From the NCBI GenBank assembly GCA_023247345.1, contig JAHFGR010000003.1, forward strand, positions 1 to 29,129: 29,129 nucleotides of DNA, in the 5' to 3' direction. The position numbers were made by a program, and so were the translations under genes. The notes under the pieces are model-generated. The model was not told where the DNA came from, ran no database searches, and was given only the letters and a program-made list of their open reading frames with translations. Numbering within the stretch: the first letter of the stretch is position 1; the number at the start of each line of letters is the position of its first letter. This document shows positions 1 through 29,129 of the stretch, one piece after another. This DNA is from Candidatus Micrarchaeota archaeon. Lineage in GTDB: Archaea > Micrarchaeota > Micrarchaeia > Anstonellales > Bilamarchaeaceae.

Positions 1-123
1 GTAAAAATTGTTGTTCATGATCTGCCAGAAAATAGCCATGTAGATGGTCTTTTAGGTTTAAGCTTTTTGAATAGTTTTAAGTTAATCATCGATTTTAGGA
101 ATGGATATTTGGAGATTGAGTAG
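1..123 (+). CDS. 3' end of a clan AA (retropepsin-like) aspartic protease, truncated by the window edge
   Basis: Frame 1 reads VKIVVHDLPENSHVDGLLGLSFLNSFKLIIDFRNGYLEIE* (TAG 121-123). DGLLGLSFL..F...IDF is the typical C-terminal motif of retropepsin-like proteases. The catalytic DTG lies outside the window. Not in the ORF track. Confidence 0.7.
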   Translation, partial: VKIVVHDLPENSHVDGLLGLSFLNSFKLIIDFRNGYLEIE

Positions 124-168
124 TTTGGAAGAAGGAACCTAATATTCTAAATTTTTATAATAATACTC

Positions 169-176
169 TTTATAAA
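169..176 (+). promoter_or_regulatory. Candidate TATA box (TTTATAAA) for a probably leaderless aIF-2beta transcript
   Basis: TTTATAAA ends 24 nt before ATG 201; no SD motif precedes the ATG. Confidence 0.45.
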
Positions 177-200
177 TCTCTCGATACTAATTCTATCTCT

Positions 201-614
201 ATGTCAGAAAAAACTTACGAGCAGCTTTTGGAGAGTGCATATGCAACTATCCCGGAAAAAGTTAGCGGGAGTGGCGAGCGTTTTGAAATTCCAAAATTTG
301 ACTACTTTACTGAAGGTACAAAGACAATAATAAAAAACTTTTCTGTTGTGTGCGAAAAAATTAGAAGAGATAAATCCATACTTATGAAATTTCTATCAAA
401 AGAACTTGCAGTACCCTTAGAAGAACAGGGCGAGCGATTGATCTTGCAAAGGAAGATAACAGGAGATATTATAAACAAAAAGCTTGAAGAGTTTGTAAAC
501 AGATTTGTAATTTGTAAAGAATGCAAAAAGCCAGATACGCACATTCAAGAACTTGGCCATGGCATGAAACAATTAATATGCGAGGCTTGTGGTGCGAGGA
601 ATGCGATAAGATAA
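201..614 (+). CDS. eif2b: Translation initiation factor 2 subunit beta (aIF-2beta)
   Basis: 137 aa; N-terminal YEQLLESAY..IP, ERFEIP, and C-terminal zinc ribbon CKECKKPDT...CEACGA. Confidence 0.96.
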   Translation: MSEKTYEQLLESAYATIPEKVSGSGERFEIPKFDYFTEGTKTIIKNFSVVCEKIRRDKSILMKFLSKELAVPLEEQGERLILQRKITGDIINKKLEEFVNRFVICKECKKPDTHIQELGHGMKQLICEACGARNAIR

Positions 615-635
615 TAAAAAGGAGAACACGATACG

Positions 636-935
636 ATGGAAACTAATCCGCAAAATCCAGAAGAACCGCAACGAAGAGTGCGCTTTCCAAGAGAAGGCGA
701 GGTTTTAGGCATTGTACTAGGTATGATGGGCGGTTCACGAATGAAGGTAACCTGTAAGGATGGCAAAGAAAGAATGTGCCGTATCCCAGGAAGAATGAAG
801 AATACGATCTGGGTAAAAGAAGGAGATGTTGTGCTAATCAGACCTTACGATATCCAAGGAGATAAAAAAGCTGATATCGTCTATAGATATAATCCAATTC
901 AAGCTCGAATTCTGAAAGAAAAGGGTTTTATTTAG
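636..935 (+). CDS. eif1a: Translation initiation factor 1A (aIF-1A)
   Basis: OB-fold motifs RVRFP.EGEVLG..LGMMGGSRM.V.C.DG.ER.CRIPGRMK..IWVKEGDVV; GGAG upstream of the start. Confidence 0.97.
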   Translation: METNPQNPEEPQRRVRFPREGEVLGIVLGMMGGSRMKVTCKDGKERMCRIPGRMKNTIWVKEGDVVLIRPYDIQGDKKADIVYRYNPIQARILKEKGFI

Positions 936-953
936 TCGATCTACTATTAATCT

Positions 954-1676
954 ATGACAAAAAAACGACTTCGCGAAAACTACATGCTAAAAGAACAGCG
1001 AAAGGTAGAAAGCGAGGTATTTGATAAAGAAACACTAAAAAGCTTAGCGAAGCTTATAAAAAAAGGTATTATCGCCAGCGTTGATTTTCCGATTTCAACT
1101 GGTAAAGAAGCAAATGTTTTTAGTGCAACAACGCCTAGCAGTGAGCACGTTGCCATAAAAATTTACAAAATCGAGACTACTCCTTTTTTTCGCAGAGAGG
1201 AATACCTAGAAGGCGATCCGCGCTTTACAAAAATAAAAAAGAACAATAAGGACGTTATAATTGCATTTGCTAGGAAGGAATATAAAAATTTACAAATTTG
1301 CGAGCAAGCAGGAGTTCATGCGCCAAAACCATTCTATTGTGAGCGAAATATACTGGTCATGAGTTTAATAGGTGACCAAGGTTTGCCTTATCCAACAATG
1401 AACGTGCAAGGCCCGAGAAATGCAGATGATCTCGAGATACTTCTTCAGGATATTAAAAAAATGTATAAAGCAGGGTTAGTACATGCGGATCTAAGCGAAT
1501 ATAATATAATCCTAGGTGAAATTCTTTATATAATCGATTTTGGCCAAGGTGTTGTTATAAAACATCCGAATGCAGAGCGCTTTTTAGAGAGAGATGTCAA
1601 AAATATTTTGAATTATTTCGCAAAATTCGGCTATAAAAAAGATTTTGAGGAAACGATGAAATGGACGCGATCCTGA
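954..1676 (+). CDS. rio1: RIO1-family atypical Ser/Thr kinase
   Basis: STGKEANVF P-loop, AIKIY, VHADLSEYNI catalytic loop, IIDFGQ; no N-terminal winged helix (so not Rio2); follows aIF-1A as is common in archaea. Confidence 0.95.
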   Translation: MTKKRLRENYMLKEQRKVESEVFDKETLKSLAKLIKKGIIASVDFPISTGKEANVFSATTPSSEHVAIKIYKIETTPFFRREEYLEGDPRFTKIKKNNKDVIIAFARKEYKNLQICEQAGVHAPKPFYCERNILVMSLIGDQGLPYPTMNVQGPRNADDLEILLQDIKKMYKAGLVHADLSEYNIILGEILYIIDFGQGVVIKHPNAERFLERDVKNILNYFAKFGYKKDFEETMKWTRS

Positions 1677-1740
1677 TCACAATATTTTAAAATTAAGTCT
1701 ATGTTATTTATGTAGTTTTTTGACTGAAGGTGTTTTATCT

Positions 1741-2241
1741 ATGGTTACAACAATCGAGCAATATCCTTTGCACAGAAATAAAATCATGAAAAAATTCTTA
1801 GGTTCAATGTTAAGCTGGATAATCTTTTCAATGCTCATTTGCGTTGTCCTTGCACTCATGTTTCAATTTCAGTTTGTTTCAGTAGTTCTGCTTTTCTTTG
1901 GTTTATTGATATTATTCGCTGCGTGGCAGTGGTTTTATGAAAACAAATATTTTGATGCTTATTTTTATAATGTTGATAATGACTTCTTAATAATAAAGAA
2001 AGGTTGGATAACGCCGCGCGAAATAGTTCTTCCTTACGAAAAACTTCAAGATGTTTATATGGACCAAGACATATTGGATAGGATTTTTGGTTTATGGGAC
2101 GTGCACGTATCAACAGCAACAATGATGTCCGGTGCGTCTGCGCATATAGATGGTGTAAATGGTGAAAACGCAAACAAAATAAGAAATTTATTGCTTGAAA
2201 AAGTTCGCGGCAAACAGAAAAGGGTAACTGGCTATGATTGA
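1741..2241 (+). CDS. Membrane protein with one bacterial PH (bPH_2) domain, YdbS-like
   Basis: Two TM helices, then Y.....FLIIKKGWITPREIVLPYEKLQDV...QDILDRIFGL. ATG 1741 is preferred over the track's TTG 1720 because it aligns with the matching module of the downstream paralog. Confidence 0.85.
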   Translation: MVTTIEQYPLHRNKIMKKFLGSMLSWIIFSMLICVVLALMFQFQFVSVVLLFFGLLILFAAWQWFYENKYFDAYFYNVDNDFLIIKKGWITPREIVLPYEKLQDVYMDQDILDRIFGLWDVHVSTATMMSGASAHIDGVNGENANKIRNLLLEKVRGKQKRVTGYD

Positions 2242-3724
2242 TCAAACGGTGTCTACTGCTTTCAGACCTTCAAAGAAATACATCTTTGTTCAAGGTTTTA
2301 TAGTTTCGCTTATAATTCTTATTTACTTCGGAGATATTATCCTTAGCTCTCCTATATTAATTATTTTTGTAATAGGAATCGGACTAATTAGCTCGTTAGT
2401 AACCTATTATACCAGTCATTATGAGGTTCGCGATAATGGTGTATTCATAAAAAAAGGCCTAATAATGCGTAACCAATCCTTATTTCTTTTTAATCAGATA
2501 CAGGATGTAGAAGAGTATCGTGGTTTCTGGGATCGTATATTTGGCCTTGGAAACTTAAGAATTGTTACCATGAGCGGTTCATCTATGTTAAAAGGAGTAG
2601 TTAGTGGCCTAGAAGACGAAGATGCCAAAAAATTTAGGAGTATGGTTATCGGAAACATAAACCAATCTGCAGCAAAATCCTTACCTGAATCAGTTGCGCA
2701 AGCAGGTGCTAGCATTCGAGACGTTCGCGTTTCTCCATACAAAATACAAGTTGAAAAAGGTGTGATGTCTTCGATGATCGTGTTTATCCTGCTTTCTTTT
2801 TTTGTGTTTATCTTGCTTTTGGTATTTTCCGGATTTCAGAATATTGGTATCTATATACTAGGCATCATACTCTTCAATCTGTTCTTTTTGTTTATTAGTT
2901 ATATCTCTATTAAGCCATACGATTATTCAGTGGGCAAAGACTGGTTACAATTACGTTATAAATTTTTAGCAGAACAAGTTTCAAATTATCGTTTTGACAG
3001 AATCCAGAATGTTGTAATAAGACAGTCATGGACGCAAAAACTTACTGGTGTTGTATCATTGCTCGTTGAGACGGGTGAAGGCAATGTTTATAACTCAGGA
3101 GCGCGTGGCAGTGCTGCTAGAATTGCAACTTCTATTCCTGCCTTGACTCTGGAAGATGCATATGCTCTGAAGAACGACATATTGAAAAGCATGGGAGTGC
3201 TGGCAAACATATCCACGCAAGAAAAACTTGTTAATTTACGTGACTCGTTTCCGCTAGATAGTCAAAAGTCATTAAAGAAAACCATTTCTTTTATGTTCTA
3301 TTTCACATTCTTTGGTTTAATTGTAGCTTTTTTAGCATTCAACTTCGGTCCAACAGGTCTAAAATCTTACGGATTGACTGGTATACTGATAATCTCTACA
3401 ATTGTATTTTTTATTGCTTTTTTTATAAAATATCTCTACGAGGTTTCTTATTTCAAAAACTACTCATATAAGACGACACAATCTTTTCTTACAATAAAAA
3501 AAGGCGTTCTTGGTTACACCGAGGTTTTTCTTCCCTACTCTCGCGTGCAAAATGTCTTTCTAGACATGGATATTTTTGATCGCATTTTTACTCTGCGAGA
3601 TGTCCATTTATCTACAATCGGGTATACTTCCGTGCTACGTGCACATATTGATGGTATTAGCCCTGATAATGCGGAAAAATTAAAGAACACTCTTTTGGAT
3701 TATTATAAGAAAAATAAAAAATAA
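2234..3724 (+). CDS. Membrane protein with three bPH_2 modules, YdbT-like
   Basis: Three repeats of 2 TM + (Y...V.IKKG...F..IQ.V......DRIFGL)-type domains; start overlaps the upstream stop, suggesting coupling. Confidence 0.85.
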   Translation: MIDQTVSTAFRPSKKYIFVQGFIVSLIILIYFGDIILSSPILIIFVIGIGLISSLVTYYTSHYEVRDNGVFIKKGLIMRNQSLFLFNQIQDVEEYRGFWDRIFGLGNLRIVTMSGSSMLKGVVSGLEDEDAKKFRSMVIGNINQSAAKSLPESVAQAGASIRDVRVSPYKIQVEKGVMSSMIVFILLSFFVFILLLVFSGFQNIGIYILGIILFNLFFLFISYISIKPYDYSVGKDWLQLRYKFLAEQVSNYRFDRIQNVVIRQSWTQKLTGVVSLLVETGEGNVYNSGARGSAARIATSIPALTLEDAYALKNDILKSMGVLANISTQEKLVNLRDSFPLDSQKSLKKTISFMFYFTFFGLIVAFLAFNFGPTGLKSYGLTGILIISTIVFFIAFFIKYLYEVSYFKNYSYKTTQSFLTIKKGVLGYTEVFLPYSRVQNVFLDMDIFDRIFTLRDVHLSTIGYTSVLRAHIDGISPDNAEKLKNTLLDYYKKNKK

Positions 3725-3822
3725 TTTTATAAAGAAATTAATTTTACTACTGCGAAATCGAGATACTAATTTATTTTTTTGAAATGCGGAAGAAATTAAA
3801 ACGTATTCCGTGCAAGTAACTC

Positions 3823-4905
3823 ATGTCAAGAGTTACAATACCGTTTGTTTTCGCTATTTTCGCAGCTTTTTTGCTTTCGATCGTTAGTGCTGATGTCGCT
3901 TTGCCTCCTTGGAGCTGGGATCAATACATTGGCAGCACTCAGTGGCGTACCAGTGTTTCTGAAGACGACAGTGGTTGTAACGGGGGAGTCATAACCACTA
4001 CTCAAAGCGTAATTGTAGACTTCAATAAGGGGCATGCTCAGATTGGAGACTGGGGCCATGGAGTGTTCAGTGGATTACTCCAGAACGGCAATACACTTCA
4101 TATACCAGGCCAAACTATTTCAGACGGCTCGGGGAACTCAAGAATATACCCGTACGACGTTATTTTCACTTCGGATTGCTTAACATTCACTACAACATAT
4201 CGCTGGGATTATAGCGATGCTTACCAATTATGTAGCGGTTCTACTACGTTAAACGGAAGAATTGTCAACGGATGCCCGGCACCGACCAACACTGTTCCGA
4301 TCATTAGCACACAGGAACAAACAACTGAAGAGAAAGTTGCCGATGCGCGCAGCGATCTGAACCAGGATCTGGATTTGTACAAAGAGATTACTATTTCGAA
4401 ATTGGTTTATTATTTATTGATACATGATCAAAGTACGAAAGATTTTCAGAAGAAGCAGGACGATATCAAAGCAGTTATCAAAGAGAAACAAGATAAGATC
4501 AACGAACTCGAACCTAAAATCGAGGCAAAATACAAAGCTATATTAGACAAGGATCCTAACAATTTCGAGGCAAACCTAGATATGGCCGAGCTAAAGAGAA
4601 GCCAGGGGTTGCCCCATGAATATTATGAATATATGGATAGGGCATTAAGTAGCGGGCGCGTAACAGAAAGCATGAAAGAAGCGGTGGAGAAGAATATTGC
4701 CAAAGAGTTGGGTTTCTCGAAATTTCCAAAACCGCAGAACAGCCTGTTAATGAAAAGATTGAGCAATGAAGGAGCCAACTGGCAAGGAACTATATATGGT
4801 AAGGACGTCCAGGAAGAATCTGCTGATAAGTCCACATGGCGTTTTAGACTTTTTACAATATTTGCTCCTGAAAACAAGGTTGTAAATGACGTTGTCTTTA
4901 AATGA
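3823..4905 (+). CDS. Secreted hypothetical protein: Cys-containing beta-rich N-domain, coiled coil, TPR-like helices
   Basis: N-terminal hydrophobic signal (IPFVFAIFAAFLLSIVSA); YKAILDKDPNNFEANLDMAEL....G..HEYYEYMDRAL resembles a TPR. Confidence 0.7.
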   Translation: MSRVTIPFVFAIFAAFLLSIVSADVALPPWSWDQYIGSTQWRTSVSEDDSGCNGGVITTTQSVIVDFNKGHAQIGDWGHGVFSGLLQNGNTLHIPGQTISDGSGNSRIYPYDVIFTSDCLTFTTTYRWDYSDAYQLCSGSTTLNGRIVNGCPAPTNTVPIISTQEQTTEEKVADARSDLNQDLDLYKEITISKLVYYLLIHDQSTKDFQKKQDDIKAVIKEKQDKINELEPKIEAKYKAILDKDPNNFEANLDMAELKRSQGLPHEYYEYMDRALSSGRVTESMKEAVEKNIAKELGFSKFPKPQNSLLMKRLSNEGANWQGTIYGKDVQEESADKSTWRFRLFTIFAPENKVVNDVVFK

Positions 4906-4915
4906 GGTCTTAACA

Positions 4916-5386
4916 ATGAAAGAACAAAAATTCAAAAAATCAGGCGCTGATTTAATTATATTCGTGCTTGTGTTACTGTTATTTGTATTTATTTCGGGGT
5001 GCGCTTCACAACCTCAACCTATCCCCAGTCCAGAAAATAAATCCCAAAACACAATTCCATCACTCCGTCCGCCAGCGACAACATGCAATGATAAAGATTG
5101 TTTCATTTCTGCTGCTGATAAATGCGAGGATACGAATATAACGACGAATGAAGATATTGGGGTCATTGAATACTCTTCGAAAGACTGCGTTTTTACAAAG
5201 ACACTGGTAACACTGAATGAGAATGAAACCCAGGAGATGAAGAAACTTCTTGAAGGCAAGAGCATGAAATGCGTATATGAAAAGGGAAAATTTGATTCCA
5301 GATTAGTAACGTCTTTGATATATGGGACTGAATATTGCCTAGGCGACCTGAAAGATAATCTTGGTCAGCTGATATTGTTCTCTTGA
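4916..5386 (+). CDS. Putative lipoprotein with a Cys-rich domain
   Basis: ATG 4916 follows GAGGT at 4904-4908 (track start 4886 less likely). Basic N-terminus, hydrophobic stretch and lipobox-like ISGC, Pro-rich linker, six further Cys. Confidence 0.7.
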   Translation: MKEQKFKKSGADLIIFVLVLLLFVFISGCASQPQPIPSPENKSQNTIPSLRPPATTCNDKDCFISAADKCEDTNITTNEDIGVIEYSSKDCVFTKTLVTLNENETQEMKKLLEGKSMKCVYEKGKFDSRLVTSLIYGTEYCLGDLKDNLGQLILFS

Positions 5387-5416
5387 TATTTTTTAAACTT
5401 GATCTTGATAAAAAAT

Positions 5417-5431
5417 AAACGCTCCTGCCGA
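5417..5431 (-). repeat. Duplicated tRNA-Glu 3' end (att-like direct repeat, distal copy)
   Basis: AAACGCTCCTGCCGA at 5417-5431 is identical to 7018-7032. On the minus strand it is tRNA positions 62-73 (TCGGCAGGAGCG) plus TTT. Confidence 0.75.
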
Positions 5432-5523
5432 ACAGCCAACTTCAGATTAGATGCTTCGTCCAATCATACAATATCATGCATAAATGAATAAGTCCAGTTG
5501 ACCTAAGATGGTCGTTTAACAAA

Positions 5524-6903
5524 TCAGAACAGTTTCTCAATTGCTTTCAAATCAAACAATAGCAGAGTAGGGTCTTTCAGATCCTGTTTGAAGCTCTTGG
5601 CAAAAAATGCATAGTGGATTTGATACTTATCAAACAAAGGCAGGGAATTTACCTTTTCTTGAGTATCTGTCAATAGCTGCTTAGCCGAAACGTTGTTTTC
5701 CCATTTGCATTCAACGACCAGCAGTTTTTTCTCTTTTATATTAACCGCAACTCTATCTATCTCAATTGGAGTTCCATCCCTGGATTTATCCCAAAAATTT
5801 GCAATTCTTTCAAAATTGAACGGCAATTTATTTGAATTGTTCATTTTAATCAAAATTTCTTCAATAACCTGCTCGAATTTCTTTCCTACAAAGGCATTGA
5901 GCAATATCTTATCAGCCACTTTCTCGTTGTTTCCCATCTCTAAATCCGAAAGGTTAGGATTGACAAACTTAAACCAGAAATCAAAATAGTTATCCTTGAT
6001 AGAGTAGCGGGCCTTTTTCTTGTTTTTTTCATAGAACAGGGGGTAATTCTTTGAAACATACTGGAGGCGGATTAAGGTATTAAGATATTTATTGAGATTT
6101 CTTGGATCAACACCTATTGAATCACTTAATTCCTTTACAGTAGTTTTTCCTGCTGCCAAAGCTTCAAATATGGCAAAATAAACTTTGACATCATTGAATT
6201 CCTGGTTAAGAACAAATTTAGGTTCCTCATATAAAATGTACCCTTTGGAAAGAATTTTTTGCTTTACATTTTCCATTACAGATTGTTTATCATTGAATTC
6301 CTGCAGATAAAGAGGAATCCCCCCACCCACTGAATATGCTTCTATTTGCTTTTCTAAATCATATCCAGGAAAGAACAACCTGGCATGATGGAAAGAAAGA
6401 GGATTAAGCTGCCATTGCCCGGTCCGCCTTCCGTATAAAGGACTTTTATATGATAGTACCCGATCTTCCATCATTGAAATGCTTGAGCCGCATAAAATAA
6501 GGCAAATATTGGAATTTTTAAGTACCTCATCGGTAATTGTCTGGAACTTGGAGGGTATGGATGGGTCATCTTGTATGAGATACGGAAATTCATCAATAGT
6601 AATAATCCATTTTTTTCCCTGTTTTTTAAGGTATTCGAAGGTTTCTTTCCATCCTTTGAAGGAAATTCCTTCCTGGCCTAAAGCTTCTGCAATTCGTGCT
6701 GAAAACTTTTCAAAATTGTGATCAACATTTCCTCTTTCTGCAAGGAAATAAACTGAATTCTTCCGTTGGCTAAATTCCTTTATGAGTTCTGTTTTTCCTA
6801 CGCGTCTCCTTCCGTACAAAACAATCAACTGGAACTTAGGCTCTTTGTAGCGGTCTTCCAGAAACTTAAGCTCCTCTTGACGATCGATAAAAATCATAAT
6901 CAT
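5524..6903 (-). CDS. Archaeal ATPase (ATPase_2-type P-loop) with winged helix and C-terminal DUF234 (PD-(D/E)XK-like) domain
   Basis: FIDRQEEL, Walker A YGRRRVGKT, Walker B IDEFPYL, LCGSS, YGRRTG, C-terminal EIDRVA....LLVVECKW. Alternative start 6897. Confidence 0.9.
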   Translation of the reverse strand: MIMIFIDRQEELKFLEDRYKEPKFQLIVLYGRRRVGKTELIKEFSQRKNSVYFLAERGNVDHNFEKFSARIAEALGQEGISFKGWKETFEYLKKQGKKWIITIDEFPYLIQDDPSIPSKFQTITDEVLKNSNICLILCGSSISMMEDRVLSYKSPLYGRRTGQWQLNPLSFHHARLFFPGYDLEKQIEAYSVGGGIPLYLQEFNDKQSVMENVKQKILSKGYILYEEPKFVLNQEFNDVKVYFAIFEALAAGKTTVKELSDSIGVDPRNLNKYLNTLIRLQYVSKNYPLFYEKNKKKARYSIKDNYFDFWFKFVNPNLSDLEMGNNEKVADKILLNAFVGKKFEQVIEEILIKMNNSNKLPFNFERIANFWDKSRDGTPIEIDRVAVNIKEKKLLVVECKWENNVSAKQLLTDTQEKVNSLPLFDKYQIHYAFFAKSFKQDLKDPTLLLFDLKAIEKLF

Positions 6904-7034
6904 ATTATGATATGATCAATTTATAAAACTTATTAAAATATTAATCTCATCTTTTTATGTCTATTTTATTAATCATATTTAAATATGACATAAACAAATA
7001 TGATAAAATAAGAAGTAAAACGCTCCTGCCGAGA

Positions 7035-7091
7035 TCTGCCTTTTAGGAAAAGGCAGCCCAAAACTGCGCCTTTAAATTTTTCTCCTAAAAA
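7035..7091 (-). other. tRNA intron 3, 57 nt, T-loop position 59/60
   Basis: Bulges AA^T and GA^T; 11-bp outer helix TTTTAGGAGAA/TTTTCCTAAAA with one G-U; central helix TTCA/GGCA has two mismatches. The boundary is ambiguous by 1-2 nt (repeated AT); BHB geometry favours 59/60. Confidence 0.8.
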
Positions 7092-7112
7092 TTTGAACTC
7101 GGGTATTCAGAG

Positions 7113-7172
7113 TTCCCTTAAACTTTTTTAGCGAACCAGTTTTTTGTCAACTTTTTTCCCTAAAAAAGTTGA
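7113..7172 (-). other. tRNA intron 2, 60 nt, canonical position 37/38
   Basis: Central helix CTCT(32-35)/AGGG, bulges CA^T and AA^C; AACTTTTTTAG can pair with CTAAAAAAGTT as the intron stem. Confidence 0.88.
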
Positions 7173-7189
7173 TGAGAGTCTGACATCCT

Positions 7190-7201
7190 ATCGGTATAAT
7201 T
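7190..7201 (-). other. tRNA intron 1, 12 nt, D-loop position 20b/21
   Basis: AATTATACCGAT. Central helix CGGT/ACCG, 3-nt bulges CA^A and AT^A, exon helix CC/GG; the intron-side outer helix is minimal (relaxed BHB). Confidence 0.85.
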
Positions 7202-7247
7202 TGACCGGGCTAGATTACAGGAGCACTGTAATATACTTATATATTCT

Positions 7248-7256
7248 CTTTATAAG
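7248..7256 (-). promoter_or_regulatory. Candidate TATA box for tRNA-Glu
   Basis: Minus-strand CTTATAAAG, ending 23 nt before the mature 5' G at 7224. Confidence 0.45.
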
Positions 7257-7283
7257 ATATTTCGTCGCTTCACCAATGATCTC
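7254..7283 (-). pseudogene. Possible remnant of a DUF86/HEPN gene
   Basis: Minus strand reads EIIGEATKYL, like EIIGEASKKI in the HEPN at 13262. An in-frame stop lies 6 codons upstream; only 10 codons match. Confidence 0.3.
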
Positions 7284-7373
7284 CATAGTGACGTCGTCTT
7301 ATATAATCTTAGGCTCCGTCGGCAGTTCTATGCTTTTCACATATCTTAAAAGTTTTATTAGTTTAATAGAACT

Positions 7374-8537
7374 ATGCAAGCTAAAAATGGATTTCTCACA
7401 TCTTTATCAATAAACTTTATTCATAACTTCATAGCTTCTGGAGTGGCAGTGCTTTTGCCCCTATATCTACTAGAGAAAAACGTATCGATTGAAAGCATAG
7501 GGTTAATTTTTTCTGTACTCTCAATAATAATGCTGGTCTTCAGATTCATTTTTGCAGTTATCGCAGATTATATAGGAACGCGCTTAATTTTCATTGGAAA
7601 TGCGATTGCACATGTTGTAACTATTGTAACGTATATTCTCTCAATGACCCCGTTGCATTTTGCATTTGGTAAAATATTCGAAGGATTGCGTGCAGCTGCA
7701 TTCTGGTCAGTTAATAGAACGGAGATATATCGTATAAATGCAAAGGAGGCAGAGAAGAACGCATCAATAATGGGAGCTGTCAGATCTATTAGTACAATTT
7801 TTGGCAGCGCAGCAATTGCAATTGCCTTAATTTTCTTTTCAATTCAAAGCAGCTTTTTATTTTTAATCTTAGCCAGCATTGTTCTGTTCTATTACTCTTT
7901 GAATGTAAAAAATGGAAAAGAAAAGAAAAAATTAAATTTATCTGCCTTTATGACTGAGTTAAAGACAAAACGCAGCAAAGAATTTTGGTCCGCAGCTTTA
8001 ATTTTAAGTATGGCTGCCATATACGAAGCCCCTATCCTTGCGATAGTTATCCCATTATACATGGCGGAATCTTTGAAATCTCAGCCATCAATGATCGGCA
8101 TTGGGCTTGCACTTTATTCTGCCTCTTTTTCATTTGCAAGTTATGTCGCTGCAAAATATAATATGCGTATAAAAAGCATTGCATTCGGAGCGATAATTTT
8201 TGGTACGCTTCCAATTTTATTTATTCAGAATATTTCAGAAAATATTTTCTTGTTAATATTATTCTTATCTGGATTAGGTGGCGGGTATGGTTTGATTAAC
8301 TTAATGGAGATAATCATGGCAAGAACTGTTAAAAATAGTGTTACACCTTCTATTGATGTATCTATCTTAATTATGCCCTACAGACTAGTAGAATTCATAA
8401 CGCTAGCTGCAATCGGTTTTGCAATTATCAATCTTGGATTTTATAATGTATTCTTAGTGCTCGCTTTATCATTTGCCGCATATATATTTCTAGCCTGGAA
8501 ATTCCTATCTAGTTTATCCCAAAAGAATTCGCACTAG
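7374..8537 (+). CDS. Major facilitator superfamily transporter
   Basis: About 12 hydrophobic segments; AVIADYIGTRLIF resembles MFS motif A; substrate unknown. Its 3' end overlaps the convergent patatin gene by 24 bp. Confidence 0.88.
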   Translation: MQAKNGFLTSLSINFIHNFIASGVAVLLPLYLLEKNVSIESIGLIFSVLSIIMLVFRFIFAVIADYIGTRLIFIGNAIAHVVTIVTYILSMTPLHFAFGKIFEGLRAAAFWSVNRTEIYRINAKEAEKNASIMGAVRSISTIFGSAAIAIALIFFSIQSSFLFLILASIVLFYYSLNVKNGKEKKKLNLSAFMTELKTKRSKEFWSAALILSMAAIYEAPILAIVIPLYMAESLKSQPSMIGIGLALYSASFSFASYVAAKYNMRIKSIAFGAIIFGTLPILFIQNISENIFLLILFLSGLGGGYGLINLMEIIMARTVKNSVTPSIDVSILIMPYRLVEFITLAAIGFAIINLGFYNVFLVLALSFAAYIFLAWKFLSSLSQKNSH

Positions 8538-10103
8538 TTCCTTTCCCATTTTATAGCCTTCATCTTTTACCTCTTCAGCGCCTTCCATGGAAGTAAGCGC
8601 GATATCGCTTAAACTTCCGTCAGCATTTGGATTTACCAATATCTTATGTCCTTTGCCTCTTAACAAATTTATAGTTTGAATCACTGTTTGGTATGCGTTC
8701 GCTTCATGCCCCATATAAGCCCGCATTGGCGCAGTATTATAAAAAAATCTTTTTCTTTCTTGTCTGAAATATCCTTTCACAGCTCTAAAAAATGCACCTG
8801 TTTTGTTATATAAATTTGTATTTTTACCTAATTTCGCTATCTCTGCCATCAGAATATCGTTAAAAGTAAAATATTTTGGAACTTCTGTTCCAACTGGATT
8901 AAGATTTGCAAGATTTACTGATATTATTATTCCTTGGTCTTTCATTTCTTTTAGTAATAATTCTGCTGTTAGTAACGGAAGGTTTTCCACCATCCCACCA
9001 TCATCCAGCATTGCCTTTTTGAGTGTAATACTATGTTTTTCTACTCCGTTTTCACCTATCTCTAATCTTTCAGCAGTGAATGTATCCAAATTTGGTCTTG
9101 GAATAACTCCTTGCATCGAGCAGGATCCCCACACTGCTTTCCATACTTCTATGTCACTACTAAGTTGAACGTTTCCATTTGTTTTACTCGTTCTTCCTAT
9201 TACTGTTTTTCCAAAATTAACAGGGCTTTGTAGGGTTGTTATAACAAATAAATCCGCTATATCTGAAAATGTTTTATCGCCAAATATCTCTTTCAAATAT
9301 TTCCCAAAACCTCTTCCAATAACTCCGCCACCGAGCGATAGAACAAGAGTAGGCAAAAGTGACCTTATTCCAAATATCTTTCTTAATCTTTCAGTAGAAA
9401 TTCTGTCCTCTGTCGGGCCATCGCGTTCTCCTGTTGCAAGTGACGCAGCAGCAAGCGCTCCGGCTGACGTACCAACTATTAAATCTGGCCATAATTCTGC
9501 TTCTCTTAAAGCTTTTAGAAATCCAATATAAAATATTCCTTTCGCCGATCCGCCTGACAATGCCAATATTATCTTACCAGCTTTCTCTCCATCTTCAGTA
9601 TTCTCTCCGATCCATGCGAATTCAGAAGCATAAGATTGCGCCCTTGTTTTTCCTGCTATGACTTCAGTTAAGTTACTTATCGCTGGCCTTAAGATGCTGC
9701 ACGTATATGACATTGTTCTTTTCATTTCTTTAATATAAATAGTTATTTCTTCCTTTTTTTCACGAAAGACATTCCATTTTGGTTTACCTTTAGATATATC
9801 AGAAATAGCTTCAACATAAATTTCCCTTAATAGTTTGAGGATATTAAGCGCTGGTTCAGTTAATTGTTCGTTCTCTCCGTATATCTCTTTTTTTATAAAA
9901 GGGTGCTTTTTCAAAATCCTCAGTATATTAGTTCTATTGCCGCTGGTTATGGCTTTGGCTAAATCAAGTATATAAACTTCGTCCTGGTATTTTGCAGATA
10001 TCTCGCCTCTAATTTCGTGCATTCTTTGAAAAATTCGTAGCCTTTTGTCTGGATCGATTATCGGCATTCTTCTAATGGGCTGCCTTAAGCTTACCCCGGC
10101 CAT
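8514..10103 (-). CDS. Patatin-like phospholipase with a large N-terminal helical extension
   Basis: LALSGGSAKG oxyanion loop, GTSAG nucleophile elbow, DDGGMVENLP catalytic Asp; about 175 aa precede the patatin domain. Confidence 0.88.
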   Translation of the reverse strand: MAGVSLRQPIRRMPIIDPDKRLRIFQRMHEIRGEISAKYQDEVYILDLAKAITSGNRTNILRILKKHPFIKKEIYGENEQLTEPALNILKLLREIYVEAISDISKGKPKWNVFREKKEEITIYIKEMKRTMSYTCSILRPAISNLTEVIAGKTRAQSYASEFAWIGENTEDGEKAGKIILALSGGSAKGIFYIGFLKALREAELWPDLIVGTSAGALAAASLATGERDGPTEDRISTERLRKIFGIRSLLPTLVLSLGGGVIGRGFGKYLKEIFGDKTFSDIADLFVITTLQSPVNFGKTVIGRTSKTNGNVQLSSDIEVWKAVWGSCSMQGVIPRPNLDTFTAERLEIGENGVEKHSITLKKAMLDDGGMVENLPLLTAELLLKEMKDQGIIISVNLANLNPVGTEVPKYFTFNDILMAEIAKLGKNTNLYNKTGAFFRAVKGYFRQERKRFFYNTAPMRAYMGHEANAYQTVIQTINLLRGKGHKILVNPNADGSLSDIALTSMEGAEEVKDEGYKMGKELVRILLG

Positions 10104-10248
10104 AGAATTACCTGGCTTATTCTATTGGAAATATATATCGGAGAGTTTTAAATATGATAACATAAAGTAACACAATTTTTGTTCTCGCTTAATCGTGCAT
10201 AATATCGAAATGTTTATAATAAGAGTAATAAATAATTTGAATGATCTT

Positions 10249-10992
10249 ATGGTCTTAGAATTGATAATATTAGCAACAGTAATCGTTAGTCTAATTTCTT
10301 TGGTCGGCATCTTTCTCCTATCTCTTAAGCCAAAAACACTTGATGCGCTACTTACTGTATTCATTAGTTTTGCTACTGGCGCGATGTTTGCAGGTGCATT
10401 TATCGATCTACTCCCAGAAGCAATGGAAAAATTGGATAGTAGGACAGCATCGCTAACTGTGCTGGTCGGCATACTGGTATTTTTTATTGTAGAAAAATTA
10501 ATTTATTGGCATCACCATCATCACAGTAAGCATGAAGAAAAAGAAAAACCTCTTGCGTATCTTAATCTTATCGGAGATGGAATACATAATTTTTTTGATG
10601 GGGCAGCTATTGCAGCGAGTTTTATGGCTAGTTACGAATTAGGAATCGCCACTACTATTGCCATTATTGCGCATGAGATTCCGCAGGAGATCGGGGATTT
10701 TAGTTTATTAATTTACAGTGGTTTTACAAAGACAAAGGCGTTGCTGTTTAATTTGTTGAGCGCGTTTACTGCCATAGCCGGCGCACTTTTATTCTATTAT
10801 TCATCTTCGTTTATAAAAAATTCGCAAGGACTTGGTTTGGCGTTTGCAGCCGGCACATTTATTTATATCGCTGGCGCGGACCTTATGCCGGAATTACAGA
10901 AAGAACTAAATATAAGAAAATCATTTGTTCAGTTTATTGCTATGTTAGTAGGTATTTTGTTAATTTGGTTAGTAGTAACTTATCTGCACTAA
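10249..10992 (+). CDS. ZIP-family divalent metal (zinc) transporter
   Basis: FATGAMFAGAFIDLLPEA, His-rich loop HHHHHSKHE, GDGIHNFFDG, AHEIPQEIGD. ATG 10249 is preferred over the track's GTG 10195. Confidence 0.93.
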   Translation: MVLELIILATVIVSLISLVGIFLLSLKPKTLDALLTVFISFATGAMFAGAFIDLLPEAMEKLDSRTASLTVLVGILVFFIVEKLIYWHHHHHSKHEEKEKPLAYLNLIGDGIHNFFDGAAIAASFMASYELGIATTIAIIAHEIPQEIGDFSLLIYSGFTKTKALLFNLLSAFTAIAGALLFYYSSSFIKNSQGLGLAFAAGTFIYIAGADLMPELQKELNIRKSFVQFIAMLVGILLIWLVVTYLH

Positions 10993-11081
10993 ATTTATGC
11001 GCTTTTAGAAATACTATCATCATATGTGAGAATGTTGTTTTATTGTATATCCCCAAGATCGTCAATCCGCGAATCGCACTA

Positions 11082-11097
11082 CGAAATCCTTTAAATA
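11082..11097 (+). promoter_or_regulatory. Candidate BRE + TATA upstream of pdhA
   Basis: CGAAA (11082-11086) then TTTAAATA (11090-11097). If used, it gives a 5' leader of about 150 nt containing the heptamer repeat. Confidence 0.5.
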
Positions 11098-11126
11098 GTT
11101 TTCTTTGATATATGCTGCAAAGCGGC

Positions 11127-11261
11127 CATAAGCAATAGGCAGGATGGCATAAGCGAGAATGGTTGTAGGCAGTATGGTTGAGAGGTAGGAAGCAGTAAGC
11201 CTAACGCATATACCCTAAACCCTACGCCCTATGGCCTAAAGCTTATAGTTTATCGCTTTAA
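11127..11261. repeat. Degenerate heptanucleotide repeat array, purine-rich half then complementary half
   Basis: CATAAGC/AATAGGC/../CATAAGC/../TGTAGGC followed by nine in-register heptads GCCTAAC GCATATA CCCTAAA CCCTACG CCCTATG GCCTAAA GCTTATA GTTTATC GCTTTAA (11199-11261). Confidence 0.7.
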
Positions 11262-11262
11262 T

Positions 11263-12354
11263 TTGGTGATCCCATTGCCAGTTGAAACTGTATTTGAAGG
11301 TAAAGTAAGATATATGCAAATAATTGATAAAGATGGAAATACTGACGAGAATCTTGATCCTAAATTATCAAAAGAAATGCTAAGAAGAATGTATATCATG
11401 ATGCTTGTTACTCGAATGTTCGATGACAAGGCGCTTAAGCTCCAAAGGCAAGGAAGAGTCTATACTTATCCTCCTTGTCTAGGGCAAGAAGCAGCCCAAA
11501 TCGGAAGTATTGCTGCGCTTGAAGAAGCTGATTGGATGTTTCCCAGCTATCGCGAGCATGGCTGTTATTTATGGCGGGGGGCAGAAATGAAATGGATGCT
11601 TGCCTACCTTATGGGTAGCGAGCTCGGAATGAAAATTCCAGAAGGCAAAAATAATTTTCTTGTTGCCATTCCAATTGCAACGCAAACACTACATGCTGTT
11701 GGTGCAGCATGGGCAGCCAAAATTTTGGGCCATAAAGTTGCAAGTATTGTTTATTTTGGCGACGGAGCAACGAGTGAGGGCGATTTTCACGAAGCAATGA
11801 ATTTTGCCGGTGTATTCAAAACTCCGACAGTATTTTTCAATCAGAACAATCAATGGGCAATCAGTGTGCCGCGTAAAAAGCAGACAGCATCTCAAACAAT
11901 TGCGCAAAAAGCGCTTGCGTATGGTTTTGAAGGCGTGCAAGTGGATGGTAATGATGTTCTTGCTGTTTATAGGGCAACAAAAGAAGCAATAGATAAAGCG
12001 CATCGCGGCGAAGGTCCTACGCTTATCGAAGCAATAACTTATCGTCGCAGCATGCATACAACTGCAGATGATCCTACAAAATATCGCGATGCTGCTGAAG
12101 TTAAATCTTGGGAAGAAAAAGATCCAATTAAAAGATTCAAAATTTATTTAGAGCGCAATGGATATTGGAGCGATGAACTAGAACAGAAAACAGTTGAGCG
12201 TGCAACAAGCGAAATAGAAAAAGCAATAGAAGAAGCAGAAGCATTGAAGCTTGATAATCCAGAAGATTTATTCATGTATACTTATTCAAAAATGCCACCT
12301 CATTTAGTTGAGCAGATGAATGAGTTGATGGAATATTTGAAAGAGAAACAATGA
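11263..12354 (+). CDS. pdhA: 2-oxoacid (pyruvate-type) dehydrogenase E1 alpha subunit
   Basis: GQEAAQIG, YREHG, TPP motif GDGATSEGDFHEAMNFA...QNNQWAIS, YRRSMHTTADD. No ATG near the start; TTG 11275 after GGTGAT (11265-11270) is the likely start. Substrate (pyruvate vs branched-chain) is not determinable by eye. Confidence 0.93.
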   Translation: MVIPLPVETVFEGKVRYMQIIDKDGNTDENLDPKLSKEMLRRMYIMMLVTRMFDDKALKLQRQGRVYTYPPCLGQEAAQIGSIAALEEADWMFPSYREHGCYLWRGAEMKWMLAYLMGSELGMKIPEGKNNFLVAIPIATQTLHAVGAAWAAKILGHKVASIVYFGDGATSEGDFHEAMNFAGVFKTPTVFFNQNNQWAISVPRKKQTASQTIAQKALAYGFEGVQVDGNDVLAVYRATKEAIDKAHRGEGPTLIEAITYRRSMHTTADDPTKYRDAAEVKSWEEKDPIKRFKIYLERNGYWSDELEQKTVERATSEIEKAIEEAEALKLDNPEDLFMYTYSKMPPHLVEQMNELMEYLKEKQ

Positions 12355-12395
12355 GCCATGAGGCTGTAGGCCATGAACAATGGGTCGTGAGCAAT
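12351..12395. repeat. Short heptamer-periodic tract at the pdhA stop
   Basis: ATGAGCC ATGAGGC TGTAGGC CATGAAC AATGGGT CGTGAGC; TGTAGGC also occurs in the 11127 array. Confidence 0.5.
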
Positions 12396-12932
12396 ATGAA
12401 AACACTCGGAAGAAAATTTTTAATTAAAGAAGCATTAGCGCCTTTAGAAAGGAAATACACTGAGCAAGCTTCACTAAGAAAAATGCGCGCGCTTAAAGAT
12501 TTTCAAGATCGAACTTTAGTTGATCGAATGCCTTTACGCGCTGAATTGGAGCATCCAATAATTGCAACGCGATATTGGCGGAACGAAAGAAAAGTTACTA
12601 GAAACGTTAGGTCGTTAGATTCACTAACTCCATTTTCTGCATCCCAAATAACAAACTCTATTCTCAGGAGCGAAGCGCTCGATGAAGTATACTTAAATCA
12701 AACAAAGTTTATGGCAAATATTTTGTCCTCTCCGATAATCTCATTTGGTGCGATGTTTACTGTATTTGCAGCCATATTCGAAAGAGCAGCATTTTGGAGA
12801 GCAGCATCATTTGCACTTGTGGGTTTAATATCAAGAGAATTAATAGTTAATAGAGCACATTGGAGATTATTAGAAGCATCGCAAGAGCGCTTAAGAGAAA
12901 CAATGATTGCAAGAGAAGAACGCAGCCCTTAA
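12396..12932 (+). CDS. Hypothetical membrane protein, paralog 1 (EHP-I-RYW-NE motif, C-terminal hydrophobic hairpin)
   Basis: ATG 12396 (MKTLGRK) aligns with the paralog start MNSLARK at 13600; the 15-aa extension from 12351 is the repeat tract. Confidence 0.75.
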   Translation: MKTLGRKFLIKEALAPLERKYTEQASLRKMRALKDFQDRTLVDRMPLRAELEHPIIATRYWRNERKVTRNVRSLDSLTPFSASQITNSILRSEALDEVYLNQTKFMANILSSPIISFGAMFTVFAAIFERAAFWRAASFALVGLISRELIVNRAHWRLLEASQERLRETMIAREERSP

Positions 12933-12984
12933 TTTAGATAGATTTTTAATGTCTAAAAATTAATAGTCATATGGTGAGATCACG

Positions 12985-13278
12985 ATGTTAACAAAAAACC
13001 AGATAATAAAAACACTTGAAAAGCATAAACCGGAGATAAAAACATACGGTGTCAAAAAATTAGGTGTCTTTGGTTCCTTTGGCAAAGCAAAACAGAATGA
13101 AAAAAGTGATATAGATTTTCTTGTCGAATTCGATGAACCAACTTTTGATAAGTATATGGATCTAAAATTCTTTTTGGAAAGACTATTTAAGAGAAAAGTT
13201 GATCTGGTTGTTGAGGAAACCTTAAAACCCGCATTGCAATATGTTAAGGAAGAGGCGATTTATGTCAAGGGAGTATAA
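12985..13278 (+). CDS. mntA: Minimal nucleotidyltransferase (MNT) antitoxin
   Basis: GVFGSF......SDIDFLVEF and RKVDLV motifs; GGTGAG SD upstream. Confidence 0.92.
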   Translation: MLTKNQIIKTLEKHKPEIKTYGVKKLGVFGSFGKAKQNEKSDIDFLVEFDEPTFDKYMDLKFFLERLFKRKVDLVVEETLKPALQYVKEEAIYVKGV

Positions 13279-13603
13279 ACTTTATATTGATGATATTTTG
13301 CGATCTATAGAAAAAATAGAAAACTACACCAAAAATATGTCTTATGAAGATTTTATAAAAAGTGACATGTCAATTGATGCGGTAATTAGAAATTTAGAAA
13401 TAATCGGTGAGGCGTCTAAAAAGATTCCAATAGATATAAAAAAGAGATATTCAGAAGTAGAATGGTCCAAAATCACTGGTTTAAGGGATATTTTGATTCA
13501 TGAATATTTTGGGGTTAATTCTAAAATATTATGGGACGTTATTGCTAATAAGATCCCTAAACTAAAAATTTCAATAAAAAAAATGTCGGAGGAATTAAGA
13601 TGA
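13262..13603 (+). CDS. hepT: HEPN (DUF86) ribonuclease toxin
   Basis: DAVIRNLEIIGEASK and the RX4H motif RDILIH followed by EY; ATG 13262 overlaps the MNT 3' end (track start TTG 13241 less likely). Confidence 0.92.
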   Translation: MSREYKLYIDDILRSIEKIENYTKNMSYEDFIKSDMSIDAVIRNLEIIGEASKKIPIDIKKRYSEVEWSKITGLRDILIHEYFGVNSKILWDVIANKIPKLKISIKKMSEELR

Positions 13604-14121
13604 ATTCACTAGCAAGAAAAGTTTTATTTCGCGAAGCATTTAAGCCGTTGGAAGCAAGGTACCTCGGCAATAAACTAAAAACAGCAGCACTTCAAGCATT
13701 TCGAGATCGAGTAATTGTTGATGGCAAACCATTTCGTGCTAGTGTCGAGCATCCTGTAATTTCTGCTAGATATTGGTTAAATGAGACTAACTTAATATTT
13801 ATGCAAAATATGAAAGTATTTAGAAGTTTAAAGCCGGTTGTTTCATCTGAAATGGAAGTGCAATTCGATCGCCTTTATGCTGTTACAACTCCTTTGGCAG
13901 CTTTAGATAGGTGTATGAAGAAGATCGAGTTGGCTTATCTAACCTTATTTTCACTCGCAATTCTTTCATTGAGTTCGGCTCCTGAAAAAAATTATCTGTC
14001 TATGACAACATCACTTCTTGTTTCTTATGGTGGTCTTCGGTTAGGTTTTTCTTTAATTAGATTAACTATAAAAGAAGATCTTATTGCAGACTTTACAGAT
14101 TGTGATGTTGAAATTAATTAG
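13600..14121 (+). CDS. Hypothetical membrane protein, paralog 2
   Basis: Shares RK.L..EA..PLE..Y and DR..VD..P.RA..EHP.I..RYW.NE with 12396..12932; ATGA overlap with the HEPN stop. Confidence 0.75.
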   Translation: MNSLARKVLFREAFKPLEARYLGNKLKTAALQAFRDRVIVDGKPFRASVEHPVISARYWLNETNLIFMQNMKVFRSLKPVVSSEMEVQFDRLYAVTTPLAALDRCMKKIELAYLTLFSLAILSLSSAPEKNYLSMTTSLLVSYGGLRLGFSLIRLTIKEDLIADFTDCDVEIN

Positions 14122-14129
14122 GTGAACAT

Positions 14130-15107
14130 ATGGCAAAATGGAATTTAGTCGAATCTATTAACGCAACGCTTTCCCAAGAAATGGAATTAAACGATAAAAT
14201 CATAGTAATGGGCGAGGATGTTGGCGTTGATGGCGGAGTATTTCGTGTTACCGATGGTTTGCTTAAGAAATTCGGAGAAAACCGAGTATTCGATACGCCT
14301 CTCGCGGAAAGCGCAATTATCGGAACAGCAATTGGCATGGCCATATACGGCTTAAAACCAGTTACAGAAGTTCAATTTGAAGGTTTTATATTTCCAGCTT
14401 ATGAACAGATTGTATCCCATGTAGCGCGTATTCGCAATCGCTCGCGAGGAAGGTACAAGTGCCCAATAATTCTAAGAGCGCCATATGGTGGCGGAGTAAG
14501 AGCATTAGAACATCATAGCGAAGCGCCAGAAACATTGTACGCGCATGTGCCAGGATTAACAGTTGTTATTCCTTCTGGCCCTCACGATGCAAAAGGTCTG
14601 CTAGCAAATGCATTGCAAAGCGAGGATCCGGTAATATTCTTCGAACCAAAGCGTATCTACCGTGCATTCAAAGAAGAAGTGCCAGAAGAAAGGTATACCA
14701 TCCCATTCGGCCAGGCAAAAATAGTCCAAGAAGGTCATGACGTTACTATAGTTACATACGGCGCAATGGTTCGCGTAAGCATGGAAGCTGCAGAGTTGCT
14801 AAAGGAGAAGAACATCTCCTGTGAAATCGTTGATCTGCGAACAATTTCGCCACTAGACACAGAAACCGTTATAAGTTCGGTCAGGAAAACCGGACGATGC
14901 GTTGTAGTGCATGAAGCCCCGCGCAATTTAGGTGTAGGTGCAGAAGTTATTGCAAGAATAAATGAAAAGGCATTGCTTGACCTCAAGGCGCCAGTTAAGC
15001 GTGTTACTGCCTATGATGTTGTTACTCCGTTGCCAAAATTAGAAGACTTCCATTTCCCGAATGCTGAAAAAGTAGTTAAAGCAGTTAATTATGTTATGGG
15101 GTTCTAA
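14130..15107 (+). CDS. pdhB: 2-oxoacid dehydrogenase E1 beta subunit
   Basis: MGEDVG..GGVFRVTDGL, FDTPLAESAIIG, HHSEAPE, VDLRTISPLD; GGTGA SD. Confidence 0.95.
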   Translation: MAKWNLVESINATLSQEMELNDKIIVMGEDVGVDGGVFRVTDGLLKKFGENRVFDTPLAESAIIGTAIGMAIYGLKPVTEVQFEGFIFPAYEQIVSHVARIRNRSRGRYKCPIILRAPYGGGVRALEHHSEAPETLYAHVPGLTVVIPSGPHDAKGLLANALQSEDPVIFFEPKRIYRAFKEEVPEERYTIPFGQAKIVQEGHDVTIVTYGAMVRVSMEAAELLKEKNISCEIVDLRTISPLDTETVISSVRKTGRCVVVHEAPRNLGVGAEVIARINEKALLDLKAPVKRVTAYDVVTPLPKLEDFHFPNAEKVVKAVNYVMGF

Positions 15108-15145
15108 ATTAGACAAAATATTGTCGATAGCTAATGAACTAAGAT

Positions 15146-15751
15146 TCACAAAGCGCCAAAATCTACTAGTGCTTCTGCTACAACATATCTTTTGCCAGCT
15201 TCTAAAAATGAGTTTTCACCTTGACGCCAGTTTTTTAAATCTACCCAGTATTCGACTGAATTATCGATTGCATCTACTTGAACAAATTTATGATTAGCAA
15301 CTGCAAAGCGTGAAGAGTCTGAAATTTTAACTAACCTACATGTTCCTCCTCTTGTCAGGTCTTCAGTAAGCAGACCAAATCTTGTATCTCCGGCGTATGA
15401 ATAAGTTAATGCTACAACAAATGCAGGCGTTATCTCTCCTTCATCTGCAAGATGCTCAAAAGCACCGATTTCGTGTGCTAGCAGATCGGTATCACGCATA
15501 TATTCAAGTTCTCTCATAGATTCTCTTATTGCTAGTTTAACCGCTAAATAAAAAGGATTATTGTCCATTGTAATTAAACCGGCCGGATAAGCTGCCCTGT
15601 TTGTACCTTCTTTACCTGTTACTAAATCTAATCTTTCTTTGGAAGCTCGGTCTTCATGGTGGTTTCTAAGAATATTACTTAATCTAGCCATCTTTGTAGT
15701 ATCAGAAATAATCGCGTTTCTAGCTAATAAAAATCTTTCATGGAAACTCAT
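15146..15751 (-). CDS. Hypothetical protein, possibly a minimal protein-kinase-like fold
   Basis: GKEGTNRAAY (Gly-loop-like), LAVK, LAHEIGAFEHL (alphaC-like), LLTEDL (hinge-like), YWVDL; no canonical HxD catalytic loop. Confidence 0.6.
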   Translation of the reverse strand: MSFHERFLLARNAIISDTTKMARLSNILRNHHEDRASKERLDLVTGKEGTNRAAYPAGLITMDNNPFYLAVKLAIRESMRELEYMRDTDLLAHEIGAFEHLADEGEITPAFVVALTYSYAGDTRFGLLTEDLTRGGTCRLVKISDSSRFAVANHKFVQVDAIDNSVEYWVDLKNWRQGENSFLEAGKRYVVAEALVDFGAL

Positions 15752-15852
15752 ATAACCGTAAATTACAATTTAATCAAAACATTTAATAAAGGTATAGAAA
15801 GCATAAAAAACATGATGTTTTAGAATAAATGTAAAGACGTATGAGGTTCTAA

Positions 15853-16113
15853 ATGGCAAACTATACTGGCATTATAGGAATATTGCTTATATTGGGAGGT
15901 TGGGCATATGAGACCTGGGTATCTGTAAAAGCAGGAAAAAGTCCGATTCCACTAAGCCTCGTACTATTATATGGAATAGGGTCAGCATTGCTTGCACTTT
16001 ATGCATTCTCTCTAAATGATTGGATTTTTATGGTGTTGAATATCGTTTTGGTATTTATGATGCTAATAAACATCGCATTGATATTAAAAAATAAAAGGAA
16101 GGAAAGAAAATAG
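15853..16113 (+). CDS. Three-TM small membrane protein, SemiSWEET/PQ-loop-like
   Basis: 86 aa, three hydrophobic helices, Y..GSALLALYA..LND.IF..LN pattern; the PQ dipeptide is not present; GAGGT SD. Confidence 0.6.
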   Translation: MANYTGIIGILLILGGWAYETWVSVKAGKSPIPLSLVLLYGIGSALLALYAFSLNDWIFMVLNIVLVFMMLINIALILKNKRKERK

Positions 16114-16168
16114 CATTCTTTCACGAAACAATTAGGGAAGGTAAAATAGGATTGAAGTGAAATTTAAT

Positions 16169-17275
16169 CTAAAGCGGAGAATTTGGTGGCTGAGAAACAG
16201 GTTGCGAGGGTGGGTTCGAAGGCGGACTAGCAGTTGGTGGGCTTGGAGGACTAAATTCTTCCTTTGGTTTAAATACTTCTTGATCTTTTCTGCCTCTTGT
16301 TTTAAAGTATAACAAAGCTAGTATCGCAACAACAATAACTCCTATCAGGCTATTTCTTATTAACGGATCTTCTAAAAATGCGAGAAATGATTTCTGTTTT
16401 ACTTCCTCCTCCTTTATCGCAATCTTCTTTTTAACCTCGCCAGGTGTACCTTGGCCAGAAAATACACTATACTCGCCCGATTTTGCAGCAACTATTCCAA
16501 AACCGCTTAAATTGCTTTTTAAAACTTCCGTATGCCCATCAGGATAGCTTATAGTTATATCTTTACCTGCGACCGGCTTACTGCATTGTTCTACTTTTAT
16601 CGGGACGAAATCCCCTACCTTCGCAGATTCGTCGATCGTAATATCATAATTGTCGCAGCATGTACGTCTTACTAGTTTATGATTTTCAATTCTACTGCAG
16701 CTGTCATTATATTTGTCTTTTATTACTGTGCAGTTATTATCTTTACAGAATTCATCTCCTGCGCACGTATCATCAGATTCACAATAGCCTATTGGAGGGG
16801 GTGGCGGAGGAGCTGGGGTCACTTCTGTTTTTGCTTGACAAGAGAATTCACCTTCTCCAAAAACGAAATTTTTCGGGCTTGGTGCCTGATATCCGTATAA
16901 GTCATTATAACCTGGACTTCCTGATTTTGATGCCGAAAGGGTATATCTCTGCTTGTCTACGAATCCCTTTTCGAATATCGCTTCTCCGTTTTCATCAGTA
17001 GTTCGTGATGGCGACCCTATAAATCTACCACCGATAAAAACAGATGCGCCTTGCACAGGCATGCCTCTGGAATCCTTTATCACTGCTTTAATTCCAGTTG
17101 GACATATTAAAGAAACTGAAGAAATTGTTAACATTTCGCATTTTTGTACAGCACAACCTGACGGCTGGTTTACACTGCCACCGCTGTCACCGCTAGGATC
17201 TGCAAAAGAAATATTAACTGAAAAGAAAATTAGAAAGAAAATCGCGAGGATAAAAGTTATTCTTTTTGTTATCAT
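16169..17275 (-). CDS. Membrane-anchored cell-surface protein with two beta-sandwich domains, a Cys-rich insert and a Pro-rich tail
   Basis: Signal peptide; IKDSRGMPVQGASV...TTDENGEAIF (carboxypeptidase-regulatory-like); PPPPPP linker; CESDDTC...FC...C; C-terminal TM LIGVIVVAILALLYF; Pro/Ser tail. Confidence 0.78.
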   Translation of the reverse strand: MITKRITFILAIFFLIFFSVNISFADPSGDSGGSVNQPSGCAVQKCEMLTISSVSLICPTGIKAVIKDSRGMPVQGASVFIGGRFIGSPSRTTDENGEAIFEKGFVDKQRYTLSASKSGSPGYNDLYGYQAPSPKNFVFGEGEFSCQAKTEVTPAPPPPPPIGYCESDDTCAGDEFCKDNNCTVIKDKYNDSCSRIENHKLVRRTCCDNYDITIDESAKVGDFVPIKVEQCSKPVAGKDITISYPDGHTEVLKSNLSGFGIVAAKSGEYSVFSGQGTPGEVKKKIAIKEEEVKQKSFLAFLEDPLIRNSLIGVIVVAILALLYFKTRGRKDQEVFKPKEEFSPPSPPTASPPSNPPSQPVSQPPNSPL

Positions 17276-17376
17276 ATTACCATACCGTTACATTACCTAT
17301 TTACTTTAATATTTAAAAATTGGTATTAAAACCTAGAAATAGAAACTTTAATATAATTTAATCTGTTTTTCTATCT

Positions 17377-18507
17377 ATGAATTTAATTCCGCTTTTTCTA
17401 AAATTCCTAAAACTTGGTTTTACCGGTTGGGGTGGTCCGATTGGTCGAATAGCTTTAATGCATGAGGAACTAGTTGTAAAAGAAAAATGGATAGATGAGA
17501 AAAAATTCGGGAAAGTTCTAGTAGTTTATCAAGCATTGCCCGGTCCAGAGGCAACTGAACTTGCATGCTATTTTGGTTATAAAGAAAGAGGCAGAATTGG
17601 CTCAATAGTTTCTGGTTTGGGATTTATGCTACCTGGGTTTATTCTTATGCTCATTGCATCATATCTATATGTAAATTATGGATTAAAGATTCCTGAAGTG
17701 AATGCTGTTCTATATGGGATAAGACCAGTAGTAGCAGCGCTTATCATTCATGCGATTTACAAGCTAGGCAAAGCGAACATAACCGATATTAAACTAGTTG
17801 CAATTGCAGCAATCTCCCTAGTCATATTTCTGTTTACAAAAATTGATTTTCTTATAATATTGGCCGGAGCAGGGTTTGTTTCATTCTTACTTTATAACGT
17901 GAAAATAAAAAGGCCTAGTGCTAAGTCCATCTCGCCTTTTATTTTACCAATATTACAGTTTTATTCGCAGCTTCAATTGCCACAAATTCCTTTACTTTTC
18001 CTGTTATTTCTTAAAGCGGGTTTGCTGACATTTGGAGGGGCATATTCTGTTGTTGCATTCTTGCAGCAAAGTGCTGTATACGAAAATCATTGGTTAACTA
18101 ATGAGCAGTATTTGGACGGGCTGTCAATTGGCGCAGTTATGCCTGCACCAATGGTAATAATAGGTACATTCGTTGGTTATCTGGCTGGTGGAGTAACCGG
18201 AGCGATAATTGCAACTGTTGGAATATTTCTTCCTGCATTTGCATTTACACTTATGGGTTACGAATACATCGAAAAAGCAGTTGATAATAAGAAATTACAA
18301 TTTTTCTTGTTAGGTCTAACTGCATCGGTTATTGGATTAGTGGCGGCAACATGGCTGCAGCTTTTGCCTATTGCAGTTATAGATATCCCGACAATAGCAT
18401 TAGCATTAATAGCGCTTTATTTAATCATAAAAAAATTCAATTTTATAATAACAATCTTAGGAAGCGGAATAATCGGATTGATATTGAAATTTGTTATTCA
18501 TATCTAA
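17377..18507 (+). CDS. chrA: Chromate ion transporter (CHR family, bidomain)
   Basis: GFTGWGGP, LPGPEATEL, FLPG-like motif, second-half GLLTFGGAY and FLPAF. Confidence 0.92.
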   Translation: MNLIPLFLKFLKLGFTGWGGPIGRIALMHEELVVKEKWIDEKKFGKVLVVYQALPGPEATELACYFGYKERGRIGSIVSGLGFMLPGFILMLIASYLYVNYGLKIPEVNAVLYGIRPVVAALIIHAIYKLGKANITDIKLVAIAAISLVIFLFTKIDFLIILAGAGFVSFLLYNVKIKRPSAKSISPFILPILQFYSQLQLPQIPLLFLLFLKAGLLTFGGAYSVVAFLQQSAVYENHWLTNEQYLDGLSIGAVMPAPMVIIGTFVGYLAGGVTGAIIATVGIFLPAFAFTLMGYEYIEKAVDNKKLQFFLLGLTASVIGLVAATWLQLLPIAVIDIPTIALALIALYLIIKKFNFIITILGSGIIGLILKFVIHI

Positions 18508-18565
18508 GAAATCGAAACCTTAATATAAATTAACTTTGATTGTTCTCTAATTTGGTGATTTCTCA

Positions 18566-19891
18566 ATGGCTTACGAATTTAAACTTCCAGACTTAGGCGA
18601 AGGTATTCATGAAGGGGAGATTAAGAAATGGCTAGTAAAAGAAGGAGATAAAGTCAAATCAGATCAGCCTATTGCCGAGCTCGAGACAGATAAAGCAGTA
18701 GTTGAAATGCCATCTCCGAAAGGCGGCGTTGTGCTTAAATTATTTGGCAAAGAAGGAGAGAAAATAAAAGTAGGTCAAGTTCTTATTGTTATCGGGCAAG
18801 AAGGCGAAAAATATGAACAGAGGCAGGAAGCAATAGGCAGTAAGCAAGAAGCAATAGGTAGGAAGCATGAAGCTCCTCAAGCCTCAAGCCTACCGCCTAA
18901 ACCAGATGGCCCCAAGTCTCAGACTGAAATAACCATCCCTCAAGAAACTTCTACCGGCAGAGCAATGGCAACCCCATTTGTTCGCAAACTGGCGCGTGAA
19001 CTTGGCGTTGATATTGAAAAAATAAAAGGTACAGGTGAGCATGGAAGAATAAGCGAACAAGATATAAGAAATGCATCAAAAGGCGGATATGATTTCATAA
19101 AGCAGGAAGCAGTAGGCAGTAAGCAAGAAGGGCCTACAATCTATGACCTACCGCCTAAACCAGTTCAACGCATCCCAATAATTATCGAAGGTGAAGTTGA
19201 ACGCTTACCATTTCGCGGGGTTCGCAGAACAGTTGCAGAGCATATGGTTACGAGCATGCAAACTGCTATGCATGTAACGCACGTAGATGAAATTGATGTT
19301 AGCGATTTAGTTCGCATACGCGAGCAGGAAAAAGCATACGCTGAGCAAAAAGGTGTTAAACTAACTTATTTGCCATTTATCATCAAGGCAATTGTTGCTG
19401 CATTGCGCCAATTTCCGGTTTTTAACTCTAGCTTGGATGAAGAGAAAAGCGAGATGGTACTTAAGAAATACTATAATATCGGAATAGCAGTTGATACAGA
19501 AGATGGATTAATTGTTCCTGTGCTAAAAAATGCAGACAAAAAAACAATTATTAATCTTGGGAAAGAAATCGCAGAGCTAGCAGAAAAAGCACGCTCGCGA
19601 AAGCTCACGCTTGACGAGTTGCGAGGCGGTACATTTACAATTACCAACATTGGCAGCATAGGTGGAGTATTCGCAACACCTATTATCAATTATCCTGAAG
19701 TCGCGATCCTTGGCATATATCGAATGCAAGACAAAGTCGCAGTTGTAGAAGATAAAGCAGAGATAAGAAAAATGATGAATATTTCTTTGACATTTGATCA
19801 TCGGGTAATTGATGGTGCGCTTGCTGCGAGATTTGCTGTAACAATAAAAAAGCATTTGGAAGATCCTGGATTGCTGCTTGTGGACGAATAA
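18566..19891 (+). CDS. pdhC: Dihydrolipoamide acyltransferase E2
   Basis: One lipoyl domain (ETDKAVVEMPSP), peripheral subunit-binding domain (ATPFVRKLARELGVDI...GTGEHGRI), catalytic DHRVIDG; GGTGA SD. Confidence 0.96.
   Translation: MAYEFKLPDLGEGIHEGEIKKWLVKEGDKVKSDQPIAELETDKAVVEMPSPKGGVVLKLFGKEGEKIKVGQVLIVIGQEGEKYEQRQEAIGSKQEAIGRKHEAPQASSLPPKPDGPKSQTEITIPQETSTGRAMATPFVRKLARELGVDIEKIKGTGEHGRISEQDIRNASKGGYDFIKQEAVGSKQEGPTIYDLPPKPVQRIPIIIEGEVERLPFRGVRRTVAEHMVTSMQTAMHVTHVDEIDVSDLVRIREQEKAYAEQKGVKLTYLPFIIKAIVAALRQFPVFNSSLDEEKSEMVLKKYYNIGIAVDTEDGLIVPVLKNADKKTIINLGKEIAELAEKARSRKLTLDELRGGTFTITNIGSIGGVFATPIINYPEVAILGIYRMQDKVAVVEDKAEIRKMMNISLTFDHRVIDGALAARFAVTIKKHLEDPGLLLVDE
18820..18904. repeat. 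In-frame heptamer repeat element in E2 linker 1
   Basis: GAGGCAG GAAGCAA TAGGCAG TAAGCAA GAAGCAA TAGGTAG GAAGCAT GAAGCTC then GCCTCAA GCCTACC GCCTAAA; encodes RQEAIGSKQEAIGRKHEA...LPPKP. Confidence 0.8.
19099..19163. repeat. In-frame heptamer repeat element in E2 linker 2
   Basis: AAAGCAG GAAGCAG TAGGCAG TAAGCAA then GCCTACA ATCTATG ACCTACC GCCTAAA; shares GCAGGAAGCARTAGGCAGTAAGCAAGAAG and CCTACCGCCTAAACCAG with the linker 1 copy. Confidence 0.8.
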
Positions 19892-19951
19892 TTAGCGTGT
19901 TATGGGAATCTTTTCAATTTGTCAGGCAAACACATATATTTAAAAATACTT

Positions 19952-19966
19952 TAGTAATAATTACTA
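19952..19966. promoter_or_regulatory. Candidate toxin-antitoxin operator palindrome
   Basis: TAGTAAT-A-ATTACTA ends 2 nt before ATG 19969, downstream of TTTAAAAA (19939-19946). Confidence 0.6.
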
Positions 19967-19968
19967 TT

Positions 19969-20226
19969 ATGGGTGTAGCTAAAGTTACTAGAAATTATCA
20001 AGTAACAATTCCTAGAGATGTAAGAATAATGCAAAGTATTCATGTAGGTGACACCATCGTTTTTTCTGTTGAGGGAGAAAGAGTTGAAATTCTAAAATTA
20101 AAGGAAGATATCTTGGAAAAAGCATTTGGGTCATGGAAAGAAATGAAAGAAACTGGTACAGATTATGTTAAGAGAATAAGAACAGAATGGGAGACAAGGG
20201 AAAAGAGAATAAGGCGACAAAAATGA
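19969..20226 (+). CDS. AbrB/MazE/SpoVT-family antitoxin
   Basis: AKVTRNYQVTIPRDVR....I..GD.I.F swapped-hairpin motif; ATG 19969 is preferred over the track's GTG 19897. Confidence 0.9.
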   Translation: MGVAKVTRNYQVTIPRDVRIMQSIHVGDTIVFSVEGERVEILKLKEDILEKAFGSWKEMKETGTDYVKRIRTEWETREKRIRRQK

Positions 20227-20597
20227 GCTTAGTTATAGATTCAGATATCTTTATTGATACATTACGAGGGGAAGAAAATGCAGTAGAGTTTATTAGAGGT
20301 GTAGTCAAAGAAGATGTGTTTTTCTCTGCAATAACCGAAACTGAGCTATTGTCTGGTAAAGAATGTGAAGATGATAAGAAAAAAGAGGGCGTTTTGCACG
20401 TTTTGGCGCTTTTTAATAAGGTTATTGTGGATAATAAAGTGGCTCAAATAGCCGGAGATATTCGAAGAAAATATAATGTTTTAACTCCTGATGCAATAAT
20501 AGCCGCAACAGCTTTTTTAACAAATTCAGTGTTAATAACGAGAAACATTAAAGATTTTGAAAAAATCAAAGGTTTACAAGTTAAAAAACCTTATTGA
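20223..20597 (+). CDS. vapC: PIN-domain VapC toxin
   Basis: LVIDSDIFID, ITETEL, PDAIIAATA, LITRNIKDF acidic tetrad; ATGA overlap with the antitoxin stop. Confidence 0.92.
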   Translation: MSLVIDSDIFIDTLRGEENAVEFIRGVVKEDVFFSAITETELLSGKECEDDKKKEGVLHVLALFNKVIVDNKVAQIAGDIRRKYNVLTPDAIIAATAFLTNSVLITRNIKDFEKIKGLQVKKPY

Positions 20598-20610
20598 TTA
20601 AGCAAATCTT

Positions 20611-21999
20611 CTAGTTCTTCAGTATCCTAACAAATCCATGATTTCCGTCAACTTCTATCAAATCGCCAGTTTTAATTAAGTGAGTTGCATTTCTAGTCCC
20701 AACTATGCAAGGAACCCCGAATTCACGAGAAACAACTGCTGCATGGCACAATATGCCGCCTTCGTTTGTTACAATTGCTGCTGCTCGTTTTATCGCAATT
20801 ATAAAGTCCGGCGATGTCATTGAGGTTACAAGAATCTCTCCTTGCTTAATATTTTTGGCATCATGAGCACTCATTGTTACAAATGCCCTTCCTTTTACTC
20901 TGCCTTTATTTGCGATCGAGCCTTCTATTTCTATTATTTCTTTGGTATGCTGTTTTTGGCCAAATATTTCAACTTTCTTTCTTTCAATTTCATCTTCATC
21001 TATTAGAAATTCGAATTTTGCATCGTTACTATTCCATATTACCATGAAGTGCGCCATTCTTTTTTGTATCAGTTTTTTGTCAAATTTATTTTCGAATATT
21101 TCCCTTGGAATTGTATGTTTCATCTCTTTTAGGCTAAATTCATGATATTTTCCTATTGCTTCCAGTAGTCTATCCACATAGTGGAGCATCTTCATTGTAT
21201 ATTCTTTTCTATAATCCTGAAACCATGCAAAGAATTCCATTAGTTTAACTAGATTCCTTTGCTCTTCATTAAATCCCAACTCGTTCATTGCTTTTTCTTT
21301 TTCTAATACTAGTTCTTCATCTTTTTTCTCTATTTCCAGGAGATATTGTTCTGGATCTGGATATTTTTCTCTAATCTTTTTTAATTCCTCTTCAAAAAAT
21401 TCTTTTCCGAGCACTTCAGTAGTGAAATAATTATTATGTAGCCAAGAATAATTTTTAGCATGTGCTTCTAGTTCTTGATCGCTTTTAATTTGCAATAGAT
21501 CTTCGAATTCTCTACGGGAAAATGATTTCCGAACCGGAGTTGTAAGTAGAGAGAAATCTTTTTTATCTTTTGATAAATCTTCGAGAACCCTTTCTCCGTA
21601 GACGCCAACTGGTTCTGTAACACCCAATAAGAACCATCTAATCCATAAATCGTGCAATTCTCTAAATTTTTTTACTAATTCCTGTTCGCTCATGCCCCCG
21701 GAATTGTTTGAATCTTTCATGAATTGAGCTATTTTTCTAGCTTCTGTGTTTATCTCATCTTCAAATTTGCTCCATCCATTCTTTAAAAAATTTTCAACCA
21801 ATACTCTTCCCATATTATAGAAGTCCTCATTCTCGTTGTTCCAAGAGATAAGGTCATTTTTCCATATACAGATGGTTGTTGGCCAGGGTGTGCCGTGATA
21901 TTTTGTAGTAGGCTCTGCCCATGCTTCCATGCACATAAAAATTGGCGTAATTGTTGCATTTCTTTCCCAATGAAACCAAACGTCTTCTTTTGTAGTCAT
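20611..21999 (-). CDS. Protein with a C-terminal PEP-utilising mobile phosphohistidine domain and an uncharacterised helical N-terminal region
   Basis: Reads on the minus strand (CAT 21997-21999, stop CTA 20611-20613) although the track says +. C-terminus G..KG...GEILVTSMTSPD....AIVTNEGGILCHAAVVSREFGVPCIVG...GD.IEVDG..G.V. No ATP-grasp or TIM-barrel domain. The track's GTG 22008 looks like part of the SD (GTGAT). Confidence 0.9.
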   Translation of the reverse strand: MTTKEDVWFHWERNATITPIFMCMEAWAEPTTKYHGTPWPTTICIWKNDLISWNNENEDFYNMGRVLVENFLKNGWSKFEDEINTEARKIAQFMKDSNNSGGMSEQELVKKFRELHDLWIRWFLLGVTEPVGVYGERVLEDLSKDKKDFSLLTTPVRKSFSRREFEDLLQIKSDQELEAHAKNYSWLHNNYFTTEVLGKEFFEEELKKIREKYPDPEQYLLEIEKKDEELVLEKEKAMNELGFNEEQRNLVKLMEFFAWFQDYRKEYTMKMLHYVDRLLEAIGKYHEFSLKEMKHTIPREIFENKFDKKLIQKRMAHFMVIWNSNDAKFEFLIDEDEIERKKVEIFGQKQHTKEIIEIEGSIANKGRVKGRAFVTMSAHDAKNIKQGEILVTSMTSPDFIIAIKRAAAIVTNEGGILCHAAVVSREFGVPCIVGTRNATHLIKTGDLIEVDGNHGFVRILKN

Positions 22000-22035
22000 A
22001 AAAATCACTTTAGTAATTCCAATTAATTCTATATT

Positions 22036-22662
22036 TTATTTCCTGTTCTTTTCAAAATACACCTTTCCCTGTTCTACGTAATCAACGTTATCCCATTTTG
22101 GATCTCTCGGCAAACCGAGTTCTTTGCGAACTTTTTTAATACGTCCAAAATAACGCTTACAATTTTCTTGGGATTTCTCGTATACATACGCATCATGTAC
22201 TCCTTCGTACAAACCACAGTCTAAGACGTCTGCATCTTTAACCAGCTCTACATACGGATTTTTGGAAACCTCATGTTTATCGCTGTGATTATATATAGCT
22301 GTAGTAATGAGTGTGATTTCTCTAGGCGTGAATTTTTTGGTTTGCCGTAATATTCTTTTTGCTATTGGCGCACCTTTGTGTGCGTGGTCAGTAACACGAC
22401 CGGTAGTAAAGACATAAATATCATGCATAGCGCAGATAATAGCGCCAAGCTCTGGATCGAGTCCGCGTTTCTGTGCAAGAATTCGTCCGACCTGAGCTAC
22501 TGCAGAGCTGTGCTTTAACTCAAATGTTTTACTCCATGAACGCTCTTCATCTGGCGGCTTGCTTTTCAAAATTGTCTCTACTACTTTCCGCTCAATAAAT
22601 TCACAACGAGAAATTTTGTCGCCTTTGAAATGCGTATAAATTGGGTTATAGATGTATGACAT
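22036..22662 (-). CDS. HD-superfamily phosphohydrolase
   Basis: LKHS, AMHDI, DHAHKGA, IYNHS, KDADVLD metal ligands; GAGGTGAG SD. Confidence 0.9.
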   Translation of the reverse strand: MSYIYNPIYTHFKGDKISRCEFIERKVVETILKSKPPDEERSWSKTFELKHSSAVAQVGRILAQKRGLDPELGAIICAMHDIYVFTTGRVTDHAHKGAPIAKRILRQTKKFTPREITLITTAIYNHSDKHEVSKNPYVELVKDADVLDCGLYEGVHDAYVYEKSQENCKRYFGRIKKVRKELGLPRDPKWDNVDYVEQGKVYFEKNRK

Positions 22663-22715
22663 AAATTCTACTCACCTCTTGTAATTATATAAGAACATTT
22701 TAAAATATATTTATT

Positions 22716-22739
22716 TACTACTACTATTAGGTAGTAGTA
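22716..22739. promoter_or_regulatory. Candidate operator: perfect 9-bp inverted repeat with 6-bp spacer
   Basis: TACTACTAC-TATTAG-GTAGTAGTA in the 76-bp divergent gap; its last base is the A of the TrmB ATG. Confidence 0.65.
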
Positions 22740-23497
22740 TGAATACTGAAATATTAAGGAAACTTGGTTTGGGCAGCAATGAAATTCGGGTTTATCTTGC
22801 ACTACTAGAGACAGGTCAAACAACTACTGGTCCGCTTGTAAAAAAATCAGATATTCCTTCCTCAAAGATTTATTACACACTTAGTTCGCTTATCGAGAAA
22901 GGAGTGGTGAGTCATATCCTTAAAGGGAAGATAAAATGGTTTCGTGCTAATCGACCAAGTGTATTGAGGCATCTTCTAGATCTTAAAGAGCAAGAACTTG
23001 CTAATGCGAGAGAAGAACTGGAAAAATTTTTGCCAAGCTTAGAATCTGAATTTGCTTCTGAGAAACGAGATTATAATGTCGAGATTCTCGAAGGCTTACG
23101 AGGAATAAAAAGCCTTTATGACCACTCATTTGATATTTGTCAATCAGGTGAAACCATGTATACAATGGGGTATCCTCTGCTCGCTAGCCAACTTTTACAT
23201 GCATATTTTAAGGATTTTCATAAGCGAATGACAAGGCGCGGTCTAAAAGCTAAGATTATCTATGATTATGATACTTGGTTTTCAAAAGAGCGCGAACTAC
23301 GGTCACATGCCGAACAGCGTTATCTACCTAAAGGAGTGCATACTCCAGCATTTGTTCATATTTTTAGAGATTATATAGGCATCATGGTTGTCACTGAGAA
23401 ACAAAAAACCTGCATTGTAATTAAAAACAAGGAAGTTGCGGATAGTTATTTACAGTATTTCAACCTTCTTTGGAAATTAGGCAAAGAACCAAAGTAA
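22739..23497 (+). CDS. TrmB-family transcriptional regulator
   Basis: LRKLGL..NEIRVYLALL, IP.SKIY..L.SL.EKG.V winged HTH, coiled coil, C-terminal effector domain (LEGLRGIK...). Confidence 0.88.
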   Translation: MNTEILRKLGLGSNEIRVYLALLETGQTTTGPLVKKSDIPSSKIYYTLSSLIEKGVVSHILKGKIKWFRANRPSVLRHLLDLKEQELANAREELEKFLPSLESEFASEKRDYNVEILEGLRGIKSLYDHSFDICQSGETMYTMGYPLLASQLLHAYFKDFHKRMTRRGLKAKIIYDYDTWFSKERELRSHAEQRYLPKGVHTPAFVHIFRDYIGIMVVTEKQKTCIVIKNKEVADSYLQYFNLLWKLGKEPK

Positions 23498-23610
23498 ATC
23501 ATTAAAATTACTAAAGCCAATCATTAAATATCTTATTTCCGAATGAGAAACAAGGTTAAACTATACTCAATATTCAAAACCAAAACTCAAAAAGATCAGG
23601 TGATCAGTAA

Positions 23611-25041
23611 ATGGTAGTAGGAGAAATAGCAAACGGTTGCCAAGTTGCAATTATAGGCGGTGGGCCAGGTGGCTACGTTGCAGCAATACGTGCAGCGCAG
23701 CTTGGCAAAGACGTAATACTAATTGAAAAAGAGCCAAACGGACTCGGCGGCATTTGCTTACATCACGGATGCATTCCAAGCAAAGCGCTCATTTATGCAG
23801 TAGACCAGTACGAGTCTGCGCTAAATGATTTTCCAAAATTTGGCTTAACATGCGATAAAATAAATTTTGACATTAAAAAACTTCAGGCGTGGAAAGAAGA
23901 AAGCATAAACAAATTAACAAGCGGCATCGCAATGCTAATGAAAAAGTACGAAATAAATGTCATTCAGGGTGAGGCGTTTTTTGAAAACTCCAAGCGCTTG
24001 CATGTTAACACAATTCATGGTCCAACTTATGTTGAATTTGAAAAAGCGATTCTGGCAACTGGCTCAAGTACGCAGATGCTGGAAGGTTTTGAAGTAGATG
24101 GAAAACAGATTATTACTTCGACAGAAGCGCTAAAGTTTGATTATATTCCGAAGAGCATGGTTGTTATTGGCGCAGGGTATATTGCACTGGAATTAGGAAT
24201 GATGTACGCTAAGCTAGGTACAAAAGTAACATTTATTGCACGCAGCGTACTCGCATCGCAATTAGACCGGGATATTGTGAAGCCGCTTTACGATCGATGC
24301 AAACAGCTTGGTGTTGACATCTATGAATATTCAACCCCGGATCGGGTAGTGAAAGACGCAACTAAAGTTACCGTCTTCATCACATCAAAAGAAAAAGGGC
24401 AATTCGCAATCGAATCTGAGTTTGTTATGGTTGCAATAGGCAGAAAACCAAATACTCAAAATCTCGGGTTGGAAAAAACAAAAATTCAGCTCGATGAAAA
24501 AGGATTAGTCAAAGTCGATGAAAAGCGCAGAACTACTGATCCGTTTATCTATGCTATCGGCGATATAACTCCTGGTCCGATGCTCGCGCACAAAGCGTTT
24601 TTGGAAGGCAAGATCGCAGCTGAGGCAATCGCTGGTTTATCAAGCGCATACGAACCGAATTGCGTGCCAGCAGTAATATTCTCTGATCCAGAGATTGCAG
24701 AAGTAGGAATAAGCGAAAAAGACGCATTACAAAAAGGATTGAAAATAAAAGTCGGGAGATTTCCATTCTCAGCGCTTGGTCGCGCGGTAAGTGTTGGGCA
24801 AAGCGAGGGTTTTGTAAAAATAATTGCAGATGACCAATCAAATCTTATTCTTGGGATCCATATAATTGGTCCGCACGCAGGTGATATGATAAGCTCTGCT
24901 GCGCTTGGTATCGAGATGGGTTTCACGCTAGAGGATTTGGCATTAACGATCCATCCGCATCCGACATTCCCGGAAGCATTGGCAGAAGCTGCAGAAGCAA
25001 CATTGGGAAGAGCGATACATATATTTCAAAATAAAGTCTAG
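23611..25041 (+). CDS. lpdA: Dihydrolipoamide dehydrogenase E3
   Basis: GGGPGGY FAD site, GGICLHHGCIPSK disulfide, GAGYIALE, AIGDI, HPHPT..E; AGGTGA SD. Confidence 0.97.
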   Translation: MVVGEIANGCQVAIIGGGPGGYVAAIRAAQLGKDVILIEKEPNGLGGICLHHGCIPSKALIYAVDQYESALNDFPKFGLTCDKINFDIKKLQAWKEESINKLTSGIAMLMKKYEINVIQGEAFFENSKRLHVNTIHGPTYVEFEKAILATGSSTQMLEGFEVDGKQIITSTEALKFDYIPKSMVVIGAGYIALELGMMYAKLGTKVTFIARSVLASQLDRDIVKPLYDRCKQLGVDIYEYSTPDRVVKDATKVTVFITSKEKGQFAIESEFVMVAIGRKPNTQNLGLEKTKIQLDEKGLVKVDEKRRTTDPFIYAIGDITPGPMLAHKAFLEGKIAAEAIAGLSSAYEPNCVPAVIFSDPEIAEVGISEKDALQKGLKIKVGRFPFSALGRAVSVGQSEGFVKIIADDQSNLILGIHIIGPHAGDMISSAALGIEMGFTLEDLALTIHPHPTFPEALAEAAEATLGRAIHIFQNKV

Positions 25042-25132
25042 TCGGCAAATTAATTTATAAGTAAATGTTTAGTTTTCGTTTAATTGACCTTCCCTACATC
25101 TTTATATATCTTACGCGACATGTATTTCTACT

Positions 25133-26227
25133 ATGCAATTTGTTGATAATCGAGGGGCATGGCAAGGAAGAAAACCCAGAGTAACTGAAAGATTATTTAT
25201 AAGATTTTTGGAAACTACTTCTTCTGAAGAAGATTATAAACACAAACTCCTGCGTGCAATTTTCAAAGGAGTAAATGCAAGAGTTGATCATCTCAACGGG
25301 CGAGCGCATTTTACGACTTCAAGTTTTTCAATTTTTGCAAGAAGAGAATTTATAGGGCTTAGTGAAAAGCGTCCATTACTTCCGTATACACATATGCATT
25401 GTCGGGAAGTAGGCGATCTTGCGTATATACTTGCAAGAGAGCTTCAAAAAGCAGGCTTACTTGGCGGTTTGCCCGAGGATATCACCGTACTTATGCAATT
25501 ATCTGGATACGCACACGACATAGGAAAAGTTTTCATACCTAGAGGTCTGTTAGGCAAAGAACTTTGGGGCGCTTTGCAAAATTTTGAAAGAGATTGTATT
25601 AGGCATGGTCATTTGATAGCAGGAGTGACATTATTAGAAAGCCTACAAATAGAGCGCAGAGGTGATCTCGTAAGTCCGCTTATTCTGGCCAATGTAGGTT
25701 GTCATCATATAAGCTATACTGGTCTTGATTATCCGAGAAGTCCAAGTTATGGAAAACTACCTGGCATGGACGGAAAGCTTATTGTTGGGAGTGAATTGCC
25801 AATTCACCAGCGCATCTTAAAGCTTTGTGATCTCATAAGCGCTAGATTAAAACGCTACTATCGCGTTCCCAACGGTGAAGCAGATAGTGTTGATACTTTA
25901 GAAAAGTCAATTGCATTTGCATTAACAGTTGTTGATACTGAAGTAGATCCTTTACTCTTTCCGTATTTACTTAAAGGCATTTATGATATAAGCTTAGAGA
26001 ATGCAAAAGAGCTTGTTGAGCGTGTAACAACGCGTGTAATATTAAATAAAGAGAGAATGCAGACACTAGATGATTTGCTTGCTTTGGTTATGAGTGAACC
26101 TATGTTTGATAGATTTATCAAAAGAGAGAATAGACTTGGGTTAAATCTATATGGCAGTGATTCAAATTCCAATAATGGAGCAGCAGAGATTTCAACAAAT
26201 TTTGGCGGGGTTCTAGCTCTTCCGTGA
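25133..26227 (+). CDS. HD-GYP-like metal-dependent phosphohydrolase
   Basis: HCREVG, YAHDIGKVFIP, HGHLIAG, CHH....G.DYP, LPIHQRILKLCD; TTTATATA at 25101-25108. Confidence 0.8.
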   Translation: MQFVDNRGAWQGRKPRVTERLFIRFLETTSSEEDYKHKLLRAIFKGVNARVDHLNGRAHFTTSSFSIFARREFIGLSEKRPLLPYTHMHCREVGDLAYILARELQKAGLLGGLPEDITVLMQLSGYAHDIGKVFIPRGLLGKELWGALQNFERDCIRHGHLIAGVTLLESLQIERRGDLVSPLILANVGCHHISYTGLDYPRSPSYGKLPGMDGKLIVGSELPIHQRILKLCDLISARLKRYYRVPNGEADSVDTLEKSIAFALTVVDTEVDPLLFPYLLKGIYDISLENAKELVERVTTRVILNKERMQTLDDLLALVMSEPMFDRFIKRENRLGLNLYGSDSNSNNGAAEISTNFGGVLALP

Positions 26228-26255
26228 ACTTTATTCACGAATTCCTTGATTCTAC

Positions 26256-27014
26256 TTATCTACTAAAATTCCATTCTTTTGTTGAATATCTTGTTTTTGC
26301 GAGTTCGCGCGATCTTGCGAGTTCTGCCTCGCTCCATTTTCCAAATTCCCATTGCTTGTTTGAAGTAAACCCTTTCACCAGAGAATCGTATAGCTGATCC
26401 TTTTTTATCTTTTCATTTTGTTTTTTTATGCTTGTTACTCGCTCTTCAACTGTAGCGATCATCTTATCTCTTATTTTTTCATCTGGTACTTTAAGCAAGG
26501 AAAACATTTTCTTAACATCAACATCAAAAAGAATTGTGCCATGCTGCAACAAAACGCGATTCCTGCGAGTCTGCGCGTTGCCAGAGATTTTTTTCCCTCC
26601 TATATCAATGTCATTAATCGGAATGAAACTTGCCTGTAATCCAAGCAATGCCAAGCTATCAATTACCCATCCGCAGATTACCTTATAACTTTCAATAATA
26701 TTTTTTGGGAAAAGCGCCTCCGGTGCTATCACGCTATAAGTAATCTCCCCAAAATTATCATGATACACCGCGCCACCTCCTGTTCGTCTTCGTACAGCAT
26801 CAACTCCCTGTTGTTTGCAAACTTCTAGATCAATTTCATCTTCCATGCTTTGAAAACAACCAATACTAACTGCGCTTGGTTTCCATGTATAAAATCGAAT
26901 TGTTGGCGCCGCGTTGCCAGAGGCAATAATTTCGCTCGCTGCCTCGTCCAAAGCCATGTTTGTAAATGCGTCATGCTCTTCGAGAGCTATTACCCGCCAT
27001 TTTATATTAGTCAT
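26256..27014 (-). CDS. lplA: Lipoate-protein ligase catalytic domain (LplA N-domain / LipM-like)
   Basis: NMALDEA, RRRTGGGAVYHD, NDI...GKKISGNAQ, LQHGTIL; 252 aa ending at EWNFSR, no C-terminal LplA domain. Confidence 0.88.
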   Translation of the reverse strand: MTNIKWRVIALEEHDAFTNMALDEAASEIIASGNAAPTIRFYTWKPSAVSIGCFQSMEDEIDLEVCKQQGVDAVRRRTGGGAVYHDNFGEITYSVIAPEALFPKNIIESYKVICGWVIDSLALLGLQASFIPINDIDIGGKKISGNAQTRRNRVLLQHGTILFDVDVKKMFSLLKVPDEKIRDKMIATVEERVTSIKKQNEKIKKDQLYDSLVKGFTSNKQWEFGKWSEAELARSRELAKTRYSTKEWNFSR

Positions 27015-27064
27015 AAAATCAGTAAGCTAAATAATAAAGGGAAAAAAATAAAAATAGGAAACGC

Positions 27065-27535
27065 TTACCGCTTACTTATCTCCGAAAGTGCAATAACTGT
27101 CTCAGTTTTTGTCACCCCTTTAAATTCTCGTATCTTATTTATCACAAAATCTGTTATATCCCTTATGTCTTTACCATATACCTTGACGACGATATCAACA
27201 TTCCCTGTTGTTTCGAAAACCTCATCGACATTTGGATATTTTGCAATTTGACTTGCCAGTCCGCCCTTTTTAGATGAAGATTCTAATTCGTTATTATTCA
27301 GAGACACAAAAACTAGCGCGCATACAATTTGCCCTATTTTTTCACGATTAATTCGTGCAACATAAGCTTCAATTACGCCATTTTCCTTTAACTTTCTAAT
27401 TCTATTGTGAATCGTAGTTGGTGGGATGTTGATTATTTTTGCCAATTGGAATACTGATCTTTTCGCATTCTGTTGGAGTTCATAGAGAATATCGAGATCT
27501 TTTTCATCGAGCTTGATTTTTTCGATAATAGCCAT
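27065..27535 (-). CDS. Lrp/AsnC-family transcriptional regulator
   Basis: LDEKDLDILYELQQNA....LA...IP.TTIHNRIRKL.ENGVI HTH plus RAM domain (ETTGNVD...K..T.T.I.L). Confidence 0.93.
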   Translation of the reverse strand: MAIIEKIKLDEKDLDILYELQQNAKRSVFQLAKIINIPPTTIHNRIRKLKENGVIEAYVARINREKIGQIVCALVFVSLNNNELESSSKKGGLASQIAKYPNVDEVFETTGNVDIVVKVYGKDIRDITDFVINKIREFKGVTKTETVIALSEISKR

Positions 27536-27538
27536 GGT

Positions 27539-27558
27539 ATTATCTATAAATAGATAAT
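27539..27558. promoter_or_regulatory. Candidate operator palindrome upstream of the Lrp gene
   Basis: ATTATCTAT-AA-ATAGATAAT, 3 nt from the Lrp ATG; AT-rich, so chance is not excluded. Confidence 0.5.
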
Positions 27559-27688
27559 TTTAAATCTATGCTTTTTATGGATTTTTTGTTCCATTTTATT
27601 AGTATAATATAAAATTTTAATCCAATTATTCCATTTTTTCGGGATTACTTTAATATAGTTCCTTATCGGCAGTAAATTTGGTGAGAAA

Positions 27689-28492
27689 ATGACTAAGAAA
27701 ATATTAGAAATAAGAAAACCACGATCAACTGATCAAAACACCTGTCCATTCAGCCTTGGGAAGATGAGGGTGGTCCCTCTTTTTGAACCCCTACAAATAG
27801 CTAGAGATAAAAGAAAAATAGCGAGGCAGTTGAAAGACGCTTTCGAAAAATTTATTGCTAAAGAGACCGAGTTTAGTCCAACCTATGCTACTGATCGAAA
27901 AGTTAAATTTAGGCCGTGCTATAGCGAAGCGGAAGAAGCGATAAAAGGGATCGGATATTCCGCCAAAGATGTGGAGAATTTCAGTCTTTCTGTTTCTATA
28001 ATAAGAGGCGAAAGTTGTTTTTCTCATCATCTTGGTTTGTTCTTAAGTGCTCTAATAAACCACGGTAGAGATAGTGATTATATAATCCATACTAGGCACT
28101 TTAAGGGCAATCCACCGGATTGTTTAGGTCTTCTAAATACCAAAAACATTCTTGTGAAAGGAAAAGCAGGCATGTGGCTTGGGGAGTTTATGAAAGATGG
28201 GAGTATTGTCTGTACTGGTAGCGCATATGGAGGAGTAGCAAATGGTATGGACGGAGGTAGCATTTTAGTTAAAGGCAAGGTAGGTGAGGGAAGCGCACAA
28301 TATATGAGAGGGGGTACTTTAACAATAAAAAAAGGAATAAACGAACGTTTCTATGATTATCATGGTTTTGGCGCTTTTTCAGAAGAAATCGCTACTGTCT
28401 ACATAAAAGGTGGAAATCTTCCAGGAGTCAGGGTCCTTTCAGAATTAAAGTTATACTACAAAGGGAAAATTGTGCCAAATGACACTTACTGA
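27689..28492 (+). CDS. Hypothetical protein with a GXGXG beta-helix (FwdC/GltB-C-like) domain
   Basis: Repeats ILVKGKAG..LG..MKDG.I...G / GMDGGSILVKGKVG....YMRGGTL.I; GGTGAG SD. Confidence 0.78.
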   Translation: MTKKILEIRKPRSTDQNTCPFSLGKMRVVPLFEPLQIARDKRKIARQLKDAFEKFIAKETEFSPTYATDRKVKFRPCYSEAEEAIKGIGYSAKDVENFSLSVSIIRGESCFSHHLGLFLSALINHGRDSDYIIHTRHFKGNPPDCLGLLNTKNILVKGKAGMWLGEFMKDGSIVCTGSAYGGVANGMDGGSILVKGKVGEGSAQYMRGGTLTIKKGINERFYDYHGFGAFSEEIATVYIKGGNLPGVRVLSELKLYYKGKIVPNDTY

Positions 28493-28767
28493 ACTTTTGC
28501 ATTTTCAGATCTACTAGAGAAAAAATTAACTTACAAAACCAAACTTCTCCCGTAATTAGGATTTGAATTTTTGTGAAAAAAGCAGTGGGAACATCCGACC
28601 CTTCGATGTAGTCAATTTTTTTAGTTCAGAAGGTTGTAAAAATCTGTTCTCGACTTTAAGGCCCAAAAAGTTGCAAAAAAGGTTTGATGAAATTACAGGG
28701 GAGAATTTTCAGACCAGTGAAATTTAACGTCAGAGAAAAAAATAAAAATACCCTGTGGCTGACCAGT

Positions 28768-29109
28768 TTATCCCAATATTTTTCTTAACCCTTCTGGCAC
28801 AAGCTTGAATCCGCTTAACACTTTTAACAATCCGTCTTCACCAGTAAGTGCTGATAAAATATCCCCAGCAGCCTTCATAATTTTTTTATTGCTGTCATGC
28901 TGTAACCATAAAACACCAAGGAGTTTCTCTATCCCGCGCTTTGTAAATTTCTTTTTTTCTTGCCATTCTGAAACAAATTTTTTTGTCTCTGGAGTTTTTA
29001 AGAAAGCATTAAGGGACTCTGATTTTTCAGATGGTGCCTTTGTCTGTTGCAAATCTTCTTCATCCTTTTCTTTAAATTTCATTAGTCCTAAAAACCAAGC
29101 CATTACCAT
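28768..29109 (-). CDS. Hypothetical protein
   Basis: 113-aa open frame bounded upstream by an in-frame TGA (29119-29121), so complete; no recognised motif; start 29109 or 29103. Confidence 0.55.
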   Translation of the reverse strand: MVMAWFLGLMKFKEKDEEDLQQTKAPSEKSESLNAFLKTPETKKFVSEWQEKKKFTKRGIEKLLGVLWLQHDSNKKIMKAAGDILSALTGEDGLLKVLSGFKLVPEGLRKILG

Positions 29110-29129
29110 GGGATCAACTCAACAATAAT

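Follow-up and report, generated by a model that had tools for sequence, protein, structure and literature searches.

A probably functional tRNA-Glu(CUC) gene split by three introns in a groundwater micrarchaeal genome where nearly all recovered tRNA genes are interrupted

The closest described counterpart of the gene reported here comes from ARMAN-2 (Candidatus Micrarchaeum acidiphilum), which combines disrupted tRNA genes with a splicing endonuclease (EndA) of the epsilon2 type (Fujishima et al. 2011, PMC3239211; Hirata et al. 2012, PMC3488258; Miyata et al. 2025, PMC12397907). In ARMAN-2, 56% of the tRNA genes are interrupted, against 'up to 87%' in archaea with (alpha-beta)2 enzymes, and the ARMAN-2 EndA cleaves a relaxed 13-nt hBH intron at position 59/60 in vitro, the relaxed classes of the bulge-helix-bulge (BHB) motif having been defined in the same study (PMC3239211); residues Tyr236, His251, Lys282, Tyr160 and Lys161 have since been shown to confer activity and broad specificity (PMC12397907). 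A further system to be considered is that of the Thermoproteales, for which the citing passages in PMC4090602 and PMC3239211 describe multi-intron tRNA genes, with up to three introns, as well as 'transposed' introns (Sugahara et al. 2007, 2008; Fujishima et al. 2010).

Here we describe a tRNA-Glu(CUC) gene that runs along the minus strand from 7224 to 7021 of the window, by which we mean the whole 29,129-nt stretch of DNA that was analyzed, and that spends 129 of its 204 nt on introns. Judged by sequence, it can be placed among the archaeal tRNA genes with several endonuclease-spliced introns, as known from ARMAN-2 and the Thermoproteales, and the one hallmark that it lacks is the strict hBHBh' motif, which epsilon2 enzymes do not require. 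As in ARMAN-2, the host (G000 hereafter), an ultrasmall archaeon, belongs to the Micrarchaeota and has a three-unit EndA with the catalytic triad and the ASL residues, introns at 37/38 and 59/60, and strict as well as relaxed motifs, and the 12-nt hBH intron in the D-loop resembles the 13-nt hBH intron of ARMAN-2 at 59/60. The two differ in extent: whereas ARMAN-2, with its 56% of disrupted genes, has at most two introns per gene in the examples shown, the present gene has three, one of them in the D-loop, and 26 of 27 tRNA genes recovered from its genome are interrupted; and its introns belong to repeat families common to several genes and positions. With the Thermoproteales, as far as the citing passages portray them, the locus has in common the presence of similar introns in unrelated tRNAs and positions and the need for a broad-specificity endonuclease. 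Those organisms are GC-rich thermophiles of the Thermoproteota with (alpha-beta)2 enzymes bearing a CSL loop, in contrast to the 37.6% GC groundwater genome of a DPANN micrarchaeon with an epsilon2 enzyme and an ASL loop considered here, in which, unlike in the Thermoproteales as there described, the inserted module occurs in both orientations and also outside tRNA genes. Within the bounds of those same passages, the sharing of introns parallels Thermoproteales intron 'transposition' in another phylum and with another enzyme type.

The ends of the gene are set by its acceptor stem, in which GCTCCTG at the start faces CAGGAGC-G at the end in a perfect 7-bp match 190 nt apart. Once 12 nt are removed from the D-loop, 60 nt from the anticodon loop and 57 nt from the T-loop, 75 nt remain, which ARAGORN identifies as tRNA-Glu(ctc); they form a standard cloverleaf whose D-loop has 11 nt and whose variable loop has 4 nt, and U8, A14, G18G19, A21, U33 and U54U55C56 are all seen in the spliced sequence. 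Exon 1 (7202-7224, minus strand as are all segments that follow; 23 nt) supplies the 5' strand of the acceptor stem, U8 and A9, the 5' strand of the D-stem and the D-loop up to 20b, and is the same in the two congeneric genomes discussed below; it is followed by intron 1 (7190-7201, 12 nt), of the hBH/BHL type, at 20b/21 (or 21/22) in the D-loop. Exon 2 (7173-7189, 17 nt) comprises A21, the 3' strand of the D-stem, nucleotide 26 and the 5' strand of the anticodon stem and loop, including CUC, to A37, where intron 2 (7113-7172, 60 nt) enters at the canonical 37/38 site with a near-canonical BHB. Exon 3 (7092-7112, 21 nt) continues with C38, the 3' strand of the anticodon stem, the 4-nt variable loop, the 5' strand of the T-stem and the T-loop residues UUCAAA; intron 3 (7035-7091, 57 nt), with a relaxed BHB, occupies the T-loop at 59/60, with 58/59 and 60/61 giving the identical product; and exon 4 (7021-7034, 14 nt) closes the molecule with U60, the 3' strands of the T-stem and acceptor stem and the discriminator G73, CCA not being encoded. 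Each boundary is ambiguous by 1-2 nt (20b/21 or 21/22; 36/37 or 37/38; 58/59, 59/60 or 60/61) because A or T residues are shared at the joints, and the product is unchanged by the choice. The initial annotation had read from the letters a tRNA-Glu(CTC) with a complete 75-nt cloverleaf and introns of 12, 60 and 57 nt at 20b/21, 37/38 and 59/60, all of which is reproduced here; its coordinates, 7021-7224, were right, and the strand, which it had left unstated, is minus.

That standard annotation would miss such a gene, and that the open reading frame drawn over it would be spurious, had likewise been anticipated. Unspliced, the locus yields no RNA gene with ARAGORN or with Rfam at the gathering threshold, both of which are blank over the entire window; ARAGORN's intron mode, run genome-wide, also passes it over, and a permissive Rfam scan of 6900-7350 returns sub-threshold chance matches only, e.g., to miRNA and snoRNA families. 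The overlapping ORF (7144-7413(+)) is probably spurious, since it starts with TTG and has no Pfam match, and the real neighbors are an MFS transporter gene (7374-8537(+)) and an ATPase_2/DUF234 gene (5524-6903(-)). Corrected in this way, the annotation gains an essential decoder of GAG, a codon that makes up 26% of the Glu codons of G000 (18.9 per 1000), in place of a probably spurious reading frame. A box C/D RNA within the introns was also considered and set aside, as the plus-strand TGATGA and CTGA elements (~7169-7184) lie just 4 nt apart and antisense to the tRNA.

Independent evidence for the exon-intron structure is provided by relatives. A search of the 204-nt stretch against 40 related genomes located the gene in both congeners, G001 and G002, and orthologues were read and aligned by spliced dynamic-programming alignment. 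The exons are identical in all three species, apart from the discriminator in G002, while the introns differ by 25% or have been gained or lost: G002 is devoid of the D-loop intron, with a contiguous joint GGTCA^AGGAT (the caret marks the splice point), and G001 of the anticodon intron, with a contiguous joint CTCTCA^CTCTGA. These natural intron-minus alleles confirm, to the nucleotide and at the DNA level, the joints predicted for the window. The D-loop intron at the window's site measures 46 nt in G001 and 15 nt in G009 and G022. Across the family, all 12 orthologues give a 75-nt product accepted by ARAGORN as tRNA-Glu(ctc), regardless of whether they carry no intron (G014, G016 and G024), one (G005 and G010), two (G001, G002, G009, G011 and G022) or three (G000 and G004), and the intact 75-nt genes of G014 and G016 score 59-64 bits with RF00005. 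Stem pairing is preserved in 251 of 252 cells of this alignment, with compensatory double changes in 9 of 21 pairs; the exons therefore evolve under the kind of selection that would maintain a functional tRNA, and the introns are gained and lost. In G004, which belongs to another genus, the orthologue (L011:1366-1752) has introns of 112, 146 and 54 nt, the first at 15/16 of the D-loop; these are much longer than those of G000 and the D-loop site differs, which indicates that the gains were independent.

The locus is present in five sequencing runs, all of them groundwater DNA metagenomes. Contigs of runs X1-X3 also contain the three-intron allele, and no intron-less allele of tRNA-Glu(CUC) was seen in the contigs of four runs (X1-X4), where the one intron-less joint reported turned out to derive from a different tRNA gene with a common promoter block. 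A single low-depth contig of 151 nt from X4, which stems from a different groundwater study, matches 7026-7177, and all six of its differences fall within the 3' part of the anticodon intron (7113-7136), with none in exon 3 or the T-loop intron.

We next consider the three junctions in the canonical register, in which residues n-5 to n-2 of the intron are base-paired with X-5 to X-2 of the exon and the bulges consist of X-1, X^i1 and n-1, n^X+1. tRNA position 32 is known to pair with intron position -3, in agreement with this register, and a mirror-image geometry with the bulge 5' of the central strand was rejected for its conflict with that pairing. At the D-loop junction the central helix CGGU/ACCG has 4/4 pairs, with a 3' bulge AU^A and a 2-bp outer helix and without an inner helix, and the 5' splice site falls within an 8-nt loop, giving an hBH/BHL motif. 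The anticodon junction pairs CUCU with AGGG in a central helix of four pairs (one G-U), with the five pairs of the anticodon stem as the outer helix, a 3' bulge AA^C38 and a 9-bp inner helix, AACUUUUUU/AAAAAAGUU, that is displaced by 1-2 nt from the canonical register and has a local hairpin at 7147-7172 as its competitor. The T-loop junction uses the T-stem as its outer helix and has a 10-bp inner helix, UUUUAGGAGA/UUUCCUAAAA, in exact register and a 3' bulge GA^U60, with a central helix UUCA/GGCA that forms 2/4 pairs at 59/60, or 3/4 at 58/59 with a shifted outer helix, and a competing hairpin at 7036-7056. Two other central helices for this intron (the T-loop with intron TTTGGG, and the hairpin base) were tried, and because neither makes a proper two-bulge motif the junction is classed as relaxed. 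Taken against the strict hBHBh' definition of a 4-bp helix between two 3-nt bulges with flanking helices, none of the three junctions qualifies (0/3), and all are accommodated by the relaxed hBH, HBh' and BHL motifs, which (alpha-beta)2 and epsilon2 enzymes accept, so that the range from near-canonical to relaxed given by the initial annotation stands, with the anticodon junction near-canonical, the D-loop junction hBH and the T-loop junction relaxed. The G002 orthologue of the anticodon intron is strict hBHBh'.

A BHB-register score, the sum of central pairs and of capped outer and inner pairs, amounts to 7, 7 and 8 for the three junctions, which places them in the top 2% of controls whose boundaries were shifted by a few bases (mean 2.6; a score of at least 7 in 12 of 622); the 57 introns recovered in G000 average 5.8, and 24 of them have a 4/4 central helix. 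The fold of the whole 204-nt precursor has z = -5.5 relative to shuffles, and its minimum-energy form keeps the acceptor, anticodon and T-stems and favors long-range intron helices over the local hairpins. Those hairpins are stable in both long introns and compete with the splice-competent fold, with alternative folds lying within ~1 kcal/mol.

The genome encodes enzymes suited to such a precursor. EndA is a single 394-aa protein on contig C179, whose residues 6-394 align end to end with the ARMAN-2 epsilon2 enzyme (PDB 4FZ2, E 8.6e-131) and in which catalytic Tyr236, His251 and Lys282, the ASL residues Tyr160-Lys161 and the motifs FRIY, EW(M/I)HSKH, SV(K/R)K and GTYK are all conserved. It belongs by sequence to the broad-specificity epsilon2 type, with three units in one polypeptide and a presumably dimeric assembly, as suits the earlier suggestion that a broad-specificity endonuclease is needed and that the EndA type should be checked; the DPANN archaea, named there among the bearers of multi-intron tRNAs, are indeed the group of the host, as the closest EndA in public genomes is a 95% identical protein labeled 'Candidatus Micrarchaeota archaeon' from Rifle groundwater. 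RtcB is encoded on C5 (E 5e-167), and an archaeal CCA-adding enzyme was found as well. Two shorter, 161-aa EndA-like paralogues (G000:C34:4743-5225(-) and G000:C192:30-512(-)) are 75% identical to each other; compared with A. fulgidus EndA, they read His and Gln at the catalytic Tyr and His positions, respectively, and keep the Lys, and because of these replacements they are probably non-catalytic. The 161-aa paralogue does not track intron load, with homologues in 24 of 24 family genomes.

Transcription could be served by the gene's own signals. A block at 7248-7267 (-), about -43 to -24 from the mature 5' end, combines CGACGA (7267-7262) with a TATA-like CTTATAAAG (7256-7248) centered near -30, and a promoter role for it is suggested by its almost verbatim recurrence upstream of tRNA-Arg(GCG), Leu(GAG) and Pro(GGG) in G000; more generally, most of the recovered tRNA genes have a TATA-like motif at -37 to -30, and T-runs lie downstream of most. 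The T-rich tract TTTTACTTCTTATTTT at 7005-7020 (-), which adjoins the discriminator, is likely an archaeal terminator. In the scheme that we propose, the TATA/BRE-type promoter would give rise to a precursor of ~204 nt, in which homodimeric, three-unit epsilon2 EndA would cut at the 3-nt bulges or loops flanking the 4-bp helix of each junction, tolerating the relaxed D-loop and T-loop motifs; RtcB would then join the four exons, and the CCA-adding enzyme would complete a 75-nt tRNA that reads GAG. We favor this scheme because its parts are present in the genome, with the chemistry carried over from the ARMAN-2 enzyme.

In light of these results, we consider it very probable that 7224-7021(-) is a functional single-copy tRNA-Glu(CUC) gene, whose three BHB-type introns would be cut by epsilon2 EndA and whose exons would be joined by RtcB and completed with CCA; within this reading we infer transcription, the cut sites, the order of removal and the cutting of all three introns by this one EndA. 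It is extremely unlikely that the locus is instead a decaying pseudogene, a tRNA-Glu(CUC) invaded by small repeats and left unprocessed, with GAG read by tRNA-Glu(UUC) or by an unassembled copy. The relaxed T-loop motif and the competing hairpins would fit such decay, as would a hairpin module that also occurs outside tRNA genes in the manner of a generic repeat, an assembly that is 75% complete and a tRNA-Glu(UUC) gene on C8, which has one T-loop intron and is the sole other Glu gene found in G000. Decay is, however, at odds with exons that stay identical in three species while their introns differ by 25% or are gained and lost, with stems that covary across 12 orthologues, with an intact promoter block and terminator and with the presence of the same kinds of insert in almost all other tRNA genes. 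An intact tRNA-Glu(CTC) elsewhere, named by the initial annotation, together with a missing spliced product, as the sign of a pseudogene, was sought in G000 by short-word BLAST and, with an intact orthologue as query, in G000, G001 and G002 (75%, 89% and 92% complete), and no second copy was found in any of the three, so that this route to refutation fails.

It is likewise highly improbable that the gene is real and spliced but that epsilon2 EndA alone does not suffice for all three introns, the T-loop junction needing ordered splicing or refolding, or an extra factor such as the 161-aa paralogue. What could be said for it, namely the 2/4 pairs of the T-loop central helix, the alternative folds ~1 kcal/mol apart and the two non-catalytic-looking EndA paralogues, is offset by the cleavage of relaxed hBH substrates at 59/60 by ARMAN-2 EndA by itself (PMC3239211) and by the occurrence of the paralogue in every one of the 24 family genomes, irrespective of intron load; furthermore, the T-loop intron family recurs in other tRNAs with the same imperfect central helix, which suggests that it is a tolerated substrate. 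The idea that the cloverleaf is a chance product of three freely chosen deletions in AT-rich DNA draws on the many degrees of freedom in three positions and three lengths and on the silence of standard tools; intact 75-nt orthologues in G014, G016 and G024, the nucleotide-level agreement between predicted joints and the intron-minus joints of the congeners, and compensatory changes in 9 of 21 pairs across 12 orthologues have already refuted it, leaving it a negligible probability.

The functional, spliced gene favored above is not exceptional in its genome. Using 63 mature reference tRNAs from G014 and G016 as queries in spliced alignment against G000, we recovered 27 tRNA genes with ARAGORN-validated products, 26 of which are interrupted (96%) by a total of 51 introns: a single gene, Pro(CGG), is uninterrupted, and seven genes have one intron, 13 have two and six have three, or ~1.9 introns per recovered gene on average. 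Being guided by reference sequences, the census could over-split genes, and the interrupted fraction is unlikely to be inflated, because intron-free genes are the easiest to find. The census is also incomplete, as it missed what appears by eye to be a tRNA-Thr(UGU) at ~2930-3250(+) of G000:C27, with D-loop and T-loop introns around a copy of the hairpin module. With 26 of 27 validated genes interrupted, splicing must work in G000, and the three-intron tRNA-Glu(CUC) is ordinary for its genome and lineage. Just five tRNA genes of G000 reach the RF00005 threshold, as do one in G001 and five in G002, where several other members of the family have 36-44, and the 'missing tRNA' counts of such DPANN genomes are on that account artefacts. 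Rfam tRNA counts range from 1 to 62 across the order, in which G001, G004, G010, G015, G017 and G033 (71-97% complete) have 1-5 where sister genera have 36-44; heavy tRNA interruption seems to have arisen, or to have been lost, repeatedly within the order.

The inserts themselves belong to families that cross genes and positions. Three T-loop introns of G001, those of tRNA-Gln(UUG), Gly(GCC) and Gln(CUG), share 89-91% identity over 46 nt with the window's anticodon intron. The window's T-loop intron has relatives in G002 and in the D-, anticodon or T-loops of further G000 tRNAs, with tRNA-Arg(GCG) on C41 and tRNA-Lys(CUU) on C112 among the members of its family; near-identical introns thus turn up in different tRNA genes and at more than one position. 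Of the first 30 nt of the tRNA-Glu T-loop intron of G001, 29 agree with the anticodon intron of G002, and the 3' ends of these two introns differ, each being complementary to its own target loop (UGGA/UUCA and AGAG/CUCU). Common to both families is a hairpin that has a T4-(CCT or AGG)-A4 top, variable covarying lower stems and a flank consisting of CAGTTTTG or its complement. The AGG form adjoins intron 5' ends and the CCT form adjoins intron 3' ends, which means that the module is found either way round with respect to the tRNA that hosts it; at the tRNA-Glu T-loop site itself, G001 has an AGG-type module, in contrast to the CCT-type of G000 and G002.

We tentatively propose, as a reading slightly less likely than not, that the tRNA intron load of this genus, with ~96% of genes interrupted and ~1.9 introns per gene, is about the heaviest yet seen and is driven by a currently mobile module of ~35-60 nt (CAGTTTTG with a variable covarying stem and a T4-CCT-A4 cap), which would insert either way round beside a splice site while a few target-complementary bases at the other end of the intron rebuild the BHB. 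If so, tRNA-Glu(CUC) would be a live record of intron spread, and module copies beside 16S rRNA and protein genes may mark a wider set of EndA substrates. Congeners with identical exons, different intron sets and shared modules constitute a natural experiment on the spread of protein-spliced introns; the genus also illustrates the degree of tRNA gene fragmentation that a broad-specificity endonuclease permits and furnishes a panel of relaxed natural substrates for a structurally characterized epsilon2 enzyme, and it is the near-total tRNA interruption and the orientation-independent module that most deserve further work.

Several observations concern the surroundings of these elements. The hairpin module, with its tail CAGTTTTG/CAAAACTG, is also found on G000:C80 (minus strand, ~416-438 in reverse-complement coordinates), C82, C44 and C46, where copies lie directly after the 16S rRNA 3' end and just upstream of protein genes, e.g., a TFB-like gene on C82; its presence outside tRNA genes makes it a genome-wide repeat that is not intron-specific. 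A ~45-nt promoter block (7226-7275(-); CGACGA ... TTATAAAGAGAATATAT ... TATTAYAGT) is nearly identical 5' of four different tRNA genes in G000 (the present one and those on C41, C107 and C44), which suggests that it was copied along with, or between, tRNA genes. Finally, the 15 nt made up of the tRNA 3' end and TTT (AAACGCTCCTGCCGA, plus strand) recur without mismatch at 5417-5431, 1.6 kb from the copy at 7018-7032 and downstream of the tRNA, and the two copies bracket the single ATPase_2/DUF234 gene (5524-6903(-)). The same slot in G001 holds an unrelated stretch of ~1.4 kb without the 15-nt repeat, only the flank at 5465-5506 being conserved, and the bracketed ATPase slot may be an integration or cassette site at a tRNA 3' end.

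Follow-up and report, generated by a model that had tools for sequence, protein, structure and literature searches.

Where does the DNA that encodes the two inter-domain linkers of an archaeal dihydrolipoamide acyltransferase (E2) come from, when both are read from the same kind of heptameric repeat? The gene lies at 18566-19891 on the plus strand of the window, by which we mean the whole stretch of 29,129 nucleotides analysed here, from a Candidatus Micrarchaeota metagenome-assembled genome (MAG; G000 in the following). It is intact and encodes 441 residues, with Pfam matches to Biotin_lipoyl (residues 4-76), E3_binding (135-168) and 2-oxoacid_dh (209-438), and its translation contains both the lipoyl-lysine motif ETDKA and the catalytic motif DHRVIDG (within FDHRVIDGA); the product thus has the lipoyl domain with its lipoyl-lysine, the peripheral subunit-binding domain and the acyltransferase domain with DHRxxDG that are expected of a 2-oxoacid dehydrogenase E2. 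Upstream in the window lie pdhA (11263-12354) and pdhB (14130-15107), separated in G000 by four genes (12396-14121). In the congener G001, pdhB starts about 60 nt past the pdhA stop, so that the four genes represent an insertion into the operon; a short heptad array sits at the junction of this insertion.

E2 linkers are normally rich in alanine and proline. Here, linker 1 (residues 85-113) and linker 2 (residues 178-199) are both occupied by heptad arrays of one layout: a purine arm, (nnnRRGC)n, is followed by a complementary arm, (GCCTAnn)n. The purine arm of linker 1 (18818-18873, plus strand) consists of eight heptads in phase (CAGAGGC, AGGAAGC, AATAGGC, AGTAAGC, AAGAAGC, AATAGGT, AGGAAGC, ATGAAGC), which include a tandem duplication of 21 nt (three heptads) and are read as QRQEAIGSKQEAIGRKHEA; its pyrimidine arm (18874-18905, plus strand) has units of the type GCCTCAA, GCCTACC and GCCTAAA and is read as PQASSLPPKP. 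The element in linker 2 (19097-19163, plus strand) has four to five purine heptads (ATAAAGC, AGGAAGC, AGTAGGC and AGTAAGC at 19097-19124), then GCCTACA..ACCTACC GCCTAAA up to 19163, and is read as KQEAVGSKQEGPTIYDLPPKP. Lag-7 self-identity exceeds that of codon shuffles in linkers 1 and 2 (z=4.5 and z=3.3, respectively). In linker 1, TRF reports periods of 7 and 21 at 18819-18873, the period-21 row with 2.4 copies and 86% matches, in agreement with an initial sequence-only reading in which three heptads form a 21-nt unit encoding the seven residues EAIGSKQ. That reading had also placed the same element on both sides of the subunit-binding domain, and this is seen in the heptad arms as well as in a direct repeat common to the two linkers (64 nt, 77% identity, spacing 258 nt), within which a 29-nt block is 97% identical and the 17-nt end, CCTACCGCCTAAACCAG, is identical.

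The linkers are not alone in the genome. When an array is defined as RRGC in at least four of five consecutive units at a fixed period, the MAG (1.29 Mb in 211 contigs, 37.6% G+C, 75% completeness) contains 39 of them at period 7, whereas periods 5, 6, 8, 9 and 10 give 0-1. By position, the unit is composed of A/T, A/G, T/G, A, R, G and C; all units share RRGC only, positions 1-3 being variable, and G-tracts do not occur in runs. Besides these there is a second type of unit, nnTGRGC, with its partner GCYCAnn. In full elements, the purine arm is joined to the pyrimidine arm by a well-conserved turn, which reads RGCAGTAAGCCCTAAACC in a dozen copies. Linker 1 matches, over 93 nt (75% identity, E=1e-13), a copy on contig C124 that lies where an unrelated gene starts, and with the 39 arrays this supports the proposal that the linker DNA belongs to a dispersed family of self-complementary heptad repeats.

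Two further members lie in the window, at the non-coding sites where related heptads had been noticed. The copy recorded at 11127 proves to be a complete element with both arms, in the pdhA leader (11118-11246, plus strand), placed between a TATA-like box, TTTAAATA, and a Shine-Dalgarno-like site, GGTGAT; it is 74% identical over 122 nt to a copy on contig C85 and 82% identical over 57 nt to one on C41. The copy recorded at 12351 is a short array of the TGRGC type (12349-12395, plus strand), with six to seven heptads at the pdhA stop and the start of the next ORF. That all four copies in the 29 kb lie at dehydrogenase genes is thus literally true; it is uninformative, since the window holds the pyruvate dehydrogenase cluster and copies occur elsewhere at unrelated genes, and the tie between heptad arrays and dehydrogenase genes is coincidental.

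A repeat that spreads in intergenic DNA had been envisaged, and non-coding copies do exist, in leaders and at gene ends; the family is not mainly intergenic, however, since roughly one in two of the arrays detected is translated, and in every such case the purine arm comes first on the sense strand. In the reverse orientation, TAG occurs in nearly every unit of the leading arm, and the reverse strand would therefore be closed in all three frames wherever at least three consecutive units carry it. Stop-type heptads are not significantly rarer in translated than in untranslated arrays (32% vs 41%, p=0.28). In-frame copies are found in E2 (twice), in an internal segment of the ribosomal protein uL3, in the C-terminal tail of GrpE, in the tail of an NTPase_1 protein, and at the N-termini of a 399-aa orphan protein, of a family with a GXGXG motif, and of many members of one expanded gene family (family A), which account for most of the translated arrays. 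A palindromic repeat that lies between genes is thus also read in frame within several conserved genes that are unrelated to one another, as in the palindromic elements of Rickettsia. In uL3 (G000:C38:659-1648; L066:160-1140, minus strand), the heptads encode an insertion of 16-17 residues, VVTGDKPEAISNKPQASTIQP, which is found at the same place in G001 and is absent from the second congener, G002, from G015, which belongs to another genus, and from G005 and G009. In GrpE, the array supplies ten extra codons in G000, and a TGA within a unit cuts the G001 version short. For annotation, this means that arrays displace the start and stop codons of genes (the GrpE tail, the family A N-termini) and mimic low-complexity protein regions.

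Family A comprises orphan genes of about 280-350 residues, often in tandem, with the motifs RFGRYxPE..VRQPDVTGQSY and ALVVEHPDFE. G000 has about 70 such genes (78 ORF hits, on contigs C14, C36, C124, C179, C108, C47 and others; for example L028:199-1233), G001 about 13, and other relatives give 1-9 matches. Their N-termini are hypervariable heptad-encoded stretches of 0-60 residues. No match is found in Pfam or PHROG, and the relatives in the protein atlas are hypothetical DPANN proteins only. We considered family A as a mobilising enzyme or transposase and rejected this for want of evidence and of a recognisable domain; the copies are 45-80% identical and therefore paralogues, not copies of recent transposition. 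Phase variation by 7-nt slippage at the N-termini was likewise rejected, as only about 2 of the roughly 70 genes are out of frame. The second, unrelated family, with a weak GXGXG-motif match (L036:199-978 on C41; C152:753-1616), has its 5' module in common with family A: a promoter-like AT box, the ATG, the heptad hairpin, a small conserved stem, AGCGGCTAATAGCCGCT, and the peptide AAxSRFxxYKPE. Such sharing suggests an exchange of the module between gene families. Elsewhere in the MAG, an 841-aa ORF (G000:C155:815-3337) resembles, from its translation, an SRP54/FtsY-type GTPase with an intein-like insert after the GxxGxGK P-loop, starting with C and ending with VHN before T.

The taxonomic range of the repeat is narrow. 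Among 401 genomes of the phylum, five consecutive RRGC units at period 7 occur 12 times in G000, 15 times in G001 and 5 times in G015, compared with 0-2 times in each of the 398 others; at period 8, the control gives no match in G000 and G001 and one match each in 2 of 41 relatives. In G034, from another family of the same order, the backwards control, CGRR every 7 nt, matches eight times and almost nowhere else, which hints at a possible separate heptad repeat family in that genome.

The E2 orthologues follow this range, and their alignment bears out the heptad linkers as lineage-specific. The proteins of G002, G005 and G009 have long linkers rich in Ala, Pro, Gln, Thr and Val, and those of G011 and G020 have linkers rich in Glu and Lys, in all five cases with no lag-7 signal. 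G002, although of the same genus, has no heptad arrays, much longer E2 linkers and a G+C content of 47% in the fetched loci (L010, L062, L075 and others), against 37% in G000 and G001. In the E2 of G001, which is 80% identical as a protein, the peptide of linker 1 differs, yet the DNA retains a 7-nt periodicity (z=3.8), and linker 2 keeps part of the G000 array (AGTAAGCAAGAGGCAATAAGCCAACCTCC). Because both G001 linkers are periodic at 7 nt, the E2 arrays are probably ancestral to the two genomes and not recent, and would have been rewritten since. An orthologue that kept the peptide while its synonymous sites were randomised, in a genome with no other copies, would speak for the protein and against the repeat; the peptide is not kept, and the copies are many. 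On a metagenome contig (P0004), an E2 of 63% identity has as its linker 1 GAVGHEPGATRHESAGPK, a peptide of 7-aa periodicity that, judged from the peptide alone, resembles arrays of the TGRGC type.

How the arrays come, go and change can be followed between G000 and G001. The 129-nt element of the pdhA leader is cleanly absent from G001 and G002 in empty-site alignments, and an element of about 65 nt on contig C185 is absent from the orthologous G001 site. Read from these alignments, both copies are clean insertions relative to G001, the C185 case being strictly also compatible with a deletion in G001. We looked for target duplications or a mobilising enzyme, as had been proposed, and found neither: there is no target-site duplication at the two empty sites, and a search of the 75% complete MAG gave no match to PF01797 (Y1) or PF07282 (TnpB). 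At four sites, the uL3 loop, the GrpE stop, the C85 leader and the pdhA stop, arrays are present in both genomes; at the last of these G001 has a related short array, CATGAGC AGTGGGC AATGGAC, in the same place. The uL3 arrays have conserved flanks and equal length, and their columns in GC phase are identical at 17 of 18 positions, the others at 18 of 45, the phase being kept across all three codon positions; over three compared arms, 36 of 38 GC-phase columns are identical, compared with 39 of 93 others (42%; Fisher p=4e-9), in a setting where the DNA that flanks orthologous arrays is about 80% identical. At the C39 locus, the match to G001 consists of 28 nt of array, with no flanks. Base composition was rejected as a cause of the shift from G to A (TGRGC in G001 to TARGC in G000), both genomes having about 37% G+C and both unit types.

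These observations are probably best explained by the E2 linkers being copies of a lineage-specific dispersed repeat, which has spread by copying, is turned over locally and is tolerated where it lies. The repeat is imperfectly palindromic, each arm being a tandem series of degenerate 7-nt units in which GC is invariant (nnKARGC on one arm, GCYTAnn on the other). Copies would spread by copy-and-paste and would then turn over locally, by slippage in steps of 7 nt (21 nt in translated copies, as in the frame-preserving tandem duplication within linker 1) and by conversion, arm to arm or array to array. They would survive only where extra sequence is harmless: in leaders, at gene ends and in parts of proteins for which a fixed fold is not required, among them termini, a variable uL3 loop and the E2 inter-domain linkers. 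Ribosomes translating E2 would read through the repeat, the purine arm giving a peptide rich in E, A, G, S, K and Q and the pyrimidine arm one rich in P, K, S, L and Y; either type may give the swinging lipoyl and subunit-binding domains their flexible tether. The mode of spread and the neutrality of the repeat for E2 are inferences. The suggestion that the repeat was tolerated or co-opted as a linker thus stands in its first half, the evidence stopping short of co-option.

The near-perfect retention of the GC phase, together with compensatory changes in the arms, could instead reflect selection on the nucleic acid. The arrays would then be working elements with which the protein has to live, either as hairpins in RNA or single-stranded DNA or as phased binding arrays for a trans-acting factor that recognises one GC per 7 nt; we consider this unlikely, but it accounts for several features of the family. 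The GC phase is kept while the other columns diverge. Between G000 and G001, both partners have changed in 5 of the 26 pairs predicted for the C85 leader hairpin and in 3 of the 15 predicted for the uL3 array, as in TAAGC.GCTTA to TGAGC.GCTCA, and no pair is broken; slid controls give 0-1 such pairs. With two sequences per site, this is at most suggestive of pairing kept by compensatory changes. The strands also differ. The description of the repeat as self-complementary holds mainly for the strand opposite the coding one: for linker 1 (18815-18912), that strand folds at -40.7 kcal/mol (z=-4.5), against -24.2 kcal/mol (z=-1.1) for the coding strand, and on the coding strand the E2 and pdhA-leader elements do not exceed shuffles in fold stability (z -0.2 to -1.5). 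In 13 of 16 elements, folding favours the complementary strand, with a mean gain of 6 kcal/mol, A.C mismatches on the sense strand becoming G.U pairs on the other. Placement at the 5' and 3' ends of transcripts, as in bacterial heptameric repeats (PMC4692102), points the same way. Set against this, the comparison involves two genomes, and the structures are derived from the very sequences that are compared; conversion between arms, together with slippage, could preserve both complementarity and core motif in arrays that have no function; for several elements (for example L028, z=-0.4), neither strand shows an excess of folding; and a range of 3 in 401 genomes is more in keeping with a selfish element than with a conserved regulator.

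The spread and local turnover of a tolerated repeat also accommodate the particular likeness of the two linkers. This likeness could in principle be a mere intragenic duplication, unrelated to the element elsewhere in the genome, for the linkers are each other's best partial match through the 29-nt and 17-nt blocks described above; both belong, however, to a family with at least 39 genomic arrays, the whole 93 nt of linker 1 find a match at an unrelated locus, and identical heptads occur in non-coding DNA, so that a purely intragenic origin is very improbable. The near-identity of the blocks does point to intragenic copying between linker 2 and linker 1 in G000, and a 21-nt duplication would have lengthened linker 1; such duplication or conversion between linkers is likely one step within the turnover of the family. 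That the heptapeptide EAIGSKQ, of which linker 1 has 2.4 copies and linker 2 one, was selected at the protein level with the DNA periodicity as a by-product is scarcely credible, as the nearest orthologue, G001, lacks the peptide in linker 1 at 80% identity, the signal lies at 7 nt and not just at 21 nt (lag-7 identity 0.42), and the same DNA units also occur untranslated.

Among known systems, the heptad arrays behave like the Rickettsia palindromic elements (RPEs), for which in-frame palindromic repeats in housekeeping genes are a hallmark (review PMC10969869). As in RPEs, small palindromes are dispersed between genes and in frame in unrelated housekeeping genes, where they add peptide at tolerant sites (PMC10969869). 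RPE units, however, measure about 100-150 bp, conform to a family consensus and have no internal 7-nt periodicity, whereas the arms described here are degenerate heptad arrays that change fast in length and sequence, in an archaeal host; the resemblance is one of behaviour only, and a relationship in sequence is not expected. The second likeness is to the heptameric repeats of bacteria, namely the cyanobacterial STRR, the GGGGA(C/T)T repeats of Nostoc and the GGGAATC repeats of Xanthomonas; a dispersed excess near gene ends is described for Xanthomonas and Nostoc (Rehm et al. 2015; PMC4692102). The specific excess of dispersed tandem 7-nt units, the variable unit number, the concentration no more than about 50 bp from the start or stop of a gene and the strand preference are common to both (PMC4692102). 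The bacterial units differ in being near-perfect and G-rich, with proposed G-quadruplexes, and in being under-represented in coding DNA (PMC4692102); here, the period-7 excess is present but units are neither near-identical nor G-rich and quadruplex-capable, having only the RRGC core in common, with arms in inverted pairs, no G-tracts and about half of the arrays translated. The third is to MITEs and REP elements, which are also small, hairpin-forming, multi-copy and devoid of coding capacity, and vary in presence between close relatives; in contrast to these, the heptad elements have no target-site duplication at the two empty sites, no terminal inverted repeats other than the arms and no Y1 (RAYT/IS200) or TnpB gene found in the MAG. 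A literature search for such heptad arrays in archaea found no description. The family appears to represent, in an archaeon, a class of repeats whose outline is known from bacteria.

It is possible, but distinctly unlikely, that the GC-every-7-nt arrays are a selected nucleic-acid signal, such as a strand-specific hairpin or a phased binding array, that overlaps the coding sequence of essential genes (uL3, E2, GrpE) and spreads without a known transposase, which would make them an undescribed class of mobile structured repeat; the conserved GC phase and the compensatory changes could raise the importance of the finding in this sense. The pair G000/G001, in which the periodic GC and the complementarity of the arms are kept while the rest changes, offers a tractable case for deciding whether such repeats are selfish or are read by the cellular machinery. 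In-frame insertions of the RPE kind are now extended to DPANN archaea. In an ultrasmall archaeon whose genome is streamlined, repeats can provide the DNA for the flexible tethers of a central metabolic enzyme, as for a loop in a ribosomal protein, and can go on rewriting it, so that part of what appears as the evolution of protein linkers is the dynamics of repeat DNA.

Follow-up and report, generated by a model that had tools for sequence, protein, structure and literature searches.

A TrmB-linked HD hydrolase operon of Micrarchaeota probably encodes the acceptor subunit of a split small-molecule dikinase

In the window, which is the whole stretch of 29,129 nucleotides that was analysed, an HD-superfamily hydrolase gene and a gene for a 462-aa phosphohistidine-domain protein (the H protein) lie co-oriented beside a divergent TrmB-family regulator gene. 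The first-pass annotation had proposed this layout for positions 20611-23497, and the open reading frames agree with it. The features are, by position:

20611..21999, minus strand: H-type subunit gene, 462 aa (ORF; the end coordinate takes in the stop codon)
20614..20937, minus strand: swivel phosphohistidine domain of the H protein, residues 355-462 (PF00391)
20743-20745, minus strand: codon of His419, within the swivel domain
20950..21999, minus strand: N-domain of the H protein, residues 1-350, mostly helical and rifampin-binding-domain-like (AF2 model, pLDDT 84)
21202..21219, minus strand: putative catalytic-helix motif Q261-D262-Y263-R264-K265-E266 (profile alignment to RPH-Lm)
22036..22662, minus strand: HD-superfamily hydrolase gene, 208 aa, first gene of the operon (PF01966, E 1.1e-10)
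22698..22716, minus strand: AT-rich TATA-like element AAATAAATATATTTTAAAA, directly downstream of the operator, read towards the HD gene
22717..22738, no strand assigned: palindromic operator ACTACTAC-N6-GTAGTAGT, predicted from conservation, abutting the trmB start codon
22739..23497, plus strand: TrmB-family regulator gene, 252 aa, divergent from the operon (PF01978, E 4.2e-15)

The HD gene lies upstream of the H gene with a gap of 36 bp, and the divergent intergenic region between trmB and the HD gene measures 76 bp. The H gene runs from an ATG at 21999 to a stop codon at 20611; a start at the upstream GTG at 22008 would give 465 aa. Four groundwater metagenome runs, all from one study, contain the stretch, and no RNA dataset containing it is listed beside them. 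In full-text literature searches neither a TrmB-HD-H cassette nor any DPANN archaeal H-type protein turned up, and the “rph-like” matches for CPR bacteria in the literature were resistance-gene counts only.

The conservation of the arrangement was surveyed in 301 genomes of the phylum, with E <= 1e-113 defining a strong ortholog. Wherever the flanks of a strong Micrarchaeota ortholog can be read, TrmB-HD-H recurs, far beyond chance: the HD gene sits directly upstream of the H gene at 17 of 17 strong-ortholog loci, and trmB was seen at 15 of 16 separate loci, the exception being a degraded copy with a flank that stops before trmB would be reached. The HD/TrmB linkage, which the first-pass annotation had singled out for a neighbourhood check, is thus recurrent. 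The HD stop and the H start overlap by 4 nt at 10 of the 24 distinct loci. Within one family the cassette is stable by vertical descent, and CPR bacterial relatives carry it as well, in two of which a stand-alone ATP-grasp gene directly follows the H gene: a Gracilibacteria contig carries trmB beside HD, H and PPDK_N (318 aa), and a Patescibacteria genome carries HD, H and PPDK_N (305 aa). H orthologs are 42-75% identical. The term “orphan” that had been applied to the H protein is wrong at the level of the family, as a profile of the N-domain retrieved 2401 cluster representatives (1143 with E <= 1e-10), most of them 450-520 aa long and ending in the same C-terminal His motif. One genome (G126) has an array of six H-paralog genes without ATP-grasp, HD or TrmB; besides the paralogs it holds just an HTH_10 protein and a 286-aa protein of unknown kind.

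Of the three proteins, TrmB shows the highest conservation, with 61-72% identity and a mean column identity of 73%. It scores 55.8 bits against the PF01978 cut-off of 25.6, and over residues 7-135 its profile matches the structures of TrmBL2 and TrmB. The C-terminal 120 residues matched no Pfam family, the sugar-binding domain PF11495 included, for which a language model gave a weak lead to PF11495 clusters (score 0.80). All 21 distinct orthologous loci keep the palindrome between trmB and the HD gene, a few with minor variation in the arms. Searched as ACTACT-N9-11-AGTAGT, it has one exact match in the 1.29-Mb assembly, namely the operator, and the reversed control pattern has none; at up to two mismatches the window holds four sites where 0.64 are expected, the single exact one being that at 22717..22738. 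In nearly all loci an AATATAT core stands at a constant distance from the palindrome, and archaeal promoter architecture suggests that the TATA-like element is the operon promoter. TrmB appears, from these sequence patterns, to be a local regulator with one operator, which we take to be unlike the Thermococcales TGM. The module had been described as inducible; the description is borne out as far as the existence of a conserved operator and no further.

The sole Pfam match of the H protein is PEP-utilizers (PF00391) at residues 387-458 (E 2.7e-25); PPDK_N and PEP-utilizers_C did not match, in keeping with the earlier description of an intact GGILCHAA swivel domain that lacks both an ATP-grasp domain and a PEP-binding barrel. 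GGILCHAA occupies residues 414-421, and the motif T411-N-E-G-G-I-L-C-H419 (T-x-x-G-G-x-x-x-H) is invariant among 24 orthologs. With the swivel domain of the PpsA encoded in the same genome, that of the H protein shares 55% identity.

The nature of the remaining 350 residues is indicated by the predicted fold. In a Foldseek search with the H model the best six matches were all rifampin phosphotransferase (RPH; E 1e-12 to 1e-10, best 1.3e-12). Residues 11-461 of the model align with residues 339-867 of RPH-Lm at Z 21.5 (394 residues aligned, 18-19% identity, VIA-align), and the N-domain alone aligns with RPH 324-753 at Z 12.0-12.1. This relationship is visible by fold or with a full-length profile only, and HMMER searches of PDB and NCBIfam left the N-domain sequence undetected except for its last third: the N-domain profile drew chance-level matches alone among PDB sequences (nucleobindin, TraM), and the NCBIfam RPH models matched just the last 100 residues of the H protein, far under their cut-off. 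NCBIfam PEP synthase models reached 118 bits, where their cut-off lies at 598. The fold comparison that the first-pass annotation had called for thus assigns the N-region to the rifampin-binding-domain fold and not to a cryptic ATP-grasp domain. A truncated ppsA was likewise rejected, since the family consists of full-length proteins of conserved size and an intact 815-aa PpsA lies on another contig.

Arg666, Glu667 and Lys670 of RPH are needed for phosphotransfer (PMC4844700). A profile alignment, made from sequence only, places Q261-D262-Y263-R264-K265 of the H protein onto R666-E667-Y668-P669-K670 and His419 onto His825, and D262, R264, K265 and E266 are invariant among the 24 orthologs. 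In the same alignment the position of Arg666 is taken by Gln261, and the invariant Arg264 follows three residues on, one turn away. The N-domain has 57 invariant positions, seven of which are Trp. Since the N-region adopts a rifampin-binding-domain fold in the model and keeps the acid and the lysine of the catalytic helix, the 462-aa protein is, by analogy, an H-type subunit of a split small-molecule dikinase of the HpeH/CreH/PpsA-alpha kind, with an activity that would be ATP-dependent. The predicted fold and the conserved helix also lend support to the earlier proposal that the helical region binds an acceptor.

HpeHI of Rhodococcus, CreHI of Corynebacterium and the phenylphosphate synthase PpsAB of Thauera are two-component dikinases with the ATP-grasp domain on a separate protein (PMC12167813). 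The claim that the phosphoryl donor acts in trans fits these systems and the CPR cassettes with an ATP-grasp (I) gene; the stand-alone PPDK_N protein that would go with it was found above the Pfam cut-off neither in the own genome nor in a relative with a closed chromosome of 1.57 Mb. The operon has no PPDK_N gene, and the 815-aa PpsA is the only protein elsewhere in the genome to pass that cut-off, as PpsA is in the closed relative and in six further relatives with H-type genes. Across the own genome and eight relatives the Pfam search yielded PpsA-sized PPDK_N proteins alone, plus a sub-threshold fragment in one genome (G215) that led to a divergent 491-aa candidate with poor co-occurrence with the cassette. 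G126 combines 19 swivel domains with a single PPDK_N, and G288, a cassette-bearing genome that is 86% complete in 6 contigs, has no PPDK_N at all. Because PpsA occurs in 63 of the 65 genomes of the family, with or without the cassette, its presence does not discriminate. The notion that I genes occur only where PpsA is absent was rejected for at least one CPR genome, which has an I gene together with an 830-aa PPDK_N protein, so that the two are not simply complementary. As the cassette has no I gene and PpsA is the only ATP-grasp protein of this type in the closed relative, the H protein is most likely charged by the housekeeping PEP synthase's ATP-grasp domain. The 55% identity of its swivel domain to that of the H protein also speaks for PpsA.

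The HD protein scores 42 bits against the PF01966 cut-off of 22. H51, H80, H93, H126, D143, D145 and D148 are invariant and D81 nearly so, giving an H...HD...D metal-binding motif. By fold it aligns with 2pq7 at Z 14.4 (20% identity) and with YpgQ and YqeK at Z 11-12; no Foldseek match at E <= 0.001 placed it in a subfamily, generic HD hydrolases alone being returned. HD proteins of CPR bacteria and of this archaeon are 62-77% identical and the adjoining H proteins 27-34%, and a single HD gene may precede several H paralogs. Because the HD protein is so much more conserved than its H neighbour and can be shared by several of them, the evidence leans against a simple reverser of one specific product, a role that had been among those suggested for it. 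Conservation across domains points rather to a shared intermediate, and the target of the HD protein is probably one that many H modules share, for example a (pyro)phospho-enzyme or a common class of phospho-products. Prediction of an HD + H complex scored 0.00 in both runs, which says nothing either way. An apparent HD-H fusion (“Rosetta stone”) in protein P0155 is no more than a lead, its HD-like tail scoring 20.1 bits, under the Pfam cut-off, and reaching 0.6% probability against this HD family in hhalign. Taken as a whole, the earlier interpretation is partly supported: neither a cryptic ATP-grasp, nor a truncated ppsA, nor a failure of the linkage to recur was found.

We therefore favour, as a reasonably probable reading, a TrmB-controlled two-gene operon that encodes the H subunit of a split RPH-type small-molecule dikinase, charged in trans, and an HD accessory. 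His419 of the C-terminal swivel domain would be phosphorylated in trans at the ATP-grasp site, after which the swivel domain would dock on the N-domain of the H protein itself. There, D262, R264 and K265 of the catalytic helix would position the phosphoryl group, which would pass to a hydroxyl of a small molecule in a Trp-rich pocket. TrmB would bind the palindrome, and since this lies between the trmB start codon and the TATA-like element of the operon, it would control both. Counted against this reading are the lack of an ATP-grasp partner in cis or, above the Pfam cut-off, elsewhere in the genome, the absence of PPDK_N from G288, the presence of PpsA irrespective of the cassette, the CPR genome with both an I gene and a long PPDK_N protein, the Gln at the Arg666 position and the shortness of the H protein beside characterised H subunits; a co-translated phosphatase that merely reversed the kinase would, moreover, create a futile cycle. 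In a bolder version, which we rate as unlikely, the PEP synthase of Micrarchaeota doubles as the ATP loader of a separately regulated acceptor enzyme, and the HD protein is obligatory and acts on a (pyro)phosphohistidine intermediate, not on the product. This would amount to a split “water dikinase” that divides its three chemical steps among three proteins, of which one is recruited from central metabolism.

In a rival reading the H protein would be an ATP-independent transphosphorylase: His419 would accept phosphate from a phospho-small molecule or PEP-like donor bound by the N-domain and hand it on to another acceptor (ping-pong), with the HD protein hydrolysing one phospho-compound. HpeH alone does transfer phosphate from 4-phosphoacetophenone to acetovanillone (PMC12167813), but that exchange is a side reaction of a dikinase. 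The failure to find a stand-alone ATP-grasp in the own genome or the closed relative, the cassette without PPDK_N in G288 and the 19 swivel domains facing one PPDK_N in G126 would all suit such an enzyme; the ATP-grasp gene directly after H in CPR cassettes speaks against it, as does a neighbourhood that points to no donor metabolite, and we hold it to be quite unlikely.

Very unlikely, in our estimate, is a donor in trans other than PpsA, namely the divergent, stand-alone PPDK_N-like protein of 491 aa:

G000 contig C102, 8092-9564: 491-aa candidate donor, between a carbamoyltransferase-like gene and carB

The candidate carries an N-terminal GKLGGK motif, its language-model features cluster with PPDK_N (score 0.90-0.92; 79 of 100 matches carry PF01326), and a 32%-identical ortholog in the closed relative matches PF01326 weakly (E 0.083). 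It has no Pfam match of its own, however, and is not syntenic with the cassette; its profile finds a counterpart in 7 of 17 cassette-bearing genomes and also in genomes without the cassette.

We give equally little credence to a resistance or detoxification function, under which the H protein would phosphorylate a toxic compound sensed by TrmB and thereby inactivate a xenobiotic or antibiotic outside metabolism. An antibiotic resistance kinase as the closest solved structure, movement of the cassette between CPR bacteria and DPANN archaea, paralog numbers that vary widely across genomes and a dedicated regulator with a single operator are what one would expect of it. Yet an HD phosphatase would undo the inactivation, and a housekeeping ligand better fits a regulator conserved at 61-72% and a cassette that is stable in one family; the rifampin contacts, moreover, are unmappable because the profile alignment spans the last third of the N-domain only. 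Finally, the swivel domain as a non-catalytic remnant, be it a structural or regulatory appendage of the sort seen at the C-terminus of Geobacillus pyruvate kinase or a decaying ppsA fragment, is extremely improbable and largely refuted by conservation, for although pyruvate kinase C-terminal domains are a strong structural match to residues 354-462 (Z 17.6), His419, its motif and the catalytic-helix residues are invariant, the N-domain has no PPDK_N similarity, the genome has a separate intact PpsA, and length is conserved over about 2400 representatives.

To our knowledge, the only split dikinases of the rifampin-kinase type characterised to date belong to the aromatic catabolism of free-living bacteria. 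DPANN archaea and CPR bacteria are two large groups of ultra-small, host-dependent organisms whose metabolism is mostly unknown, and under the split-dikinase reading the same chemistry would exist in both as a compact regulated cassette. The system offers several handles, namely a defined operator for a dedicated regulator, naturally “complete” (with an ATP-grasp gene) and “incomplete” cassettes that are directly comparable, and an HD partner highly conserved across domains. The identity of the substrate could reveal which host compounds these organisms trap or modify, and that of the donor would tell whether an enzyme of central metabolism is able to load a carrier domain foreign to it.

Among known systems, the H protein has the domain order of HpeH, CreH and PpsA-alpha, in which an acceptor domain like the rifampin-binding domain precedes a C-terminal swivel domain carrying T/S-x-x-G-G-x-x-x-H, but at 462 aa against about 600-640 aa it is 150-180 residues shorter. 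As in HpeHI, CreHI and PpsAB, an I gene directly follows in some CPR relatives of the cassette; here none lies in cis, nor does the genome have a recognisable one. The cassette further differs from these pairs in being found in DPANN archaea and CPR, in that H always stands behind an HD hydrolase under a TrmB regulator, and in having no aromatic-catabolism genes nearby.

RPH-Lm (PDB 5FBS/5FBT/5FBU/5HV1; PMC4844700) is the sole solved structure that matches the whole H protein, with a C-terminal swivel domain in both and E667, K670 and His825 aligned with D262, K265 and His419. In contrast to RPH-Lm, the H protein lacks the fused N-terminal ATP-grasp domain (RPH residues 1-314), and the model starts at the equivalent of RPH ~326-339; its N-domain is about 80 residues shorter, and Gln replaces R666 with an invariant Arg three residues later. 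PpsA and pyruvate phosphate dikinase have the GGxxxHAA motif in common with the H protein, which differs in having neither PPDK_N nor the PEP/pyruvate TIM barrel and in placing the His domain C-terminally rather than centrally.

The HD protein resembles small stand-alone HD phosphohydrolases (2pq7, YpgQ, YqeK, SP1746) in its HD fold, its H...HD...H...D metal ligands and its length of about 200 aa. We know of no close relative of it with a known substrate, and, unlike those proteins, its family is specifically tied to H-type swivel proteins of CPR and DPANN. TrmB, lastly, has the N-terminal winged helix and coiled-coil (residues 7-135) of TrmBL2 (PDB 5BQT, the closest) and TrmB (3QPH), and like other members of its family it is accompanied by a palindromic operator beside a TATA-like element.

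The window corresponds to contig C49 of an assembly (1.29 Mb, 75% complete) whose relatives are Candidatus Micrarchaeota with groundwater as the source, and its open reading frames (ORFs) agree with the three-gene layout claimed in the first-pass annotation:

ATG at 21999 to stop at 20611, minus strand: ORF of the 462-aa H protein, with PF00391 at residues 387-458
22036-22662, minus strand: 208-aa HD protein (Pfam HD), 36 bp upstream of the H gene
22717-22738: palindrome adjoining the trmB start codon
22739-23497, plus strand: 252-aa TrmB protein (Pfam TrmB), separated from HD by a 76-bp divergent intergenic region

The swivel domain PF00391 is the sole Pfam domain seen in the 462-aa protein, and the NCBIfam models for PEP synthase (PpsA), rifampin phosphotransferase (RPH), PigC and 'PRK08296' match its C-terminal 100-240 residues only, with scores far below cut-offs. 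For the N-region (residues 1-350), the annotation had guessed a helical acceptor-binding domain and suggested comparing its fold with the rifampin-binding domain of RPH; the comparison proved the guess right. The best six PDB matches of an AlphaFold2 model of H (14 homologs; pLDDT 84, pTM 0.82) are all Listeria RPH (Foldseek, E 1e-12 to 1e-10), and VIA-align places model residues 11-461 on RPH 339-867, the span of the rifampin-binding and swivel domains (Z 21.5, 394 residues aligned); the N-domain alone matches RPH 324-750 with Z 12. An ortholog profile of 24 sequences aligns to RPH-Lm from residue 610 through the end, with Q261-D262-Y263-R264-K265 of the H family opposite RPH R666-E667-Y668-P669-K670 and His419 opposite His825. 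In RPH, the phosphate and the catalytic His are held by Arg666, Glu667 and Lys670 (PMC4844700); in the H family, D262, R264, K265 and E266 are invariant. The fold and the invariant helix residues together point to an acceptor domain that, judging from model and alignment, probably keeps most of a phosphotransfer site. These results rule out both a cryptic ATP-grasp domain and a ppsA remnant as the N-region.

The annotation had also called the protein an orphan, which the size of its family contradicts: a word-indexed search returned only 15 close relatives, and an exhaustive search with a profile of just the N-domain returned 2401 cluster representatives (1143 with E <= 1e-10). The matches are mostly 450-520 aa long and end in GGxT[CS]HAA. 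Fused forms occur (among P0144, P0113, P0155, P0032 and P0033), and the family includes tandems of two, three and four modules, a 2648-aa fusion of one PPDK_N (the Pfam ATP-grasp domain) with six swivel domains, an H module preceded by an N-terminal HTH_3 (589 aa), and a 682-aa member with a weak HD-like tail (P0155).

The proposed linkage to HD and TrmB is borne out by its recurrence. H-family members are present in 47 of 301 genomes of the phylum, and among the 17 loci with strong orthologs (E <= 1e-113) HD lies upstream of H in every one, while TrmB was seen in 15 of the 16 that count as separate. The locus without visible TrmB (L028) carries a stop-codon-broken copy and its flank ends early; in this degraded cassette (genome G255, contig C42) the H gene is broken by TAG and split across several frames, and HD is fragmented. 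Metagenomic homolog contexts likewise have HD immediately upstream (7/7) and mostly a divergent TrmB (6/7). At 10 of 24 distinct loci the end of HD and the start of H share 4 nt (the window has the 36-bp gap), and TrmB is the most conserved protein, with mean identities to the window proteins of 65% for TrmB, 52% for HD and 49% for H.

The palindrome, ACTACTAC-N6-GTAGTAGT, opens 21 of 21 distinct TrmB-HD intergenic regions directly at the trmB start codon, in a few with minor variation, and is followed about 4 bases further on by an AT-rich element of the AATATAT type; spacers are most often 57 nt long. When the whole assembly was searched with ACTACT-N9-11-AGTAGT, the only exact match was the window palindrome, and the reversed control pattern gave none. 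By archaeal promoter geometry, the palindrome would have the trmB start on one side and a shared TATA region on the other, and therefore would give autoregulation; it would also lie just upstream of the operon's putative TATA. The N-terminal half of the TrmB protein matches TrmBL2 and TrmB structures by profile, and its C-terminal 120 residues have no Pfam family assigned.

The genes flanking the cassette otherwise vary between loci. In the window, a VapBC-like pair (AbrB/MazE-type antitoxin and PIN-domain toxin, 19897-20597) lies between the cassette and the E2 (lipoamide acyltransferase) gene and converges on the H gene with a gap of 13 bp, so that pair and cassette together split the E2 and E3 (dihydrolipoamide dehydrogenase) genes (17377-19891 and 23611-25041). 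The neighbourhood is partly syntenic, because a relative (L004, 4697-7387) also has the cassette within a few kb of E2 and a chromate-transporter gene. Just downstream of E3 lies another HD-domain protein, 364 aa long and unrelated to the first (25133-26227; PF01966 and a sub-threshold HD_5).

The HD model (pLDDT 88) has a generic HD hydrolase fold with intact metal ligands, and fold comparison found no close characterised relative; a profile search found > 650 relatives. The window HD is 62-77% identical to HDs of CPR bacteria (Patescibacteria group, Gracilibacteria and Magasanikbacteria; L087, L089, L091, L097), above the 43-50% that it shares with the HDs in most of the other Micrarchaeota cassettes. 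In a FastTree phylogeny (127 sequences, midpoint-rooted, few leaves named), the eight window-type archaeal HDs fall inside a 43-leaf clade with named CPR sequences (support 1.0). This looks like replacement of the HD gene in place by inter-domain transfer, the direction being tentative given the midpoint rooting and the few named leaves.

HD leads to a complete system. Magasanikbacteria have TrmB divergent from HD-H; another CPR contig has TrmB and HD-H plus three further H paralogs; a Patescibacteria genome (L087, 7001-9907) has HD-H-PPDK_N (305 aa) among the cell-wall genes MraY, Mur ligase, FtsW and MurJ; and a Gracilibacteria contig (L097, 6104-10014) has TrmB divergent from HD-H-PPDK_N, with the PPDK_N as a stand-alone protein (318 aa). 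The CPR genes thus belong to the cassette seen in the window, which has this unit without its third gene.

A search of the genome for a stand-alone PPDK_N had been suggested; the sole PPDK_N above Pfam's cut-off lies within an 815-aa PpsA on a different contig. A closed 1.57-Mb Micrarchaeota chromosome with the cassette likewise has two swivel domains but a single PPDK_N, as do cassette carriers in the largest genus for PPDK_N, and one cassette-bearing relative (86% complete) has none. The 1.4-Mb Micrarchaeota genome G126 (identical to G305) has 19 swivel domains versus one PPDK_N; its contig C7 carries six H-type paralogs in one tandem array (L086, 3506-14527), interrupted by an HTH_10 protein and a 286-aa protein of no known family, and no ATP-grasp was found within the array. 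We infer that H is most likely charged by PpsA, among other reasons because their swivel domains are 55% identical; one CPR genome, however, has a stand-alone ATP-grasp gene together with an 830-aa PPDK_N protein. A further lead is a divergent 491-aa protein, reached by a sub-threshold match, on contig C102 of the window's own genome (8092-9564; L072, 1192-2664), between a carbamoyltransferase-like gene and carB. Language-model features group it with PPDK_N proteins and it has a GKLGGK motif; it has no Pfam match, the His of its swivel-like C-terminal part is not kept in a 32%-identical ortholog, and its profile matches only 7 of the 17 genomes that carry the cassette, as well as some that lack it.

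As to what HD may act on, H proteins beside the CPR HDs are only 27-34% identical to the window H, and the CPR TrmB 21-25% to its TrmB. HD type and H type are uncoupled within Micrarchaeota too, as two loci (L008, L022) combine a window-type HD (81-83%) with a more distant H protein (46-47%), and several H paralogs may follow one HD in a CPR locus. Given these disparities, an HD whose target is shared by different H modules, for example a (pyro)phospho-enzyme or a generic phospho-ester, would fit; an HD reversing one specific product would fit less well.

No published description was found in the literature. In the two-component dikinases HpeHI, CreHI and PpsAB the ATP-grasp is on a second protein, the H subunits have exactly the architecture of the 462-aa protein, and HpeH alone is able to shuttle phosphate between two substrates (PMC12167813). 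The finding is real: the 462-aa protein is a shorter, archaeal/CPR, HD-coupled and TrmB-regulated variant of this known kind of enzyme, with its ATP-binding partner missing.
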